Made by a program: the position numbers and the translations under genes | Shown here: positions 1 through 64,000 of the stretch, piece after piece | How the letters are laid out: each line of letters starts with the position of its first letter | Numbering within the stretch: position 1 is the stretch's first letter | The notes under the pieces: model-generated | Told to the model about the DNA's origin: nothing | What the model saw: only the letters and a program-made list of their open reading frames with translations | Databases searched by the model: none | Source of the DNA: a virus | Taxonomy: Duplodnaviria > Caudoviricetes | DNA: 64,000 bases | Virus record (IMG/VR): IMGVR_UViG_3300021431_004524 | Span: 171,654-235,653 of that record | Direction: 5' to 3' (one strand)

Positions 1-2
1 AC

Positions 3-617
3 ATCCATTATGTAACACTTGGTGATGAAGCTAATTTCTTCGGTTTGAACGCATCTTACACAGGCGTACAGGGTTCGGAACTCTATTCTAAGATGGCACG
101 TACATATTCAGGACTTAAACTCTGTAAGTCGCCACTTTCATGGAATAAGGTATCAGACAGTTCAATTATCGAGGAACTTGTGGCAGACCCGTCCGGTGTA
201 AAGGGTGAGCAGTCAGCAGAAAAGGCTAAGACATTCACAGCACCTACAAAGGAGATTGAGACAGCCGCAGCAATGTCAACCAAAAAGGTAACTATCGATT
301 ATCCAAGTGGTAGTGATGTTCTTGATAATGATGCTAAAGCAGTAATTGACCGTGAGTTCGTAGGTATTGCAAAGCAGTTCAATGGTTCACGTATCCGAAT
401 TGAGGGTAATACCGATGCAACCGGTTCTGATGCAGTCAATGTACCACTTTCTAAGGCACGCGCTCAGTCAGTAGCCAATTATCTCATCAAAGAGTATGGA
501 TTTGACAAGAACCGCTTCATCATTGTCGGTAATGGTTCAAAGAAGGCTATTGCTGATGGTGTTACGGGGGCAAATCAGAATTACCGTACAACTGATTTCG
601 AGTTGATTAACGAGTGA
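3..617 (+). CDS. C-terminal part of an OmpA-domain protein, probably the ABC substrate-binding protein (5'-partial)
   Basis: Frame is open from the window edge. OmpA_C motifs RIEGNTD, LSKARAQSVANYL and NYRTTDF. Lies directly upstream of a permease and an ATPase. Confidence 0.8.
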   Translation: MHYVTLGDEANFFGLNASYTGVQGSELYSKMARTYSGLKLCKSPLSWNKVSDSSIIEELVADPSGVKGEQSAEKAKTFTAPTKEIETAAAMSTKKVTIDYPSGSDVLDNDAKAVIDREFVGIAKQFNGSRIRIEGNTDATGSDAVNVPLSKARAQSVANYLIKEYGFDKNRFIIVGNGSKKAIADGVTGANQNYRTTDFELINE

Positions 618-650
618 TTTCAATTTCTTTCAAAATATAATATAAGTTCG

Positions 651-688
651 ATGGAGTGGTTGACTAAAAAGTTGGTCACTCCATTTTT
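651..688 (+). terminator. Intrinsic terminator/attenuator hairpin
   Basis: ATGGAGTGG...TCACTCCAT followed by a T run. Confidence 0.6.
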
Positions 689-708
689 AAACTAAAAAAA
701 TTCTTTCA

Positions 709-1530
709 ATGTTTAAAAAGTTATTCAAATTTGGTGGAGAAAGCGACTTTGGTACTGTACAGAATATCATAATAAGTGTCGTTGGATTCATCATTATCAT
801 TTTAGGTTGGCATTTCATATCAGTAAATGAAATTATACCGACTAACATTCTTCCTGACCCATTTAAGGTGGCCGGAAGTTATGGGACACTGATAAGTGAG
901 TATCATATGTTCGGTAATGCATGGTTCAGCCTTAAAATGAATTTACTTTGTTATGTATATGCTATCGGTTTGTCATTGCCAATAGGTTTTATTATCACTT
1001 TATGCCCATTACTTAATTTGTTAATCAGTAAATACATAACGAGTATTAGATTTCTTCCATTTGTGGCAATAAGTTCGATATTCGTTTCAATTTTCGGCCT
1101 TACATTTAACATGAAGGTATGGTTTTTGACCGCTGCATTGATGGTGTATATCATTCCTGCAATTGTCAATAAGATTAATGATTTGCAGAATCCTAAGAAT
1201 GATAAGGATAATGTATATCTTCAGACAATTCAGACAATGGGTGCGTCCAATTGGGAAAAGTTCAGATATGTATATTGGCCGTATGTAACGAGTGGTGTTG
1301 CTGATACATGCCGTGATTTGCTTGCTGTCAGTTGGACATATGTAACTGTAGCAGAGTTGATTTATAAGGATGGAGAGATTACAGGTCTTGGTGCATCAAT
1401 TAATACCATGATTAGGCAGTCGCACATACCAGAGGCATATGCTCTTATTGTACTGATTATTGCAATTGGCTTTGCGCAGGATTTTGTTTTTGCTAAATTA
1501 ATTAAGAAGTTGTTTCCATATAAAAATTAA
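709..1530 (+). CDS. ABC transporter permease (NitT/TauT, SsuC-like)
   Basis: Several TM helices, ILPDP motif, EAA-like loop TIQTMGASNWEKFRYVYWP, VTVAELI. Confidence 0.85.
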   Translation: MFKKLFKFGGESDFGTVQNIIISVVGFIIIILGWHFISVNEIIPTNILPDPFKVAGSYGTLISEYHMFGNAWFSLKMNLLCYVYAIGLSLPIGFIITLCPLLNLLISKYITSIRFLPFVAISSIFVSIFGLTFNMKVWFLTAALMVYIIPAIVNKINDLQNPKNDKDNVYLQTIQTMGASNWEKFRYVYWPYVTSGVADTCRDLLAVSWTYVTVAELIYKDGEITGLGASINTMIRQSHIPEAYALIVLIIAIGFAQDFVFAKLIKKLFPYKN

Positions 1531-1535
1531 TTGAA

Positions 1536-2540
1536 ATGGGTAATTTATTTTCAAATATATTGAAGGAAGATGTTGCTGGAAAGACAGTAAACGAAACTAC
1601 GGATAAAGGTCCTGGTGAAACCGTTGCATGTTCACCATCTGAGATTGTTTCTGTGTTAAAAGACCATGTTGCACCTGATATTACGACCAAGGAGGTGGAA
1701 ATGGTTAGAGAGCAATGTAAGGAAAGTGCAATTGTTCCTACTAAGAAACATGACGGTGAATATGAAGCGGAAAACACTCCTAATGTTATTGACTTTGAAA
1801 ATGTAACAGTAAAATTTGGTGATTTTACATTGTTTGATAAATTGAATTTCTCAATACCCGATTTTAAGGGTGAAGGGCAGTTTATCGCAATTATGGGTAG
1901 TAGTGGAAGCGGTAAAAGCCAAATGGCACGTCTGATTTCTGGACTTAAAAGGCCAAATGAGGGCGTTGTTAAGATGTATGGTAAGCCTTATGATGAGAAA
2001 ACACATGTTCCGATGGTATTCCAACAGTATTCTTCATTTCCTTGGATGACAGTTCTTGAAAATGTCGCTTTGCCATTGAAAATGAAAGGAGTTGGCAAAG
2101 AGGAACGTGAAGCAAAGGCTATGGAAATCCTTAAACTTGTCGGACTTGAAGGACATGAGCAGAAATGGGCGCAATATCCGGCATTATCTGGCGGACAGTT
2201 GCAGCGAGTCTCTTTGGCTCGTAATCTTGCAGGTGATTCTCAGATTATGATACTTGATGAATACAGTTCCGGTCTTGATACAGCATCAAAGGCATCAATG
2301 CAGGACATCTTGCTTAAATTGTTCTATGATGATAGTGTTGACCGTACATTTATCATGATTACGCATGATATTAATGAGGCAATATATCTGTCACAGAGAG
2401 TTTATCTGCTTGATGCTAAGACACACACATTCGGTGATGTCGTGGATGTTAAGTTTGATGGAAAACGTGATAGGAATATCATTAATACACCAAAGTATCA
2501 GGAATACTACAATAGAATTGAAAGATTCTTTAACAAGTAA
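1536..2540 (+). CDS. ABC transporter ATPase (TauB/SsuB-like) with N-terminal extension
   Basis: Walker A GSSGSGKS, MVFQQYSSFPW, LSGGQ, ILDE, ITHD. Confidence 0.9.
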   Translation: MGNLFSNILKEDVAGKTVNETTDKGPGETVACSPSEIVSVLKDHVAPDITTKEVEMVREQCKESAIVPTKKHDGEYEAENTPNVIDFENVTVKFGDFTLFDKLNFSIPDFKGEGQFIAIMGSSGSGKSQMARLISGLKRPNEGVVKMYGKPYDEKTHVPMVFQQYSSFPWMTVLENVALPLKMKGVGKEEREAKAMEILKLVGLEGHEQKWAQYPALSGGQLQRVSLARNLAGDSQIMILDEYSSGLDTASKASMQDILLKLFYDDSVDRTFIMITHDINEAIYLSQRVYLLDAKTHTFGDVVDVKFDGKRDRNIINTPKYQEYYNRIERFFNK

Positions 2541-2571
2541 TTCTCTCTACAATATATAATAAGGTATACAG

Positions 2572-2611
2572 AAAATGGCCAAGGTGAAATATCCTTGACC
2601 ATTTTTTTTTT
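2572..2611 (+). terminator. Intrinsic terminator
   Basis: ATGGCCAAGG...CCTTGACCAT followed by a long T run. Confidence 0.75.
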
Positions 2612-2642
2612 ATATATTATTGACATTTTCCACGATAATGGT

Positions 2643-2650
2643 ATATTTAT
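2643..2650 (+). promoter_or_regulatory. Putative late-promoter motif ATATTTAT upstream of the tail-fibre operon
   Basis: Same motif at 12931 (+) and on the minus strand at 20570, 26297, 38662, 53730 and 56486, in most cases 15-35 nt before an ATG. Confidence 0.55.
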
Positions 2651-2653
2651 ATC

Positions 2654-2775
2654 TGAAGTCAGGTAGAAAAAGATGGCACTCTTGCTAATTTGTTAGGGAA
2701 TCTATATTCCGAGAGTATACGATGAACTTCAAATAGACATATTTTTAGGGAAAAATTGAAAGCTGTTGCCATTTT
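2654..2775 (+). ncRNA. Candidate structured 5' leader RNA
   Basis: Nested stems TGAAGT/ACTTCA, ACTCTTG/CGAGAGT, CTAA/TTAG and GGAAT/ATTCC, plus long-range ATGGCA/TGCCAT. Confidence 0.35.
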
Positions 2776-2826
2776 AATATTTAGGACATTATAAAAATAA
2801 ATTAAGATAAAAGTTTTACATAATAA

Positions 2827-3969
2827 ATGGCAAATAAACACATACAACACGTAAAGAGTAACGTTGTCAATACAGATGCCCAGGGTAATAAATCACCTAA
2901 GCTTCCTGAAGTTGGAAATATTCTTGAAGGTGAGCTTGCTGTGAACTATGCTGATGGTTATGAACGTATTTCTTTGAAGAATACAAATAATGAGATTGTT
3001 CAGTTTGTACCAAAGGATTATGTCGATGCTGCTGATAACACAAAGGCCGCTAGTAACCACGTTCATGGTAATATTGGAAATGGTGGTGCATTGACTGACA
3101 CTGCTGCTGCTTCTGCTACTGATGACTGTATCGTCATTAGGGACGCAAGTAACAATAAGATTCAGACCTCTACAACTAAGGGTACTGATGTTGCTGATGC
3201 TATTAATAAAAAGCATACACATAACAACATTACTTTGAGTACTACGGCTCAGGCTTATGACGATAAGGAACATACGATTCAACTCCCTGCAAGTGACCCA
3301 TATGTCAGTGCCCGTACCCCAGTTTCACATACACATGGTAATATATCCAATTCAGGTACGTTAAATGATACGGCTGCTGATGCTGCCGGTAATGACTATG
3401 TTGTTATTAGAGATGCTGACAACGGCAAGATTCAGACTTCTACAATCAAAGGTGTTGATGTGGCTGATGCCATTTCTAAGAAACACAGCCATAGTAATAA
3501 AGCGGAATTAGATAAGATTAATAGTGGTGATGTCGCTAAATGGAATGGTGCTGTAACAGGTAGTGTAACCTCCGTTTCATATGATACCACTAATAAAAAG
3601 ATAACTAAAACAATTAACAATACGACATCTGATGTCGTGACGGCTTCAACTATTGTTACTGATGGTGGTGGTATCAAAGCACATGCTACACATAAATTAA
3701 ACGCAACCAATGGAACTGCTTCAGCCGTAAGCCAAGGAACTGAGATTACTTATGTTGAATCTTTGAGTGGTACTACAACAGCTACTTCCGGCGATTTGTC
3801 AGTGTCTTCAACAAGAAAGAAGATTACAGTACCTGCAATTCCGGCTTCACTTCCTGCAAATGGAGGTAATGCTGATACTGTTGATAATTTCCATTTTGTG
3901 AAGATATCACAGCAAGATTATGATAATTTAACAACAAAAGATTCTAATACATTTTATATTATAAATTAA
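2827..3969 (+). CDS. Tail fibre-like protein
   Basis: HxH metal-binding repeats (HVHGNI, HTH, HSH), internal repeat, C-terminal YDNLTTKDSNTFYI. N-terminus is paralogous to 12390. Confidence 0.65.
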   Translation: MANKHIQHVKSNVVNTDAQGNKSPKLPEVGNILEGELAVNYADGYERISLKNTNNEIVQFVPKDYVDAADNTKAASNHVHGNIGNGGALTDTAAASATDDCIVIRDASNNKIQTSTTKGTDVADAINKKHTHNNITLSTTAQAYDDKEHTIQLPASDPYVSARTPVSHTHGNISNSGTLNDTAADAAGNDYVVIRDADNGKIQTSTIKGVDVADAISKKHSHSNKAELDKINSGDVAKWNGAVTGSVTSVSYDTTNKKITKTINNTTSDVVTASTIVTDGGGIKAHATHKLNATNGTASAVSQGTEITYVESLSGTTTATSGDLSVSSTRKKITVPAIPASLPANGGNADTVDNFHFVKISQQDYDNLTTKDSNTFYIIN

Positions 3970-3973
3970 AATT

Positions 3974-6900
3974 ATGGCTAGAAACAGTGAAATATTTTTA
4001 GGCGGTGATAATAGCACGCTTATATACTTAGGAGAAGAAGAGCATAAGATTTATCTTGGCTCTGACCTTGTTTATCAACCTAAGATTAGTATCGCAAGTG
4101 CAACTGTTTCCGTCGGTTCAAAAACATATAATGGAAGTAAACAGACTGCTTCATCAATCACTGTCACCATTTCTGGCAAAACACTTACAGTAGGTGAAGA
4201 TTATCAGATAACATCTAATAGTGGTGGAACCAATGTTGGTAATTATACTGTTACAGTAACAGGTATTGGGCTTTATAAGGATGCCGCTTCTGGAACATTC
4301 ACGATTAATAAGGTAACTCCTACTGTAACAGCCCCAACAGCAAAAGTTCTGACTTATAACGGTTCAGCACAGGTTCTTGCAACCGCCGGAAGTACTAATT
4401 TTGGTACTTTAAAATACAGTCTTGATAATAGTACTTGGCAGACAGCGGTTCCTGCCGCCACAAACCAAGGCAGTTATACCTTATACTATAAGGTGGATGG
4501 TGACAGTAACATCAATAGCGTGGCTGCTAAGAGTATTACTTGTTCGATTAATGCAAAACAAGTGACAGCGACTGTCGAACTTAGTCAGACAAAATACACA
4601 TATAATGGTTCTGCTTTTAAGCCCACTGTTACGGTAAAGGATGGTAGTACGGTTATTCCGGCTTCTGAATACACGGTTACTTATAGTAATAATGTAAATG
4701 CAGGTACGGCAACAGTAACAATTAATGATAATACAGGCGGTAACTATGAGGTTATAGGTTCAGCCGACTTTACAATTAATAAAGCTGCTGGAAGTATCAG
4801 TTATGAAACTACAACCGTAAATAAAACCTATGGCAATAGTGCCTTTACTAATGCATTGACAAAAACCGGTGATGGTAGCGTAACATATTCTTCAAGTAAT
4901 ACAAATGTCGCAACAGTAAATTCTTCCGGTCAAGTGACAATTAAGGCTGCCGGTTCAGTAACTATTACGGCTACTGTTACTGACGGTACTAATTACGCAT
5001 ACGCAACAAAAACTGCAAGTTATACACTAAGTGTAGCTAAAGCGACACCTACGGTTACTGCACCTACGGCTAAAAACCTTACATATAATGGTGGTGCTCA
5101 GACGCTTATTAATGCCGGTTCTACTACTGGTGGAACTATTCAATATAAACTCGGTACAGGTAGTTATAGTACTTCTTTACCTTCTGCAACGAATAAGGGA
5201 AGTTATACAGTATACTATAAAGTTGTTGGTAATTCAAATTACAATGATGTGGCTGAAGCAAGCGTTACGGTTGAAATTAAGGCTAAGGCACTTACTATTA
5301 CAGCGAAAGACCAAACAGTTTCTTATGGTACTGCAATCACACAAGGTACCGGACAAGTTACGGTTAGTGGTTTGGTAAGTGGTGATACTTTAACTGCAAT
5401 TACGCTTACTCAGAGTACTGTTAATGTAACGACAACCGGTACAATCACACCATCTGCTGCCGCAACGACTAATGGTATCGGTAACTATAGTGTTACCTAT
5501 ACAAATGGTAAATTGACAATTACAGCCGTTGAACCAATTAAGACAGACCCTGTTAAGATAGGTAATCTTACATATAATGGCAGTGCTCAGAACCTTGTTA
5601 CGGCAGGCACAAGTAGTCATGGTACTTTTAGTTATAAATTGTCTACTGCAAGTACATATGGAAGCAGTATTCCGACCGGTACGAATGCAGGAACATATAG
5701 TGTTGATTGGAAATTCGTTGCTGATGCCAATCACGGCGGCGGAACAGTTACAGGTACTATAACAAATATTTCAATTGCACAGAAATCGCTTACTATTGCT
5801 GCTAAAAAGCAAAGCGTTGTATATGGTACTGCAATCACACAGGGTACAAACCAAGTTACCGTTACTGGTTTAGTATCAGGCGATTCATTAACTGCAATTA
5901 CGCTTACACAAAGCACGGTTAATGTGACAACAACCGGTACAATCACGCCATCTGCTGCCGCAACGACAAAGGGTATCAGTAACTATAGTGTTACTTATGA
6001 CACTGCAAATCTGACAATTACACAGAAAGCACTTACGATTACAGCAAAGGCACAGACAGTAAATTATGGTACTGCAATTACACAAGGTACAGGCCAAGTT
6101 ACTGTTACAGGTTTGGTAACCGGTGATTCATTAACTGCAATTACGCTTACACAAAGCACGGTTAATGTGACAACAACCGGTACAATCACGCCATCTGCTG
6201 CCGCAACCACAAACGGCATTAGTAACTACTCAGTAACATATAATACTGGTGTACTTACAATTAATAAGGTTTCGGCAAGTGTTACAAAAAAGCCTACTGC
6301 TAAGTCACTGACTTATAATACAGAGGCACAAGCCCTTGTAAATGCTGGTACTGCTAACGGTGGTACAATGTATTATCAGATGACCACATCTAATAGCAAA
6401 CCAACTAACACAAGCGGATTCAGTGCAACAATACCAACCGGTACGAATGCAGGAACATATTATGTATGGTATTACGTAAAAGGTGATTCTAACCATACTG
6501 ATACTGCAATAAGTGAAACTGCTGTTACTGTGACGATTAATAGTAAGGCTATTGTTATTCCTACTCCTACGGGTGTAGAGAAAACATATGATGGCACTGC
6601 TGCAAGTGCAACATTCAGTGCGGCAACAGGTGCAACAATTACTAAGTACAGATATTCAACTGATAATAGTTCATGGACTGAATCAAGTTCTAACCCAATT
6701 CAGACGAATCATGGTACTTTATACACACAAGCTTATTATACGGCTTCGGCAAACTATACTGGTAGCGGATGGTCTTCAAGTGCTACTATCTCGATTGCCA
6801 AGGCAGCTCCAACATATACCGCCCCAACTGCTAAGACAGGACTTGTTTATAGCGGTTCAGCGCAAGCATTGCTTAATGCTGGCTCGACAAGTCATGGTAC

Positions 6901-9900
6901 GATTCAATATTCATCTGATAATACCAATTGGGGTACAACTATACCAACCGGAACAAATGTCAACACATACACAAGTTATTGGCGTTTAGTTGGTGATAAT
7001 AACCATACTGATGTGTCATCTAAGAGTCTGAGCACATCAATCGGTAAGGTAACTCCTACTGTAACGGCCCCAACTGCCAAGTCACTTACTTACACGGGTT
7101 CTGCTCAGACATTGGCAAATGCCGCATCTACTAACTTCGGTACATTGCAATACTCCTTGGATGATACCAATTGGAGTACAACTATACCAACAGGAACGAA
7201 TGCCGCATCTTATACAGTATACTATCGTGTAGTCGGTAATAGTAACATCAATGACGTTGCTTCTGATAGTATTACGTGTAGTATTGGCAAGGCTGCCGGA
7301 AGTATCAGTTATGCGACTACAACCGTAGATAAAACCTATGGCAATAGTGCCTTTACTAATGCATTGACCAAGACCGGTGATGGTTCAGTTACCTATTCTT
7401 CAAGCAATACAAGTATTGCAACTGTGAATACTTCCGGTCAAGTTACAATTAAGGCCGCAGGTTCAGCAACTATTACGGCTACAGTTACTGACGGTTCTAA
7501 CTACACATACGCGACAAAGACTGCAAGCTACACATTGAATGTGGCCAAGGCTAATCTAAGTGCGTCGGTATCTATGGACGGATGGACTTATGGCGGCACT
7601 GCTAGTAGCCCATCAGTAAGTGGTAATAGTGGCGGTGGCTCAGTAACCTATTCTTATAAGGTTAGTGGGGCTGCTGACTCTACTTATACAACTACAAAGC
7701 CAAGCAATGCGGGTAATTATGTGGTACGTGCTGTTATTGCTGAAACCGCAAACTATAATGGCGCAACAGTTACCAATACATTCACTATTGCAAAGGCTAA
7801 TCCGGCATATACAGCACCAACCGCTAAGACATTAACATATAACGGTTCGGCACAAGCATTGCTTAACGCCGGTTCTACAAGTCATGGTACGATTCAGTAC
7901 TCTTCAGACAACAGTACTTGGGGTACGTCTATTCCAACTGGTACAAATGCCACATCTTACACAAGTTATTGGAGACTTGTAGGTGATAGCAACCATAAAG
8001 ATGTGTCATCTAAGAGTCTGAGCACATCAATCGGTAAGGTAACTCCTACTGTAACGGCCCCAACCGCCAAGGTTCTGACTTATAACGGTTCTGCTCAGAC
8101 ATTGGCAAATGCCGCATCTACTAACTTCGGTACATTGAAGTATAGCCTTGATAATAGTACTTGGCAGACAGCGGTTCCTTCCGCTACAAACCAAGGCAGT
8201 TATACCTTATACTATAAGGTGGACGGTGACAGTAATATCAATAGCGTGGCTGCTAAGAGTATTGCATGTTCTATCAACGAGAAAGAAGTAACGGCAACAG
8301 TTACATTAAGTCAGTCGACATATACATATAGTGGTAGTGCTTGCACGCCAACAGTTACTGTGAAAGACGGTAGTACGGTTATTCCGGCTTCTGAATACAC
8401 GGTTACTTATAGTAACAATGTAAATGCGGGTACGGCAACAGTAACAATTACCGATAATACAGGCGGTAACTACAATGTCACAGGTTCGGCAACGTTTACT
8501 ATTAACAAGGCCAATGGTAGTGTGACTATCAATGCAACTGCACCTACTTATACAGGTAATGCTCAGAGTCTTGTTACTGTAAGTGGTAATACGGGTACAG
8601 TACATTATAGAGTTGGCACAAGTGGAAGTTGGACAACTACAATTCCTACTGGAACCGGTGCCGGCAATTATACCGTATATTGGTACATGGATGCATCATC
8701 AAATTATAAGGCACTTAACAGTTCTTCAAGTCCGGCCAGTGTTGCTGTAACAATCGCCAAGGCTAATCCATCATATGAAGCCCCAACTGCTAAGACAGGA
8801 CTTGTTTATAGCGGTTCGGCACAAGCATTACTTAATGCGGGCTCGACAAGTCATGGTACGATTCAGTACTCTTCAGACAACAGTACTTGGGGTACGTCTA
8901 TTCCAACGGGCACAAATGCCACATCTTACACAAGTTATTGGAGACTTGTAGGTGATGGCAACCATAAAGATGTGTCATCTAAGAGTCTGAGCACATCAAT
9001 CGGTAAGGCATCCGGCATTGCGGGTGTTTCAAGTAGAAGTCTTTCATACACTCGCGGTGCTCAGAACCTCGTAACCGTAAGTGGTAATACGGGTACAGTA
9101 CATTATAGAGTTGGCACAAGTGGAAGTTGGACAACTACAATCCCAACTGCTACTAATGCAGCAACATATACTATATACTATTATGTAGATGCTTCTACGA
9201 ACTACAATGGTGTAGGTTCAAGTAGTAGTCCTAATAATGTAAGCACTACAATCGCTAAGGTTACTCCGGTACTTTCTACAAGTCCTTCGTTGAGAACCGG
9301 TTTGAACTATACAGGTTCTGCACAAAATCTTCTTAGTGGTGGTGCAATGAAACATAGTAGTTCCGATACCACTTCAGTCGCAGGTACATTCACTTATACT
9401 CAGAAAACCAATGCCGGAACATATACTGACCCTACTTGGTCGTTTACACCAACAGATACAACTAACTATAATTCAACAAGTGGTAAGATAACAGGCAGTG
9501 TGACAATCGCTAAGATTAACCCAACATATAATGCTCCAACCGCCAAGTCTGGACTTGTATATAACGGCGTATCTCAGACATTGTATAATGCAGGTTCTAA
9601 CACAACAGCGGGTGAGTTCTCTTATACTAGCGGTACAAGAAAGGATGCCGGCAGTCAGACTGTAAGTTGGACATTCACGCCTACCGATACCACTAACTAT
9701 AATACAAAAACCGGTTCATTTGGCGTAACAATCGGACAGAAAGAAGTAACACTAAGTTGGGGTACACTTTCTTGGACTTATGACAAGAAGGAACACTCAA
9801 CAACATGTACTGCCGGTAGTCTAATATCGGGTGATACGTGTTATGTAACTCTCACAGGTAATTCAATTACCAATGTCGGAACAGCCACTGTTACAGCATC

Positions 9901-11251
9901 TGAATTGGGTAATAGTAACTATAAGCTACCATCAGCAAATACTAACACACTTACAGTAAGTGCAAGAACGGTTACTCTTACTTGGGGTACGACTTCTTGG
10001 ACTTATGACAAGACGGCACACTCTACTACGTGTACATTGGGTAATGTTGTAAGCGGTGATACGTGTACAGTTACTTTAACAGGTAACTCTATCACTGATG
10101 TCGGTTCAACAACTGTCACAGCAAGTAGCCTAAGCAATAGCAACTATGCATTGCCATCAAGTAAGACCGCAACACTTACAGTGACAGCAAGAACGGTTAC
10201 ACTTACATGGGGTGATGTCACGTGGGTATATGACGGTGCAGCACACAGCACAACATGTAAAGCAGGAAACCTCGCAAGTGGTGATACATGCACTGTGACA
10301 CTTAGTGGTAATAGTATAACCAACAAAGGTACGACAACTGTCACAGCAAGTAGCCTAAGCAATAGCAACTATGCATTGCCATCAAGTAAGACCGCAACAC
10401 TTACAGTGACAGCAAGACAAATCAATGTTACGGCAGGTTCTACCTCTAAGACCTATGACGGTACTGCTTTGACATACAATAGTGCAACAGCAGAGTCTAC
10501 CGGTACTAACAGAGGTCTTGTAAGTGGCCATTCTATGACTTCTTGCACAGTCACAGGCACAATTACCACCAAGGGTTCTGCCGATAATACACCAAGTTCT
10601 GCTGTTATTAAGAGTGGTAGTACAGACGTTACATCAAACTATAGTATTACTTACGTTAAGGGTTCGCTTACCGTTAATGCAAGGGCTGTCACATCTACGG
10701 CTACTGATGAGTCATGGACTTATGACGGAAATGCACATAGTGCTTCTAACACGGGTACTACGACTAACTTGCCAACCGGCCATACAGCAACATACACTTG
10801 CTCAGGTAGTATAACCAATGCAGGTACAGCCACTAAGACATTGAGTAGTGTCGTTATCAAGAACAGTGGTGGAACTGATGTATCGTCAAGTTTCACAATA
10901 ACAAAGAATAACGGTACGTTAACAGTTACTAAGGCAAATATTACTCCATCAGTCTCTATGAATGGATGGGTATGGGGTGAAACAGCACAGAGTCCTTCTG
11001 TAAGTGGCAATAGTGGCAGTGGCGTAGTAACCTATACATACAAGTATCCTGGTACAAGTACTTATACTTCAACTGCTCCGGTTTCTAAATCAGATATCGG
11101 TACATATACAGTTAAAGCCTCTATTGCTGAATCAACAAACTACAACGCAGGCGAAGCAACCAATACATTCTCGATTATTACGAACTTCAAACCAAGTGGT
11201 TCTGATGCTTTAATAACATCTAACGGCCAATACTTCGAAGTTAGTACTTAA
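3974..11251 (+). CDS. Giant 2425-aa Thr/Ser-rich adhesin/tail-associated protein with MBG- and Ig(Big_2)-like repeats
   Basis: Repeats TYNGSAQ, YSSSNTNVATVNSSGQVTIKAAG and ALTITAKxQ. Confidence 0.75.
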   Translation: MARNSEIFLGGDNSTLIYLGEEEHKIYLGSDLVYQPKISIASATVSVGSKTYNGSKQTASSITVTISGKTLTVGEDYQITSNSGGTNVGNYTVTVTGIGLYKDAASGTFTINKVTPTVTAPTAKVLTYNGSAQVLATAGSTNFGTLKYSLDNSTWQTAVPAATNQGSYTLYYKVDGDSNINSVAAKSITCSINAKQVTATVELSQTKYTYNGSAFKPTVTVKDGSTVIPASEYTVTYSNNVNAGTATVTINDNTGGNYEVIGSADFTINKAAGSISYETTTVNKTYGNSAFTNALTKTGDGSVTYSSSNTNVATVNSSGQVTIKAAGSVTITATVTDGTNYAYATKTASYTLSVAKATPTVTAPTAKNLTYNGGAQTLINAGSTTGGTIQYKLGTGSYSTSLPSATNKGSYTVYYKVVGNSNYNDVAEASVTVEIKAKALTITAKDQTVSYGTAITQGTGQVTVSGLVSGDTLTAITLTQSTVNVTTTGTITPSAAATTNGIGNYSVTYTNGKLTITAVEPIKTDPVKIGNLTYNGSAQNLVTAGTSSHGTFSYKLSTASTYGSSIPTGTNAGTYSVDWKFVADANHGGGTVTGTITNISIAQKSLTIAAKKQSVVYGTAITQGTNQVTVTGLVSGDSLTAITLTQSTVNVTTTGTITPSAAATTKGISNYSVTYDTANLTITQKALTITAKAQTVNYGTAITQGTGQVTVTGLVTGDSLTAITLTQSTVNVTTTGTITPSAAATTNGISNYSVTYNTGVLTINKVSASVTKKPTAKSLTYNTEAQALVNAGTANGGTMYYQMTTSNSKPTNTSGFSATIPTGTNAGTYYVWYYVKGDSNHTDTAISETAVTVTINSKAIVIPTPTGVEKTYDGTAASATFSAATGATITKYRYSTDNSSWTESSSNPIQTNHGTLYTQAYYTASANYTGSGWSSSATISIAKAAPTYTAPTAKTGLVYSGSAQALLNAGSTSHGTIQYSSDNTNWGTTIPTGTNVNTYTSYWRLVGDNNHTDVSSKSLSTSIGKVTPTVTAPTAKSLTYTGSAQTLANAASTNFGTLQYSLDDTNWSTTIPTGTNAASYTVYYRVVGNSNINDVASDSITCSIGKAAGSISYATTTVDKTYGNSAFTNALTKTGDGSVTYSSSNTSIATVNTSGQVTIKAAGSATITATVTDGSNYTYATKTASYTLNVAKANLSASVSMDGWTYGGTASSPSVSGNSGGGSVTYSYKVSGAADSTYTTTKPSNAGNYVVRAVIAETANYNGATVTNTFTIAKANPAYTAPTAKTLTYNGSAQALLNAGSTSHGTIQYSSDNSTWGTSIPTGTNATSYTSYWRLVGDSNHKDVSSKSLSTSIGKVTPTVTAPTAKVLTYNGSAQTLANAASTNFGTLKYSLDNSTWQTAVPSATNQGSYTLYYKVDGDSNINSVAAKSIACSINEKEVTATVTLSQSTYTYSGSACTPTVTVKDGSTVIPASEYTVTYSNNVNAGTATVTITDNTGGNYNVTGSATFTINKANGSVTINATAPTYTGNAQSLVTVSGNTGTVHYRVGTSGSWTTTIPTGTGAGNYTVYWYMDASSNYKALNSSSSPASVAVTIAKANPSYEAPTAKTGLVYSGSAQALLNAGSTSHGTIQYSSDNSTWGTSIPTGTNATSYTSYWRLVGDGNHKDVSSKSLSTSIGKASGIAGVSSRSLSYTRGAQNLVTVSGNTGTVHYRVGTSGSWTTTIPTATNAATYTIYYYVDASTNYNGVGSSSSPNNVSTTIAKVTPVLSTSPSLRTGLNYTGSAQNLLSGGAMKHSSSDTTSVAGTFTYTQKTNAGTYTDPTWSFTPTDTTNYNSTSGKITGSVTIAKINPTYNAPTAKSGLVYNGVSQTLYNAGSNTTAGEFSYTSGTRKDAGSQTVSWTFTPTDTTNYNTKTGSFGVTIGQKEVTLSWGTLSWTYDKKEHSTTCTAGSLISGDTCYVTLTGNSITNVGTATVTASELGNSNYKLPSANTNTLTVSARTVTLTWGTTSWTYDKTAHSTTCTLGNVVSGDTCTVTLTGNSITDVGSTTVTASSLSNSNYALPSSKTATLTVTARTVTLTWGDVTWVYDGAAHSTTCKAGNLASGDTCTVTLSGNSITNKGTTTVTASSLSNSNYALPSSKTATLTVTARQINVTAGSTSKTYDGTALTYNSATAESTGTNRGLVSGHSMTSCTVTGTITTKGSADNTPSSAVIKSGSTDVTSNYSITYVKGSLTVNARAVTSTATDESWTYDGNAHSASNTGTTTNLPTGHTATYTCSGSITNAGTATKTLSSVVIKNSGGTDVSSSFTITKNNGTLTVTKANITPSVSMNGWVWGETAQSPSVSGNSGSGVVTYTYKYPGTSTYTSTAPVSKSDIGTYTVKASIAESTNYNAGEATNTFSIITNFKPSGSDALITSNGQYFEVST
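4310..10416 (+). repeat. Near-identical DNA repeat blocks inside the adhesin gene
   Basis: Approximate blocks: 4310-4790 vs 8036-8510; 4781-5040 vs 7290-7550; 5285-6265 (3 copies); 6800/7790/8760 (3 copies); 8575 vs 9075; 10110 vs 10335. Confidence 0.85.
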
Positions 11252-11298
11252 ATAATTTAAAATAATTCATTAATAAACAATATAAATAAATTTTAAAT

Positions 11299-11688
11299 AT
11301 GGCACAATATTCAAGTAGTTATACAGGTGCGCAAATTGACAGTGCTGCTAGTGAAACTGCATTCAATAATAGTATCGCAACCGGTACTACCGTAGCAAGC
11401 ATGTCATCTTCAAGTAGGATTAACATCATAACCGTTTCGAGTGGAACTTCTCAAACCCTTTCGTTCAGTTCGGCTTTAGCCGCTGGACGAGAGATACAGA
11501 TTATAATAAAAGCCAACGGTGTAAAAGCACAAATATCCATCCCGCATGACGGTTCTACTTGGTTCAATACAGTAGATGGCGAAGGTAAGACAATGACGGT
11601 TGCAAGCGGTAAATTAGGTGAAATCAATGTAATTAATGCAGGTACAAGCACATCACCTGTATATTATGTCCGTTACATCGGCGCATAA
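11299..11688 (+). CDS. Small tail-fibre tip-like protein
   Basis: C-terminus GKLGEINVI...YVRYIGA is paralogous to the C-terminus of 12958. Confidence 0.55.
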   Translation: MAQYSSSYTGAQIDSAASETAFNNSIATGTTVASMSSSSRINIITVSSGTSQTLSFSSALAAGREIQIIIKANGVKAQISIPHDGSTWFNTVDGEGKTMTVASGKLGEINVINAGTSTSPVYYVRYIGA

Positions 11689-11725
11689 TAAATTAAAATA
11701 AAAACAAAATACTATAAATTAAAAT

Positions 11726-12349
11726 ATGGCAAGATACACGTATATTAAAAGAGACGTAATTGATTATTATGTCGAATGTAATGAATTGTTATCTCCATCG
11801 TTTTTTCCAATCGGTGAGACTTGGGTTGACTTTATAAACAATAAATATGTTCTCCTTTCTGATGAACAGGTTGCATTCCGTGAGGCTAATCCAGATGCGA
11901 CAGTTCAGGAGGTTTGGGATATGCAACTTACCCCTCCTCACGTAAGGACACTTGAAGAGGCCAAGGCTGAAATGATTCAGAGAATTGTTGAATACGATTC
12001 ATCCGACAATGTTAATGCTTTCATAATAAATGATTCCGTGAAGGCTTGGTTCACTGCCGATGAACGTGCAAATTATCGTAACTCAATTGATTCTGCTGAA
12101 ACACTCGGTATTGAAGAACTGACATTTTTTGCCGGCAATATGTTGGTTACAGTACCAACAGCAAACGCTAAGATAATGCTTGCACAGATTCAGTTATATG
12201 CCGACCAGTGCTACATTGTAACACAGTTGCACAAGGATACTGTTAACAACCTTGAGACAATTGAGGCAGTTGATGCATTCGACTATACAAGCGGTTATCC
12301 TGAAATGCCTTCATTCGTAATTGAAGATATTGTAACTAATGAGGAATAA
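11726..12349 (+). CDS. DUF4376-like tail fibre assembly protein, copy 1
   Basis: TLEEAKAEMI...LAQIQLYADQCY...AVDAFDYTSGYP. Confidence 0.65.
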   Translation: MARYTYIKRDVIDYYVECNELLSPSFFPIGETWVDFINNKYVLLSDEQVAFREANPDATVQEVWDMQLTPPHVRTLEEAKAEMIQRIVEYDSSDNVNAFIINDSVKAWFTADERANYRNSIDSAETLGIEELTFFAGNMLVTVPTANAKIMLAQIQLYADQCYIVTQLHKDTVNNLETIEAVDAFDYTSGYPEMPSFVIEDIVTNEE

Positions 12350-12389
12350 CACCATTTTTATAAAATAAAAGATAACACAATAAATATAA

Positions 12390-12920
12390 ATGGCAAATAA
12401 ACACTTACAGCACGTAAAGAGTAACGATGTCAATAATGGTAGTCCGAAACTTCCTACTACTGACCAAATTTTACTTGGCGAGATTGGTATTAACTATGCT
12501 CATGGTTATGAACGTATGTCCATTAAGAACGATGCCAATAAAATTGTTGAGTTCGTTTCAAAGGAATATGTTGATACATCGGCAGGCCAAGCGGCTAATG
12601 TGAAAGAAGTTCAGATTGGTGGAACTACTCCTTCAGGGGATAATACCATAGACATCTTCGTTGATACGTCAGTTGACCCTATTTCTGTTGATGTATATAG
12701 CAAACAGCAGATTGACACAAAGGTTGAAGCATTACAAGGAAAAGATGATGACATTCAGGAAAAAATCGACAATATGATTGTTATCGGAGAAAACCCGACA
12801 ACCGATACAGACACCGAAATAATCATCGATACATCTGAATCACCAGCAATCGCAGTGTATACCCAGGCACAAGTCGATGCGATTATTCAGAAACTTAAAG
12901 ACGATAATCACCTTATTTAA
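12390..12920 (+). CDS. Tail fibre-associated protein (MANKH family, copy 2)
   Basis: N-terminal ~60 aa paralogous to 2827. Confidence 0.55.
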   Translation: MANKHLQHVKSNDVNNGSPKLPTTDQILLGEIGINYAHGYERMSIKNDANKIVEFVSKEYVDTSAGQAANVKEVQIGGTTPSGDNTIDIFVDTSVDPISVDVYSKQQIDTKVEALQGKDDDIQEKIDNMIVIGENPTTDTDTEIIIDTSESPAIAVYTQAQVDAIIQKLKDDNHLI

Positions 12921-12957
12921 ATAGAAAATAATATTTATTAATATATTTTAAGAAAAA

Positions 12958-14946
12958 ATGGCAGTATTAAAATACAAAAATGGTTCGGGACAGTATGTTC
13001 CCATCTCAAATTATACCGTTCAGCCTATTGACCCCGTTCAAACGACTGGTAGTTCTACCACAGCAATTATGTCTCAGAACGCAGTTACGGTAGCCCTTAA
13101 CGCTAAGGCAAACTCTGCTGATGTCTATACACAAACAGAGGCTAATAACCTTATCTTTGGACAGAATACCGTTCCAAGCGGAACCGGTGCCGCAACAAAC
13201 GTACAGCAACTTATCAATAAGACCGTCTATGGTACAACAACACCTTCTTCTGCTCAGAAAGAAGCAAACGTCGTAACAACTGAGAATCTTGCGACTACTC
13301 TTAGCGGATATGCAACAACAAGTGCCATCGCAGACTTCTTCGACGGTGCGGAATATACAAACGGTACAGGTACACTTGCAGGCAAGAAAGTAATTGCCTT
13401 CAAACATGGCTCTACTGTTAAGGTTCAACTCGATGCGACAGACTTCGTTAAGGACGGCATGCTTACAAATGCAGAAATAAAGGACGTTACCATCTCAGGA
13501 CAAAGCGTTAAATGCCTTGTGCTTACATTCAATACCGATTCAGGTAAGAGCGACATCAATATTCCTGTTGAGGATATTTTTGATGCAAGCAACTATGTTG
13601 CAAAGGGTGAAGTTGATGAAATCGTCGCTGAGTCAGTGGCAGAAGCAGTGTCTCCTGAAGGAGGTACTCAAACAGAGGCTCAGAAAGCATTAACAGATGC
13701 GATTTCTGATGCCGTCGCAAAGGCTATCAAAGATGCTCTTGCTCCCGGTTCACAAGATACGACAGTTGTTCAGCAGATTGATAACACTATTACTAAGTAT
13801 GTATATACACCTCAAGGTGGTAGCCAAATACAACTTACTGATGTAATGACTGCAAGCCATACACATAGTAATATGGGTGTATTGGAAGGTATTACAGCAG
13901 AAAAGGTTAGTGCATGGGATAACGCATCTGCCGGTGGCGTAACTAATGTTTCATATAACACGACTGACAAGGAAATTACTAAGACAGTAGGTGGAAAAAC
14001 AACTTCAGTCGTAAGTGTTGCTACCTTGAAGACCGACATGAGACTTTCAAGCACAGATGTCGGCCTCGGTAACGTAGGTAACTTCAAGGCCGTTTCAACA
14101 CTTGCAAACCAGGGACTTACTTCAGCAGAACAAGCAAATGCACGTGCAAACATCGGTGCCGGCACTTCTACATTCAGTGGTAATTACAGCGATTTGAATG
14201 GTAAACCTGCTCTCGGTGATGCCGCAGCAAAAGCCGTTGACACTTCAATTGATGCTTCAAGTTCATCAACAAATATCCCAACTTCATCAGCAGTCGCAAG
14301 TTTCGTTGAAGGTAAGGGTTATTCAACCACTAATACAACTTATAAACTTACTATCGGTGATACCACAAACGGTGATAGTGCTAACGGTGTAGACCTTGGT
14401 ACACTTAAAAGCAAGGCAGCAGCCGCTTCAGGCACAGAGCTTTCACTTGTTACAACCGGTGAGAAGGATGTTTGGAACAACAAACAGGATGCTATTGCGT
14501 TCAACACTGCTTATAACGCAAACACCAACAAGGCCGCAACAATGAGTGATGTGCCAAAAATCGGTACAGCTGCCGGAACCGCATTTGACGGTGCTGACGG
14601 TGCTACTGCAAAGGCCGAAACAGATTTCTTGACAGGTTCTAACGGTACAGACACGACTCCACTTACAAGCGTTGCAAATATTCCTGTCGACAAACGTCTT
14701 GTACGTGTAAATCTTAGTGGCGATGATAATTTCACCCTGGAAAGTTTACCTGCTGCCGGACATGAAATACATATCATCGTTAAGGCAACTGACGCAGTTA
14801 CAATTACCATACCATCTAGCACATCTGAGAATTTCTATGAGTGTCTGAATGACAGCACATCAATGAATATTGCAAGTGGCAAATACGGTGAAATCAACGT
14901 AATCTCAGATGGCGATAAAGCATATATCCGTTATCTTGGCGCATAA
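12958..14946 (+). CDS. Tail fibre protein
   Basis: VQTTGSSTTAIMSQNAVT, DVGLGNVGN, QANARANIGA, FSGNYSDL and WNNKQDA fibre motifs. Confidence 0.75.
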   Translation: MAVLKYKNGSGQYVPISNYTVQPIDPVQTTGSSTTAIMSQNAVTVALNAKANSADVYTQTEANNLIFGQNTVPSGTGAATNVQQLINKTVYGTTTPSSAQKEANVVTTENLATTLSGYATTSAIADFFDGAEYTNGTGTLAGKKVIAFKHGSTVKVQLDATDFVKDGMLTNAEIKDVTISGQSVKCLVLTFNTDSGKSDINIPVEDIFDASNYVAKGEVDEIVAESVAEAVSPEGGTQTEAQKALTDAISDAVAKAIKDALAPGSQDTTVVQQIDNTITKYVYTPQGGSQIQLTDVMTASHTHSNMGVLEGITAEKVSAWDNASAGGVTNVSYNTTDKEITKTVGGKTTSVVSVATLKTDMRLSSTDVGLGNVGNFKAVSTLANQGLTSAEQANARANIGAGTSTFSGNYSDLNGKPALGDAAAKAVDTSIDASSSSTNIPTSSAVASFVEGKGYSTTNTTYKLTIGDTTNGDSANGVDLGTLKSKAAAASGTELSLVTTGEKDVWNNKQDAIAFNTAYNANTNKAATMSDVPKIGTAAGTAFDGADGATAKAETDFLTGSNGTDTTPLTSVANIPVDKRLVRVNLSGDDNFTLESLPAAGHEIHIIVKATDAVTITIPSSTSENFYECLNDSTSMNIASGKYGEINVISDGDKAYIRYLGA

Positions 14947-14984
14947 TATTACATATAATAAAAATTATAAACTGATAATATAAA

Positions 14985-15632
14985 ATGGCAAAATATACAT
15001 ATATTAAAAGAGATGCAGTAGGCTTTTACGTAGAACTTGATAAACTGCTTACAAGTGATTTGTACTCAGACCTTGGCACGACATGGGAAGACTTCATCGA
15101 TTTCAAATGGGTTCTCCTTTCTGATGAACAGGTCGCATTCCATGAGGCTAATCCGGATGCGACAGTTCAGGAGGTTTGGAATATGCAACTTACCCCTCCT
15201 CACGTAAGGACTCTTGAAGAGGCAAAGGCTGAAATGATTCAGAGAATCGATGAATATGACCGAAGTTCAAATATTAATGGCTTCACAGTTAATCATGAAA
15301 TCGAAGGCTGGCTTACGGCAGATGAGAGAAGTAACTACCGTTCTTCAATCGAATCGTCTGAATTGTTAGGTGTTGAGACACTTTCATTCTATGTCGGTGA
15401 CTACCTTATGGAAGTAACGACACAGGATGCTAAGTATATGCTTGCACAGATTCAGTTATATGCCGACCAGTGCTATATGGTAACGAAACAGCATAAACTT
15501 TCGGTTGAGGCTCTTGATACAATCGAGGCAGTTGATGCATTCGACTATACAAGCGGTTATCCGCAGAAACTTAACTTCGAGGTTGAAACTGAGAATGTTG
15601 AGGAAGTGCCAAGTGAACCAGCAGGAGAGTAA
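14985..15632 (+). CDS. DUF4376-like tail fibre assembly protein, copy 2
   Basis: Paralog of 11726 with near-identical DNA blocks. Confidence 0.65.
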   Translation: MAKYTYIKRDAVGFYVELDKLLTSDLYSDLGTTWEDFIDFKWVLLSDEQVAFHEANPDATVQEVWNMQLTPPHVRTLEEAKAEMIQRIDEYDRSSNINGFTVNHEIEGWLTADERSNYRSSIESSELLGVETLSFYVGDYLMEVTTQDAKYMLAQIQLYADQCYMVTKQHKLSVEALDTIEAVDAFDYTSGYPQKLNFEVETENVEEVPSEPAGE

Positions 15633-15668
15633 TCACAATTCATGACGTTATTCATACCTATATATAAT

Positions 15669-15703
15669 AAATGCGGCCATTTTTCTTGACCGCATTTATT
15701 TTT
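15669..15703. terminator. Bidirectional terminator between convergent genes
   Basis: AAATGCGG...CCGCATTT with flanking A/T runs. Confidence 0.7.
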
Positions 15704-15764
15704 GTTAATAACATTTCACTTATCCAAAAACACTTATAAGAAATACTATACTATTTTTATAAAA

Positions 15765-17040
15765 TTATGCCGATTGTGGTGCATATATCACAGCACGGAC
15801 ATTATAGTAAGATTTTTTATATAGAGTAGAGGTTATTTGTGCGGTACTACCAGACCATTGTCCGCCATAGCATTTAGTGGCATCTGTTTCGCGCCCCCCC
15901 TAAAACCGGATAAAAATATTTAGTGGTATTAACACCCCATTTATTATGTAGTGAAACAAGTGCTAAATGAGGACCGTCATAACTGGTATCATATCTATTG
16001 CAAATAATCCTTGCCATACTACCTGTTGGCAGACACCAGTCACCTTGATTTGTCCCTGTTGTATGATATCTCCAACAGCACTGTGCCGCCGGATGTATGT
16101 ATTGACTATTAGTTGTGTTAGTTATTTTACTTGCTGTTTTCCATGCCGTACTATTTGAATTATCTACTGCAAGTATTTTTGCTGATAATTGTTCCGGTGT
16201 ATCACTGCCTGTCATTCCACCAATAGTATAGCCATCGCCACCGTAACATGGAGAGTTACTTGAAGAATTGCCGGCATTACCGGTATCTGGCGTATAATAA
16301 GACATCGTATTTAATGAATAATAATAGTCGCCACTACATTTAATTCCAATCGGTATTACACCAGATGGTATTTCTGTCATACTATATACTTTTTTATCTG
16401 AACATAGAATATTATTATACCATCCAGAATCTGCAGGATATTGACCAATATACACATAAGCACTTTTATTAAGTGTCTTATGTGTTGCCCGTACAGAAAC
16501 ACTTCTGTATGAACCACTATAAAAATCTTCTGTGGCTTTTATGTATTGATAACGACCTGACTGGTTTGAAAAAGTAAGCCATGTTATGTTTTTGCCAAAC
16601 GTCCAATTATAATCAGATGCCGTTCCATAACTAACGCTCACATATTTGGCATTCTCGTTTGGATTAACAAATGCCGCCAAAGATACAGCACCATAATTAT
16701 TTACGTCGTGCAAAGTAAGTTTTACACTACCTTCATTTTGCGTAAGTTCTAATTCTACGGTTTCACCTTGATATGTAATTGTAACAGTGCCACTCCTACT
16801 ATTGGCAATATCAGTATTTTCTTGATAGGATATTGAAATATATCCGTTACTTTTATAATATGATGCGGATGATATCCATGTTTCGCTTTTTGATACGGTA
16901 ACGCCGTCATCTTTTAATAATTCTCCACCATAATATATATTCACAGTAAAACCACCGCTTGTACCGGATACCGTTTTTTGATTATATTCCAACGTTAAAC
17001 CGTTTTTAGTTTCATTTATTAACAATTCTCTTCTTCTCAT
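15765..17040 (-). pseudogene. MRRR-family BACON + C-type-lectin-like protein, frameshifted at a G7 tract (annotated ORF stops at 15874; full length would end at 15765)
   Basis: BACON-like repeats (SRSGTVTITY) and HPAAQCC...GDWCLPT. Removing one G at 15894-15900 gives RETDATKCY...YYNVRAVIYAPQSA*. Confidence 0.7.
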
Positions 17041-17098
17041 TTAAAGTATAGTATATATAGTTTTATTTTTTTTAATATATTTTATTAAAATTTGTATA

Positions 17099-17123
17099 AT
17101 AGTCACTAATTATTAGTGACTAT
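17099..17123. promoter_or_regulatory. Perfect palindrome (12-bp arms) with core CTAAT-W-ATTAG upstream of an MRRR gene
   Basis: ATAGTCACTAAT-T-ATTAGTGACTAT; same core at 53774-53802. Confidence 0.6.
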
Positions 17124-17141
17124 ATATACTTTTTTATAAAA

Positions 17142-18593
17142 ATGAGAAGAAGAAATTTGTTATTTAGTGCCGGCAGTGTGTCACCGGATGGTATAACTTA
17201 TGAATACGTTGACATGGGATTGTCCGTTAAATGGGCAACATTTGATGTCGGGGCAACAAAAGTCGGTGAATACGGAAAATACTTCCAATGGGGCGATATT
17301 CAAGGTTATGCTTCCTCAGAAGTAGGCTCAGGAGACGGTAAAAAGTACTTTGAATGGAATGATTACAAATATTGTAATGGTAGTTATGACACCTTAACTA
17401 AGTACAATAATAATTCATCATATGGTACTGTGGATAATAAAACCGTACTTGAATCAAGTGACGATGCGGCAACATTCAACATGGGTAAGGGATGGAGGAT
17501 GCCTACAGAAGCAGAATACACTGAACTTATCAATGCATGTAATCAAACTTGGGACAGTACAAATAAATGGCGTATATTCACGCTGAAAACTGATAGTACC
17601 AAGAAAGTTGTTTTTCCTGCTTCCGGCCTCGGCATCAGTGGTGGCCTCGGCGGCCGAGGTTATAGCGGCTATTTTTGGTCTTCGTCCCTTAGCACGTCGG
17701 ACCCGGTCAACGGGCACTACCTCAGCGTGGACAGGAGCAATGGTGTCGTGTACAACAGCTACCGTTTCTACGGCTTCTGCGTCCGGGGCGTATATAGAGA
17801 ACCAGGTAATCCAATGCCGCCAATGAGTGTGTTATTTGTAAACAAAAACGATACGACACAGAAACAAATATTTGAAAAAAATAATTGGCCGTCAGCTTCC
17901 GATTGGACACCAATCGGTATCGTAGTTGTTCCTGCTTCACATAACCGCTATGGAGATAAAACGAATGGTATTATGTCACTTGGTTGTCTAAATACTGATG
18001 GTACGATGCAGACAACAGGAACGACAAATAATGTGACAATGCAGTGGGGTGGAATTGGAACAGACACTTCTCTGAGTAATTATACTACTTGTGATGGAAG
18101 TAATGAAAGAGGTTATCTTCAGTTCCAAGCCAATAGCAGTTCTACTGCCTTGTCATACGCTGACACACCTAATATAACATATCCATACACCGACCTAACT
18201 GCTACTGAGCACAACGTTATAAGCGTTGGCTCTTTAAGTGATTATGACGGTGTTGGAAACACCAATATACTGAATGCTTCAGCATCAACGTACATTGCAG
18301 CAGCGGCTTGCAAGAAATTCAAGACAAGTGGCACAAGTGCTGGCGATTGGTATCTTCCAGCTGCTGGTGAGTTGGCATATCTTCCAAGCATAAGGTATCA
18401 AGTGAATGACACGATAAGTGCATTGAATACTAAGTATGGTAATGTTGGTGTTCAGTTGGATACATATCAATACTATTGGTCGAGTTCAGAGTACAGTAGC
18501 GGCTACGCTTGGCTCGTGGCTATGGACAATGGTAACGTGGACGGCTACGCTAAGAACAGCTACTTCTATGTTAGGGCGTTCTTGAGGTTTTAG
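17142..18593 (+). CDS. MRRR-family protein with two tandem CLec-like domains; DGR target-like
   Basis: Domain 1: YVDMGLSVKWA, WRMPT, YFWSSS...GFCVRGV. Domain 2: GDWYLPAAGEL, YYWSSSE...VRAF. Confidence 0.8.
   Translation: MRRRNLLFSAGSVSPDGITYEYVDMGLSVKWATFDVGATKVGEYGKYFQWGDIQGYASSEVGSGDGKKYFEWNDYKYCNGSYDTLTKYNNNSSYGTVDNKTVLESSDDAATFNMGKGWRMPTEAEYTELINACNQTWDSTNKWRIFTLKTDSTKKVVFPASGLGISGGLGGRGYSGYFWSSSLSTSDPVNGHYLSVDRSNGVVYNSYRFYGFCVRGVYREPGNPMPPMSVLFVNKNDTTQKQIFEKNNWPSASDWTPIGIVVVPASHNRYGDKTNGIMSLGCLNTDGTMQTTGTTNNVTMQWGGIGTDTSLSNYTTCDGSNERGYLQFQANSSSTALSYADTPNITYPYTDLTATEHNVISVGSLSDYDGVGNTNILNASASTYIAAAACKKFKTSGTSAGDWYLPAAGELAYLPSIRYQVNDTISALNTKYGNVGVQLDTYQYYWSSSEYSSGYAWLVAMDNGNVDGYAKNSYFYVRAFLRF
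17618..17793 (+). other. DGR-like variable region 1 (internal)
   Basis: Abrupt GC-rich island of NNC codons, as expected from an AAC-rich template, ending in CGG GGC GT. Confidence 0.65.
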
Positions 18594-18598
18594 CCTCC
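18471..18598 (+). other. DGR-like variable region 2 (C-terminal) with IMH-like end and a small hairpin
   Basis: NNC codon run (tac, agc, ggc, gac, aac), then GTTAGGGCGTTC and a GAGG-TTTTAG-CCTC hairpin. Confidence 0.7.
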
Positions 18599-18691
18599 TC
18601 GCTTTTGGAATATTAGTATTGAATTCTTCAATTTTATAAACAAAATTATACATTAAGTGTATTATAAGACAAGAAATATTATTTATAATAA

Positions 18692-18739
18692 ATCCCCATT
18701 AGACGAAATTGTTTGTTTTAATGGGGATTATATTTTTTT
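18692..18739 (+). terminator. Intrinsic terminator
   Basis: AATCCCCATTA...TAATGGGGATT followed by a T run. Confidence 0.7.
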
Positions 18740-18782
18740 AACTAAAAAAGTTTGCTATTTTGGTTTTTTTGCTGTAATTTTG
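18738..18782 (+). promoter_or_regulatory. Bacteroidota sigma70-type promoter with TTAAC upstream element
   Basis: TTAAC-N8-TTTG-N20-TAATTTTG. Confidence 0.75.
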
Positions 18783-18809
18783 CAGAAAAATAGAAAAAGT
18801 TAAGAAATT

Positions 18810-19052
18810 ATGAAAAAGATTATCCTATTAGCAGCCGCATTGATGATGGCGGGGTGCGAAGAAAAACAACCAGATGGAACATACAAACCATATTTCTATA
18901 GAACTTATACAGTAGATTCTTGTGAATATATTGGGTATGACTTTCTTGCTCACAAAGGAAATTGTCGCTTCTGTGAAGAACGTGATTCGATTAAATGGGC
19001 AAAGCGTAAACAGGAATTGAAAGAATTGATTGAACAATTAAAGGAGAAATAA
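18810..19052 (+). CDS. Small lipoprotein
   Basis: Signal peptide with lipobox MAGC; AHKGNCRFC. Confidence 0.7.
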   Translation: MKKIILLAAALMMAGCEEKQPDGTYKPYFYRTYTVDSCEYIGYDFLAHKGNCRFCEERDSIKWAKRKQELKELIEQLKEK

Positions 19053-19054
19053 CT

Positions 19055-19447
19055 ATGGAACAAAAAGATAAACAACTATTACTCAAAGACCTTTGTGCAA
19101 GGTTGCCTTATGGAGTAAAGGTATTTATACAAGATACTACTGGAAAACATTCAACAATAACAGAAAGGATTTTTGATACCTATGTTCTTCAATTTTTAAG
19201 TAATAACAATATCCTTATAAAACCATATCTCCGTCCAATGTCAAGTATGACTGAGGAAGAGTACAGTGAATTAAAAAAGATTAGTAGCTATTATGGATTT
19301 GCACCCTTTGAGTACATACATGATTGGGCTCCAAATTATGAGATGACAGATTGGCTCAATGCTCATCACTTTGACTATAGAGGACTCATAGGGAAAGGTC
19401 TTGCACTTGAAGCACCAGAGGGGATGTATAACTTAGAAAAGAAATAA
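19055..19447 (+). CDS. Hypothetical, family A (LLLKDLxARLPY...PMSSMTEEE...DWLNAHHFDYRGLI)
   Basis: Paralogs at 59509 and 60200. Confidence 0.8.
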   Translation: MEQKDKQLLLKDLCARLPYGVKVFIQDTTGKHSTITERIFDTYVLQFLSNNNILIKPYLRPMSSMTEEEYSELKKISSYYGFAPFEYIHDWAPNYEMTDWLNAHHFDYRGLIGKGLALEAPEGMYNLEKK

Positions 19448-19449
19448 CT

Positions 19450-19836
19450 ATGGCAGCAATTAAAGAAGATTATGTTTCTTTTGAGATAGCAAAATTACTG
19501 AAAGAAAAAGGATTCAAAGGTGAAGGAGAACATTTTTATGAAAATAATGAAATTGTAAGTTTTATTAATTATTGGGATAGAATTACTCCTAAACAAAGAT
19601 ATGAAGCTATAGAAGCTCCAACTCTTCAAATGGCAATGAAGTGGTTGAGAGAAAAACATCTACTACATATTCCTATAGATATGGTTAATGGGGGCAGATG
19701 GAAATATGAAATAGATGATATAAGTGTTCCTGTTGATGGTGGGGTTCTTCCTAAATATTATTGTGATAAAACTTTCAGTAGCTATGAAGAAGCTGTTGAT
19801 GACGCAATAAAGTATTGTCTTGAAAATTTAATTTAA
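19450..19836 (+). CDS. Hypothetical, family B (EDYVSFExAKLLKEKGF...QMAMKWLRE)
   Basis: Paralog at 58311. Confidence 0.8.
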   Translation: MAAIKEDYVSFEIAKLLKEKGFKGEGEHFYENNEIVSFINYWDRITPKQRYEAIEAPTLQMAMKWLREKHLLHIPIDMVNGGRWKYEIDDISVPVDGGVLPKYYCDKTFSSYEEAVDDAIKYCLENLI

Positions 19837-19842
19837 ATAACT

Positions 19843-20232
19843 ATGGCAATAATTAAAAGTTATACAGACCTTCCTCAGTCAAAGGTTCTTGCTAAGATAC
19901 TTCCGCTTGAAAGTGCGGATATGCATTATGCTACTTGGACTATTTTAGATGGTGAATTTATAGTATCTCCAAATCAAGGAAGTACAATAAAAAGTATGCA
20001 AGAAGATTACGGTAATCAAATTATTCCTTGCTGGTCACTTACGGCATTGCTTAGTGTTTTGCCTAAAATTGATGCAGAAGAGCCGATGGTAAGAAAACTA
20101 TATTATGCAAATGAACCAAAAGAAAGATATATCTGTCAATACAGTTTAACTAATATGACAAGTGAATATGGCAATCCTGTGGATGCTTGCGTGGCTATGA
20201 TTATTAAACTTCATGAACGTGAAATCTTATAA
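19843..20232 (+). CDS. Hypothetical, family C (IKSYTDLxQSKVL...PCWSL...VDACV)
   Basis: Paralogs at 20903 and 57961. Confidence 0.8.
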   Translation: MAIIKSYTDLPQSKVLAKILPLESADMHYATWTILDGEFIVSPNQGSTIKSMQEDYGNQIIPCWSLTALLSVLPKIDAEEPMVRKLYYANEPKERYICQYSLTNMTSEYGNPVDACVAMIIKLHEREIL

Positions 20233-20313
20233 TTATGAATGGATTAATAATATTTGGAGAAATGAGAAAAACAAGACCAGGAAAATGACCTAACCTTGTT
20301 TGTTTTGTTAATA

Positions 20314-20547
20314 TCACAATAACGTTAAAATTCCAAATCTTGACGCATAGCCGATAACTACTCCAAGGACAGTCAATGACCAATCAATCCAATCCCATTG
20401 TCCACCCCATAGTTTGTCTTTAAATTCAAGTGCTGATGCTACGCCAATTCCGGCATATGCCGCACAGTAAACGGTATTAGCACCGGCACCTATGAGAATT
20501 CCTCCAACGAGGTGTTTCCATCTGTTTGATTCAAATAACCACGACAT
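20314..20547 (-). CDS. Small membrane protein (start revised to MSWLF)
   Basis: Hydrophobic; preceded by the CTGATATTTATAG motif. Confidence 0.7.
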   Translation of the reverse strand: MSWLFESNRWKHLVGGILIGAGANTVYCAAYAGIGVASALEFKDKLWGGQWDWIDWSLTVLGVVIGYASRFGILTLL

Positions 20548-20645
20548 TATTATTTTAATATATTGTTTACTATAAATATCAGATAAATTAAAAAAAGAGC
20601 AATCAGCAATGGCTGCATTACCGATTGTTAATTTTCTATAAAAAA

Positions 20646-20677
20646 TTTGGTTATTTAAATTATTTTCCGTATATTTG
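20646..20677 (+). promoter_or_regulatory. Bacteroidota promoter
   Basis: TTTG-N20-TATATTTG. Confidence 0.75.
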
Positions 20678-20696
20678 CAAAAAAATAACAATAATT

Positions 20697-20900
20697 ATGG
20701 CAACGGAGACATTAGGAGCATATCTTAGAAATCTATTGACTCCATATAAGTCTTTACTTAATTTAGTAGAGGAGGTCAATAAAGGTAATATTAGTCCCTA
20801 TTTTTTAAAGAAATATAAGTTTGATAACATTAAAGAACTCATAGAGTTTTCCTACTCAGACAAAATGGAGAATACTTTATGGAGAACAGAGAATGAATAA
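20697..20900 (+). CDS. Hypothetical (start revised to MATET)
   Basis: First ATG downstream of the promoter. Confidence 0.65.
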   Translation: MATETLGAYLRNLLTPYKSLLNLVEEVNKGNISPYFLKKYKFDNIKELIEFSYSDKMENTLWRTENE

Positions 20901-20902
20901 CT

Positions 20903-21298
20903 ATGGCAACAATTAAAAGTTATACTGACTTAGAACAAAGTCAAGTTCTTTCTAAGATACTTCCGCTTGAAAGTGCGGATATGTATTATTGGTGTGCCAA
21001 CCATTATCCCAAAGAAGATTGGATTATAGAAGTGGGTACACCTGATGATAATTATGAATGCATTTGTGCTTGGAGCCTTGCAGCGTTGCTTGGTATTTTG
21101 CCATTTCATCTTATTATCAATAACCAAAGATATGCATTTAGTATGCATAAAGGCTTAAATAGAGATGGAGAAACATATATGATTAGATATAATATCTTTA
21201 ACACTGATATATGTTTATACAAAACAGAGCATTATAACAGTCCAGTTGATGCTTGCGTGGATATAATTGAAAAATTAAATGAACTTAAAATGTTATGA
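20903..21298 (+). CDS. Hypothetical, family C
   Basis: Paralog of 19843. Confidence 0.8.
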   Translation: MATIKSYTDLEQSQVLSKILPLESADMYYWCANHYPKEDWIIEVGTPDDNYECICAWSLAALLGILPFHLIINNQRYAFSMHKGLNRDGETYMIRYNIFNTDICLYKTEHYNSPVDACVDIIEKLNELKML

Positions 21299-21618
21299 CA
21301 AGAAAAGAATTAGTAAATATACATGGCATTAAAAACCTTCTCAATTTTGGTAAGTATAAAGGTAAAACTATACTCCAAGTAATAGAGAAAAATCCTGCAT
21401 ATATTGTATGGTGTATTAGAAATGTAAAAAACTTTACTATTGATGATAATCTTAGTAAAGGACTATGTAAACAATATGATGAACATTTTAAGAAATATAA
21501 TCGAATACAAGCAAATGGATATACAAATAACGATGTTCAAAGACATATGCATAAATATAATATGCATGCAACAGAAGCAATGGATTTTTTAGAATATGAC
21601 GTACCTGAATATTATTAA
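21295..21618 (+). CDS. Protein with FGKYKGK motif (DUF3820/ExoX C-terminal-like)
   Basis: LNFGKYKGKTI...PAYIVW. Confidence 0.6.
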   Translation: MTRKELVNIHGIKNLLNFGKYKGKTILQVIEKNPAYIVWCIRNVKNFTIDDNLSKGLCKQYDEHFKKYNRIQANGYTNNDVQRHMHKYNMHATEAMDFLEYDVPEYY

Positions 21619-21645
21619 ACTTAAAGTACAGAAAGGAGAAGAAGT

Positions 21646-21786
21646 ATGAGGTATAAAATGTACACAAGAGAGGAATATTTGCAATGGTGTAAGGAACACA
21701 ACGTCAAGAATCCACTTCCAGAATATAAGCGTAACAAAATGACTGAATGTGGTTATCCTACACATCCTTATGACCCGTTTTTTTAA
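21646..21786 (+). CDS. Small hypothetical, 46 aa (not in ORF track)
   Basis: MRYKMYTREEYLQWCKEH...PYDPFF; fills a gap in the operon. Confidence 0.55.
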   Translation: MRYKMYTREEYLQWCKEHNVKNPLPEYKRNKMTECGYPTHPYDPFF

Positions 21787-21798
21787 AAGAATAAAGAT

Positions 21799-21990
21799 AT
21801 GGCACAGTTTATTAGTTTACGCACTCAAAGCAGAGGTTGTGAGATAATAGTCAATGTTGACGAAATCAGCTCTTGTCATATAGAAAGCGGTTTTAGTTAC
21901 ACGGACTATATACTTATCCTTAAAAATGGCACGAAATACAATTTAAACGCAGAATCGTACAATAAAGTTACAGATTTAATAAGCAAATAA
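21799..21990 (+). CDS. Hypothetical
   Basis: ORF within operon. Confidence 0.65.
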   Translation: MAQFISLRTQSRGCEIIVNVDEISSCHIESGFSYTDYILILKNGTKYNLNAESYNKVTDLISK

Positions 21991-21991
21991 T

Positions 21992-22714
21992 ATGACAGAC
22001 AAAGTACAGAAAATACGGGAAGAGGTTGTAAGGATGCACAACCTACTTCCAGTTATGGATGGTGATAATATTTCCGTAAACTATGCAGATAGAATTTGCA
22101 CCACATTGGAAATGTATATTGACTCATTGCAAGAAGAGCCTGTAAGTAGTATTTGGCATGATGCAAGTGAAAAATCAAATAAGGCAGAAGATGTTGTAGT
22201 AATAAACCCTTCCGATAATACAGGTGAAATACTTACAGGATGTATAAAGGTTTATCAAGGTCGTATTTGGGCATATACATCTGTTCTGCTAAATCTTGAT
22301 AATCCTTGCAAAATTGAAAAGAATTTGCAAGAAGAGCTTATAAGCGAGGACTTAGGGGATTATATCAACGAATTATCCAAGCAGTTCCCAAAGGTGTCGT
22401 TTGCAAAGTTAAGTAGGATTGCTGTGAGGGCTGCTAAGTGGCAGAAAGAACATCTATGGAAGCCTGCCGATGGTGATGACTTGCCAGAGTATGAACGTGA
22501 GGTCGTGGTATTCACACAGGACTTTCCCAATGATGCGGGAATTATGCGAATAGCAATTGCACATAGACCAGACCATAAAGGATGGGATGGAAAGAGTATT
22601 ACAACAGGTAAAATTGAGCACTACATGCCAATGACTTACGGCAAAGGTGGGTGGAATATCCCCGATGTAGTCTTATGGCTTGATATTAAACTACCAAAAG
22701 AAACGGAACTATGA
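21992..22714 (+). CDS. Modular hypothetical (LQEExxS repeats, WQKEHLWKP module)
   Basis: Repeated LQEEPVS/LQEELIS linkers. Confidence 0.7.
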   Translation: MTDKVQKIREEVVRMHNLLPVMDGDNISVNYADRICTTLEMYIDSLQEEPVSSIWHDASEKSNKAEDVVVINPSDNTGEILTGCIKVYQGRIWAYTSVLLNLDNPCKIEKNLQEELISEDLGDYINELSKQFPKVSFAKLSRIAVRAAKWQKEHLWKPADGDDLPEYEREVVVFTQDFPNDAGIMRIAIAHRPDHKGWDGKSITTGKIEHYMPMTYGKGGWNIPDVVLWLDIKLPKETEL

Positions 22715-22956
22715 GCAAAGCAGAAGAATTAGCAAGGAAGTACTGTGAAGGCTCTTCGTTTGGAGATGCCTGTATAGAGAAACCAGCATATATAGCAGGA
22801 TATCACCAAGCAGAGAAAGACCTTGCACTAAGGTCGGTGGATATTAAAAAAATATGTCTGATTGCAAGAGAAGTTCATAAATACTATGGATTTTGGAGCG
22901 ATATTGTTTATCAAGAAGTATTAAACCGATTTAAAGACTTGAAACATGTCAAATAG
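22711..22956 (+). CDS. Hypothetical
   Basis: ATGA-coupled ORF. Confidence 0.65.
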   Translation: MSKAEELARKYCEGSSFGDACIEKPAYIAGYHQAEKDLALRSVDIKKICLIAREVHKYYGFWSDIVYQEVLNRFKDLKHVK

Positions 22957-23194
22957 AAAATACAGAATAGCATATACCCCATCTTGTTGGAATTGCCGAA
23001 AATTAAGAAAATCAAAACGTGTTATCCACGAAGACACACTTGATAAGCCACACGGAGGATGTTTTTCTATGTCTGCACCATCAATTATGGATGCAATAGC
23101 AGGCTATATGTGTGATAATTATTGGTTTGGTGACAAGCCAGACGAAGTTATGCTGTGTGGAGGGAGAGAGTATGAATCAATTTACAGAAGATAA
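22946..23194 (+). CDS. Cys-rich hypothetical
   Basis: CWNC motif. Confidence 0.6.
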   Translation: MSNRKYRIAYTPSCWNCRKLRKSKRVIHEDTLDKPHGGCFSMSAPSIMDAIAGYMCDNYWFGDKPDEVMLCGGREYESIYRR

Positions 23195-23209
23195 AGAAAG
23201 GAAAGAGGT

Positions 23210-23392
23210 ATGACACAGCAAGAAATTCAAGATAGAATTGAGGTATGCCCGTGGAGAGAACACCCAATAGGAAATCCTTATGTATGCACAAGATATCGGG
23301 GTACTACTGTTCTTTGTGATGGTGCTTGTTCTTGGGTTGTTGATTATCCTAAATTAAAAGAACTTAAAGCACAGAAAGGAGAAGAGGTATGA
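23210..23392 (+). CDS. Cys-rich small hypothetical
   Basis: ORF within operon. Confidence 0.6.
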   Translation: MTQQEIQDRIEVCPWREHPIGNPYVCTRYRGTTVLCDGACSWVVDYPKLKELKAQKGEEV

Positions 23393-23435
23393 TACTAATA
23401 GGCAAAGACGCTGTAGTAACGTAATTTTAGTCTTT

Positions 23436-23480
23436 TTAACATAAAATATTTGTTTTATTCAAATAAATGTAGTATCTTTG
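23436..23480 (+). promoter_or_regulatory. Bacteroidota promoter with TTAAC element
   Basis: TTAAC-N8-TTTG-N20-TATCTTTG. Confidence 0.8.
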
Positions 23481-23509
23481 CACTGTAAAACTTTAAAAAC
23501 ATATAAACG

Positions 23510-23977
23510 ATGAGAAAAGTAATTGGAACAACTGAGGACAGGTTGAACAGGTTTATGTCCATGTGTCTTGAATGGCAGAGAGATTTGCGTAGTGGTATCT
23601 ATCATCCTGCTGCTTATTACTTTACCAATTTCCATTTGGGTAAGGTTAAGAAGGAAATACTCGGTGATTTGAAGAACGTTGTGGTTGACCGTGATTGGGC
23701 GATTGACAAGATGAATGAGATTAGTTTTGGCCGTGCTGAGAGTGAGATTAAGAGTGGTTTCAAGGCTCAGAACCGTACCATATATAATAAGGAGAACCGC
23801 AAGGCAACTTCACTTCGTCAACTTGATTTGTTTGCATCCACTGAGAATGTGAATAAGAAGAAGACTGCTAAGAAGACCGTTACAACTAAGGTTGATAGCG
23901 TAGATACTAAGACCGTGAAACTTATGAATGAGTTGCTTTCACTCGGTTATAAGGTAACACTTGAGAAGAAGATTTAA
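23510..23977 (+). CDS. Basic hypothetical protein
   Basis: First gene after a consensus promoter. Confidence 0.7.
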   Translation: MRKVIGTTEDRLNRFMSMCLEWQRDLRSGIYHPAAYYFTNFHLGKVKKEILGDLKNVVVDRDWAIDKMNEISFGRAESEIKSGFKAQNRTIYNKENRKATSLRQLDLFASTENVNKKKTAKKTVTTKVDSVDTKTVKLMNELLSLGYKVTLEKKI

Positions 23978-24014
23978 TAATAATAATTAACAATTTTAAA
24001 AATAGATTAGAGTT

Positions 24015-24797
24015 ATGACAAATGCACTTTTGATTATTGACATGCAAAATGATTTTGTATTGTTAAATGGAGCACTTAGTGTACCCGGCGCAGAGGATGA
24101 TGCACAGCGTGTACATGATTTCATTGTGAATAACAAACGAAAAATTCAACAGATTACGTTGACTGCTGATTCACATTACCCATACCATATTGCCCATTCA
24201 ATCTTCTGGAAGGACAAGGATGGAAATCATCCTGCACCTTTTACTACTATTACTTTGCAAGATGTAAAGGATGGCAAGTATCAGACAGCAGTTAATCCTC
24301 AGTGGGCTGTTCGTTATCTTACAGAACTTGAGGCTAACGGAAAAACACTTACGATATGGCCCATGCATTGCCTCGTTTCTGGGGAGGGATGGTGTATCTA
24401 TAAGGACGTGTTTGATGCAATCGTGGATTGGTCTATTGAGACATGTATTCCTTATCGTATGGAATTTAAGGGGTCTAACATTTTAACTGAAAGTTATTCA
24501 GTGCTGAAGAGTGAAGTTCCTGTTCCAAATTGTCCTGAAACACAGTTGAATCAGAATCTGCTTGATACGCTTAACAAATATGACCGTGTATTCTTGTGTG
24601 GAGAGGCACAAAGCCACTGTGTAAAATTCACTCTCGATGACCTTAACACTTATGCACCGGACCTTGTAAAGAAGATGGTTATTCTTACCGACTGTATGTC
24701 ACCAATTGGTAACTTTGATATTAATACTGACCCGGTGTATCAGAAGGCTGTTTCGCTCGGTGCTAAGTTGATGAAATCTACGGAAGTTACTTTTTAA
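24015..24797 (+). CDS. pncA: Nicotinamidase / isochorismatase-family cysteine hydrolase
   Basis: IIDMQNDF, DSH, WPMHC, FKG, GEAQSHCV. Confidence 0.8.
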   Translation: MTNALLIIDMQNDFVLLNGALSVPGAEDDAQRVHDFIVNNKRKIQQITLTADSHYPYHIAHSIFWKDKDGNHPAPFTTITLQDVKDGKYQTAVNPQWAVRYLTELEANGKTLTIWPMHCLVSGEGWCIYKDVFDAIVDWSIETCIPYRMEFKGSNILTESYSVLKSEVPVPNCPETQLNQNLLDTLNKYDRVFLCGEAQSHCVKFTLDDLNTYAPDLVKKMVILTDCMSPIGNFDINTDPVYQKAVSLGAKLMKSTEVTF

Positions 24798-24812
24798 ATG
24801 ATAGTATAGAAT

Positions 24813-25499
24813 ATGGAAGAGTTTAATTTTCAGTCAAGCATGGGTTTGAATTTTGCTAATTTCGACCCATCAGCAATTCAGTCCTCAGAGACTATTAATG
24901 TGACGTTTATTATTGACCGTAGCGGTAGTATTTACGATTATGTAAATGACCTCAATAACGTTCTTAACGATTTCTTGCATGAACTTCAGCGTTCACATGT
25001 TGCAGACCGTGTAATGATGCAGATTATTGAGTTTGACAGTAATGTAGAGGTGAAGTCTGCATTCCATCCTATCGCTGATGTAAAGGATTTCAATGTTCAG
25101 CCGGGTGGTTGTACGGCACTTTATGCCGCAATGCTTTCAGGTCTTGAAAATGCTGTAGCCTATAAGGAAGAGCAGGAAAATAACGGTCTTTCGTCCAAGT
25201 CACTTGTATTCCTTATCACTGATGGTTTGGAGAATTGTGGCGGTGACGCAAATAAAGTAAAGGAGAAGATTAAGGAAATCTATAAGGATGAACAGAACTC
25301 ATTCGCTTTCTCCATTATCATGTTTGGCCTTGGTGATGAAACCGGTTTTGAAAAGGCACGTGACGATATGGGCATCCGTCCCGAAATGATGGCAAAACTT
25401 GGCACAACGGCAAAGGAATTGCGTAAGATGGTTAATTTCATCTCAAGTTCCGTAAGTTCAAGTGCAAGTGGCGCAACAGTCAGTGCCGTTACGTTCTGA
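24813..25499 (+). CDS. vWA-domain protein (TerY/YegL-like)
   Basis: MIDAS DRSGS, GCTALY, LITDGLEN. Confidence 0.85.
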   Translation: MEEFNFQSSMGLNFANFDPSAIQSSETINVTFIIDRSGSIYDYVNDLNNVLNDFLHELQRSHVADRVMMQIIEFDSNVEVKSAFHPIADVKDFNVQPGGCTALYAAMLSGLENAVAYKEEQENNGLSSKSLVFLITDGLENCGGDANKVKEKIKEIYKDEQNSFAFSIIMFGLGDETGFEKARDDMGIRPEMMAKLGTTAKELRKMVNFISSSVSSSASGATVSAVTF

Positions 25500-25879
25500 T
25501 TATTGTTATTAACTCCTTTCCCCGTCGTTCATTGGTGTTATTCTTAAAAATGCACTGATGAACATTTTTTATTGATAAAAATGAACCGTTTTCCTATATA
25601 TTATATATAATAAGGTATACAGATATGGATTTAAAGGACAAATTAAGGAAATTTGGTTATCATTATACAATGAATGGTTTAATATATAATCAATTTATTT
25701 TGAATATAACTCTTTTAATAATTGGTATGTTATAAAAAAAAACGGAACTACCTTTTTGACACAAAGTATCGTTGGAACACAAGAAAAATGAGCGAATCAG
25801 AGAGATTCGCCCATATGCTTGATAAGGTCATTGGACTTGTTCGTAAGTGGTCGGAGATTATAGTAGGCTTGGTTGCGGT

Positions 25880-26275
25880 TTAATCATAGTCTCCATATTC
25901 AAACAAATATGCAAGTTTTTCAAAGTTTTGTGAAGCATATCTGAATGCTTCATTATAGTTTTTGAATCTTTTAAAATCTATCCATCCTTTTTTACCGTCA
26001 AGTAAGCCACCCCCCTCACTTGGTTGCATTCCGTATTCTACATCTGGTAAGATATAAATTTCTTCAACTGGAGCAAGCAAGTTTTTCTCGACATAAAGCA
26101 AATAGCCTATTTCTTTACCTCTATATATAATAGTTTGTCTATGTCTACCTTTACCCAAGTCTTGTGAATCATCATAACTAAATTCGTCTTCAGATTCTCT
26201 CAACACTCTACGTACTGATTCCATAACGATTCTATGTAAATCTGCTTCTGTCAATCTTATCAATTTCTTATTCAT
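25880..26275 (-). CDS. Hypothetical with LTE/xxE leader (putative virion internal protein)
   Basis: MNKKLIRLTEADLHRIVMESVRRVLRE; CTGATATTTATAG at 26297-26309. Confidence 0.7.
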   Translation of the reverse strand: MNKKLIRLTEADLHRIVMESVRRVLRESEDEFSYDDSQDLGKGRHRQTIIYRGKEIGYLLYVEKNLLAPVEEIYILPDVEYGMQPSEGGGLLDGKKGWIDFKRFKNYNEAFRYASQNFEKLAYLFEYGDYD

Positions 26276-26412
26276 ATTTAAATACGTATTTACTTTCTAT
26301 AAATATCAGTAGATACATAAAAAATGCAGCCATTTCTGACTGTATTTATAAATCAGTTGTGTCAACTGCTATATTATTGCCACCTTTTTTGGTAATTCCG
26401 AATTTATTGCTT

Positions 26413-26907
26413 CTAACACAGCACTTGGTCAGGTTGTACATAACCCTCATGAAGTGGCCGTCCTTCTGCTTTGAAATCTTGTGGATTATCGGTATTTAAT
26501 ACTCCGCTGTTATATTGCGGAACGTCTGTGATTGTCATTTTGTCACGGTATTTCCGTTCCATTTCATCCACGTATTCATTTTCCTTTAACTTCTGAAGGT
26601 TACAATATAGTCTGTCCTTGAAGTCATTTATAAGCATTGTAAGGTCTTCAGGCTCATCTACTGCCCATCTGTCCGTCTTTATGACAAGATAGTACCCTTG
26701 CTTGTTTAAAGCCTCTTCACGTGTGCATATTGCGTCCTCTGTCTCAATAGTGATTGTCTGTACATCATCTTTTCCACCGTGATTTGTATCGTCTTGCTGA
26801 ATGTATGTGATTGACATCTTTTCAATACCGACTTCGCATACCTTACCATTATTCTCAGGTAATGCATAAGGCAAAATCTCAATTCTATAATCTCTATTGT
26901 TATCCAT
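26413..26907 (-). CDS. Hypothetical
   Basis: 164-aa ORF within operon. Confidence 0.7.
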   Translation of the reverse strand: MDNNRDYRIEILPYALPENNGKVCEVGIEKMSITYIQQDDTNHGGKDDVQTITIETEDAICTREEALNKQGYYLVIKTDRWAVDEPEDLTMLINDFKDRLYCNLQKLKENEYVDEMERKYRDKMTITDVPQYNSGVLNTDNPQDFKAEGRPLHEGYVQPDQVLC

Positions 26908-26915
26908 TTTTTATA

Positions 26916-27791
26916 TTAATTAGTTTTTAACGCTTTTCTTAGTTTATCCGTAACGTCAGGCAGATTATATTTCTCATATGTACCGTCAGGTTTAAGCCAT
27001 ATAAGCCTACGTGCAATCACTTTTAAACCTATATCTTCCATTGGTATCTGATATGCTGATAATTGGCAAATATAGTGATTATATGCTTCATCTATCATAT
27101 TATTGAATGGAGGTAACATACGTTGTTCGTTCTCACGTGCATAACTATTTGTTAATGAAGCATTTGTCTTATAGTCTACTATGATGAAACCACTTTTTTT
27201 ATCATCAGTGGGGTGTTTAAAATAGATTAATTTATCGAATGTCCCACTATAGCCAAGTTCTTCATTATATACTCTTGCTTCTTCCAATACTGGGTATATA
27301 CTGTCTATTGCGAACAAATCTTCATGAAATTTCAGTGCTGCTTCTTGTTTAGGACAAGCGGGGAAGAGATAGCCACACTCATATTGCATTTTAAAACGGT
27401 CATTAATCTCTTCTGGGTGTCCTTGGCAAAGATGACCAAGCATTTCGGCGTACTCATGGTGAATTGAACCACTTGTCGTAGCAAGATGATTGGTATATAG
27501 CCACTCTTCTTTAAGTTCTTCGGCAGGTATACCTAATTTAAGTGCTTTAAGTTCTGCTTTTTCATCCCAATCGACATAAGGCACGAATTTCTGTTCTATG
27601 ATGGTAGTAACAGATGTGAGTTCTTTTTTAGTTCCATCTGGTTTGGGCAAAAAATATTTATGACCATCTTCAATAAACTCGATGTCCTTAAAACTTTCTA
27701 TAATCTTATTTCTACCCTCTGTAACCTCAATTGGTTCCGGATTACGTTTGATACGTTCTAAGATATTATCAATTTTTAAAATACTTCTCAT
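26916..27791 (-). CDS. PD-(D/E)xK RecB/Cas4-like exonuclease
   Basis: SVTTII, GSIHH, SGTFD, IVDYKT, QLSAY. Confidence 0.8.
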   Translation of the reverse strand: MRSILKIDNILERIKRNPEPIEVTEGRNKIIESFKDIEFIEDGHKYFLPKPDGTKKELTSVTTIIEQKFVPYVDWDEKAELKALKLGIPAEELKEEWLYTNHLATTSGSIHHEYAEMLGHLCQGHPEEINDRFKMQYECGYLFPACPKQEAALKFHEDLFAIDSIYPVLEEARVYNEELGYSGTFDKLIYFKHPTDDKKSGFIIVDYKTNASLTNSYARENEQRMLPPFNNMIDEAYNHYICQLSAYQIPMEDIGLKVIARRLIWLKPDGTYEKYNLPDVTDKLRKALKTN

Positions 27792-27795
27792 ATTG

Positions 27796-27840
27796 CAAAT
27801 ATACTACAAAAAAACGAGACTTCCAAAGAAATCTCGTTCA
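27796..27840 (-). promoter_or_regulatory. Promoter overlapping a terminator hairpin
   Basis: TTTG-N20-TATATTTG; the -33 box sits in the loop of the AACGAGA/TCTCGTT stem, followed by a T run. Confidence 0.7.
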
Positions 27841-27856
27841 ATTTTTAACTTTTTTT

Positions 27857-28393
27857 TTAGAATGGCAAATCATCCGTATCGTCATTGCCGTCCGTTGGCG
27901 GTGCAGCAGGTGCAGGCGCGGCTGTCTTTGCCGTAATCGGTGTTGTTGTCGGATTACGTGGCGTTGTCTTCTTTGCTGTTTGTGTTGTGTTTGCAGCGGC
28001 CTGCGGTGCTTGTGGTGCTGTTGTCGTTGTGGTGTTGTTGTTGGCAGTGCCCTCGGCATTCTGCGGATTACCGAAATTATTGTCAAACATAATATCATTG
28101 GCAGTTACCTCAAGTCCTGCTTCGGGCTTATTGGTCTGTGTACTGATATACGGACTTGCTTTCAAGTCACCAATTACCTCAATGGACTTACCCTTTGTCA
28201 GATATTGGGCAAGTTTTGCATGATTTGGATTAAATGAAGTTACACGGAACCAATATGTCTCACGTCCGTTGTTCTCAGCACTACCGGTATATTCGTTATT
28301 ACCTACACGGAATTCAATAAACGGTGTACCATTCTTTGTTACTTTCTGCTCTGCATTTGCGGCCAAACGGCCTGATAGAAATAATTTTCTCAT
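27857..28393 (-). CDS. ssb: Single-stranded DNA-binding protein
   Basis: OB fold (LSGRL, WFRV, YLTKG), T/A/P-rich linker, C-terminal DDLPF. Confidence 0.9.
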   Translation of the reverse strand: MRKLFLSGRLAANAEQKVTKNGTPFIEFRVGNNEYTGSAENNGRETYWFRVTSFNPNHAKLAQYLTKGKSIEVIGDLKASPYISTQTNKPEAGLEVTANDIMFDNNFGNPQNAEGTANNNTTTTTAPQAPQAAANTTQTAKKTTPRNPTTTPITAKTAAPAPAAPPTDGNDDTDDLPF

Positions 28394-28493
28394 TTTTGTT
28401 TAAATTTAATTAAATTTTACATATTTTTTTAACTCTGTTGCAAATATACTACAATTTCTTTAAAGTATGAAATATAAAACTGTTAAAATTTGT

Positions 28494-30158
28494 TTATTTT
28501 GTATTTAAAACACTAACTTTACTGTGATTATATACTATAATACCACCATTTGTGAATGATATGTTATAGTTATCCAATCCGGTTGTTTCGAAAGATACTA
28601 CCTCATTAAGTGTTTCCTTATCCAAGAAATGAAGTTTATCGTCATTATATAGTATGATGAATCTGTCATTGGATGAATATGGGTAAACATCGTCAATTTC
28701 CTTAGTTTTCATATCTCCGTACTTGTTGATAGTAAATAGGTAGTGTTTAACCTTATTTTTATTGTTTACGGTATATATACCGGTATTTTGGTTCTGTATT
28801 ACATCAACAATTTTCTCATTTATAATATATGAAGATAACTTATTGTTTGAATTATAGAAAATAACCGAATTTTTACCAAGTACCTCATGTAAGCCATTGA
28901 TTTTAATAAATGACTTGTGATATACGTTAGTTACGGTATATTTCACGTTATTAGCGTATATCTCGTCAAGATAGACAGTATACATCTTATCATCCTTTGT
29001 AATTACAATAAGGATATTCTCATATTGCTTGGCACAATGGACGTTTGTAAGTTGCAATGAGGTTATTTCCTCGAACTGCTTGCTTGAAGTGTTATAATGT
29101 CTTAGATGCCCATATCTGAGAGAATATATGTTCTTATCAGTCAGTATGAGGTTTTCAGACTTATCCACGACACCGTAATTCATGATAATACCTTTACCAT
29201 CTGCTGAATAAAGACGTTTCTCTGTATCTGTAATAACAGCGATATATCTGTTCGATGAAATAACGTTTTTGACATTTCCACTGAACAGTTCCTTGATAAG
29301 AAGTTCATTAGACATGACAATTGCATCGAATTTAACGGTATCGACGTGTTTGCCGTTCATGTCTATAAGGAAACGCTTATTGAGTTGATATATCTCATAG
29401 AACATGTCCTTCAGTGCAGTATCGGATATGGGGGTATAGAACTTAGGCACCTTAATATTGCCAATTTCCTTTTCATTAAGAAGTGAAATATTGTTTATCT
29501 CCCTATCTTTCAACTTATCACGATATACGTTATGAATACCCTTATATGGGTGCATACCGGTGAATAGGTTGAATATCATCACGGATAATGCAAAATAATC
29601 TGAGTTTTCACTTACAGTTCCATTGAAATAGAAGTCACGTACCTCTTCCAAAAGTTTGTCATTATGCTTATAGGATTTTGTCTGATAAGAGTCTACATCA
29701 ATGAATTTAAGGTCAAGACGGTCATTGACCATGATATTGAATGGGTTAAGGTCTCCTATTACAATACCATTGTCATGTGCATTCTTAACACCTATGATTA
29801 GTTTTTCTGCAAGTTTCCTCTTATAGTCACTTGGAAGACCTCTTTTGTTTGCAAACATAGGAGAATATAGGGAATATATTGGATAATAGTCAGAAAGATT
29901 AAGTTCTTCCATAATATAACCATTATAATCCCCACTGACCGCAATTTGAGGCTTTACAAAGAGATTTCCATCAAGGGGTGATAACTCATCAATCTTTGTC
30001 TGAGAAAGTGCGTCAGAAGCCTTAAAATAGAGTTTTGCTACAAGTCCACTACCATTTGAACCGGAGATTGGATAAATTGTACCCTCGCCACCGCTTCCAA
30101 GACTGTGGTTTTCATTAATTTGGTATCTATGGCCCTTAGTATCCTGTATATTTATCAT
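28494..30158 (-). CDS. Ser/Thr protein kinase (YegI/TerY-P-like) with C-terminal beta-rich domain
   Basis: LGSGGEG, VAKLY, IGDLNPFN, IDVDSYQ, SDYFAL, GMHPY. Confidence 0.85.
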   Translation of the reverse strand: MINIQDTKGHRYQINENHSLGSGGEGTIYPISGSNGSGLVAKLYFKASDALSQTKIDELSPLDGNLFVKPQIAVSGDYNGYIMEELNLSDYYPIYSLYSPMFANKRGLPSDYKRKLAEKLIIGVKNAHDNGIVIGDLNPFNIMVNDRLDLKFIDVDSYQTKSYKHNDKLLEEVRDFYFNGTVSENSDYFALSVMIFNLFTGMHPYKGIHNVYRDKLKDREINNISLLNEKEIGNIKVPKFYTPISDTALKDMFYEIYQLNKRFLIDMNGKHVDTVKFDAIVMSNELLIKELFSGNVKNVISSNRYIAVITDTEKRLYSADGKGIIMNYGVVDKSENLILTDKNIYSLRYGHLRHYNTSSKQFEEITSLQLTNVHCAKQYENILIVITKDDKMYTVYLDEIYANNVKYTVTNVYHKSFIKINGLHEVLGKNSVIFYNSNNKLSSYIINEKIVDVIQNQNTGIYTVNNKNKVKHYLFTINKYGDMKTKEIDDVYPYSSNDRFIILYNDDKLHFLDKETLNEVVSFETTGLDNYNISFTNGGIIVYNHSKVSVLNTK

Positions 30159-30679
30159 AGTGTTGGAAAATTATTATTTACCTCAATTGCAGTAAGCAAT
30201 ACAGCGTTATATATTGCACTAGTGATGTTTTCATCACGATTATCTGAATTGAAATTACAGTTCATTATTTTAACCACATCAGGTAATTTCAGTTTTTTGT
30301 CAGTTTTAAGTGCAATTGCTATATAGATAGTACCGGGTTCGATACCATCTACAGCATCAGGTCCTGCAAGTCCAGTAATTCCAATGGAAACATCTGTATC
30401 GAACAATTTCATAGCACCGGTTGCCATTTCCAACGCAACGTTTGCACTAACAACATTAAAATCTTCAATTGTTGAATGCTTCACGCCAAGAAGTTTTTCT
30501 TTTGCTTCCGTCGCATATGTGATAACGCCACCGACTAAATATTTTGATGCACCAGGTACTGATGAAATCCTATTGGCAATTCCACCGGCGGTACAACTCT
30601 CTGCCGTAGCAATTGTCAACTTCTTTTCTGTTAATAACTTGGCAAGTGTTTCTTGCGGTCTGTTAAAATCAATATTCAT
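30155..30679 (-). CDS. pncC: CinA C-terminal domain / NMN deamidase
   Basis: ATAESCTAG, VPGAS, VVSANVALEMA, GITGLAGP. Confidence 0.88.
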   Translation of the reverse strand: MNIDFNRPQETLAKLLTEKKLTIATAESCTAGGIANRISSVPGASKYLVGGVITYATEAKEKLLGVKHSTIEDFNVVSANVALEMATGAMKLFDTDVSIGITGLAGPDAVDGIEPGTIYIAIALKTDKKLKLPDVVKIMNCNFNSDNRDENITSAIYNAVLLTAIEVNNNFPTL

Positions 30680-31749
30680 AATTTTATACCGTGCTTTTTA
30701 AGTTGCTTAATAACATCTTCAACGGTAATTAATGTAATGTTTTCCTTTTCGTCAAACTTAATACCGTACTTGTTTTCCAAATCCATCATTAAGCCGACAG
30801 TATCGAGACTATCGAACCATAAATCATTTACCAATGAACTTGAACGTCTGATGGGATACTTTTTATCGACATATTTCTTGAAAATATCTTCGAGTTCTGC
30901 CGGTACCGCCTCATCTGGTCGTACAGCATCGATGTCAAGGATTTTATCCAACGCTAAGAATCTCTCTTTACCTTCCTTACCCATAATTGGGAATGCGGGG
31001 TGAATATTCCATACGGTTCTATCATACTCAGTGTTAAGTTTTTCATTGAAATAATGCTCTTTTTCCCTATAGACAAATCTTCCGTACTTCTTACCGTCAT
31101 CATAGGTATTCCAATCGATACCCTTTTCGTCAAGAAGCAATTTAATTTGTTCATCGCTATCAAGTCCTTCCAACTGCTTATGCGAAAGCCATGTCTGTGC
31201 TGTCTGTTGCTTTGAATTACGAATACAATCTATTTGTCTCCACAGATAATAACTATATACATCATTGAAATTATCGACTGACCACGCCTTGCAATCAAAT
31301 TCAGCAAGTTTAAGGTCAAGAATCATCTGTTTCAAATCAGCATTTGAACAAGGTGTATCACAAAGGTCTGCAATTACCAATTGATTGAATTTTGCCGTTG
31401 CCATAGAAGGCACAATAGACAGAATCTTGGTAAGTCTGTTACCGAAAAACGAACAAGTTGTCTCATTGTCAAAATCAGTCAAGACAAACGTTATTTCATC
31501 ACTCTGTACATATGCGAATTTACAACCTTCTACATATCGGCAAACATATTTTGCAACCTCATTCATTATATTGATGAACTTATCATCAAACGGTTTTTCA
31601 TACTTGTTCTTGATAAGGCGCGAGAAGCAATGGCCGTCAATTGCTATCATTGTATACCCTTTTAACGGTAGTCTTAAATCGGTTTTTGCTCTTAATTCAG
31701 TCATTCTCTGTTTGAGAGACTTTTCCGTTGAATCCATCTTCTTTTCCAT
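30676..31749 (-). CDS. Thg1-like tRNA(His) guanylyltransferase (3'-5' polymerase) fused to a C-terminal acyl carrier protein domain
   Basis: IDGHCFS, YVQSDEI, FDCK, WRQIDCIRNS; ACP-like LWFDSLDTVGLMMDLENKYGIKF...TVEDVI. Confidence 0.85.
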   Translation of the reverse strand: MEKKMDSTEKSLKQRMTELRAKTDLRLPLKGYTMIAIDGHCFSRLIKNKYEKPFDDKFINIMNEVAKYVCRYVEGCKFAYVQSDEITFVLTDFDNETTCSFFGNRLTKILSIVPSMATAKFNQLVIADLCDTPCSNADLKQMILDLKLAEFDCKAWSVDNFNDVYSYYLWRQIDCIRNSKQQTAQTWLSHKQLEGLDSDEQIKLLLDEKGIDWNTYDDGKKYGRFVYREKEHYFNEKLNTEYDRTVWNIHPAFPIMGKEGKERFLALDKILDIDAVRPDEAVPAELEDIFKKYVDKKYPIRRSSSLVNDLWFDSLDTVGLMMDLENKYGIKFDEKENITLITVEDVIKQLKKHGIKL

Positions 31750-31882
31750 AATTGTTTAATATTTTTAACCATAATTCACAATACTTAATGTGCAATACAC
31801 TAAGACTGAGTTCTTATTATACCAGTTCTGATATAATTCCTTGAATTTTTGGCTCATTTATATCACATCGGGTATAAATCTT

Positions 31883-32260
31883 TTAATCATTATTCTTTAT
31901 TTCTATTAACACAAATTTATCACATAATTTCTCATAATATTTCACTGCCTCTTCATATGTGCCAAAATATTCTACATCATACTCGCCATCGATGTAGTGA
32001 ATGAGCACTCTTGGCGCATGGAACACCTTTCCATCCTCAATGATGTTTCCTTTTTCGATTAATTCCTTGGCCGTGAATGTTATTACGAAATCATCACCCA
32101 TATAGATGTCATCCTCATAGTATTTCTTCTTAAACCAGCCACTATAGTAAACCTCGCCTTTTTTATGGACTAATGAGAAATTCCACTCGTTTAGTTTTTT
32201 GTCGAATACTTCAAGTTTCTTAATCGAACTGAAATTAATTGATTTCCTTTCTTCTTTCAT
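31883..32260 (-). CDS. Hypothetical
   Basis: ORF within operon. Confidence 0.65.
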   Translation of the reverse strand: MKEERKSINFSSIKKLEVFDKKLNEWNFSLVHKKGEVYYSGWFKKKYYEDDIYMGDDFVITFTAKELIEKGNIIEDGKVFHAPRVLIHYIDGEYDVEYFGTYEEAVKYYEKLCDKFVLIEIKNND

Positions 32261-32262
32261 GA

Positions 32263-32670
32263 CTAATTTTGACCTAATAATGTTGGGTTAAATACTATAA
32301 TGTAGAATGTTATCAAAATCTGAATAATGTGGATAAGTTGGTCTGTCCAAAGGTTAATCTTAAATCTGTTTGCCTTGAGGTCATCCACATATGCATGAAC
32401 ACCTGCATTAATAATGAAGAATTTGATAAGTAGCCAATTAGGAACATCCATCAAGAACATTGGCGGAATCAATATCATAATTGACCATGTGAAACCATGC
32501 ATCAATAAGGCACTGATATAGTCACCTTGATAATTTTTGAAATCGACATTGTTTTTCTTACATTCCTCTACCCACCATGACTTACATTTCAGTTGAGAAA
32601 GACAAATTGGCTGGAGTACAAAGTCACATATAAGATGCATCCAACCCATTAATAAAATTGTTTTCACCAT
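32263..32670 (-). CDS. DUF3307-like membrane protein
   Basis: HLICDFVLQ, HAYVD, DQLIH; start moved downstream of the promoter at 32692-32723. Confidence 0.7.
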   Translation of the reverse strand: MVKTILLMGWMHLICDFVLQPICLSQLKCKSWWVEECKKNNVDFKNYQGDYISALLMHGFTWSIMILIPPMFLMDVPNWLLIKFFIINAGVHAYVDDLKANRFKINLWTDQLIHIIQILITFYIIVFNPTLLGQN

Positions 32671-32742
32671 ACTTTTTTCATCTTTATAGTGCAAAGTTAC
32701 TAAAAATTCGCGATAAAAACAAATATTTTATCTTAAACTTTG

Positions 32743-33546
32743 TTAATTTTTAATGTAAAAATCCTTTGCTTTAACTATTTCACCTATAAGGTGTTCATTA
32801 CCTTCAAATGGTATGCATTTCATTATACCTCTATCCATACCTATTAGATATACAATATCTTTAACGACCATACTTACGATACCTGGTTTCCAGCAGTCAT
32901 GTGAACCATCCCAATCAAGATACAATACCTTATCAAACGGTTTAAGTGACTCAACATTAAATAATTTATATTCTAATTTATACTTATTTAATTCTTCTTC
33001 GATTTTCTTGGCTTGTTCTATTTTTTCTATACCGGTTGGTACGAGGGTATTTGTATTTTTATCATATTCATAACCGTTATATAACAATCGGCAATTGAAA
33101 TCATTTTTCTCTTCCTGTGTTGCATAACGATAATACTTAACATACACTTCGTTATCTATTTTTCCTTTTTCATCATAAGCGGAAGCCAAGTATACCAAAG
33201 GAGTAAGTCTATAAAAAAGTAAAGTCTGTGCAGGACCATATTTGTCATCATTGTCTTTAACAATAATATCACCCGGTTTAAATAATTTTCTTTGCCACAT
33301 TTCCCAACTAAGAGATTCTTTAGACGGAAATAGCATACATTCACCATGTGTCGAGATAGTACCGTCTCTGAAGAATTTCTTCTCATTTCCTGAACGGCTT
33401 TTACAGCAAATCATTGGAGTTGCCTTACGATTTCTATCAATTGGGTCAACGGAAACCAATTTAATATCACCATACGCCGGTGAATATAAGTTCAAACCTT
33501 TTGGGGCATTTTCAAGAATTGCACCAATATCAATATGTTTATCCAT
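32743..33546 (-). CDS. Modular hypothetical (LYSP...CMLFPSK...RYATQEEK...LKPFDKVL...CIPFEGNEHL)
   Basis: 267-aa ORF. Confidence 0.7.
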   Translation of the reverse strand: MDKHIDIGAILENAPKGLNLYSPAYGDIKLVSVDPIDRNRKATPMICCKSRSGNEKKFFRDGTISTHGECMLFPSKESLSWEMWQRKLFKPGDIIVKDNDDKYGPAQTLLFYRLTPLVYLASAYDEKGKIDNEVYVKYYRYATQEEKNDFNCRLLYNGYEYDKNTNTLVPTGIEKIEQAKKIEEELNKYKLEYKLFNVESLKPFDKVLYLDWDGSHDCWKPGIVSMVVKDIVYLIGMDRGIMKCIPFEGNEHLIGEIVKAKDFYIKN

Positions 33547-33561
33547 ACTAATTAATATTTA

Positions 33562-34296
33562 TTAAATCATTATTACATTTCCTTCTTGATGATAGACAAA
33601 ACCATCGTCCAACATTTTCATCCATTCTTCCTTAGTTGCCTTGAAACTTGCAAAAGTACTTGCATTATCGGCGCACCATTCACACAATTCTTCAAATGTC
33701 GAGAATACAGGACTTATGGGACTACCTTCGGATGTTGTTTCCCAAAGTTGGTACCCATCACCGGTTGGCGGTTCTATCCATTCGTATTCATCATGAAGCT
33801 TCTTAATTTCCGGTGTCTGCCATACAACACCTTCACCTTCACAATGAGGGCAAAACAATTGATAACCATTACGCCTACAATATTCCTCTGTTAATTGCCA
33901 TTCTAACCTGTTATATGTTATGCGTTGGTTTTTTAGAATGTAATCTTTAATTTCCTCATAAGGCACAGGTTCATCATTTTCAAACAGGTCTTTTTTGAGT
34001 TCATCTTTAGAAAGAATGAAATCGTATTCCCAACGTTCCAAATTATATGGTTTTTCATTAGGATTATAATGACAACCTGTTCTATAAGGATGTGGTATAT
34101 AATTCTCATCACATTTAAAACCATACCAACGGTTTTGATATTCCGTTGCTTCCTTTGTCAGTCCATTACTATATCTTTCATCTTTATCATAGCAATACGG
34201 ACAATCTACACCTTTATACGGATTAATATATCCTTTCCATACTCTATGCCAAGGCCAATCAAAATCCATTGGCACTCTTTTTAACGTTCTTCCCAT
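33562..34296 (-). CDS. Zn-finger (CxxC pair) phage hypothetical
   Basis: CPYC, CPHCEGEG, YQLWETTSEGSPISPVF. Confidence 0.7.
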   Translation of the reverse strand: MGRTLKRVPMDFDWPWHRVWKGYINPYKGVDCPYCYDKDERYSNGLTKEATEYQNRWYGFKCDENYIPHPYRTGCHYNPNEKPYNLERWEYDFILSKDELKKDLFENDEPVPYEEIKDYILKNQRITYNRLEWQLTEEYCRRNGYQLFCPHCEGEGVVWQTPEIKKLHDEYEWIEPPTGDGYQLWETTSEGSPISPVFSTFEELCEWCADNASTFASFKATKEEWMKMLDDGFVYHQEGNVIMI

Positions 34297-34592
34297 AAAA
34301 TTACTAATTTCTTTCGTATACCTTATCCAAACCGTAGTCTTGATAATTCAAATCCCAATCTTTTTGATAATCGTACATAAAGACTTCAAAATCCTGTCTT
34401 CTATATACCATTTCCATGAAGAGTTCATCTGCTTTTTTTCTTGACTCTTTCATATGTGCCGGATGGTCACAAGTTGCATATTCAATGTAATCATCCACCA
34501 ATAGAAGCATTTTTTCTTTAAGGACTTCCAATGCCTTTAATCTTTCTTCCTTGGCATCAAGGCAATCCATAATCTTTATTTCTGTCATATTT

Positions 34593-35165
34593 TCATTTAA
34601 GTTCAATAATGTGTATACGATAACGACGTCTGGAATATTCATCAATTGGAGGACAATCTATAATGTGGTCTCCATATACAAATTCAGCATCGGTAGGTGC
34701 ATCTTTCTTTAAAGTGAATGCTAAATCAGTACTGAATGTACTTGTAACATTACTATTGGCTGTAATTGTATATTCCAATCTCTGAATATATTTCATTGGA
34801 ATTATCTCTGTGATTATTCTGTCATTTGTTTCTTCCGTATATACAATGTAGCCGTTTGCCCTATCCTTCAATATCATTGCCGTTATATCCAATAACTGTT
34901 TATCGCTCAAAGGTATGATGTTGCTGCATATATCGACATTCTTAAATGATATTTTGGTATCTACGAAATCAATATTAAGTTCACCAGAAGTAAGTGCATC
35001 GGAGACCTTATTTATTTCTTCCCTTAAATCATCATCTTTATGGTCTTCCTCGTATTCTTTCTGTCTTTCAATTTCGTTTTTCCTTAATTCCTCCTCCATC
35101 TCAATCTGATTCATTGTCTTGATACAGTTCTTATCAATCGTTATTGCCGGGTCTATATATGTCAT
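34593..35165 (-). CDS. Hypothetical
   Basis: Downstream of the promoter at 35209-35240. Confidence 0.6.
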   Translation of the reverse strand: MTYIDPAITIDKNCIKTMNQIEMEEELRKNEIERQKEYEEDHKDDDLREEINKVSDALTSGELNIDFVDTKISFKNVDICSNIIPLSDKQLLDITAMILKDRANGYIVYTEETNDRIITEIIPMKYIQRLEYTITANSNVTSTFSTDLAFTLKKDAPTDAEFVYGDHIIDCPPIDEYSRRRYRIHIIELK

Positions 35166-35402
35166 CTTATTTGTTCTTAATAAAGCATTATTTTATATAA
35201 ATACGGTGCAAATATACTACAAAAAAATAATAATGTCAAAAAAATAAAGTTAATTTATTTTAATTGAATTTATATTCATGGAATAATTCTACTTTTATAT
35301 CATGTTTCTCTACGAATTTACGCATTTGCTCTATAATGACATCCAAGGGTATTGAATGGTTATTATTACTTATCTTCAATAAATTGATGCGGTCTATAAT
35401 AA

Positions 35403-35666
35403 TCATTTTTCACTATATTCTTCGTCAGTTTTTTCACGCGCTTCTTCAAATGATAAACCGTCTTCATCCATAAGTTTCGCTACATATTTTCCTTTGTCTG
35501 TTAGGGTAAATGTAGCATCCGGGTCAGTGTCAAGTTCGATTTCATTGATTAAATCAACCAACTTATTTCCGTCACCATGTGGAATAAACTCATCATGTCC
35601 GGTATCTCCACATGTTAGGTGTATGCCTGACTTGAATAATTCTAAAATAATTGTTGCTTGTGCCAT
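35403..35666 (-). CDS. Hypothetical (LTDKGKY motif)
   Basis: Tandem paralog lies immediately upstream. Confidence 0.7.
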   Translation of the reverse strand: MAQATIILELFKSGIHLTCGDTGHDEFIPHGDGNKLVDLINEIELDTDPDATFTLTDKGKYVAKLMDEDGLSFEEAREKTDEEYSEK

Positions 35667-35668
35667 TT

Positions 35669-35827
35669 TTATGATTTAAATTCTTTTTCAGTTCGTTCTA
35701 CGGCTTCTTCAAATGGCAATCCTTCATTATCCAAAAGGTTTGCTAAATATTTACCTTTTTCTGTAAGTTTCCACGTAGAATCCGGTCCGGATTTATATAT
35801 ATCAAGTGTTATAGTTGGTTGCTTCAT
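35669..35827 (-). CDS. 52-aa paralog of 35403 lacking its central 34 aa (not in ORF track)
   Basis: MKQPTITLDIYKSG-PDSTWKLTEKGKYLANLLDNEGLPFEEA. Confidence 0.65.
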   Translation of the reverse strand: MKQPTITLDIYKSGPDSTWKLTEKGKYLANLLDNEGLPFEEAVERTEKEFKS

Positions 35828-36306
35828 GCTATGTTTTCAAATTCTTTCTCTCTGTTTTTAAATTTCTCTCGTAAACGAATATATTGCTTATATTCATATT
35901 CCTCATGTCGACGATTATCATCCTCAATAAGTTTTTGTGCTTCCTCCATTGTCAGTTCCCACAAGCCAAGTTTTATGCGGTTTTCAATCAATGGGTCAAA
36001 TCTAAGTTCACCATCCACTACGCTAATATGACAGTCGAAATTACCACTATTATAGCATTTGGGGTTAATCACACATGAATTTGTCAATATAGGTCTGCGT
36101 TCAGATTCATGGTCATCTGAATCATCATCAATTTCAAACGCTACATATGTCTTATCAGTAAAGGTGATAATCAGTTCATTCATGTCGTAATTGTTTCTAT
36201 CATTAGCGAGAGAAATTTTATCTACGACTTTACCTTTAAGAATGTCATAATCGTTTTTATAATTGCTTCTGATTCCAATCTGTTTATATTCATAATTCTT
36301 TTTCAT
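35824..36306 (-). CDS. Hypothetical
   Basis: 160-aa ORF. Confidence 0.65.
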   Translation of the reverse strand: MKKNYEYKQIGIRSNYKNDYDILKGKVVDKISLANDRNNYDMNELIITFTDKTYVAFEIDDDSDDHESERRPILTNSCVINPKCYNSGNFDCHISVVDGELRFDPLIENRIKLGLWELTMEEAQKLIEDDNRRHEEYEYKQYIRLREKFKNREKEFENIA

Positions 36307-36364
36307 ATTTTTTATTTGATGTTAATTGATTGTTTATACTTTAGAAACATACGGTAAAAGTCAT

Positions 36365-36655
36365 CTATTCTTCTTTTCTCATACTGATGTTATCGTCATA
36401 TCTATTCTTTAACAAATTACTTTCCGCATTTGCGGTGTCGCCCCATGTTCCATCAAAATGTTGCAATTCTTCTCCAAATAACATACATTTGTTTGATAAG
36501 ATGAGTGCCATTGCGATTTCATTGTTAGTTGCTTCATTGATGTCGGCAGCAAGCCTAAGTATTTTAGACGTTATCGGCATGTCAAGCATATGCTTAAAAA
36601 AAGTATACGTTTGGTCTGTAAATCTGTTCAGTTGGTTTTCCTTATACTTTCTCAT
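36365..36655 (-). CDS. Hypothetical
   Basis: ORF within operon. Confidence 0.6.
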   Translation of the reverse strand: MRKYKENQLNRFTDQTYTFFKHMLDMPITSKILRLAADINEATNNEIAMALILSNKCMLFGEELQHFDGTWGDTANAESNLLKNRYDDNISMRKEE

Positions 36656-36669
36656 TACTTATTATATTT

Positions 36670-37515
36670 TTAAATTATTTTCTTACGTTTCTTTACATCT
36701 TTATCCTTACCGTTAGCAATATCTTCCCTTACCTTGGCAAGTCTGTCCTTAGAGAATTTCACTTGGTCTGCTGACAATTCGCAACCAATGCATATCATTG
36801 TATCTGCTTGGCAGAATTTCTCACATGCAATACCAGTTGTACCCGTTCCCATGAATGGGTCAAATACTATACTATTCTCAGTTGCATATATATTAAGTAA
36901 CTGCAAACACAAATCACTTGAATATGTGGCTTTATTCAAACTACAACTTCCATCATTGTTTGGTGCTTTTATAATATTGTATATGTTTTCATAATATTTT
37001 TGCCCTTTACTATTTTGTTTGGTTACTTTTTTATTAGCATTATATGTTTTATATTCACTTTTACGGCATAAGACAAAGATATTTTCAGTCAGCCTTGTTA
37101 ATTTGTTATGGCTGACATTCTGCGGGAGGGCAGATTTTTTTATCCATATAATATGGTCGGCAATCATAAAATTTGTTTTGTGCCTAATATTTTCAATAAG
37201 TTCCCACATGCAATCGGGATTTTCATTACTATAACTGATATTATATAATATCACACCATTTTCAATTAATATATTATCAATTTCATTGAGTATTTTACAT
37301 TGCCATTGACAATATTCTTCATTATCCATTGCATCATCATAACCATCATACATTGCATTATAAGTTTCCATTTGTTTCATTTTCTTATTAGAACTTGAAT
37401 GTCTACTTTTATTATAAGGCGGTGAGGTTAATACAAGGTCAATCTTCTTATTCTTTTCTTTAATTTTTTTAATTGTTTCTAAACAATCTTCATTTCTAAA
37501 ATTAACTTTGCACAT
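36670..37515 (-). CDS. Beta-class N4-cytosine/N6-adenine DNA methyltransferase
   Basis: Motif IV TSPPY at the N-terminus; motif I DPFMGTGTTG at the C-terminus. Confidence 0.88.
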   Translation of the reverse strand: MCKVNFRNEDCLETIKKIKEKNKKIDLVLTSPPYNKSRHSSSNKKMKQMETYNAMYDGYDDAMDNEEYCQWQCKILNEIDNILIENGVILYNISYSNENPDCMWELIENIRHKTNFMIADHIIWIKKSALPQNVSHNKLTRLTENIFVLCRKSEYKTYNANKKVTKQNSKGQKYYENIYNIIKAPNNDGSCSLNKATYSSDLCLQLLNIYATENSIVFDPFMGTGTTGIACEKFCQADTMICIGCELSADQVKFSKDRLAKVREDIANGKDKDVKKRKKII

Positions 37516-38629
37516 TTTTAATAGATTTTAAAATTTGAGTCATTTTTTCATTAATATCTTCTTTATATGTCATATAGTATAATTGAACATTGTTCTGTTT
37601 ACATAAATTCTTTTTAATTTTATCATTATTTTGTATATATTTAAAGCCTTCAACACCTCCAAAACTTTCTACGATTTCAAAATGTTGTCTACCTTGACAT
37701 TCAATTGCTATATTATAATCAGGTAAATAAAAATCTAACCTTAGTTTGTTTTTATTTTTTAACCATAAAAAAGTTTTTTGTCGCTCATATTTTATGTTTT
37801 TATTGTCTAATATAACACTTACACATTCTTCCATTGTACTTTGTTTACAGTATGGGCAACCTTGTCCACAAAGATGGGCATGGGGTGTCTGCCAAAATTC
37901 GCCATGTTCATTGCCTTCTTTATCTTTCTTATGGCATACAATACACACTTTGGTATCTGTATTTACATATTCAACTTTTGAATAGTCATATTTATCATTA
38001 TGAATGATTTTTGCCCTATTAATAAAATCTTTTACTTTTGTCCTCTTTTGTCTTCCTCTTTTTTCAATAGCACATTTATTGCAGCCGTTTCCATTTAGAT
38101 GAGAATTTGGTATTTGCCAAAATTCGCCATGTTCAGGACAAATTATGCATACTTTTGTATGATTATTTATATATTCAGACTTAGAATAATCATATTTGTC
38201 ACCATGAATCTTACGTGCCTTTTCAATAAATTCTTCAGTAATATACGAATAACTTCTATGCGTGCATTTAGGACAATTTTGTCCATTCAAAAAATCAATA
38301 GGTCTTATATTAAATTCACCGTGTTTTGGACAAATAATACACACTTTTGTATGATTATTGATATATTGTACTTTTGAGTAATCATATTTATCATTTAAAT
38401 GTTTTTTTCTTGCTTCTTCTATCCATTCTTCTGTTGTGTAATTATATTTTTTGCTACATTTAGAACACCCATTACCTTGTAAATGCTTATAAGGCATTTG
38501 CCAAAATTCGCCATGTTCAGGACAAATTATACATACTTTTGTCTTACTATTAATATATTCTGCTTTCGAATAATCATATTTATCTCCATGTACCTTTCTA
38601 GATTTTTCTATAAATTCATTTGTATTCAT
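37502..38629 (-). mobile_element. Free-standing homing endonuclease-like gene (DUF723-like Zn repeats + Vsr/PD-(D/E)xK-like nuclease)
   Basis: Four YDYSKxxY...KVCIxC..HGEF repeats; RLDFYLPDYNIAIECQGRQHF. Confidence 0.75.
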
Positions 38630-38731
38630 TATTTCTTTGTTTTAGCCTACGTTATTTGGTAATAAATATTATAAACAATGAAATAAACTTTTGCCATATT
38701 AATTAATTTTTTACAATTTTTCTTATAATAC

Positions 38732-38992
38732 TCAAATATTAAAGTATATACCAAATCCGGCAGATGCGAGTATTATAAAGAATATCTTCCAAAAGATGTC
38801 ATAATTCACGTCGACATCACGGCCAATCATTGCATTACCCAAAGTGGTCAATGTAATGTTAAACCACATCAAAAGACAGAATAATGACATTGCAAGCAAA
38901 GCGGCTTTAAAACTGATTGAAAGCCATAATGCAATACCAGTTCCGCATACAGTTGCCAAAAGAATTTTACCGAAATTATCACTCATTTTCAA
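38732..38992 (-). CDS. Small membrane protein
   Basis: Three hydrophobic segments. Confidence 0.65.
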   Translation of the reverse strand: MKMSDNFGKILLATVCGTGIALWLSISFKAALLAMSLFCLLMWFNITLTTLGNAMIGRDVDVNYDIFWKIFFIILASAGFGIYFNI

Positions 38993-38999
38993 TTAAAAT

Positions 39000-39629
39000 T
39001 TAATTTATTATTTCATCTATCAAATCATATTCTAATGCCGTTTCAGCATCAAAATAAAAATCCTTCTTTTCTTTATATATTTTATCAAGTTTATCTTTTG
39101 TGAATTTTGTTTTTGAAACAAGAATGTCATCCATAACCTTCCCTAAACGTTCAACTTCTTCTACCTTATCTTTTATGTCGGCTAATTTTTTAAAACCAAT
39201 ATAATCAGCCATATCATGCACCATAAATGTGGTATTTTTTCTCGCTATACGTTTATTTGCCGCTTGCAAAAGTATAGTACCCATAGACATTACATAACCG
39301 GAACATATGATAGTAGTATTATATTCTTTTCCTATTTCACGAATATGGTCATACAAACCGATACCGGCATAACACCATCCACCAAAAGATGAAAGATATA
39401 TATTAATAGGCGGTAAATTAAATTCAAATTTTTGATTATCTACAAACAACATCGTTTCATTCAAAATATCAATATTTCGTTTGATTGTTATTCTGTCATC
39501 CATTACGATGTCATTAAGTTTTTTTGTCAGGTCTTTTACCATCTTATCATCTATTTCATCACACAGATAGATTTGATGTGCCTCATAATCAAAAGACTCA
39601 ATATTATATGTGTTGTTATTAAGTTTCAT
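39000..39629 (-). CDS. clpP: ClpP-family protease
   Basis: IYLSSFGG, VMSMG (Ser), MVHD (His), KDFYF (Asp), ALEYDLIDEI. Confidence 0.8.
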   Translation of the reverse strand: MKLNNNTYNIESFDYEAHQIYLCDEIDDKMVKDLTKKLNDIVMDDRITIKRNIDILNETMLFVDNQKFEFNLPPINIYLSSFGGWCYAGIGLYDHIREIGKEYNTTIICSGYVMSMGTILLQAANKRIARKNTTFMVHDMADYIGFKKLADIKDKVEEVERLGKVMDDILVSKTKFTKDKLDKIYKEKKDFYFDAETALEYDLIDEIIN

Positions 39630-39631
39630 TT

Positions 39632-40399
39632 TTAATTTTGATTTTTATAAAACTCTTCAGGTTTAGGGCATAACACAACCAATTCACTTCTAATTTGGTT
39701 TATAATTGGCTTGAATGTCTGTTTATACACTTCCCAAGGACTGTCTTTCATTGCATAAATCATAGTCCAATATTGATTTGCCGCTTGATAATCAACTATC
39801 TTACCAAATTTGGCAATCTGTATACCGAAAACCATTACACGTATTGAATGGAATAACGATTTCTGTCCCCTATATAGGTCGTAATCCTTTTCAATGGTCA
39901 TTTTCTTGTGTGCCTTTGCAAATGCATTACTCGCTATACTGGATACCACTTGTCTTAACTTCCACTTATCAAGTTTGAAGTAAGGCTCATATCTCTTTAC
40001 ATCACCCTTGATTATGAGGTCAGAAGGAAGCCAAAACATTTCAAGGGCTATGATGTGATGTTCCATAACCATATTGATGAACGTTGACTCATTAATAAAC
40101 TGATAGTCATTGTTATCCTTTTTAAATTCTGCAATACCATTAACATAACCGGACAAATCAATCTCATCATCGACAATGGCAACAATGTCGACATCTGATT
40201 TATCAGTCATTGTACCATATACCTTTGAACCGTAATAGAACATTGTAATTACATGTTCCATTAACTCATTGAAAAGTTCATCTGTATTTATTGAGTCAGT
40301 CATTTTAATATCCATCGGTGTTTCGTCCGTTTCTACCGTTTCTGCTTTATTAAAGCATGATTTAATTATTTTCTTCAACTTTGCTAATTGTCCCATCAT
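39632..40399 (-). CDS. Pol-beta-superfamily nucleotidyltransferase
   Basis: YYGSKVYGT...SDVDIV; C-terminal KSLFHSIR. Confidence 0.75.
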   Translation of the reverse strand: MMGQLAKLKKIIKSCFNKAETVETDETPMDIKMTDSINTDELFNELMEHVITMFYYGSKVYGTMTDKSDVDIVAIVDDEIDLSGYVNGIAEFKKDNNDYQFINESTFINMVMEHHIIALEMFWLPSDLIIKGDVKRYEPYFKLDKWKLRQVVSSIASNAFAKAHKKMTIEKDYDLYRGQKSLFHSIRVMVFGIQIAKFGKIVDYQAANQYWTMIYAMKDSPWEVYKQTFKPIINQIRSELVVLCPKPEEFYKNQN

Positions 40400-41135
40400 T
40401 GTTTACAAATATTAACGGCTTTCCGTTCTTCATTAAAACCATTTTATACGGTATAAATTCATCAAGTGTTACGTTAATTGATGTCTGTCTAAACATCACG
40501 AAGAAAGTTCTTTCGTTGTATAAATTACTAATACTTTCTTTTTTAAGACACTCATACATTTCCTTGTTTGCAATTATTGAATATACGTCTGACTTGATTA
40601 TCTTATTAGCCAAATCATTCATTTTCCTTAATATTGCATCAACTGATGTTTTCTCATACCATGACTTATAAGGTTTATACTCAGGATTCAATAACAGATA
40701 GTTCTTAATCTCATCGACGGATGCCTTATGTGCGGGCGGTATTGAATTGCTGAACTTAGATTCTCCCATTCTATAGTCATCAACAAGGCAAAATTCAAAA
40801 TCACCCTTATTTCTCCACATACCGAGATTTGCCCAAGAACAGTCAGTGTCAGATACGAATAACTGATATATATCAGTGTCATCCCTCATAGATGCAAGCG
40901 AAAGGAACAGTTCAATGTTATTTCCACAATTAATGTAGTCAGGACTGTTTGTATTAGTTCCTCTACCAAACATTGTGTAGTATACACCTGTTTTTTCAGT
41001 CACAAGACCACCATTTATGTATTCCGTTTCTGTTACGTATTCAGACACATAGCCAAGTTCACGTAATACATATCTCACATAGGATGCATCCTCGTTGTAA
41101 ACATTTATTATTAAGTTATTCTTGAATTTCGGCAT
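40362..41135 (-). CDS. Hypothetical
   Basis: Downstream of the promoter at 41152-41183. Confidence 0.65.
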   Translation of the reverse strand: MPKFKNNLIINVYNEDASYVRYVLRELGYVSEYVTETEYINGGLVTEKTGVYYTMFGRGTNTNSPDYINCGNNIELFLSLASMRDDTDIYQLFVSDTDCSWANLGMWRNKGDFEFCLVDDYRMGESKFSNSIPPAHKASVDEIKNYLLLNPEYKPYKSWYEKTSVDAILRKMNDLANKIIKSDVYSIIANKEMYECLKKESISNLYNERTFFVMFRQTSINVTLDEFIPYKMVLMKNGKPLIFVNNDGTISKVEENN

Positions 41136-41202
41136 ATATACTTATTTTCTGCAAAGATACTACAAAAATTTGAAATAACCAAGTGATTAACAATATTTAA
41201 CC

Positions 41203-42075
41203 TCAATGATTATATCTGAATTGGTATTCTTGTCCTACTTGGATGCAATTATTAGGTATAGTATCTGTAGTGAATACACCATGTTCATAGTTTGGGTCAT
41301 AAAATAGATGCACAGTATCCGGTAAACGGTCTGTATGTATACCAAGCAAAGTATATTTTCCTTTTATATCATCTTTAAGATTTTTCAATGATAAGTCTTC
41401 TCCCAAATCATACAAGTCATTCATTGTTACATTACTTTTAACAAGATATATTCGTGGTGGATAACTAAAGAACATATTATCGTTTCTTGGTATTAAACCG
41501 GTTGTCATGATACTTGGAATATTTTCAGATGGGGTGAAGTGATAAAAGTATTTGTTTTCTTTCTTGATTGTTTCCGTCTCATCTTTTTGCGTAATCGGTT
41601 CAAATCGCATCTGTAATAAAGTATGACCATCCTTTTCAAGTGGTTTCTCGACAGATAAGAAATAACCCATTTTAGACATGTCATTAACAATAAGGTCATG
41701 GTTTTCACCAATATCAGCAATTAACAAATATATTGCGATACCATTAAATGCCTCGACCTTATAAAACTGTTCATCAGCAAAATGATAAGTACCACGCAAG
41801 TGTTTAATAACATCGTCAGCATCAAATATTTGACCATAAGTTTCTTTAATGTATTGTTTTCCTTCTTTAATTAATGGGTTTCCATATACATAATTTTGAC
41901 CAAAATCACGATAGTCCCTATTAATATTTTCCATTAAATCAGAAGAAAAACTATCGATATTGAAGATAACGGCATCATCAGAAATTGCTTCTGTTAATCT
42001 ATCTGCTTCATTTTTAGTCATGTGTTTCCCCATTCGTAATGATAAGGAAAACATTTCATTTAATTTTTTATTCAT
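41203..42075 (-). CDS. ADP-ribosyltransferase/Tpt1(KptA)-fold-like protein with an LxE-rich N-terminus
   Basis: FYHFTPSENIPSIMTTGLIP, RIYL, DPNY..GVFTTDTIP. Confidence 0.55.
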   Translation of the reverse strand: MNKKLNEMFSLSLRMGKHMTKNEADRLTEAISDDAVIFNIDSFSSDLMENINRDYRDFGQNYVYGNPLIKEGKQYIKETYGQIFDADDVIKHLRGTYHFADEQFYKVEAFNGIAIYLLIADIGENHDLIVNDMSKMGYFLSVEKPLEKDGHTLLQMRFEPITQKDETETIKKENKYFYHFTPSENIPSIMTTGLIPRNDNMFFSYPPRIYLVKSNVTMNDLYDLGEDLSLKNLKDDIKGKYTLLGIHTDRLPDTVHLFYDPNYEHGVFTTDTIPNNCIQVGQEYQFRYNH

Positions 42076-42179
42076 ATAATATTATATTTTTCGTAAATAT
42101 ACTATTTTTAATTCATATAACAAATAAAAAATGGGAACTTTATAAAAAAATTCCCATCTTCTATAAATAACTTTAAAAG

Positions 42180-43979
42180 TTATGCCTCATCAGTTGTATC
42201 ACCATAACCCTCAGCAGCCTCAATATCAACAGCTCCGGAATCATAGACAAGGGCTTCTTTAAGTGTAAAACTTACACTCTTTAATTTCTCAGCACGAAGT
42301 ACAGTATCACCGGCTTTACGAAGAACAAATCCTTCTCTTGGTGAATCCGGGAAGTTCTTACAGAGTGGTTCCGGTTCCTCCATGCCAAAATGTTCCTTAT
42401 CGTTCTTCATACGTTCCAACAAAGCCTCATGCCAATGGTTCTCAGTGTCCAAATCGGGATAAAGTTCTTCAAGAGTACCGTGATAAAGTATATCGATTGG
42501 GTGGATACGCTTCCAATTATCATTACCTTCTGCTTTCATCCTTTCAATTAACTTGTTAGTCCAATCAAGAACCTCAGATACCTCCCACTCTTTCTTAGTT
42601 CCATCTTCATTAGTAGTTGTAATACGATAGAACATGACAATATTCTCACCTTCAGGGCATCCATAATCGTAAGCCTTCTGAATCATTGATTGTTCACCAG
42701 TAAGATAGCCACAGATTTCACCATATACTGTCATACCTTCATCAAGATATGGATAGATAATATCACCATACTCAGTCCACAAGTCAGCATTATAGTAACC
42801 ACCAGTTACATCTTGATTGATGTATTTATTCTTAATTACCTTACGTGAAGCATATACAGGGCCATATACGACCTCACTATCAGTAATTCTAAGTGATTTG
42901 AACAGATGTGTGAAATCAACAAACTTGTTAAACGTTCTCTTGAAGAACGGAAGTTTAATTGGTTGATTTACATGAAGTTTGCCAATGATACAACTTGTTC
43001 CGTGTAGTTTAACACTAATATCTACAATATCATCCGGTTTGAAATACTGAATATCTTTATTCAACTGGCTTGTGCTGTAGTGGAAGAAGAATTCGCCATC
43101 AATCATGCGGTCAAATCTCTTAATTGTTTTCTGTGCCTTATTCTTATTACTCTTCTTCTGAGTTTCCGCCGGCATAGGTGGAATATATACCTTAACGAAC
43201 AAATCACCGTTTACAGTGTCGAACTCTTGGCCAACGTATGCTTCAATATCTTCCATCGTAATAGATGAGTCATATTTAATCAAATCCTCTGGTGCAAACA
43301 AAACACCAAATGAAGGGGTATTTCTAAGAGTAAGACAACGAACGCGGCCATACTTGTTGAAGAAGCCACAATGTTTCTTAACCTCTGCAATAATGTCAGC
43401 ACCAGACTTAACAATATCCTCTACTTCTTTCTTCAAGTTGGTATAGGTTGTGGTCTTTGCGATTGCACGTGCTGTATAATCGTCAGCCTGCTTCTGCAAA
43501 GTATCAATTTCAGCCTTCTTGATACCGTACTCTTCAGATGAACTATCAAGAGACTCAAGGTCTTTTGTCATCTTCTTAATCTGTTTGTTAATCTTAGCAG
43601 CCTTCTTGGTGAGATTATCCATTGAAGCCTTTACGTTCTTTGCCTCATTACGGATAGCATCAGCCTTTGCCTTGATTGGTTCATAAGGCTTATAGATTTC
43701 ATCAACTTCTTCCTTATTGGCATTCTTCTCACGGCAACTAATCTCATAAAGGTTATTAACGGAAAGGAATTTCTCATTAAGTTGCGTCTCATTAGCGGCA
43801 TATATCATAATGTCGCCTTCCTTTACTTGGTCTTTACGTACCACAATCTGTGTACCAAACACATCTGTTTTAGCAAGGAAATCAGAACCCTCAATTGGGG
43901 TAAGTTCACCAACACGTACAATAGCGGCACTATATTCACTATTGAATGCTTCACTTTTAGTAAATACGTTTTTTTCCAT
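42180..43979 (-). CDS. RNA ligase (Rnl2/DRB0094-like) with a coiled-coil insertion
   Basis: TPIEGSD N-domain, KLHGTS, YGEICG, REGFVLR, KLKS. Confidence 0.8.
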   Translation of the reverse strand: MEKNVFTKSEAFNSEYSAAIVRVGELTPIEGSDFLAKTDVFGTQIVVRKDQVKEGDIMIYAANETQLNEKFLSVNNLYEISCREKNANKEEVDEIYKPYEPIKAKADAIRNEAKNVKASMDNLTKKAAKINKQIKKMTKDLESLDSSSEEYGIKKAEIDTLQKQADDYTARAIAKTTTYTNLKKEVEDIVKSGADIIAEVKKHCGFFNKYGRVRCLTLRNTPSFGVLFAPEDLIKYDSSITMEDIEAYVGQEFDTVNGDLFVKVYIPPMPAETQKKSNKNKAQKTIKRFDRMIDGEFFFHYSTSQLNKDIQYFKPDDIVDISVKLHGTSCIIGKLHVNQPIKLPFFKRTFNKFVDFTHLFKSLRITDSEVVYGPVYASRKVIKNKYINQDVTGGYYNADLWTEYGDIIYPYLDEGMTVYGEICGYLTGEQSMIQKAYDYGCPEGENIVMFYRITTTNEDGTKKEWEVSEVLDWTNKLIERMKAEGNDNWKRIHPIDILYHGTLEELYPDLDTENHWHEALLERMKNDKEHFGMEEPEPLCKNFPDSPREGFVLRKAGDTVLRAEKLKSVSFTLKEALVYDSGAVDIEAAEGYGDTTDEA

Positions 43980-44011
43980 TTTCTTAATTCTTTTAATTTC
44001 TAATTTTGATG

Positions 44012-44056
44012 CAAATTTAATACTTTATTTCCACTCCACCAAATATTTTTTGTTAA
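44012..44056 (-). promoter_or_regulatory. Bacteroidota promoter with TTAAC element
   Basis: TTAAC-N8-TTTG-N20-TAAATTTG. Confidence 0.75.
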
Positions 44057-44073
44057 AAATACTAAAACCTTTA

Positions 44074-44754
44074 TCATTCTAATAATTTGCATTCTTCAGG
44101 TGTATACTTTTCATGCAGTTTATCCATCCACCATTTAGTCTTAAACTTTACTTTTGGTAATCTCTGACCTTTCATAAGCGTTGTTCTTCTACATACAACT
44201 CCTTCTTTTACATTTGGATATTTACAGTCAGGTTGCGTCCAATCATTATCTTGTATTGATTTGATGAAATCCTTTGTCAGTTTACCTCTATATATTAATT
44301 CAGGTTGAATAATCTCCTTATGAGAATAGAATAGTTCCTGTAACGGTTTTAATTCAATAAAGCCTTTCTTCTTGATAAAGACATCAATTAATGCAAGTTT
44401 CAATTCATCTCCTGGTACATGAACACCCGCAAATGAATTTTCACCATACCATTCAAAATAGAACGTCACTTCATCAACGCCTGTAAATAGTCCTTTCTTC
44501 TTTGAGTTATCAGTTACAATCTGAGATAGCAATTGTGGGTAACAAGAGTTCTTGAACCATTTAACAGCATCGCCAAACTGTTCATCGGTCTCATCAAAGA
44601 CACGTTTTCTTGAACCGAATTGGTCGAATTTCTTTGTCTTTGGTGAATACTTTATACAAATGTTCTGCCCGTCTAACTTGTTATAGGCTGCAACCTCTTC
44701 ACCTAATAACGTACCGTCATCTTGTATACGGTTTATTGTGTCGTAATGTCTCAT
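44074..44754 (-). CDS. Second, minimal RNA ligase-like nucleotidyltransferase
   Basis: KLDGQN, FEWYG, LIDV, EGVVCR, KFK. Confidence 0.7.
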   Translation of the reverse strand: MRHYDTINRIQDDGTLLGEEVAAYNKLDGQNICIKYSPKTKKFDQFGSRKRVFDETDEQFGDAVKWFKNSCYPQLLSQIVTDNSKKKGLFTGVDEVTFYFEWYGENSFAGVHVPGDELKLALIDVFIKKKGFIELKPLQELFYSHKEIIQPELIYRGKLTKDFIKSIQDNDWTQPDCKYPNVKEGVVCRRTTLMKGQRLPKVKFKTKWWMDKLHEKYTPEECKLLE

Positions 44755-44758
44755 TCTA

Positions 44759-45415
44759 TCAAAGTTTATCTTTTACAAAATAATATGCTTTATCATAATC
44801 CTTATTATCGGGATATAGTTCAATCGCCTTATCAATTAGGTTATCAAGTTTTTTACCCCAATGATTATAAAATTCATGCAATAAGAAATGTTTAGTAGGA
44901 TGGCATTCATCAAAAACGTCTACCATTGTATCATCAAACGACATAATACTTGGTATATCATGCTCTATTACGTATTTCTTAACACGTTCGATGTCATTAT
45001 CCCATTCTCTCATATGAAGTCTTACATCTTGGTATATTTGACGATAGAAAAACTCATTTATAAAGCCGTTGTATTCCTGTATAAACTGATTTGTCAATTC
45101 AATTAACTCAGGATAATGGTCATATTCCTTATCCAACTCTTCTTGTGTCGTATTAGGATAATATGTTTTGATAAATTCACAAACATCAGTATAGTTGTAC
45201 TTTTTCTTTGCAAATTTATTAAAGACATTAACTTCTACATCCTTTGGTATATCAACACCTTCATTCCAAGCAGTTTGTTCTTCCTCATTACCAAACATAC
45301 CGGGGTATAAATTCAATGTGTTTATATCAGGTGGTGTAGAACTGAAACAGAACCAACCGTTTTCCTTTGTTTGTGCAAACCAAAAACCACCACTTTTAGT
45401 TTTATATATTTTCAT
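44759..45415 (-). CDS. Hypothetical
   Basis: 218-aa ORF. Confidence 0.65.
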   Translation of the reverse strand: MKIYKTKSGGFWFAQTKENGWFCFSSTPPDINTLNLYPGMFGNEEEQTAWNEGVDIPKDVEVNVFNKFAKKKYNYTDVCEFIKTYYPNTTQEELDKEYDHYPELIELTNQFIQEYNGFINEFFYRQIYQDVRLHMREWDNDIERVKKYVIEHDIPSIMSFDDTMVDVFDECHPTKHFLLHEFYNHWGKKLDNLIDKAIELYPDNKDYDKAYYFVKDKL

Positions 45416-45419
45416 GGTA

Positions 45420-45833
45420 TTACTCGTACTTATCCTTTAAACGTTTTAACTCAGAAAGCTCCTTTTTTTCAAGTTCTTTCTTTTCTTGTTCTGCTAACTG
45501 CTTATTTCTTGTTATGGCATCAGAGACTTGTTCATCAAGCGGTTTGTTAAGGTCTATTTCAATTACTATGTAATCACCATCATCATGATAGCCTTTAATA
45601 AATTTTATACTGTTATTAGTATACTCAACATCACACCAGTCAAAAAACTTATCGGGGTATTTCTCATAATGCCATTGACAATTTTGAAACATTTCTTTCC
45701 ATCCATTTATCATTTTTAATTGACTAAGAGTTTCACGGGCAACTCTTTCAATCTCTTTCTCTTTATTTTCCATTTCGGCATTTAACTTATTGCATTCCCT
45801 AATAAGTTTCAATGCCTTTCTTTGCATTTCCAT
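45420..45833 (-). CDS. Hypothetical
   Basis: 137-aa ORF. Confidence 0.65.
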   Translation of the reverse strand: MEMQRKALKLIRECNKLNAEMENKEKEIERVARETLSQLKMINGWKEMFQNCQWHYEKYPDKFFDWCDVEYTNNSIKFIKGYHDDGDYIVIEIDLNKPLDEQVSDAITRNKQLAEQEKKELEKKELSELKRLKDKYE

Positions 45834-45844
45834 ATTATCTCTTT

Positions 45845-46669
45845 TTAAAATCTTAAATCATATATATCAAAATTACCGTTTCTCCACTTATCAAGCATCA
45901 CAAACTGTATACCATTAATATACTCTTGGTTATGAAAATGATAATGACCATAAAACCATTTATAAATCGGATGACCATCTTCAATCAGTTTATTGTATAT
46001 ATCATCCATCACCTTACGTTCAGCATCAATATCCGCTTCAAGTGCGGGGTCTTCCGTTAACCAGTATTGAATACCCTCCTTTGTTATTGGTTTTGCAAAC
46101 GATGGGCAGGTATGTGTTGCTACAATGTCAATTTTTATACCACTTTCTTTTAATTCATTTAACGCCTCTTCATCATAAACAGGTGCTTCATCAGGCCAAT
46201 ATCCCTTTGGGCAATACAAATACGCCTCATCAATGCTACAGCCATGATATATAGCATATTTCATAGCATTTTCCTTATATTTTACAAGGCGATATGTCCT
46301 ATCGATGGATGTTGCTCCGCCCACGCAAAGAATATTATGTGTCGGTGTTTGAATGACAGTATAATCAGGTATTGCCTTGAAATACTTACGGTTTATTTTC
46401 TTACCGTTAAAATATTCCTTTGAGTCATGATTTCCATGAATGAATATACACTCATTATTGAATCGTGCGGCTGTTTTGTTAAGTTTATTAAATATATTCT
46501 TATAATGTTGTTCTTTTTCAAACCCGAAACCCACGTCTCCGCAGAATAAGTATGTGGTGTCAGTAAATTCTGTACGTTTCATTAACCCATTTATGGAATT
46601 AAATTCTCCGTGCATGTCACCGACAAAGCATAATCCAGATTTATTTGTCTTTATGATGTTAAGTACCAT
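45845..46669 (-). CDS. Calcineurin-like metallophosphoesterase
   Basis: GDMHG, GDVG, GNHD, THTCP, GHYH. Confidence 0.9.
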   Translation of the reverse strand: MVLNIIKTNKSGLCFVGDMHGEFNSINGLMKRTEFTDTTYLFCGDVGFGFEKEQHYKNIFNKLNKTAARFNNECIFIHGNHDSKEYFNGKKINRKYFKAIPDYTVIQTPTHNILCVGGATSIDRTYRLVKYKENAMKYAIYHGCSIDEAYLYCPKGYWPDEAPVYDEEALNELKESGIKIDIVATHTCPSFAKPITKEGIQYWLTEDPALEADIDAERKVMDDIYNKLIEDGHPIYKWFYGHYHFHNQEYINGIQFVMLDKWRNGNFDIYDLRF

Positions 46670-46896
46670 TAAATTTCCTCTACAGTAATCTTTACTTTCT
46701 TATTAAGTAATCCTTCATTGAATATTTTATGTGTCCTGCTTGGGTCAACTGATGTAATTGTTACATCTACGGTTTCTTCATCATCAGGTTCTACATTATT
46801 ATCCAATACAAATCTTGTCATTTTAAGATTTCTCTCATTATCAACAGAAAGCAAATCATTTACGTTTCCTTCTAGTTCTAAAATTATTTTACTCAT
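46669..46896 (-). CDS. Small hypothetical
   Basis: Coupled to the phosphoesterase gene. Confidence 0.6.
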   Translation of the reverse strand: MSKIILELEGNVNDLLSVDNERNLKMTRFVLDNNVEPDDEETVDVTITSVDPSRTHKIFNEGLLNKKVKITVEEI

Positions 46897-46933
46897 TTTA
46901 CTTAAATTTATTTATATTTCGACAGCAAATATA

Positions 46934-47650
46934 CTATTTTTTCCCCAAATAAAGAAGGGAATACTGTTTAAAAAGTGTTAAATCATCCGGTGTGATATGT
47001 GGAAGATAAATCGGGGTGAAGAATACTTCAGCATTCTTTAAGAATTGCTTCCATATAGCAGTCTTAATCCTATTTACATTAGCCCTTGTTATTACATCTT
47101 TTTGAAATTTTCTTAAATTCTTTGGAATATCCTTATCTTCAACAACTTTATATCCACCCACACATGTCATGTTCTGAATTTTGAAATTAGAATCGACATA
47201 CTGATAATAGTAATCTTCATCAGTGGATGCAGCACCAATAAGCAATCCTATTTCATTATCGGTTTTAAAATCATCAAAGGTAACTATTTTTCCACCATCC
47301 TTTACTAACTTATTTCTAATCAAGAAAAAATTAGATTTTTCATCATGATGGTCATAGTGATATTTAAAATCTGTTATGATATTCCTTCTTCTCCATGCAA
47401 GAAACATATCATAATTGACAATATCTGTTTTAATTTCAGATAATTCAACATCCCATTCACTATCCATAAATAACGTATCTTCATCGACCCAATATGAGGT
47501 GAATATATTACGATAGAAATACACCTTATTATCCTTGAAACTACGATAAAAGGCAAATATCATATAATCGTTATGAATGCCTATTAGCATTTTACCGTCA
47601 GTTATCTTATCGAATAAGGGTCTGAAATCATTTAACTTCATCTTTGCCAT
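46934..47650 (-). CDS. Hypothetical
   Basis: 238-aa ORF. Confidence 0.65.
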   Translation of the reverse strand: MAKMKLNDFRPLFDKITDGKMLIGIHNDYMIFAFYRSFKDNKVYFYRNIFTSYWVDEDTLFMDSEWDVELSEIKTDIVNYDMFLAWRRRNIITDFKYHYDHHDEKSNFFLIRNKLVKDGGKIVTFDDFKTDNEIGLLIGAASTDEDYYYQYVDSNFKIQNMTCVGGYKVVEDKDIPKNLRKFQKDVITRANVNRIKTAIWKQFLKNAEVFFTPIYLPHITPDDLTLFKQYSLLYLGKK

Positions 47651-48425
47651 TAACTGTGTCCTCCTCTATACATTTTATTTTAATCATAGTGAAATCATCA
47701 CCATTAAGCATCACTTCATTACCGGTATCTGAACATTTTCCTTTAACGACTACATTGTATAACCTTTGTAAAGGCATTTTCTGATATTTCTCTTCACATG
47801 TATCTGTTTCAAAGAATATCTTCTTGGCATCCTCATTCTTGCTTGCACCATATTGAGATACGAAACTCTCCAAGCCATCAGATGAAATACATATTTCCTT
47901 ACAAATACTAAATACGCCTTTTTCTAATCTGCAATAGTTGTATAAATAACTATCGAAATCTGCCGGTTTGACCGTTGATAAATACCAAACGGCATTTCCA
48001 TTAGGGTCATGTACGTTTTCAAAGAGCCTTGTGTCTAATATACTGCGTCCATAGCACCCATCACCGGCCAGACAGATTGTATATTTCTCATTTTCCTTGT
48101 CGATGAACAAAAGCACTACAGTACTGAGCATTTCTTCATTGACCTTATAGTTAAGAGACCATATCTTTCTGTTTAATTCCCTTAGAATGTTCTCTACTAC
48201 GTTGGTTGCATAGATTGATGTATATTCCTCCAAGTTCTCACATATTTCCCTAAGTTTATACTTATGCATAGTAGAGGCGAAATGAGAGTCTACACCGGAT
48301 GAACACCCATCAAATACTGCCGCAACAATGAATTTATCATTCTCATACACAAGATAGTCATCCTCACAATGTAAATCGTGAAGACGGCCTTTGCTTATAA
48401 GTGTGTCTATCTTATATTCTTTCAT
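47628..48425 (-). CDS. PP2C-like protein phosphatase (YegK/PphC-like)
   Basis: GRLH...CEDD, AVFDGCSS, AGDG, SSDGL, GDDFT. Confidence 0.8.
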   Translation of the reverse strand: MKEYKIDTLISKGRLHDLHCEDDYLVYENDKFIVAAVFDGCSSGVDSHFASTMHKYKLREICENLEEYTSIYATNVVENILRELNRKIWSLNYKVNEEMLSTVVLLFIDKENEKYTICLAGDGCYGRSILDTRLFENVHDPNGNAVWYLSTVKPADFDSYLYNYCRLEKGVFSICKEICISSDGLESFVSQYGASKNEDAKKIFFETDTCEEKYQKMPLQRLYNVVVKGKCSDTGNEVMLNGDDFTMIKIKCIEEDTVNGKDEVK

Positions 48426-48427
48426 CG

Positions 48428-48790
48428 TTATTTTTTATCTTCTAATCCGCATTTAGTACATTTATAATAGTCATAATGAGAATCATGACTATCATATACC
48501 CAATCATGAGTGCAATGTTCCTGTTTCTCCTTGAGGTATTTATCAATTAAATCCAAATGTTCTTTTAACGGTTTAATATCCTCATTTATATGGGTTATAA
48601 TTTCAGCATATGAATACCGGTCACACTTTATACCAAACCCATTAAGTGCTTTAACAGCATCGTCTATAGTATTACGGTTATCGTAATTTGAGTTAAGTTC
48701 CTTTTTTATATTAGATGAATAATCCTCAATTTCATCAAAAGAACTGCATGCAATGAATACCCTTAACTCATCTTCTGTTTTCAAATCCAT
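48428..48790 (-). CDS. Hypothetical with C-terminal Zn ribbon
   Basis: CTHDW...CTKCG. Confidence 0.65.
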   Translation of the reverse strand: MDLKTEDELRVFIACSSFDEIEDYSSNIKKELNSNYDNRNTIDDAVKALNGFGIKCDRYSYAEIITHINEDIKPLKEHLDLIDKYLKEKQEHCTHDWVYDSHDSHYDYYKCTKCGLEDKK

Positions 48791-48811
48791 ATTAAGCGTT
48801 TTTTATGAATA

Positions 48812-50305
48812 TTAAGCAGATTCAGTATTTTCTTCACCATATACCTTGAAACCGTTATCCCTACGAATATTGGCAAATGCCTCAATCGGCGTAAACCAGT
48901 CCGTACCGTGTCCTTTGTAATCACCGCATTTAATGTCGTAAGGTTTGTCTAACTGATATGATGATTTGTATGCAAAGCCCTCGACGGCATCAATATACAT
49001 ACTATACTCGCCCTCATTTAAGGTAATTGTCTTGTCAGTCTCAAAATTATTTTCAAGCCAATCCTTATATGTGTTAGCAAACGTAGTATCAATACTAACA
49101 CATAAATCTTCACCGAACAACTTGGTTAATTCATCATCAGTGAATGTCTTATGTTCTTGTGTCTTTCCTCGCCCATTAGTCTTATAACCCAAGAAAAGGA
49201 AATCGAAATACTTATATTGCTCTTCAATCTTCTGTATAAATTCCCTTGTCTTCTCAACGCCAAGAAGTTCAGGTATCAGATGAATTGTAATCTGCTTATA
49301 GCCATCACGATTGAATGAGGACTTAAAATCGCCAAGAATATCAATATCTTTCTCATCAGTTACGGATACACCTATTGCAGTGACATAATCCTTAAATAAT
49401 TTAAGATATTTCTCGTTTGAAAGAATTTCTTTGCAGTCTTTTGCATTAATGGTCGTATTAATAATGTGACCACATTCTTTCATGTACTTGAACAACTCTT
49501 CAAGATGTGGATAAAGAAGTATGTTTCCACCGCCAACTGAGAACTCAACACGTCTGTCATAATGGTCATATTCATTTGACGATAAACATCTAATTATACC
49601 CTTAAGTTTGAGGAAATCGGCCTCTTTCTCCTTCATTGAAGAGTCCATGAAACAGAACGGGCAACCATGTTGGCACTTGTTAGTGATGCGAAGGTCAACA
49701 AGTTCCGGATATGATGGAACACAGTCACCTTTTTCGGTCTTGAAACGAATTCTTCCATTCCATCCGTACCCAATCCAATAGTTACCGTTCTTTACTACAC
49801 CTTTTTGGGCATTACCAATTCCAATATCATCAGGCAATGCTATTTCTTTATGCCCCTCTTTTGTCTCATATACAAATTCCATTTCATCAGAACCACCGAC
49901 AATAATAATGTCATCATCATCAATTACGTTTTTAAGGAAATCAATACTGGCTTCAAGTTCTGTGCCTTTTCTGAAACTAAGTGAACCTCTGGTATACATA
50001 CCGAACGTTTCATACTGACCGTCTTCCTTTGCTTTCTTGGCAAGTTCAGAGTATTGTTTCATTTCCGGATAATACTGACACATTATGTCGAATAGTATCT
50101 CATTCCAAAATATATTCGCAGCGACGTACTTAATCTTAGCCTCTCTTGAAGCAGCAATCGTCTCGTCAAACCTATCATAATAGTTTAGTTTAAAGATATT
50201 CAAATCCTTAAACATTTCATCCTTATTACGATAGATTATTGAATGTGTTGAACTACTGTTGGTTGCAAAACCCTTTCTGAAATTCTTTAAATAAACTGCT
50301 CTCAT
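48812..50305 (-). CDS. Radical SAM protein with an N-terminal TNSSSTHS domain
   Basis: CQHGCPFC, SVGGGN; N-terminal GFATNSSSTHS. Confidence 0.85.
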   Translation of the reverse strand: MRAVYLKNFRKGFATNSSSTHSIIYRNKDEMFKDLNIFKLNYYDRFDETIAASREAKIKYVAANIFWNEILFDIMCQYYPEMKQYSELAKKAKEDGQYETFGMYTRGSLSFRKGTELEASIDFLKNVIDDDDIIIVGGSDEMEFVYETKEGHKEIALPDDIGIGNAQKGVVKNGNYWIGYGWNGRIRFKTEKGDCVPSYPELVDLRITNKCQHGCPFCFMDSSMKEKEADFLKLKGIIRCLSSNEYDHYDRRVEFSVGGGNILLYPHLEELFKYMKECGHIINTTINAKDCKEILSNEKYLKLFKDYVTAIGVSVTDEKDIDILGDFKSSFNRDGYKQITIHLIPELLGVEKTREFIQKIEEQYKYFDFLFLGYKTNGRGKTQEHKTFTDDELTKLFGEDLCVSIDTTFANTYKDWLENNFETDKTITLNEGEYSMYIDAVEGFAYKSSYQLDKPYDIKCGDYKGHGTDWFTPIEAFANIRRDNGFKVYGEENTESA

Positions 50306-50317
50306 ATTAATTTATCT

Positions 50318-51481
50318 TTAATGCTTAAATTGCTTATCCCAAATCATCTCATTATATTCCGTAGGTTCTGGGAAATCAAACTGACTCCACATACGGTCAA
50401 TTACCTCTAACGGCATCATTCCCTTACGTCTGTCTTTATATGTCTGCAAGTCAGGTGCTTCTATATACACATATACAATTCTCGGCATGAACCTTAATGT
50501 CATATCAGTATATGCATCACGATACATCTTACGGACATTAGTGTTGTCAATAACAAAATCCTGCTTATTCTTACAACACTCCAACATTCTCTCATTGAAT
50601 ATCTCCGTTACATGACTTTCCTGTTCCTTATTACCTTGTGGCTTCTCACCCTTGATACCAATCTCTGTACGTATAAGGTCACGGCTAATCTGAACGGCAT
50701 CTTTAAGACACTTCTCAATATAATACGATTTACCACTACCAGGCACGCCTATCATTACATACATGGTGAATTGACCGTAATCCTTTGGCAATGCACATCC
50801 TTCCGGGAACGGTCTGTCCTTGAAATGGAAGAACCTTATTTTTTCATATTCATTGTTAAACTCATAAGGGGTTTCATAACAATTCAATCCTTCGGCAAGT
50901 GACTTGATACGTTCCTCTTTTTCCGCAATAAACTCTTCATCCTCTTCATCGTTCTTAGAGCCAAGAGAATCACAGATATTAAGGATAAGCATATCCTTAA
51001 CCCTTACCCTACCATGAGATAACTGTATCATCTTACGGGTAGACATTTCCTCCTTATCAAAGATATGGTGTAAATCCATGTGATGACGTACCATATAGCA
51101 AACCTTCTCACGTAATGTAAATTCCTCATCAAAGAATAGCCTACGTGTAATCTTAGCACCTACAAGCCCATGACACTTTGTAGTGTAATCACCCTTTTCC
51201 TCATCGAACTTGGTGGTTGAAGGCTTTCCAAGGTCATGGCATATTGCGGCAGACATCATCATAATGTAATATTCATTGTCTGATGGCTCAACGTTCTCAC
51301 GGTTAAGAAGATATGAACGCATAGTATCTGTCACAGCAATCTCATGATTTCGTACATTTCCCTCTTTGTGCCATGTCTTAGATTGTTCACAGGTTTCCAT
51401 ATCCTTGAATTCCTTGATTGAGAAAATCTTATCCCAATCCGGAAGCCATGTCTCTTGATTAAATAATTCCTTAAACTTCAT
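50318..51481 (-). CDS. HD-domain phosphohydrolase fused to a polynucleotide kinase (AAA_33)
   Basis: WHKEG, CHDLGK, RHHM; GVPGSGKS, ISRD, DNTN. Confidence 0.85.
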   Translation of the reverse strand: MKFKELFNQETWLPDWDKIFSIKEFKDMETCEQSKTWHKEGNVRNHEIAVTDTMRSYLLNRENVEPSDNEYYIMMMSAAICHDLGKPSTTKFDEEKGDYTTKCHGLVGAKITRRLFFDEEFTLREKVCYMVRHHMDLHHIFDKEEMSTRKMIQLSHGRVRVKDMLILNICDSLGSKNDEEDEEFIAEKEERIKSLAEGLNCYETPYEFNNEYEKIRFFHFKDRPFPEGCALPKDYGQFTMYVMIGVPGSGKSYYIEKCLKDAVQISRDLIRTEIGIKGEKPQGNKEQESHVTEIFNERMLECCKNKQDFVIDNTNVRKMYRDAYTDMTLRFMPRIVYVYIEAPDLQTYKDRRKGMMPLEVIDRMWSQFDFPEPTEYNEMIWDKQFKH

Positions 51482-51515
51482 TTTGTTTCTTTTCCAATAT
51501 ACAACTTATTTTCGG

Positions 51516-51560
51516 CAAAGATACTACAAAAAAACGAAACCACCAAAGTAATTTCGTTAA
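51516..51560 (-). promoter_or_regulatory. Promoter with TTAAC element overlapping a hairpin
   Basis: TTAAC-N8-TTTG-N20-TATCTTTG; AACGAAA/TTTCGTT stem. Confidence 0.75.
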
Positions 51561-51584
51561 TCTTTGTTAAAGGTTATTATTTGT

Positions 51585-51983
51585 TTATTCCTTATTTAAT
51601 TCTTCAACCAATTCATCAAGTGAAGTAAACGTCTTACCGCCATTTCTCTGAATAAGGTCTGCTGTTGCTTTAAGTGATTTAACTTGGAATTTCTCAAACT
51701 TCTTGCCATCATCCTCTTCAAGATAACAGAAATAGGTCTTCTTATCCGCATAATGACTTGATTGAACCGCTTCTGCTATCGAGAATACACCGGTCATTAA
51801 TGGCGTAATAACATACAGATGGATATTACATACGTCATTCTTCTGCCTTTCTTCCTCTGCTTGACATTCAGGTGTCCAATCCTCTACAACCGGATTAAAA
51901 TACTCAATTTTCAACTTTGGAATAATTCGGTCTCTCCATGTACTGTTATTGCAAGTACCTCCTAAAAATACTTTACTCTTCAT
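51585..51983 (-). CDS. Nucleoside 2-deoxyribosyltransferase-like protein
   Basis: KVFLGGTC...WR...YFNPVVEDW...FSIAEA. Confidence 0.75.
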   Translation of the reverse strand: MKSKVFLGGTCNNSTWRDRIIPKLKIEYFNPVVEDWTPECQAEEERQKNDVCNIHLYVITPLMTGVFSIAEAVQSSHYADKKTYFCYLEEDDGKKFEKFQVKSLKATADLIQRNGGKTFTSLDELVEELNKE

Positions 51984-52005
51984 AATCTTTTATCTCTATT
52001 TGGCT

Positions 52006-52347
52006 TTAAAATTTCTTTAACTTTTCAATCTCATCAGCATACTTGTTCAACAAGGTCGTAAATCTATCAGGTCTTGTTGGATTAACCAACTTAGGTGCTA
52101 TCGAGAATTTCAGTGTTGTTAAATCCCAGCCACGTTTTTCAAGTTCATCCCTAACTTCCTGAGTGAATACCCTTGAGAATATCCAACTACCATCAGAACT
52201 ACCCAATTTCATTACAGGCCATGACGCAACAAGGCTATAATTGTGTTTGTCTTCATCATCGTGTCCATAATATACACGAAGTTTGTCCTTTTCACTAATT
52301 TTAAGTTTCTTTTGTTTCATTTTTATGTATTTATCAGTTATTCTCAT
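52006..52347 (-). CDS. Hypothetical
   Basis: ELEKRGWDLTTLKFSI motif. Confidence 0.65.
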   Translation of the reverse strand: MRITDKYIKMKQKKLKISEKDKLRVYYGHDDEDKHNYSLVASWPVMKLGSSDGSWIFSRVFTQEVRDELEKRGWDLTTLKFSIAPKLVNPTRPDRFTTLLNKYADEIEKLKKF

Positions 52348-52365
52348 AAGTTTAGATAATATATA

Positions 52366-52854
52366 TTAGAAATCATAACGTTCACCCATATCTTTCTTTA
52401 TCGTACATTCTCCATATTTCTTAATTATAAGATTCCTTTGCTCTGTAAGAGCATTTTTCAAATCTTCTATATCTTCATAATCGACATATAAACATTCATA
52501 TTCATATTCTCCTAAATCCTCGACTATAATATTAATGATTTCTAAACGGATATGTTTCTCAAAATCATAATAGCCAAACCTCATTTCTCCGGCTGGTCCT
52601 TTGATTTTTACATAAATTTCATCACCATTAATTTTTGTATAGCGGCTAAAAGAGCCATTACTATTAAAAATAGGCTTAATTTCTGTTTCAGGAACAAAAA
52701 TCTCTGTTAAAAACGCATCATCAAAAAGGTTTCCTATTGGTTTTGGTTCCTTGACAATATATCTTTCGAATGGATAATGTTCATTAAAAACGCTTAAAAA
52801 ATCTTCATCATAATTCATAAATTTATTCTCCCCATTTATTAATTTTTCCTTCAA
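52366..52854 (-). CDS. Hypothetical
   Basis: ORF; true start may be the downstream Met. Confidence 0.55.
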   Translation of the reverse strand: MKEKLINGENKFMNYDEDFLSVFNEHYPFERYIVKEPKPIGNLFDDAFLTEIFVPETEIKPIFNSNGSFSRYTKINGDEIYVKIKGPAGEMRFGYYDFEKHIRLEIINIIVEDLGEYEYECLYVDYEDIEDLKNALTEQRNLIIKKYGECTIKKDMGERYDF

Positions 52855-53173
52855 TTAGCAAATAAAAATATTCATCTTCTGTTAATGCCGTTATCTTATC
52901 TGGTTTTTTAATCAATAATGGCTCTATTCCCATATACTCTATGCATTCCGCAGGTGTAATTCTGCCTTGTTCTGCATCTAAATGATGTTCTGAACACAAA
53001 GCCGCACCATTTGACAAATAATAACCGCCATCAGACCATAATTTTCTATCAAGTATATGGTGAGCATCTACAGCATCTTTACAACAACCAGGAACGCAGC
53101 ATCTACCATTATATTTAGCAAATACTTGTTTCTTAAATTCTTCTCTTGTTAGAACTCCATTATTAGTAGTCAT
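52823..53173 (-). CDS. HNH endonuclease
   Basis: CCVPGC...DAHHI...NGAALCSEHH. Confidence 0.8.
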   Translation of the reverse strand: MTTNNGVLTREEFKKQVFAKYNGRCCVPGCCKDAVDAHHILDRKLWSDGGYYLSNGAALCSEHHLDAEQGRITPAECIEYMGIEPLLIKKPDKITALTEDEYFYLLIEGKINKWGE

Positions 53174-53189
53174 ACCATAAACATTTCCG

Positions 53190-53234
53190 CAAAGATACTA
53201 CAAAAAAACGGAACTTCCAAGGAAATTCCGTTAA
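53190..53234 (-). promoter_or_regulatory. Promoter with TTAAC element overlapping a terminator hairpin
   Basis: TTAAC-N8-CTTG-N20-TATCTTTG; AACGGAA/TTCCGTT stem followed by a T run. Confidence 0.75.
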
Positions 53235-53240
53235 TTTTTA

Positions 53241-53705
53241 CTAATCGTAATATCTAATTGTATAACTCATCATATTAGGAGAGTAGAGGAAATCAAGTAT
53301 TTTCTTCGCAAGGATTTCATACTTACCCTCTTTTGCAATTAAATACAGAAAAGTACTTGGTGCTGATTCATAATCGTTACACACCTCTTCCATTTCGACA
53401 TATAGCATCCATTCCGGTTTCTTAATCTCACCAACCATTATTTCATCTATTATTGTATGAACATAGTCAAGACGTTCTTCCTCTGTCTGACACTCACCGG
53501 TTAATTGAACCGGTATCTCCAATCGGTCAGGTGCTTCATTCCAATACTTATAGTTTGCATATGTAACGTCCTTGCAGAATACACCGTAATAGAATAAATC
53601 ATCAGGCGTAACGGACGGTATGTTGAACACAAGGAAAAACTCTTTAAGCATTTCCTTCAAAAACTCTATCGAATTACTTGAATATACATAAGTACCAATC
53701 TTCAT
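53241..53705 (-). CDS. Hypothetical (late-motif preceded)
   Basis: ATATTTAT at 53730-53737. Confidence 0.65.
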   Translation of the reverse strand: MKIGTYVYSSNSIEFLKEMLKEFFLVFNIPSVTPDDLFYYGVFCKDVTYANYKYWNEAPDRLEIPVQLTGECQTEEERLDYVHTIIDEIMVGEIKKPEWMLYVEMEEVCNDYESAPSTFLYLIAKEGKYEILAKKILDFLYSPNMMSYTIRYYD

Positions 53706-53773
53706 ATTAATAATATATAAGGTATAATAATAAATATTTTGTAAAAATAAATAAAATTTCTATTCTTTTTAAG

Positions 53774-53802
53774 AGTTGTTTGCTAATAATTAGCAAACAA
53801 CT
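53774..53802. promoter_or_regulatory. Perfect palindrome (14-bp arms) with core CTAAT-W-ATTAG
   Basis: AGTTGTTTGCTAAT-A-ATTAGCAAACAACT. Confidence 0.6.
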
Positions 53803-53809
53803 AAACGAA

Positions 53810-54595
53810 ATGAGAAGAAGAATATTATTTAGTGGGGGTGGGGTAACATTATCGTCATATTCGGAGACTGTTGAGCCAAATGCAAGCTCAATTAGTATAA
53901 CCGCTTACGCCAATGGACAGCCCATTACTGACGCAACATCGTCAATGCTTACAAAAGACGGAAGTAAGATTACAAGTGCCACTATTAACTCAAGTGGGGT
54001 TATAACGATGAGTTATACCCGTAATACAAGCACAAGCTATAGTCAAACCGGTTGGATTAAGTTTACGTATAAAGAACAAACCGTACAGTTTAACTTGACA
54101 CAAAGTAGGGATTATGTTACTAGTACATCAACTAGTTCAACTCGTACCGAAACAAGGGAGGTCATAACCAATGTAAATTATAACGGTTTTGGTCATTTGG
54201 AACTTATGAGAAGCGAATGCATATCTCAAGGTCAACCAAGTTATGTAACTTTTGAAAACAGCACTGGAACGATTAATACGGAATATTATCATTATAAGTA
54301 TACATATTATAAATCGGGAAATTCTACTTCAGTCAGAGTGACTGAGAGAGAAACACAAACACCAAGTACTACTCTTACCGCTAAATTTGTGTCAGACCAA
54401 GTATATGATGATTTAGTTGTTGGTCAAACTTATAGCGGAACTTTTTATTTAGGTTCAGACAGTGTTAGTGCAAGTGCAAAAATTACAAAGAAAATAGTGC
54501 ATGTGGGTGGGTGCTGGACCGATGCAACCATTACTCATAACGGAAGCATAATTGGCGAATTTAGTGATATATATATGACTGGTTGTGTTGACTAA
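53810..54595 (+). CDS. MRRR-family BACON-like adhesin (start revised to MRRRILFS)
   Basis: N-terminus shared with 17040/17142; BACON-like TGWIKFTY...FNLTQ. Confidence 0.7.
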   Translation: MRRRILFSGGGVTLSSYSETVEPNASSISITAYANGQPITDATSSMLTKDGSKITSATINSSGVITMSYTRNTSTSYSQTGWIKFTYKEQTVQFNLTQSRDYVTSTSTSSTRTETREVITNVNYNGFGHLELMRSECISQGQPSYVTFENSTGTINTEYYHYKYTYYKSGNSTSVRVTERETQTPSTTLTAKFVSDQVYDDLVVGQTYSGTFYLGSDSVSASAKITKKIVHVGGCWTDATITHNGSIIGEFSDIYMTGCVD

Positions 54596-54694
54596 AAATG
54601 ATTATTTATTTCCTTTTCCATATATCTTAAACAGAATAAAATGATTAAAGATTTTTGAATAGATTTTAATTTTTAAAGTTTAGTATATATAGTC

Positions 54695-54732
54695 AAAAAA
54701 AGGAGTGATTCTATGTGAATAGCGTCACTCCT
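54695..54732 (-). terminator. Intrinsic terminator
   Basis: AGGAGTGA...TCACTCCT followed by a T run on the minus strand. Confidence 0.75.
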
Positions 54733-54754
54733 AAATTATTTTATACGAACATTG

Positions 54755-55564
54755 TCATCCATTACCTATTTCCTGCCAATTGGCATCATATATCTTACCA
54801 TTTGTGTTATCCTTTATATTATATATCGGTACCGGTGTCATTGAATTAACAACGATTGCAGGACCTCCTTTCCAATACTGAGCAATATATGGGTATTTCT
54901 TGAATGCATTCATTAATGTGCCAAACCGTTCAATATCATTCTCAAAGTCATATACTTGATTAGGATTGACAAGACAATAGTATGTATATTGGCCCCCGTT
55001 CGATTGGTCACTGCCTCGTTCCTTACTTCCCCAAAAATAGATGCCTGTATCTGAATTATTGGAATATAGATTAGGCTGTCCCTTTTTAACGACACCATCG
55101 GTTATCTTATATGAGCTGTCATGTTTCAATACGACTTTATCACCCGACATTTCAAGTTGACTCAAGAACATTTGATGTTTCTGTTCTTGCTCGGCTGTTT
55201 TCTTTTTGCCAAGAAACGCTTCACCATAATATGTGTCACGGTATTGGTCATAAATCTGAAGATACTGTTTCTGATATGTAGGCACTTCAATTTCATAACC
55301 CGTACCATCGGGTTTGGTATTATATGCGGTCGCTCTATATCTGTATGTTCCGAAATCATCTGTCTGTGGGTAGTTAGGGTCAACCATAAGATAGGCATCA
55401 CCACCGGTTCCTATATTAGAACCGTTCTTGATGACACCTATATTAATCCAACCGGTCATATCCTTATCATTTAATCCCTCATTAAGAAGCCTAACATCCG
55501 GGTTAAGTTTCTCCATCCATTCATTTACATTATGTAACCAATCAGTGTTATTTACTATTCCCAT
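54755..55564 (-). CDS. Putative ART-fold protein carrying the shared VNEWMEKLNPD leader
   Basis: LKHDSS, GIYFW and YTYYC spacing resembles ART motifs; leader shared with 55555. Confidence 0.45.
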   Translation of the reverse strand: MGIVNNTDWLHNVNEWMEKLNPDVRLLNEGLNDKDMTGWINIGVIKNGSNIGTGGDAYLMVDPNYPQTDDFGTYRYRATAYNTKPDGTGYEIEVPTYQKQYLQIYDQYRDTYYGEAFLGKKKTAEQEQKHQMFLSQLEMSGDKVVLKHDSSYKITDGVVKKGQPNLYSNNSDTGIYFWGSKERGSDQSNGGQYTYYCLVNPNQVYDFENDIERFGTLMNAFKKYPYIAQYWKGGPAIVVNSMTPVPIYNIKDNTNGKIYDANWQEIGNG

Positions 55565-56466
55565 ATCATAACCTCACCTTTTCTTCTCATTCTTTCCGAT
55601 AACTGACAAGGCATTGGGTTTACATAGCATTCTCCAAACTGAATGTCATATGTATAACGTTTTCCAATACTATCGATGTCATTAAGATGTTCTTGATAAT
55701 ACTTCTCAAAACCATCGTTTGTTACAGGAATATTGTTTTGATGGCAATAAGCCTTGTACTTACCCATCAGTTTGGCACGTATTTCCTTGTCAACATTCTC
55801 CTTTGACTTGAATGAAGTGAAAAATTCTTGCTTCGGGTCGTTCTTCCAAGTCTTTTCACTTTCACGGCTATTCACCTTATTACCGTTTCTGTCAAGATAT
55901 ATTGCCGCTTGTCCGGGTGCTTTAATAAGAACACTGTCTTGGTCATATTTACCACAAAGTTCTAATGCAAATTGTTTTAATTCATCAAAATTCCTTGGCT
56001 GACCATTAGCATCGTAATTGAAGACCACGAATGATGGCTCATAGTCATCCTCAACACCGTTTGTACCTCTATAACCGCCATATGTAGGCAAGAATGAATA
56101 CCCACTCTTCTGCAAGTCACTGATAAGTGCCTTAGTCTGTGCATCGTTCCTCTCTTGTGGCATATCACTTCTGTTGGCACTGATGTTAATCATACCATTA
56201 TCGCCATGCTTTTGAAGAACTCTGTCAAGTGTTACTTCATCAATTCTTACGGGTTTGTTATGATTGCTTATAATTCCATAGAAACGGTTCATGACATCCT
56301 CTTTCAGTGTCTCAGCCCTTTCATGGAGTTTTCTGAATGCTTCCTTACGGTTTCTCTGGTCTTCCTCAATGCTTGCCTTTGCTTCATTAATCAACTTAAT
56401 GTCAGGATTAAGTTTTTCCATCCACTCGTTAACATCGCCTAACCAAGTTTTATTATTCTGTTGCAT
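55555..56466 (-). CDS. T3 gp0.3-like SAM lyase (SAMase) domain with N-terminal leader
   Basis: ISANRSD...N...GGYRG...YEPSF...LCGKYDQDSVL parallels T3 SAMase VSAFRSN...N...GCYRE...EE...ACNEWEQDCVL (T3 sequence recalled from memory). Confidence 0.65.
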   Translation of the reverse strand: MQQNNKTWLGDVNEWMEKLNPDIKLINEAKASIEEDQRNRKEAFRKLHERAETLKEDVMNRFYGIISNHNKPVRIDEVTLDRVLQKHGDNGMINISANRSDMPQERNDAQTKALISDLQKSGYSFLPTYGGYRGTNGVEDDYEPSFVVFNYDANGQPRNFDELKQFALELCGKYDQDSVLIKAPGQAAIYLDRNGNKVNSRESEKTWKNDPKQEFFTSFKSKENVDKEIRAKLMGKYKAYCHQNNIPVTNDGFEKYYQEHLNDIDSIGKRYTYDIQFGECYVNPMPCQLSERMRRKGEVMIWE

Positions 56467-56497
56467 GTTTTTAATATGTTTAAAGATAAATATGTCA

Positions 56498-64000: not shown

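Follow-up and report, generated by a model that had tools for sequence, protein, structure and literature searches.

The window analysed here, a stretch of 64,000 nucleotides, makes up the final 64 kb of a 235,653-bp 'provirus' record from IMG/VR, which is rated 60% complete. This record stops precisely at a gene's start codon, as expected of one that was trimmed. The window contains a lectin-type gene that is read on the plus strand as a single open reading frame of 483 aa (P0001), the features of which are collected in Table 1. A protein identical to P0001 is also present on a contig of 391,794 bp; thus, about 156 kb of the phage genome lie outside the record. The source is a giant phage of the gut or rumen, with a genome of ~392 kb, and the gene encodes a binding protein. 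On its upstream side, the gene borders an AT-rich divergent promoter region, and the strong hairpin on its downstream side is an ordinary terminator that marks the end of the transcription unit. Neighboring genes encode a protein with a tail-tip domain, a Big_2/MBG protein of 2,425 aa, and a protein with a weak 'tail protein' match, which places the lectin gene in a tail or adhesin neighborhood. To judge from these adjoining tail genes, P0001 is probably displayed on the virion.

Starts of the form MRRRxLL, like that of P0001, occur in three open reading frames of the record, all three of which are lectin-like; on related contigs, the same leader is found on stand-alone N modules, stand-alone C modules, and LRR proteins. 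A paralog located 16 kb upstream of the window was considered as a further carrier of a variable region (VR) and rejected, as its third-position C rises only mildly (0.3-0.4) and its tail holds AAA, GAA, and GAG codons. Relatives of the window were found neither in IMG/VR, by protein search and alignment, nor among GenBank phages, by blastn and tblastn. Two kin phages (L008 and L009), recognized via another gene at 35-36% identity, carry neither a reverse transcriptase (RT) nor a target.

Table 1. Positions of the features of the two-VR lectin gene and its 3' flank within the window.
Feature	Position	Strand	Description
Whole gene	17142..18593	+	Leader, FISUMP-like module with VR1, linker, pilin-tip-like module with Lcl_C and VR2
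N-terminal leader MRRRNLLF	17142..17165	+	Shared by a group of phage proteins of the lectin and LRR types
N module	17199..17795 (aa 20-218)	+	Predicted FISUMP-like C-type-lectin fold; AF2 model, pLDDT 82.6
VR1	17628..17791	+	Variable codons 163-210 and an invariant GC-rich 3' end, putatively IMH-like
Fusion junction and linker YREPGNPMPPMSV	17796..17834	+	Located from the stand-alone N and C genes
C module	17835..18593 (aa 232-483)	+	Predicted pilin-tip-adhesin-like body and terminal Lcl_C/DUF1566 lectin domain; AF2 model, pLDDT 88
VR2	18471..18593	+	Variable codons 444-476 (18471-18569) and invariant 3' end YVRAFLRF-stop (18570-18593)
Weak 5-bp stem GAGGT/GCCTC over the stop codon	18584..18597	+	z = -1.27; 23 of 200 shuffles fold equally well
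Intrinsic terminator, hairpin and T run	18691..18729	+	-13.9 kcal/mol; z = -3.96; 0 of 200 shuffles fold equally well

Two islands of unusual composition stand out within the coding sequence. An earlier note, made from the letters of the window, had described one gene with two DGR-like VRs, each an island of NNC codons closing a CLec-like domain, and this description was borne out by the composition of the islands, by lectin folds for both domains, and by the hypervariability described below. Over positions 17600-17800, the GC content reaches 0.56-0.59, against ~0.35-0.40 in the surrounding sequence and ~0.35 in the phage DNA, and over 18450-18600, it reaches 0.49-0.52. In windows of 20 codons, C occupies the third position at a frequency of 0.40-0.65 in VR1 (aa 151-220) and 0.50 in VR2 (aa 451-480), compared with mostly 0.0-0.3 elsewhere. 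In the same kind of window, GC3 rises to as much as 0.9, and A falls to 0.10-0.23. The internal position and the high GC content claimed for VR1 were likewise confirmed, with its limits refined from 17618-17793 to those given in Table 1.

Both VRs close with an invariant 3' end that is rich in GC. In VR1, this end reads ...TGCGTCCGGGGCGT and extends to 17791, with the GC-rich invariant stretch at 17778-17791; in VR2, it occupies 18570-18593. IMH and IMH* are distinguished by comparison with a template repeat (TR), and either stretch could represent the one or the other. For VR2, the terminal position that had been proposed holds, and its invariant end may be IMH-like, but the accompanying hairpin is weak: when folding was compared with that of shuffled sequences, no significant hairpin followed VR1 or VR2, and the 5-bp stem at 18584-18597 is a doubtful DGR hairpin. 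No hairpin was found 3' of VR1.

As in DGR targets, both modules fold as C-type lectins in their structure models, and the C-terminal end of each fold is taken up by its VR, with VR1 forming the last ~50 residues of its domain and VR2 the last ~35. The best matches of the N-module model (VIA-align) are the C-terminal domain of Lcl (Z 7.4), TaqVP (Z 7.1), TvpA (Z 6.4), and Mtd (Z 6.3), followed by many CTLDs. These Z values are middling, yet the list of matches consistently consists of C-type-lectin folds, and TaqVP, TvpA, and Mtd are DGR variable proteins. At the sequence level, the family TIGR02145 (FISUMP/Fib_succ_major) matches aa 43-217 with E = 2e-7 and 31.8 bits, below its curated cut-off of 41.65; the module is FISUMP-like and is not a certified member of that family. 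In the C module, Lcl_C (PF07603, DUF1566) matches aa 381-479 with E = 6e-16 and 59.2 bits against a gathering cut-off of 34.9, and the module also matches phrog_4245 (E = 2e-15). Using Foldseek, the C-module model was matched to the Bacteroides fimbrial protein 4EPS (E = 1.9e-5) and to the Lcl C-terminal domain 8Q4E (E = 7.7e-4; rmsd 2.7 over 99 columns).

Comparison with relatives showed that the two islands are hypervariable. The closest homologs of P0001 are P0002 (85% identity; encoded on a contig of 301,019 bp) and P0003 (78%; on a contig of 84,483 bp), followed by P0004 and P0005, and their differences are concentrated in the two islands. Between P0001 and P0002, identity is 46% in VR1 and 55% in VR2, against 92% in the rest of the protein; between P0001 and P0003, the corresponding values are 33%, 58%, and 85%. 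For VR2, hypervariability was measured on protein sequences only. VR1 could also be followed at the DNA level by means of a search pattern with N at the variable positions, to which templates would match as well. Among metagenome contigs (JGI/ENA), this pattern retrieved three further VR1 copies, L005, L006, and L007. When the window and these three contigs were compared over 17628-17788, codon positions 1-2 accounted for 46 variable sites and position 3 for 4; outside VR1, the same four DNAs vary at 51 sites at positions 1-2 and at 57 at position 3 (Fisher p = 2e-8 versus inside). The hypervariability among relatives that had been anticipated from the window is thus present where it was expected. 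At 39 of the 46 variable VR1 sites, A is one of the bases found, and synonymous drift in VR1 is nearly nil (4 of 53 third positions vary).

The residues that occur at the variable positions follow a corresponding pattern. In the variable columns, 95 of 99 residues in VR1 and 46 of 48 in VR2 can be reached from AAC codons, with only a few (W, Q, M, and E) that cannot derive from them. Together, the codon-position footprint and the AAC-reachable residues form the pattern of DGR adenine mutagenesis, which is hard to obtain by ordinary selection.

VR1 (~160 nt) and VR2 (~100-120 nt) share only a stretch of 28 nt at 71% identity, and at best 55% of their invariant positions are the same. Being unrelated in both sequence and length, they cannot be served by one TR, and two templates are needed. 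This agrees with the earlier note, which had held the VRs to be non-homologous and two TRs to be implied, and we infer with confidence that VR1 and VR2 draw on two different template repeats. One RT with two TRs and two separate DGRs are equally good readings of this arrangement.

Cassettes in other phages provide a view of how a region like VR2 is templated. Using a looser pattern search, the VR2 frame, WYWSSTE..AWxVxMxxGxVxxxxK..RVRAV, was recovered as a VR in seven IMG/VR phage loci. An RT is present in the records of the VR2-frame loci L010/L019, L012, L014/L018, L015/L017, and L016, and an AAC-rich template matching a frame of this type was found in L012, L014/L018, and L016. In L014, the order is canonical: target, Avd-like gene, TR, and RT. 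The conserved M and K of the frame are encoded as ATG and AAG in these small-phage templates. Since a frame of the VR2 type is templated beside RTs elsewhere, the VR2 frame, with its conserved Met and Lys residues, is that of a DGR. The same small-phage TRs were also considered as donors of VR2 itself and were rejected, with 25-29 non-A mismatches over 108 nt and a different 3' end.

These observations bear on the possibility that no retroelement was involved and that ordinary positive selection, or gene conversion of the cassette type, acted on the loops with which two lectin domains bind their ligands. The loops of phage receptor-binding proteins are indeed often under diversifying selection. 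However, point selection fails to account for the fixed third-position C, the depletion of A, and the several bases per site limited to positions 1-2, and it fails equally for a GC island within an AT-rich phage. Gene conversion fares no better, as no silent VR copy or cassette was found in the 235 kb of the record, even when the invariant positions alone were scored, and the templating of the VR2 frame by AAC-rich TRs beside RTs in other phages likewise counts against both processes. An origin of this kind is highly improbable, and authorship of both VRs by DGRs is very likely.

The gene is an in-frame fusion of the N and C modules, each of which is also encoded on its own. The N module makes up a whole gene in L005, L006, and L007 (220-234 aa), with VR1 at its end and the stop codon 3-4 codons past ...GFCVRGV. 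The DNA homology between the window and these genes stops at 17791, just past the invariant end of VR1, and homologs of the window's downstream genes lie downstream of L006, in synteny. The C module stands alone in P0007-9, P0054, and P0059, the genes of which start with the MRRRxLL leader and continue directly with the PGxPMPP linker. Fusion of two captured targets, one of the options raised by the earlier note, is therefore demonstrated by these genes, and it accounts for the internal position of VR1. That note had also called an internal VR unusual. This is true of annotated DGR targets but was overstated, since the fusion explains the position and since proteins with 2-20 tandem copies of the lectin-like domain of the N module are very common; the homologs of this module comprise 23,706 representatives, often in tandem.

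The fused, two-module form is not confined to P0001, as it recurs in at least nine further homologs with identities down to 45% (P0002-5, P0011, P0017, P0038, P0045, and P0049). Both VRs differ within each of the groups P0002/3, P0004/5, and P0038/45/49. In the clade of P0011 and P0017, by contrast, VR1 is static (91% identical, with 79% for the rest of the protein), whereas VR2 varies (62%); thus, the two VRs were diversified independently. The variation among relatives could be old, or it could have been spread by recombination instead of ongoing homing.

RT, Avd, and TR had been reported absent from the window, and this absence was extended to the whole record of 235,653 bp. A profile search with RVT_1 gave no match in the record, although this profile detects the RT lineage in question poorly (E = 1e-4 to 1e-7 in true cassettes). 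A tblastn search with three DGR RTs returned nothing. With a profile assembled from 113 DGR RTs, the best hit in the record had E = 0.36, whereas control loci reached 1e-214. Likewise, no Avd was found in the record, and an A-tolerant scan revealed no TR. Copies of the VRs differing only at A positions, for which the earlier note had proposed a search, were found neither in the record nor in the public collections searched. In IMG/VR, patterns with N at the variable sites yielded no TR1-like or TR2-like sequence; in GTDB genomes, no VR1/TR1-like or VR2/TR2-like sequence was found; and in the metagenome contigs, the scan that gave the three VR1 copies gave no TR1, each of these being a weak negative. 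When the VR2 peptide was used to look for an RT reading frame running through its TR, as in L017/L018, only VR2 itself was retrieved. Among the best 120 RT homologs, none has a longest recorded contig of 391,794, 301,019, or 84,483 bp. An RT belonging to this phage would have to be located no less than 45 kb downstream of the gene or no less than 189 kb upstream of it.

One explanation for these results is that the targets are orphans. The phage lineage would then have no DGR of its own, and a co-infecting phage, a prophage, or a host element carrying RT and TRs would rewrite the VRs or recombine alleles into them. The absence of RT, Avd, and TR from 235 kb is consistent with this explanation, as is the metagenome scan, in which the VR1 pattern met three VR1 contigs and no TR even though a TR would fit it. 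In addition, DGR parts have been found to function in trans experimentally (PMC5758913). However, the record that was searched covers only ~60% of the genome, the GTDB genomes are without sequences resembling either VR or its template, and the small-phage TRs are too divergent from VR2, with the mismatches and the 3' end noted above. Orphan targets are a serious possibility, albeit one that falls somewhat short of an even chance. Less likely still is that a jumbo-phage lineage of ~390 kb maintains a two-headed protein, the tips of which are rewritten in trans by the RT/template sets of other elements in the same host cells. In such an in-trans arrangement, the other elements would be small DGR phages or prophages, and writer and written genome would be different replicons, with two templates directed at one open reading frame.

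Alternatively, the VRs may be fossils, written by an ancestral DGR that was subsequently lost, such that the present differences are inherited alleles shuffled by recombination and mutation has ceased. Several observations agree with this scenario, including the failure to find a DGR core in 235 kb, the lack of a significant hairpin past either VR, the frozen VR1 of the P0011/P0017 clade, and the identical protein on two contigs. Isolates of Treponema retain targets after loss of the RT (PMC4891356). On the other hand, both VRs already differ at about half of their positions between orthologs with 92% identity elsewhere, and the nearly unvarying third positions of VR1, together with an intact IMH-like end, argue for recent rewriting from a conserved template. 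Fossil VRs are accordingly judged improbable.

The reading we favor, and regard as probable, is that of a fused gene with two VRs, both written by DGRs from two different TRs, with RT and TRs located outside the record. P0001 would serve the phage in binding, with two lectin-type sites independent of each other, and would have formed when two DGR target genes of the CLec2 or 'category d' class were joined in frame. The fusion partners were a FISUMP-type module ending in VR1 and a module resembling a type V pilin tip and ending in the DUF1566/Lcl_C-type VR2. The join is situated right at the 3' boundary of VR1, with the MRRRxLL leader of the second gene being replaced. In mutagenic retrohoming, cDNA is made from an A-rich template repeat, its adenines are randomised, and the product replaces the VR. 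Both VRs of P0001 would be written in this manner, from two template repeats that may be served by one reverse transcriptase or two, and RT and TRs would reside either in the remaining ~156 kb of the ~392-kb phage or, acting in trans, on another element. This writing would be specific for adenine and may be currently active.

Each ingredient of this arrangement has been published before. In DGR targets of category 'd', or CLec2, the VRs overlap domains of the DUF1566 and DUF823 families as well as Fib_succ_major, an example being LdtA of Legionella (Wu et al., 2018; PMC5758913). As in P0001, these VRs close domains of the DUF1566/Lcl_C or Fib_succ_major type, with a YWSSx...VR(A/G)(V/F) frame and many NNC codons. 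P0001 differs in that two such domains with unrelated VRs are combined in one open reading frame and in that RT, Avd, and TR are not adjacent. The IMG/VR phage cassettes described above, which belong to phages of 38-61 kb with DUF1566 targets (e.g., L014/L018), share the frame AWxVxMxxGxVxxxxK...VRA with VR2; however, their targets are proteins of ~270 aa with a single VR, located 0.7 kb from TR and RT, and their TRs mismatch VR2. A further parallel is provided by Bacteroides, in which 4EPS-like proteins are the largest class of DGR variable proteins; the corresponding 'domain group 1' (type V pilin tip-adhesin-like, PDB 4EPS/4QB7) is mostly encoded by prophages and has a C-terminal CLec VR (bioRxiv 10.1101/2024.11.15.621889). 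The same 4EPS is the best structural match of the C module of P0001, but in the Bacteroides proteins a single C-terminal VR is paired with a cognate cassette, whereas P0001 adds an N-terminal lectin module with a second VR.

Several VRs within one reading frame, internal VRs included, are also on record, as in P0001. For example, the three VRs of MarpuDRAFT_1558 in Marichromatium purpuratum occupy three FGE-sulfatase paralogs arranged in tandem (PMC3521204), another study listed 31 DGRs in which one open reading frame contains several VRs (PMC6642488), and seven genes with 2-3 VRs were described in a third (PMC11661182). Unlike the Marichromatium protein, in which the VRs lie in tandem paralogous domains and belong to one DGR locus, P0001 has unrelated VRs in different domain types, for which two templates are needed. 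A DGR with two TRs is known from Stenotrophomonas SKA14 (PMC6642488). Remote or orphan targets, to which P0001 is comparable in being far from an RT or without one, have been described in Treponema denticola (PMC4891356) and as non-adjacent targets in a broader survey (PMC5758913). Nearly all phage-associated targets in that survey were within ~50 kb of the RT (PMC5758913); the RT of P0001 would be at or beyond that range, given the distances stated above, or absent. We found no description of one open reading frame with two unrelated VRs on two types of lectin domain, each varying independently.

The fusion shows that a DGR VR still varies once it has become internal, and its junction, exactly at the 3' boundary of VR1, bears on the minimal needs of a DGR target site. 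If a complete genome of this phage proved to be without RT and templates, DGR writing across replicons would be suggested. If both tips diversify independently, one phage protein searches two ligand spaces simultaneously. Such a search with two VRs, if true, would be combinatorially larger than that of any target with a single VR and would offer a natural model for bispecific binders.

The N-terminal leader MRRR(N/E/I)L(L/I) is common to otherwise unrelated binding proteins in this phage and its relatives, where it precedes FISUMP, DUF1566, BACON and leucine-rich-repeat proteins; it may act as a common docking or export tag. One such protein is the divergent neighbor of the two-VR lectin fusion (the focal gene). 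A C7 run on the + strand (window 15894-15900), i.e., a G7 run on the coding strand of this neighbor, lies near its early stop, and a one-base shift there would lengthen the gene into ...CYGGQWSGSTAQITSTLYKKSYYNVRAVIYAPQSA, with a DUF1566-like end. Possible explanations for the early stop are an error in sequencing, decay into a pseudogene, or phase switching at the homopolymer. For the FISUMP-like protein upstream of the window, the C-terminal codons are only mildly enriched in C3 and include AAA, GAA and GAG, a composition that fits a static paralog or a fossil better than an active VR.

Coordinates of leaders, genes and repeats (G000, whole phage record; L004, stretch of the same record; L005 and L006, metagenome contigs with stand-alone VR1 genes)
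Feature	Position	Strand	Remark
MRRR(N/E/I)L(L/I) leader	window 17142-17165		focal gene start
Same leader	window 17017-17040	-	BACON-like neighbor
Same leader	G000:155634	-	
Same leader	L005 2265.. and L006 3360..	+	
Divergent neighbor of focal gene	window 15874-17040	-	MRRRELL leader, BACON-like domain; early stop
Third MRRRNLL protein	G000:154588-155634 (= L004 8589-9635)	-	FISUMP-like end; 16 kb before window
ABC-transporter permease-like gene (BPD_transp_1) adjoining ABC ATPase gene	window 709-2540	+	just upstream of tail/adhesin genes
Small paralogous genes, phrog_10841-like and MA(A/T)IK(S/E)Y... families	window 19055-21298; 57963-60683	+; -	
Repeat family D6 (~20 nt)	window 27790, 32686, 35203, 41146, 51510, 53184		near gene starts

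Thousands of large proteins, P0121-P0268 among them and some exceeding 2,000 aa, also carry the N-module domain of the focal gene, in tandem arrays of 2-20 copies. In the small IMG/VR phages L017 and L018, the called RT ORF has the TR as its in-frame N-terminus (MNNGNVNNNKNNTNRVRAV...). Among the RT matches listed, most RTs of this lineage lack a precomputed RVT_1 match and are therefore under-called by a Pfam-only screen.

The small paralogous genes form inverted copies ~38-41 kb apart with 73-90% identity, and their homologs follow the stand-alone VR1 gene on L006. The recurrent D6 motif, GCAAAGATACTACAAAAA, contains TAnnTTTG in its reverse complement; the resemblance of this sequence to a -7 promoter box of the Bacteroidota type suggests that the phage infects a Bacteroidota host.

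Follow-up and report, generated by a model that had tools for sequence, protein, structure and literature searches.

What would an acyl carrier protein (ACP) do on the end of an RNA enzyme? ACP is a hub with dozens of binding partners, and Thg1-like enzymes are, to our knowledge, the only polymerases working in the 3'-5' direction. In the 64,000-nucleotide stretch of phage DNA analysed here (the window), a first-pass annotation had described the two in one frame, joined by a short linker and with the serine of the DSL motif intact. This was borne out: the gene (30676..31749, minus strand) is a single uninterrupted ORF of 357 codons plus a TGA stop, and between 31749 and 30676 there is neither a stop nor a change of frame separating the Thg1-like (TLP) and ACP parts. 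The product is one two-domain protein of a Lak-related gut megaphage of ~390 kb. No description of a Thg1-ACP fusion was found in the literature searched.

A Thg1-like enzyme and a carrier domain in one reading frame

Judged by its sequence, the N-terminal part (265 residues) is a bacterial-type Thg1-like protein, a predicted 3'-5' nucleotidyltransferase in which all three metal-binding carboxylates are preserved. The catalytic and C-terminal domains of the enzyme (30955..31722, minus strand; residues ~10-265) are matched by Pfam Thg1 (PF04446; 87.3 bits versus a cut-off of 29.2, E = 1.1e-24, residues 23-157) and by PHROG 4717, 'tRNA-His guanylyltransferase' (E = 2.8e-53, residues 10-252). Among solved structures, the closest is that of the Bacillus thuringiensis Thg1-like protein (BtTLP; 4KGK, E = 7.9e-32), a stronger match than the eukaryotic Thg1 of Candida (4.4e-11) or of yeast (2.5e-8). 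The predicted structure has the polymerase-palm-like Thg1 fold and aligns with BtTLP 4KGM at a Foldseek E of 2e-21 and a TM-score of 0.90; together, these matches uphold the earlier view that the Thg1 domain is complete. Asp38 (codon 31636-31638, minus strand), Asp84 and Glu85 (codons 31495..31500, minus strand) correspond to BtTLP D30, D75 and E76 and, like Ser83, are invariant among 20 relatives; the roles of these carboxylates have been described for BtTLP (D29, D76 and E77 in the human enzyme; PMC3701042). In BtTLP, the incoming GTP is bound in the transfer step by Arg28 (yeast R27; PMC3701042). Here Ala36 aligns with it, and each of the 20 aligned relatives, whether fused or not, has A, M, C or S at this position. 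Since the phage clade never has Arg there, the exact chemistry of the enzyme may differ from that of the studied TLPs; the invariant Arg20 nearby might stand in for the missing residue.

The C-terminal 75 residues (residues 283-357; 30679..30903, minus strand) are a derivative of AcpP, the carrier protein of fatty acid synthesis; the earlier placement at about 30676-30895 was correct to a few codons. When the window domain is taken alone, it scores below the Pfam cut-off for PP-binding (PF00550; 18.6 versus 20.8 bits) and below the equivalog cut-off of TIGR00517 (AcpP; 47.1 versus 70.45 bits). Homology is nevertheless secure, with NCBIfam AcpP models matched at E = 1.5e-13 and 1.6e-12. The domains of all 13 relatives match PF00550 (best 3.3e-7), the phage ACP family phrog_5934 is matched at E = 9e-9, and a profile of the 13 fused domains aligns end to end with solved type-II ACPs (E = 6.7e-15), the DSLD serine included. 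The ACP part of the model is a four-helix bundle for which Foldseek gives target-normalised TM-scores of 0.73-0.75 and an rmsd of 1.9-2.6 A against AcpP chains and holo-ACPs. The motif D313-S314-L315-D316 is present, with a helix of the model beginning at residue 314; Ser314 (AGT; 30808..30810, minus strand) aligns with the modified serine of solved ACPs and is the predicted attachment site of 4'-phosphopantetheine.

Between the two domains, the alignment defines a linker (residues 266-282; 30904..30954, minus strand) that reads ILDIDAVRPDEAV in the window and has the consensus IPDID-x2-RPDE-x-VP. In the AlphaFold2 model (whole protein: pLDDT 91, pTM 0.78), the linker has pLDDT values of 75-88 and a disordered tether is absent. 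Unfused relatives end just past the IPDID motif.

The first-pass annotation would have given up the fusion had it proved a singleton or had relatives carried a stop between the domains. It is found, however, in at least 14 clusters at 90% identity, built from independent assemblies and represented by full-length proteins 62-95% identical to the query, and on dozens of contigs from JGI, ENA, Logan and NCBI, including contigs of 387-400 kb; the exact window protein is present on a 391,794-bp contig. No relative has a genuine stop between the domains: the frame is kept at 8 of 8 loci for which DNA is available, and neither there nor in ~55 cluster members is it broken by a frameshift or stop. The one locus called as two overlapping ORFs (L022), with the ACP (P0123) as a separate gene of 102 aa, could suggest that two genes were joined by an assembly or sequencing error. 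The chance of this is negligible: the frame break in L022 is a run of N in the scaffold, the continuous frame recurs across four sources, and the alignment of relatives reveals no conserved internal start codon ahead of the ACP part.

Fused forms are confined to one clade of Lak-related Prevotella-type megaphages (SH-aLRT of the enclosing branch, 100). The other members of this clade have unfused TLPs of ~270 aa, and unfused enzymes are the majority in the wider family. None of the 155 phage records with a homologue carries the ACP part, since no homologue in them covers >80% of the query, and the complete Lak-B2 genome has no carrier domain anywhere. For three other TLPs with C-terminal extensions (P0037, P0070 and P0019), the extra sequence had no match in Pfam. 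That jumbo phages encode Thg1, as a component of RNA repair, was already on record (PMC7824862).

Selection, loss and exchange of the carrier domain

Pairwise Nei-Gojobori dN/dS values were largely saturated, and a codon model was fitted instead. The ACP part had an omega of 0.068 and the TLP part one of 0.057; neutrality was rejected for the former (2dlnL = 167). Ser314 is invariant in 13 of 13 fused domains, and the Asp on either side varies little or not at all; the maxima of conservation are D-S-x-D and helix II, in domains that are otherwise 37-57% identical.

This selection bears on the earlier suggestion of a chance fusion of neighbouring genes, which gene order does not support either. 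An SSB gene (27857..28393, minus strand in the window; phrog_44, E = 1e-14) is the ancestral downstream neighbour of the TLP gene; it lies directly 3' of it in L003, L004, L007 and L019, so that SSB, and not an ACP gene, is what follows the enzyme in unfused relatives, and Lak-B2 offers no carrier domain at all. In the window, two genes on the minus strand separate the fusion from SSB: a CinA/PncC-family gene (30155..30679; Pfam CinA, E = 1e-43), whose start overlaps the stop of the fusion (ATGA), and a protein-kinase-like gene of 554 aa (28494..30158; Pfam Pkinase, E = 5e-9), found at the same position in L002 and L017. The CinA-family gene is present only in nearer relatives and is absent from L004, L007 and L019. 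A 40-aa ORF of the relatives was considered as a partner of the ACP and rejected; it tracks CinA, not ACP, and is missing from the window genome. Tad2-like and Sequestin genes occur a few kb from the TLP gene in relatives.

In-frame deletions have occurred in at least three close lineages (P0004/P0005, P0018 and P0017), which are placed among fused relatives. They remove the serine motif or nearly the whole carrier domain and leave the TLP enzyme intact; this recurrence shows that the phage can do without the carrier domain. Acidity also varies: the net charge is -1 for the window allele and -1 to -11 across the fused family, whereas 22 stand-alone ACPs have a median of -11, and the window allele has Gly at the helix II position of a conserved Glu. 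Because of the lost acidity and of this Gly, the domain might be recognised less well by AcpS and by the classical partners of ACP.

The domain might accordingly be a passenger, i.e. a fragment of an AcpP gene that was caught by chance, folds and is tolerated (as a solubility aid or in the spacing of oligomers, for instance) but has no specific role and is slowly disappearing. The three or more independent deletions in close relatives, the unfused state as the rule in the wider family, the reduced acidity and lost helix II Glu of the window allele and the absence of companion enzymes (see below) would all suit such an origin. We consider it unlikely, given an omega of 0.07 with a 2dlnL of 167 against neutrality and an attachment serine and flanking Asp that are the best conserved positions of a divergent domain; moreover, the 8 loci and ~55 cluster members contain zero frameshifts or stops, and the domain has been maintained through recombination rather than eroded.

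This recombination is seen in a comparison of the window with L016: flanking DNA is 93-100% identical, whereas a cassette consisting of the last TLP helix, the linker and the ACP domain (30676..30980, minus strand) is only 53-68% identical. L016 and L017 share the cassette (88-95%) and differ in the flanks. The codon trees of the TLP and ACP parts disagree, and the window-type and L016-type carrier alleles are ~52% identical. As for a donor, an exhaustive profile search and a search of short proteins returned only fragments of the fusion (P0122, P0123 and P0308); the next matches are generic ACPs at ~35% identity and thus no donor was identified, nor was a close stand-alone relative found among 1.8 billion representatives. 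We conclude that a single capture placed the carrier at the natural C-terminus of the phage enzyme, where purifying selection has kept it, and that several losses have followed, as well as swaps between genomes in the form of a cassette. This conserved, selected Thg1-like/ACP fusion is undescribed in the literature searched.

Such divergent alleles inside genes of otherwise 93-100% identical DNA, and the repeated loss of the domain, are also what a conflict between phage and host might leave behind. As a mimic of host ACP, the domain could tie up an ACP-reading host factor, the candidates being a defence sensor, a toxin or a stringent-response enzyme that binds ACP, or it could itself be a target that hosts learn to recognise; in either form, alleles would turn over fast. 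The gene lies in a variable early-type region beside the CinA-family and protein kinase genes, and the Tad2-like and Sequestin genes of relatives are nearby. It is also established that the TGS domain of E. coli SpoT is a binding site for holo-ACP; in RelA, a domain of this same kind recognises the 3' end of the tRNA. On the other hand, we know of no ACP-directed defence system or toxin and none was found in the present analysis, a decoy does not require fusion to a tRNA enzyme, selection inside each allele is purifying and not diversifying, and the allele pattern could reflect ordinary mosaic recombination among megaphages. A role as mimic or decoy seems improbable.

Possible roles of the carrier domain

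Besides about 23 tRNA genes, the phage encodes a tmRNA and two RNA ligases. Two tasks considered for the enzyme were rejected. General 5' editing of phage tRNAs is one: among 23 predicted tRNAs, tRNA-His alone has a mismatch in the acceptor stem (A3xC70). The other is G-1 addition, since G-1 is already encoded, opposite C73, in the tRNA-His gene of the phage. Stand-alone ACP loci in L010, L013 and L015 have neighbours without a link to tRNA.

Enzymes that could load or use the carrier were sought in the phage DNA. ACPS, a second PP-binding domain and an AMP-binding enzyme are all absent from G000 (235 kb, ~60% of the phage genome); no acyl-ACP enzyme and no loading enzyme such as an acyltransferase was found in these 235 kb, and no ACPS-family gene in the L007 record or in complete Lak-B2. 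With 60% of the genome covered, a phage transferase or partner could sit in the remaining part.

The reading that we prefer, and to which we give about an even chance, is that of a tRNA 5'-end repair enzyme with a host-primed, tethered docking or regulatory carrier module. The enzyme would repair or complete tRNA 5' ends during infection, in keeping with the RNA-repair context of a tRNA array, a tmRNA and two RNA ligase genes. Ser314 would most likely be primed with phosphopantetheine by host AcpS, because no transferase was found in the phage DNA searched. The primed carrier would then serve as a tethered docking or regulatory module through the conserved face of helix II, the surface by which ACPs bind their partners, and may connect the repair enzyme with a partner, from host or phage, that varies with the lineage, while taking no part in the catalytic chemistry. 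Since no acyl-ACP enzyme accompanies it, the carrier probably carries no acyl groups for a pathway. Purifying selection, deletions, cassette swaps and the absence of a PPTase or acyl-ACP enzyme from the phage DNA searched together indicate an accessory, probably a module for docking or regulation that the host primes, and not a catalytic necessity; an interaction module that can be dispensed with and exchanged fits the data better than a catalytic role.

Two further proposals go beyond docking. A host-primed carrier might tie tRNA repair to the CoA/acyl-ACP state of the host or deliver the enzyme to a host protein that reads ACP, a stringent-response enzyme being one example; in a more radical form, the pantetheine arm would join a new RNA 5'-end chemistry. 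Taken together, these two forms are distinctly unlikely. If the former were true, phages would be exploiting a direct physical link between lipid/CoA metabolism and tRNA integrity, with host-matched alleles.

A carrier-dependent RNA chemistry can also be formulated on its own: the pantetheine thiol would hold an acyl, aminoacyl or activated intermediate, which the Thg1-like site would transfer to or from the RNA 5' end, a new kind of RNA end modification if true. The evidence is circumstantial, namely the invariant serine, a short and conserved linker with no disordered tether in the model, the adenylylated 5'-phosphate intermediates that Thg1-family enzymes form (PMC3701042; PMC4820378) and the absence from the clade of the usual GTP-binding Arg. 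But this Arg is missing from unfused relatives as well, and its absence is therefore not linked to the carrier; no adenylating enzyme, acyltransferase or transferase was found in the phage DNA searched, and the enzyme is intact in carrier-deleted lineages. We hold such a chemistry to be very improbable.

If the domain is a mere adaptor, the fusion adds only modestly to the known curiosities of megaphages. The carrier can nonetheless be used as bait for whatever the phage tRNA-repair enzyme couples to, and the natural variants, which comprise a pair of divergent alleles, deletions of three kinds and relatives without the fusion, are a ready-made genetic experiment. The fusion thereby offers a concrete handle both on the roles of Thg1-like proteins in bacteria and phages and on ACP partnering.

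Comparison with known systems

The closest known systems on the enzyme side include BtTLP (4KGK/4KGM) and the bacterial and archaeal TLPs that repair 5'-truncated tRNAs. BtTLP is the best match in both sequence and fold and has in common with the phage protein the three carboxylates and the adjacent Ser. It lacks the ~90 extra C-terminal residues that form the ACP domain, and its Arg28 is replaced by Ala/Met in the phage clade; the fusion is phage-encoded and its activity is predicted. Unfused phage Thg1-like genes (Lak megaphages, Bacillus phage G gp378 and BCP78-like Bacillus phages; PHROG 4717) belong to the same family, the Lak proteins being 50% identical to the fusion over residues 10-270.

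On the carrier side, the ACP of type-II fatty acid synthesis (AcpP; E. coli 1ACP, Plasmodium 2FQ0/3GZL) is alignable over its full length, shares the DSLD serine, helix II and a four-helix fold at ~2 A rmsd, and provides the best NCBIfam models. The phage domain differs from it in scoring 47-50 bits against equivalog cut-offs of 70-71, in being far less acidic, with Lys-Lys for Glu-Glu after helix II, and in being joined to an RNA enzyme without fatty acid enzymes nearby. Stand-alone phage ACPs (phrog_5934) are likewise phage-borne and ACP-type, but they are separate small genes in unrelated contexts (fatty acid desaturase; RegA and clamp loader; UvrD), and none is a close relative or a plausible donor of the fused domain. 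ACPs in structural or docking roles (mitochondrial ACP in complex I; AcpM with MmpL5 or EmbA-EmbB), which supplied some of the fold matches, are separate subunits with partners unrelated to Thg1, unlike the fused phage domain; as an analogy of role only, they provide a precedent for an ACP that acts as a bound accessory subunit and not as the carrier of a pathway.

Domain structure of the fusion

The ORF running from 31749 to 30676 on the (-) strand is a single frame of 357 codons closed by a TGA stop. Its Thg1-like part matched Pfam Thg1 over residues 23-157 (E 1.1e-24) and PHROG 4717 ('tRNA-His guanylyltransferase') over residues 10-252 (E 2.8e-53). In a search of solved proteins, the closest was BtTLP, the Thg1-like protein (TLP) of Bacillus thuringiensis (4KGK; E 7.9e-32, residues 13-265), with eukaryotic Thg1 enzymes much weaker (E 4e-11 or worse). 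An AlphaFold2 model of the fusion (pLDDT 91.2, pTM 0.78, no segment <50) was superposed on BtTLP with a TM of 0.90. Two-metal binding in BtTLP is ensured by three carboxylates, D30, D75 and E76 (PMC3701042); D38, D84 and E85 of the fusion are aligned with them and, like S83, do not vary in 20 relatives (alignment A1). The arginine holding the incoming GTP in BtTLP, R28 (PMC3701042), is aligned with Ala36 (codon 31642-31644, (-)), and this position is occupied by A, M, C or S, never Arg, across the Lak-like phage TLP clade, fused and unfused. Arg20 is invariant in the phage TLP clade where BtTLP has Glu12 (HMMER alignment); it may be a relocated arginine for the missing R28 equivalent.

Residues 275-357 alone scored 18.6 bits against a Pfam PP-binding cut-off of 20.8, which accounts for the mere weak match to the ACP part in the first scan. 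NCBIfam AcpP models matched this part with E values of 1.5e-13 and 1.6e-12 (both under their equivalog cut-offs), and the phage ACP family phrog_5934 with an E of 9e-9. A profile of 13 fused domains matched type-II ACPs of solved structure along their full length (E 6.7e-15), with the serine of DSLD in register, i.e. Ser314 (30808-30810, (-)), the predicted attachment site; AcpP chains were superposed on the AlphaFold2 model with a TM of ~0.75 (rmsd 1.9-2.6 A). As judged from sequence, homology of this part to acyl carrier proteins is secure. The first-pass annotation, which had placed a Thg1 domain and an ACP with its serine in one frame, was thus correct, coordinates included, on the evidence of the continuous ORF, the profile matches and the model superpositions.

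Spread, origin and exchange of the carrier domain

Searching 5.8 billion clustered proteins yielded 14 full-length clusters (342-360 aa, 62-95% identity, 95-100% coverage); in 6 of these, 55 member sequences were counted, with JGI, ENA, Logan and NCBI as sources. A 391,794-bp contig carries the exact protein of the window, and contigs of 387-400 kb carry fused relatives, which fits with the 235-kb record being an estimated 60% complete. A single frame is kept in all 8 loci with DNA (window, L004, L005, L007 and L016-L019), none of which has the stop codon that was looked for between the domains. Among the relatives the sole apparent split is P0123 in locus L022, rejected as genuine because a run of N inside the scaffold causes its frame break. 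Conserved in 14 clusters and many assemblies, the fusion is not a singleton; given these independent fused relatives and the explanation of the L022 split, we regard an artefact as virtually excluded. In the automatic annotation of IMG, several fused proteins are named 'acyl carrier protein', and a single fragment bears the name 'tRNA(His) 5'-end guanylyltransferase'; annotation pipelines picked up one domain or the other.

The majority of relatives are unfused and of ~270 aa, including those of Lak megaphages of Prevotella (50% identity over residues 10-270), and the ACP part was covered by none of 155 phage records with a homologue. When a tree was built from the Thg1 part only, the 14 fused proteins all fell in a single clade of 25 rows (SH-aLRT 100), together with 4 proteins whose carrier domains are damaged and a small number of unfused proteins. 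The fused/unfused state requires at least six changes on this tree, in keeping with one gain followed by losses. The C-terminus of unfused relatives comes directly after a conserved IPDID motif, whereas fused proteins continue from IPDID into RPDE-x-VP and then the ACP (alignment A1), which indicates that the carrier was appended where the enzyme naturally ends. Differing C-terminal extensions of 40-110 residues, without any Pfam match, are borne by P0037 (388 aa), P0070 (323 aa) and P0019 (311 aa), further phage TLPs of the wider family; this end of phage TLPs appears to accept added modules in general.

A chance fusion of neighbouring genes, raised in the first-pass annotation, is not supported, the ACP not having been a neighbour: SSB is the next gene after the TLP in the unfused locus L003, and the complete 550-kb genome of the unfused relative Lak-B2 is without any PP-binding domain. 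In L004, L007 and L019, fused loci that are more distant, SSB likewise comes straight after the fusion. When 1.84 billion representatives were searched exhaustively by profile, and short proteins in a separate search, only fusion fragments and then generic ACPs came back, with no close stand-alone relative of the ACP part among them.

In several relatives the carrier has been lost wholly or in part: P0004 and P0005, which share 87-90% identity with the protein of the window, have shorter tails, an in-frame deletion having removed 20 residues including the serine, P0018 retains only the last helix, and P0017 has an unrelated tail with the ACP in none of the frames. These losses indicate that the carrier is dispensable and favour its being a tolerated passenger; against this stand the invariant attachment serine and a Goldman-Yang codon model (8 loci), in which the Thg1 part has an omega of 0.057 and the ACP part one of 0.068, with omega = 1 rejected for the latter (2dlnL = 167), so that we hold a passenger to be unlikely. 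Conservation of the ACP part is highest at the Asp-Ser-x-Asp site and helix II, as in true ACPs.

The DNA of the window and L016 is 93-100% identical upstream, over codons 1-257 and, beyond the fusion, in the CinA gene, but only 53-68% identical from about nucleotide 770 of the fusion to the gene end; L016 and L017 display the reverse pattern, a similar cassette with differing flanks. Since codon trees of the Thg1 and ACP parts also conflict, two carrier alleles (~52% protein identity) circulate on near-identical backbones, and the carrier domain is, by these comparisons, moving as a unit. With a net charge of -1 (stand-alone ACPs have a median of -11) and a Gly at a helix II position normally occupied by Glu, the window's is the less ACP-like of the two circulating alleles.

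Neighbouring genes and tRNA repair context

The TGA of the fusion overlaps the next ATG as ATGA (junction sequence), translationally coupling it to a CinA/PncC-family gene (30155-30679, (-); Pfam E 1e-43), after which comes a protein-kinase-like gene of 554 aa (28494-30158, (-)). The kinase is a single ORF in the window and L017, and is split in L005 and L016 into two ORFs (about 255-260 and 290-300 aa). Between the TLP gene and SSB, a 40-aa ORF, the CinA-family gene and the kinase were gained in the nearer relatives only; as these insertions are found with and without the ACP, they are not obligate ACP partners. The 40-aa ORF, between the TLP gene and CinA (L002 6946-7068; L005 7068-7190; L016 6091-6213; L017 1974-2096; L018 6059-6181), is highly conserved in these five relatives (KKLRREII..LLRNEYYVGSSEA..VWDD) and missing from the window and the entire 235-kb record; its loss went along with exchange of the ACP cassette. 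In L018, CinA and the kinase are separated by what looks like a mobile insertion of endonuclease type, a 497-aa DUF723/DUF4379 protein (6727-8220, (-)) on the opposite strand. Just upstream of the fusion are a 125-aa protein of no assigned family (31883-32260, (-)) and a DUF3307 membrane protein (32263-32694, (-)). Similar-sized ORFs occupy both positions in L007, L016 and L017, where DUF3307 has a faint match in L016 only and the L007 protein is like the window's by eye.

Tad2-like and Sequestin (anti-defence sponge) genes (L005 12952-13065; L004 12386-12616), present in relatives about 5-6 kb from the TLP gene, suggest a concentration of counter-defence genes in this region. This neighbourhood and the turnover of carrier alleles are in favour of an ACP mimic or decoy acting in phage-host conflict, a role we consider improbable.

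The phage record contains some 23 tRNA genes, several of them intron-bearing, together with a tmRNA and two RNA-ligase genes (PF09414; window 44161-44697, (-), and G000:C1:138748-139233 in the whole record), one of them within the tRNA array, which makes a tRNA-repair role of the Thg1-like part plausible. Adjoining the window's ligase is a protein of 599 aa that has an OB domain of PHA02142 type (42180-43979, (-)); neither RtcB nor a CCA-adding enzyme turned up in the 235 kb. The tRNA-His gene lies some 34.6 kb ahead of the window's start (G000:C1:136965-137039); as G-1, facing C73, and CCA are encoded in it, there is no obvious need for G-1 addition. Its acceptor stem has an A3xC70 mismatch and a 3' side of four C. 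None of the other 22 of 23 predicted tRNAs has an acceptor mismatch, and the TLP could act on this one by template-dependent 5' repair.

Proposed role of the carrier domain

It is highly probable that the two-domain protein is real and selected, and that its carrier was captured once, is accessory and is exchanged as a module. The Thg1-like part would repair tRNA 5' ends, and the carrier would be a module for docking or regulation, its partner differing by lineage; we favour this role of the carrier tentatively, at somewhat under even chances. In such a module the carrier would probably be primed, by the host AcpS: no phosphopantetheinyl transferase was found in the 235-kb record (estimated to be 60% complete). 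A second carrier domain or an adenylating enzyme is likewise missing from the 235 kb, and carrier-dependent chemistry at RNA ends is very unlikely. Interest is moderate as things stand, and would be high if the carrier does link tRNA repair to host ACP biology.

In the literature searched, no paper contained both 'Thg1' and 'acyl carrier protein'. A review of jumbo phages presents Thg1 as a sporadic RNA-repair gene, ACP being unmentioned (PMC7824862); the fusion is a known phage RNA-repair enzyme bearing an undescribed carrier-protein appendage.

Follow-up and report, generated by a model that had tools for sequence, protein, structure and literature searches.

A leader-tagged SAM-lyase-family enzyme and an ADP-ribosyltransferase-fold protein as candidate head-delivered cargo of a T4-like megaphage

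Introduction

In phage T4, the internal proteins IPI, IPII and IPIII and the ADP-ribosyltransferase (ART) Alt carry an N-terminal capsid-targeting sequence, a tag on unrelated, non-essential proteins that has a Glu-cut site at its end; the cargo is defence-related (PMC3012670, PMC9958956). The prohead protease, gp21, strips the targeting peptides from IPI-III and Alt (PMC9958956), and T4-type proteases cleave after Glu (PMC5694885). Phage P1 also loads anti-restriction proteins into its capsid and delivers them with its DNA, and its loading proceeds via a hierarchy of Dar proteins, not via a short shared leader.

To our knowledge, the SAM lyase of phage T3 (gp0.3, SAMase) is the only characterised anti-restriction SAM lyase; it acts early and is not packaged. 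We know SAM lyases only as early-expressed counter-defence enzymes and are aware of no description of a pre-packaged one. They counter SAM-dependent type I restriction and BREX (PMC7877911; bioRxiv 10.1101/2023.02.27.530186). In the SAM lyase Svi3-3 the active site is formed by G56-x-Y58, E69-x-S71 and Q104-E105-S106, with Gly56, Tyr58, Glu69 and Gln104 as substrate-binding or catalytic residues (PMC7877911). A human-gut phage protein of the superfamily, which has an extra N-terminal domain, cleaves SAM-AMP, not SAM (PMC12255297), and the candidate AcrIIIB4, a gut-phage SAM-AMP lyase, is not reported as tagged or packaged (PMC12255297).

A further group of phage and plasmid ARTs is found as domains of giant multidomain polyvalent proteins (ART-PolyVal / Tox-ART-HYD2), whose delivery with the DNA is predicted and whose ARTs have a His-Tyr-Asp (H-Y-D) configuration, with His on strand 1, Tyr on strand 2 and Asp on strand 5 (PMC5512222). 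Here we describe a pair of phage genes that resembles these systems in several respects. A first-pass annotation had presented the pair as a candidate new system. Its logic proved to follow two precedents, the T4 scheme of capsid-targeting sequence, internal proteins and Alt, and the ARTs of polyvalent proteins, and by analogy the pattern is a T4 capsid-targeting sequence with new cargo.

Results

The locus and its genome

The window analysed is a stretch of 64,000 nt (positions 171,654 to 235,653 of IMG/VR record IMGVR_UViG_3300021431_004524), and all coordinates refer to it. The whole contig comprises 235,653 bp with a CheckV completeness of 60%. Its first position falls within the MCP gene, so that it lacks the head genes upstream, and a profile search of this incomplete contig did not find the prohead protease PF03420. 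Source labels of homologues and host-type promoters in the contig point to Bacteroidales, and judged from its sequence the source is likely a giant uncultivated T4-like megaphage with gut or rumen Bacteroidales as hosts. A search of a phage collection, by DNA and with either protein, returned no match. The following features were assigned:

56486..56494, minus: late-type promoter-like box CATATTTAT (core ATATTTAT, 56486-56493), from sequence, 27 nt before the P0001 ATG
55555-56466, minus: P0001 (gene 1), 303 aa, SAM-lyase-family enzyme with leader (ORF; PF23780; fold match)
56383..56466, minus: class-A leader of P0001, aa 1-28, ...WLGDVNEWMEKLNPDIKLINE, ends I-N-E
55867..56238, minus: SAM-lyase (PII-like) core of P0001, about aa 77-200, with G130-G-Y132, E143-P-S145 and Q176-D-S178
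54755-55564, minus: P0002 (gene 2), 269 aa, ART-fold protein with leader (ORF; AF2 model, pLDDT 85.6)
55478..55564, minus: class-A leader of P0002, aa 1-29, ...WLHNVNEWMEKLNPDVRLLNE, ends L-N-E
54776..55192, minus: ART-superfamily domain of P0002, about aa 125-263, with H148, Y176 and D206
54694..54732, minus: intrinsic-terminator-like hairpin AGGAGUGA...UCACUCCU followed by U7, 23 nt past the P0002 stop
25880..26275, minus: 131-aa protein with class-B leader MNKKLIRLTEADLHRIVMESVRRVLRE and the same late box at -31

The two overlapping genes with a shared leader described in the first-pass annotation were recovered as ORFs at 55555-56466 and 54755-55564, with the leader seen by BLASTP. The end of P0001 and the start of P0002 overlap by 10 nt, and translational coupling is therefore likely. 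The proposed terminator was found as well, as a hairpin with U7 after P0002 that has a free energy of -17.8 kcal/mol (z -3.56; none of 200 shuffles was equally stable). A consensus scanner overlooked this hairpin because of its long loop.

The pair lies behind a late-type promoter box

The box CATATTTAT sits within the 31-nt gap between the stop codon of the upstream gene and P0001. Across the contig, the 70 nt that precede genes show an 11-fold enrichment of [AC]TATTTAT, most copies of which lie 24-41 nt before the ATG, and TATTTAT precedes all four tagged transcription units, compared with about 11% of all genes. The metabolic genes around P0001 and P0002 have a host-type TAnnTTTG box instead. 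Among genes behind the late box in the contig, PHROGs identified only a tail sheath and homing endonucleases, and the association with head genes is therefore taken from relatives. In L013, a relative with a 94% identical MCP, and in others, TATTTAT was found upstream of terL, portal, protease, scaffold and MCP. Among tagged genes of relatives, 18 of 28 have it, compared with 33 of 101 neighbouring genes. As the box precedes head genes in close relatives, the designation "late", which had been proposed for the motif at first pass, is well supported on sequence grounds, and ATATTTAT is regarded as a late-type phage promoter-like motif.

Gene 1 encodes a SAM-lyase-family protein

P0001 matched Pfam PF23780 with 42.5 bits (cut-off 28) over aa 95-199. 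A total of 132 homologues was found, and PF23780 is carried by nearly all of the 120 homologues among the matches listed. The family profile matches the T3 SAM lyase in the PDB, and Foldseek placed T3 SAM lyase (8bb1_E, E 4e-4; 7ock) and Svi3-3 (6zm9, E 2.4e-3) on top, all with prob 1.0, so that the two enzymes put forward beforehand for structural comparison are both among the best matches. The SAM-AMP lyase of C. botulinum (9gad) was also retrieved (prob 0.8-0.9, E 8e-2). Of 89 homologues, 86-89 retain the motifs G130-x-Y132, E143-x-S145 and Q176-D-S178, whose spacing equals that of the Svi3-3 active site, the mapping being made by spacing and not by structural superposition. An HMM alignment to T3 placed T3 Glu68 on a non-conserved column; since the spacing of the Svi3-3 motifs agrees exactly with the invariant residues, we judged the loop to be misaligned here. 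The T3 SAMase motifs announced for the first gene are thus borne out by family, fold and catalytic residues, and sequence and model support P0001 as a SAM-lyase-family protein with intact active-site motifs.

P0001 shares with T3 SAM lyase and Svi3-3 the Pfam family, the PII-like fold and the G-x-Y / E-x-S / Q-[DE]-S motifs. In contrast to these enzymes, it has double the length: about 75 residues (leader included) are added at the N-terminus and about 100 conserved residues, ending N283-P...R295..E298, at the C-terminus. It is further paired with an ART, to which it is fused in some phages, and it lies behind a late-type promoter, whereas the T3 enzyme is the first early gene. Like P0001, the candidate AcrIIIB4 comes from a gut phage, belongs to the SAM-lyase superfamily, is extended at the N-terminus and may act against defences of Bacteroides, but no close sequence relationship to P0001 was detected, there being no match in the phage collection.

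Gene 2 encodes an ART-fold protein, probably of the His-Tyr-Asp type

For P0002, 28 homologues were found. P0002 matched no Pfam family at E <= 1 and no PDB sequence, and no ART Pfam model matched any of the 29 family members. The top rows of the VIA-align search were nearly all chains of the ART superfamily and included RES toxin (Z 5.8), diphtheria toxin (5.7), Tpt1, ParT, PARPs and a cyanophage ejectosome protein; the best match had Z 5.8 over 103 residues with an rmsd of 3.6. As these scores are modest (Z < 6), the assignment holds at fold level only. In BFVD, P0002 matched proteins named 'large polyvalent protein associated' and 'ART-PolyVal-like' (E 1.2e-5 to 0.06, prob 0.9-1.0) and a Flavobacterium phage structural protein. 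H148 is conserved in 28 of 28, Y176 in 27 of 28 and D206 in 26 of 27 sequences, and each of the three falls within a predicted strand or at the end of one, in the order expected, strands 1, 2 and 5 being assigned by pattern and not by superposition. A Tpt1-like reading of P0002 was rejected, since the family is without conserved Arg residues. The second gene had been called ART-like at first pass; VIA-align, BFVD and the near-invariant triad agree with this and support, at the level of models, an ADP-ribosyltransferase fold of the His-Tyr-Asp (ART-PolyVal-like) type.

P0002 is like the ARTs of polyvalent proteins in its putative H-Y-D arrangement, its structural matches and its predicted delivery with the DNA, but it is a stand-alone protein of 269 aa with a leader and not a domain of a giant multidomain protein. 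In a natural fusion, P0139, SAM-lyase and ART domains are joined in one chain with no leader between them, a two-domain combination that is absent from the listing in PMC5512222. The fusion suggests that the proposed NAD-dependent and SAM-dependent attacks on the host are functionally linked. A complex prediction for mature P0001 with mature P0002 gave a score of 0.00, which is neutral on binding. Two P0002 homologues matched DarA_C, a faint likeness to phage P1 (E 0.0025) that lies below any reliable threshold.

The shared leader is a conserved and exchangeable module

The leaders of P0001 and P0002 are identical at 18 of 26 residues (BLASTP E 3e-10), and BLASTP detected no similarity between the proteins outside the leader. 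As is characteristic of a T4-type targeting sequence, the tag is thus shared at the N-terminus by otherwise unrelated proteins. Nine of the 13 identical residues that allow a synonymous choice use different codons in the two genes, which argues for a leader peptide kept by selection and not for recent DNA copying; judged by these codons, the shared tag is under purifying selection. The class-A leader is also conserved across homologues with 65-95% protein identity.

Homologues of P0001 and P0002 bear at least two other leader classes (B and C) in place of A. Among SAM-lyase homologues (n=121), 14 carry class A, 42 class B and one class C, about half being without a tag that the class profiles recognise; among ART homologues (n=29), eight carry class A and 14 class C. 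Single contigs can pair class A on one gene with class C on the other. The sequence comparisons therefore support the modular tag of the first-pass annotation, interchangeable between classes on orthologous domains, and class B, the commonest, moreover heads many unrelated proteins. The breadth expected of the leader fared less well, as class A is rare and does not serve this genome as a general tag: within the 235,653-bp contig it occurs on P0001 and P0002 only, among 1.84 billion proteins searched it had seven matches from about four cargo families, and the exact back-translated pattern had three matches in IMG/VR, all in the same two genes. Profiles of classes A and C found nothing in five complete relatives, just one of which has SAM-lyase genes.

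The tags have 26-30 residues and are predicted to be helical, that of P0001 and P0002 being a charged amphipathic helix with low model confidence (aa 8-19 in P0001). The tags differ in this from the T4 targeting peptides, which have about 10-20 residues, and differ further in that at least three sequence-unrelated classes are swapped on the same cargo.

A putative cut site ends the leader

Across classes the leaders end in hydrophobic-x-Glu, in agreement with the protease-site-like LxNE end described for this leader at first pass. [LIF]-x-E terminates 21 of the 22 tags in class A and 34 of the 42 in class B, and divergent class-A tags terminate in LLFE. Within the P0002 family, in all 26 homologues having the N-terminus, the Glu never varies and only L, I or F fills the hydrophobic position, whatever the leader class. 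Going by sequence, the candidate cut positions resemble protease sites and lie at I-N-E28 (P0001) and L-N-E29 (P0002). Residues 24-30 of P0002 have pLDDT < 50 in the AF2 model, which indicates a linker around the putative cut site, whereas that of P0001 is at the start of a predicted long helix and not in a linker. The hydrophobic-x-Glu tripeptide is common, which weakens its weight as cut-site evidence.

Tagged genes accompany head genes in relatives

Class-B tags head 7-19 ORFs per genome in five complete relatives of 344-412 kb. In L014, L017, L023, L056 and L060, small class-B-tagged genes lie between the portal and the protease or scaffold gene; in T4, the genes for the prohead-core proteins gp67 and gp68 lie between portal and protease. 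In these five loci and in L034, homologues of Peptidase_S77 adjoin the scaffold and MCP genes, and L013 has Portal_T4, Peptidase_S77 (91 bits) and Gp23. The gp21-type prohead protease was seen in relatives only, the contig being incomplete. The MCP of L013 carries I-Y-E|A about 60 residues in, about the position at which T4 gp23 is cleaved. By sequence, the lineage thus resembles T4 in its portal, S77 protease, scaffold and Gp23 and in the apparent late expression of the tagged genes. Pfam and PHROGs gave a single WG-repeat match among 14 class-B-tagged proteins, so that the cargo list is functionally blank.

Discussion

The reading that we prefer is that P0001 and P0002 form a two-gene late transcription unit of promoter box, coupled genes and terminator, and that their tag works like a T4 capsid-targeting sequence. 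The proteins would be made late and co-assemble into the prohead core, where a gp21-type Peptidase_S77 prohead protease would clip them after E28 (P0001) and E29 (P0002). The mature enzymes would remain inside the head until they exit together with the DNA. Once in a new host, the lyase would destroy SAM or SAM-AMP before any phage gene is expressed and thereby blunt SAM-dependent defences, while the ART would modify a host target with NAD+, as T4 Alt does. We infer packaging, cleavage and ejection of the two proteins, together with their substrates and anti-defence effect, and give the full mechanism, a head-tagged, packaged, cleaved and injected SAM lyase and ART pair, a credence a little short of even. 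The cargo would differ from that of T4, being a predicted SAM lyase and a predicted H-Y-D ART, whereas Alt is an R-S-E ART.

The enzymes might instead be late cytoplasmic proteins that are never packaged, the leader helix being a docking, oligomerisation or regulatory pro-segment that gathers tagged proteins into a common complex or holds them inactive. They would then act in the producing cell, for example in a late shutdown of SAM-dependent methylation or of NAD-dependent processes. The helical, charged nature of the tag and its low model confidence would suit such a role, as would one class-B tag sequence that is located at the C-terminus of an ORF and the many tagged proteins without recognisable function. 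With a MetK and a radical-SAM enzyme of its own, the phage moreover handles SAM inside the cell that it infects; a late cytoplasmic SAM lyase, however, would starve the phage's own SAM-using enzymes. Since this explanation also leaves unaccounted for the invariant [LIF]-x-E junction in three unrelated leader classes, the location of tagged genes, in several relatives, between the portal gene and the protease or scaffold gene, and an ART type characteristic of injected polyvalent proteins, we consider it doubtful.

The architecture could also be as we propose and P0001 be a SAM-AMP lyase, an anti-CRISPR against the SAM-AMP messenger of type III-B CorA systems, which are known from Bacteroides. 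The likely Bacteroidales hosts would fit, and the phage's own MetK and radical-SAM enzyme fit poorly with wholesale SAM destruction. The fold match to the C. botulinum enzyme points the same way, but T3 SAM lyase and Svi3-3 rank higher (E 4e-4 and 2e-3 vs 8e-2). The gut-phage protein with an extra N-terminal domain is SAM-AMP-specific (PMC12255297). Specificity is not readable from sequence, and we rate this variant as improbable.

It is very unlikely that the tag serves for recognition by a modifying enzyme, such as a radical-SAM maturase, or by a sorting machine unrelated to the capsid. A radical-SAM gene does lie about 4.5 kb away (48812-50305), but it stands in a host-type promoter context, unlike the tagged genes, and tblastn found no homologue of its product in those loci fetched from relatives that hold tagged clusters or head modules. 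The tags also have neither the Cys/Ser/Thr pattern typical of maturase substrates nor the hydrophobic core of a signal peptide. That the shared leader is without function and was left behind when neighbouring genes recently recombined or were partly duplicated, as the adjacency of the two genes and the two copies in the contig might suggest, is scarcely credible given the differing codons, the conservation across homologues and the exchange of the leader as a unit for other classes.

Returning to head-targeted delivery, a broader picture can be drawn, which we offer tentatively and with less confidence than the mechanism itself. Gut and rumen T4-like megaphages may use at least three interchangeable head-targeting tags of 25-30 residues to load a changeable arsenal. 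In the phage described here, a SAM or SAM-AMP lyase and an H-Y-D ART may strike the SAM-dependent defences of the host (type I and type III restriction, BREX, and type III CRISPR that signals through SAM-AMP) together with an NAD-dependent target at DNA entry, before transcription, and the phage MetK may later restore SAM. T4-style tags are also of use in bringing foreign proteins into capsids.

If the mechanism is true, a virion-delivered SAM lyase would act before restriction, BREX or CRISPR signalling starts, which would change the view of the timing of phage counter-defence. The tags would further provide a sequence handle with which to list the probable injected proteome of abundant uncultured Bacteroidales megaphages, most proteins of which are without known function.

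Two overlapping genes that share a leader

As noted in the first-pass annotation, two overlapping ORFs were found to share an N-terminus, with unrelated bodies; the overlap measures 10 nt:

Window 55555-56466, minus strand: ORF, P0001, 303 aa
Window 54755-55564, minus strand: ORF, P0002, 269 aa

At the N-terminus 18/26 residues are identical (E 3e-10), and no similarity was obtained elsewhere. The aligned 22 residues of the leader (class A) include 16 identical ones, three of which are Trp or Met. As different codons are used at nine of the 13 remaining identical residues, the peptide sequence of the leader is under selection; these codon differences also exclude a recent DNA duplication as its source. 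The fuzzy pattern search and the leader profile search proposed earlier were run across the contig and yielded only these two class-A copies. The late-type motif and the terminator read from the sequence were likewise recovered: ATATTTAT is located 27 nt upstream of the P0001 ATG, and the P0002 stop codon is followed by a hairpin and then U7 (free energy -17.8 kcal/mol, z -3.56).

The pair is flanked by a 154-aa gene behind a late-type box (window 53241-53705, minus strand) and by a convergent Ser/Thr-rich gene of 271 aa (window 53780-54595, plus strand). At L010, a locus from a relative, the 154-aa gene still adjoins the pair and the convergent gene is swapped for a different 391-aa protein.

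P0001 resembles SAM lyases

P0001 matched Pfam PF23780 with 42.5 bits (cut-off 28), and the T3 SAM lyase was the sole PDB sequence match to a profile of 89 homologues. In agreement with the T3 SAMase motifs reported initially, the AlphaFold model of P0001 (pLDDT 82) resembles T3 SAM lyase and Svi3-3 and, more weakly, clostridial SAM-AMP lyase. In the SAM-lyase family Gly56, Glu69 and Gln104 are strictly conserved, and the site is lined by Tyr58, Ser71, Glu105 and Ser106 (PMC7877911). The spacing of G130-G-Y132, E143-P-S145 and Q176-D-S178 in P0001 equals that of these residues, and the motif residues are kept in 86-89 of the 89 homologues. P0001 is in all likelihood a SAM-lyase-type enzyme and, because active-site residues and spacing are conserved, very probably active. 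For one superfamily member from a gut phage, SAM-AMP is the only substrate cleaved (PMC12255297). T3 SAMase is half as large as P0001, whose extra C-terminal part is conserved, with N283, P284, R295 and E298 invariant.

The 363-kb genome of a relative (G003; loci L101, L102) harbors two SAM-lyase-family genes, a 225-aa form with a class-B leader and a 256-aa form with a class-C-like leader that adjoins a TnpB-like ORF (classes defined below).

P0002 and the ADP-ribosyltransferase fold

No sequence model matched P0002. With its predicted model (pLDDT 85.6), Foldseek against the PDB returned weak PARP matches only; in an exhaustive VIA-align search nearly all top rows were ART-superfamily chains (best Z 5.8). 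Matches in a viral structure library were annotated as 'large polyvalent protein associated', 'ART-PolyVal-like' and 'PolyVal ADP-ribosyltransferase', and a Flavobacterium phage structural protein also resembles P0002. H148 (LKHDSS), Y176 (GIYFWGS) and D206 (VYDFEN) are near-universal in the family; His-Tyr-Asp is the ART configuration in polyvalent proteins, for which co-injection with phage or plasmid DNA is predicted (PMC5512222). The ART-like character suggested for the second protein is borne out, and judging from the predicted model there is a strong likelihood that P0002 has an ART fold.

Both domains also occur in one chain: P0139, encoded on a metagenome contig of 6.1 kb, naturally joins an N-terminal ART-like domain to a C-terminal SAM-lyase domain, and the same combination recurs in the ESM Atlas, in a cluster of 59 viral proteins. 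Weak matches to Pfam DarA_C (E 0.0025), the C-terminal domain of DarA, a head-packaged defence-against-restriction protein of phage P1, were seen in 2/29 P0002 family members.

Leader classes are exchanged on the same cargo

From the N-termini of 148 homologues at least three leader classes were drawn:

Class A: WLxxVNEWMEKLNPDV(K/R)L(I/L)NE
Class B: MKKxIRLTESDLHxIVKESVxRVLxE
Class C: xIxKRxDFINKYDxxxxxY(R/K)LNE

Profile searches assigned the SAM-lyase homologues (n=121) to A (14), B (42) and C (1), and the ART homologues (n=29) to A (8) and C (14); many homologues outside these classes carry shortened B-like helices. A class-A lyase and a class-C ART can share one contig (P0010/P0131, P0054/P0133, P0007/P0141). 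The leader can be exchanged as a module, and the modular tag postulated at first holds for swaps among the classes on the same cargo, but class A itself is rare: its exact back-translated pattern in IMG/VR finds these two genes only, and its profile gave 7 matches among 1.84 billion proteins, which contribute two more cargo types and a variant with an LLFE end.

Hydrophobic-x-Glu is found at the leader junction in every class. ART homologues keep the Glu without exception (26/26) and have only L, I or F as the hydrophobic residue; in the P0002 model the stretch is a low-confidence linker from leader helix to domain. A reading as cleavage site is limited by the frequency of this tripeptide and by a predicted helix in P0001 that begins at the putative cut site.

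An extremely acidic, low-complexity protein of 274 aa (contig 74141-74965, plus strand), whose N-terminus (AQKRFQQISEY) has a weak class-C likeness (E 0.08), may belong to the core or internal proteins.

Two promoter-like classes and probable late expression

Two upstream motifs predominate in the contig, (T)TTG...TAnnTTTG and [AC]TATTTAT, and the two promoter-like classes are cleanly separable. The former, host-type box stands before many small genes as well as the genes for RNA ligase and HD/kinase.

Box examples and early-type genes adjoining the pair (window coordinates)
52823-53173: host-type box
50318-51481, minus strand: HD-plus-kinase (PNK-like) protein, early-type block, host-type box
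48812-50305, minus strand: radical-SAM enzyme, early-type block
42180-43979, minus strand: RNA ligase, early-type block, host-type box
55555-56466, 53241-53705, 25880-26275, 12958-14946: late-type box

[AC]TATTTAT is 11-fold enriched upstream of genes; most copies of this late box, [AC]TATTTAT(A/T), lie 24-41 nt before the ATG, and it also precedes two large homing-endonuclease genes. In the relative locus L013 it stands before the terminase, portal, protease, scaffold and capsid genes, likewise in L014, L015, L017 and L056. It precedes 4/4 tagged transcription units in the contig versus ~11% of all genes, and in relatives 18/28 tagged genes versus 33/101 neighbours. On these sequence grounds [AC]TATTTAT is likely to be a late promoter. 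Since its box is that of head genes in relatives, the pair would constitute a short late transcription unit, closed by a terminator of its own, within a block of early-type metabolic genes.

Class-B leaders and the head module

The window forms the terminal 64 kb of one viral contig (235,653 bp, 34.6% G+C; ~60% complete by CheckV) that starts inside a T4 Gp23-type major capsid protein gene; a prohead protease gene is not on these 235,653 bp. IMG/VR relatives with a capsid protein 58-94% identical are common, the complete genomes among them measuring 344-412 kb. Profile searches of the contig located three class-B sequences:

Window 25880-26275, minus strand: class-B-tagged protein, 131 aa
Contig 53259-53711: class-B-tagged protein, 150 aa
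Contig 142498-143154, plus strand: class-B sequence at the C-terminal end of an ORF

The last ORF (218 aa, late box upstream, ~28.5 kb before the window) carries GKRLIRLTESNLRMIIENSVNSVLKEMKIGK at its very C-terminus. Alternatively, this copy is a TTG-started mini-ORF of 28 aa that consists of the tag only; it may be the remnant of a lost tagged gene.

In five relatives (344-412 kb; completeness 93% or more in each) the class-B profile gave 7-19 matches per genome. At L014, L017, L023, L056 and L060, B-tagged genes (86-275 aa) lie between portal and protease or scaffold, most on the strand of portal, scaffold and major capsid protein and two on the opposite one. The prohead-core proteins gp67 and gp68 are encoded at the corresponding place in the T4 gene order. 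L013, with a capsid fragment 94% identical to that of this phage, has the order terminase, Portal_T4, two small genes, Peptidase_S77 (91 bits), acidic scaffold and Gp23. Its capsid protein reads ...HLIYE/ATTADNSG ~25 residues before the conserved core, and we take this HLIYE/A site to correspond to the T4 gp23 cleavage position.

T4-type proteases cleave after Glu, gp21 of T4 clips short N-terminal peptides off IPI-III and Alt, and the T4 targeting sequence brings foreign proteins into the core (PMC5694885, PMC9958956, PMC3012670). The balance tips slightly towards the tag being a head-targeting signal.

SAM-related genes and probable host

S-adenosylmethionine synthetase (MetK) is phage-encoded (window 62735-64000, minus strand, running off the contig end) and 36% identical to the MetK of the relative locus L012, which lies two genes upstream of a SAM lyase-ART pair. 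Enzymes that make SAM and that destroy it are therefore encoded by the same phage. The radical-SAM enzyme, PNK-like protein and RNA ligase suggest an RNA repair or modification module. As homologous proteins are labelled Porphyromonadaceae, Paludibacteraceae and Bacteroidales and many contig genes follow a Bacteroidota-type TAnnTTTG box, the phage most likely infects a bacterium of the Bacteroidales living in the gut or rumen.

Discussion

The simplest reading is the T4 pattern, a mechanism that we put forward as a whole only tentatively and by analogy. Both tagged proteins would be synthesised late, directed by the tag into the prohead core, clipped after Glu and ejected with the DNA, and the cargo would act at time zero. 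The lyase would remove SAM or, as alternative substrate, destroy SAM-AMP. Type I restriction and BREX need SAM (bioRxiv 10.1101/2023.02.27.530186); type III-B CorA systems of Bacteroides signal through SAM-AMP (PMC12255297).

The first-pass annotation had proposed a new system. The logic is that of the T4 targeting sequence and internal proteins, and the ART type is that of polyvalent proteins; novelty lies in the cargo, where a SAM lyase is paired with, or fused to, an H-Y-D ART, and, compared with T4, in the tag length and in three unrelated tag classes that replace one another freely on the same cargo. To our knowledge, a packaged SAM lyase has never been described. Keeping the lyase inside virions would protect the SAM metabolism of the phage itself, represented by MetK and the radical-SAM enzyme.
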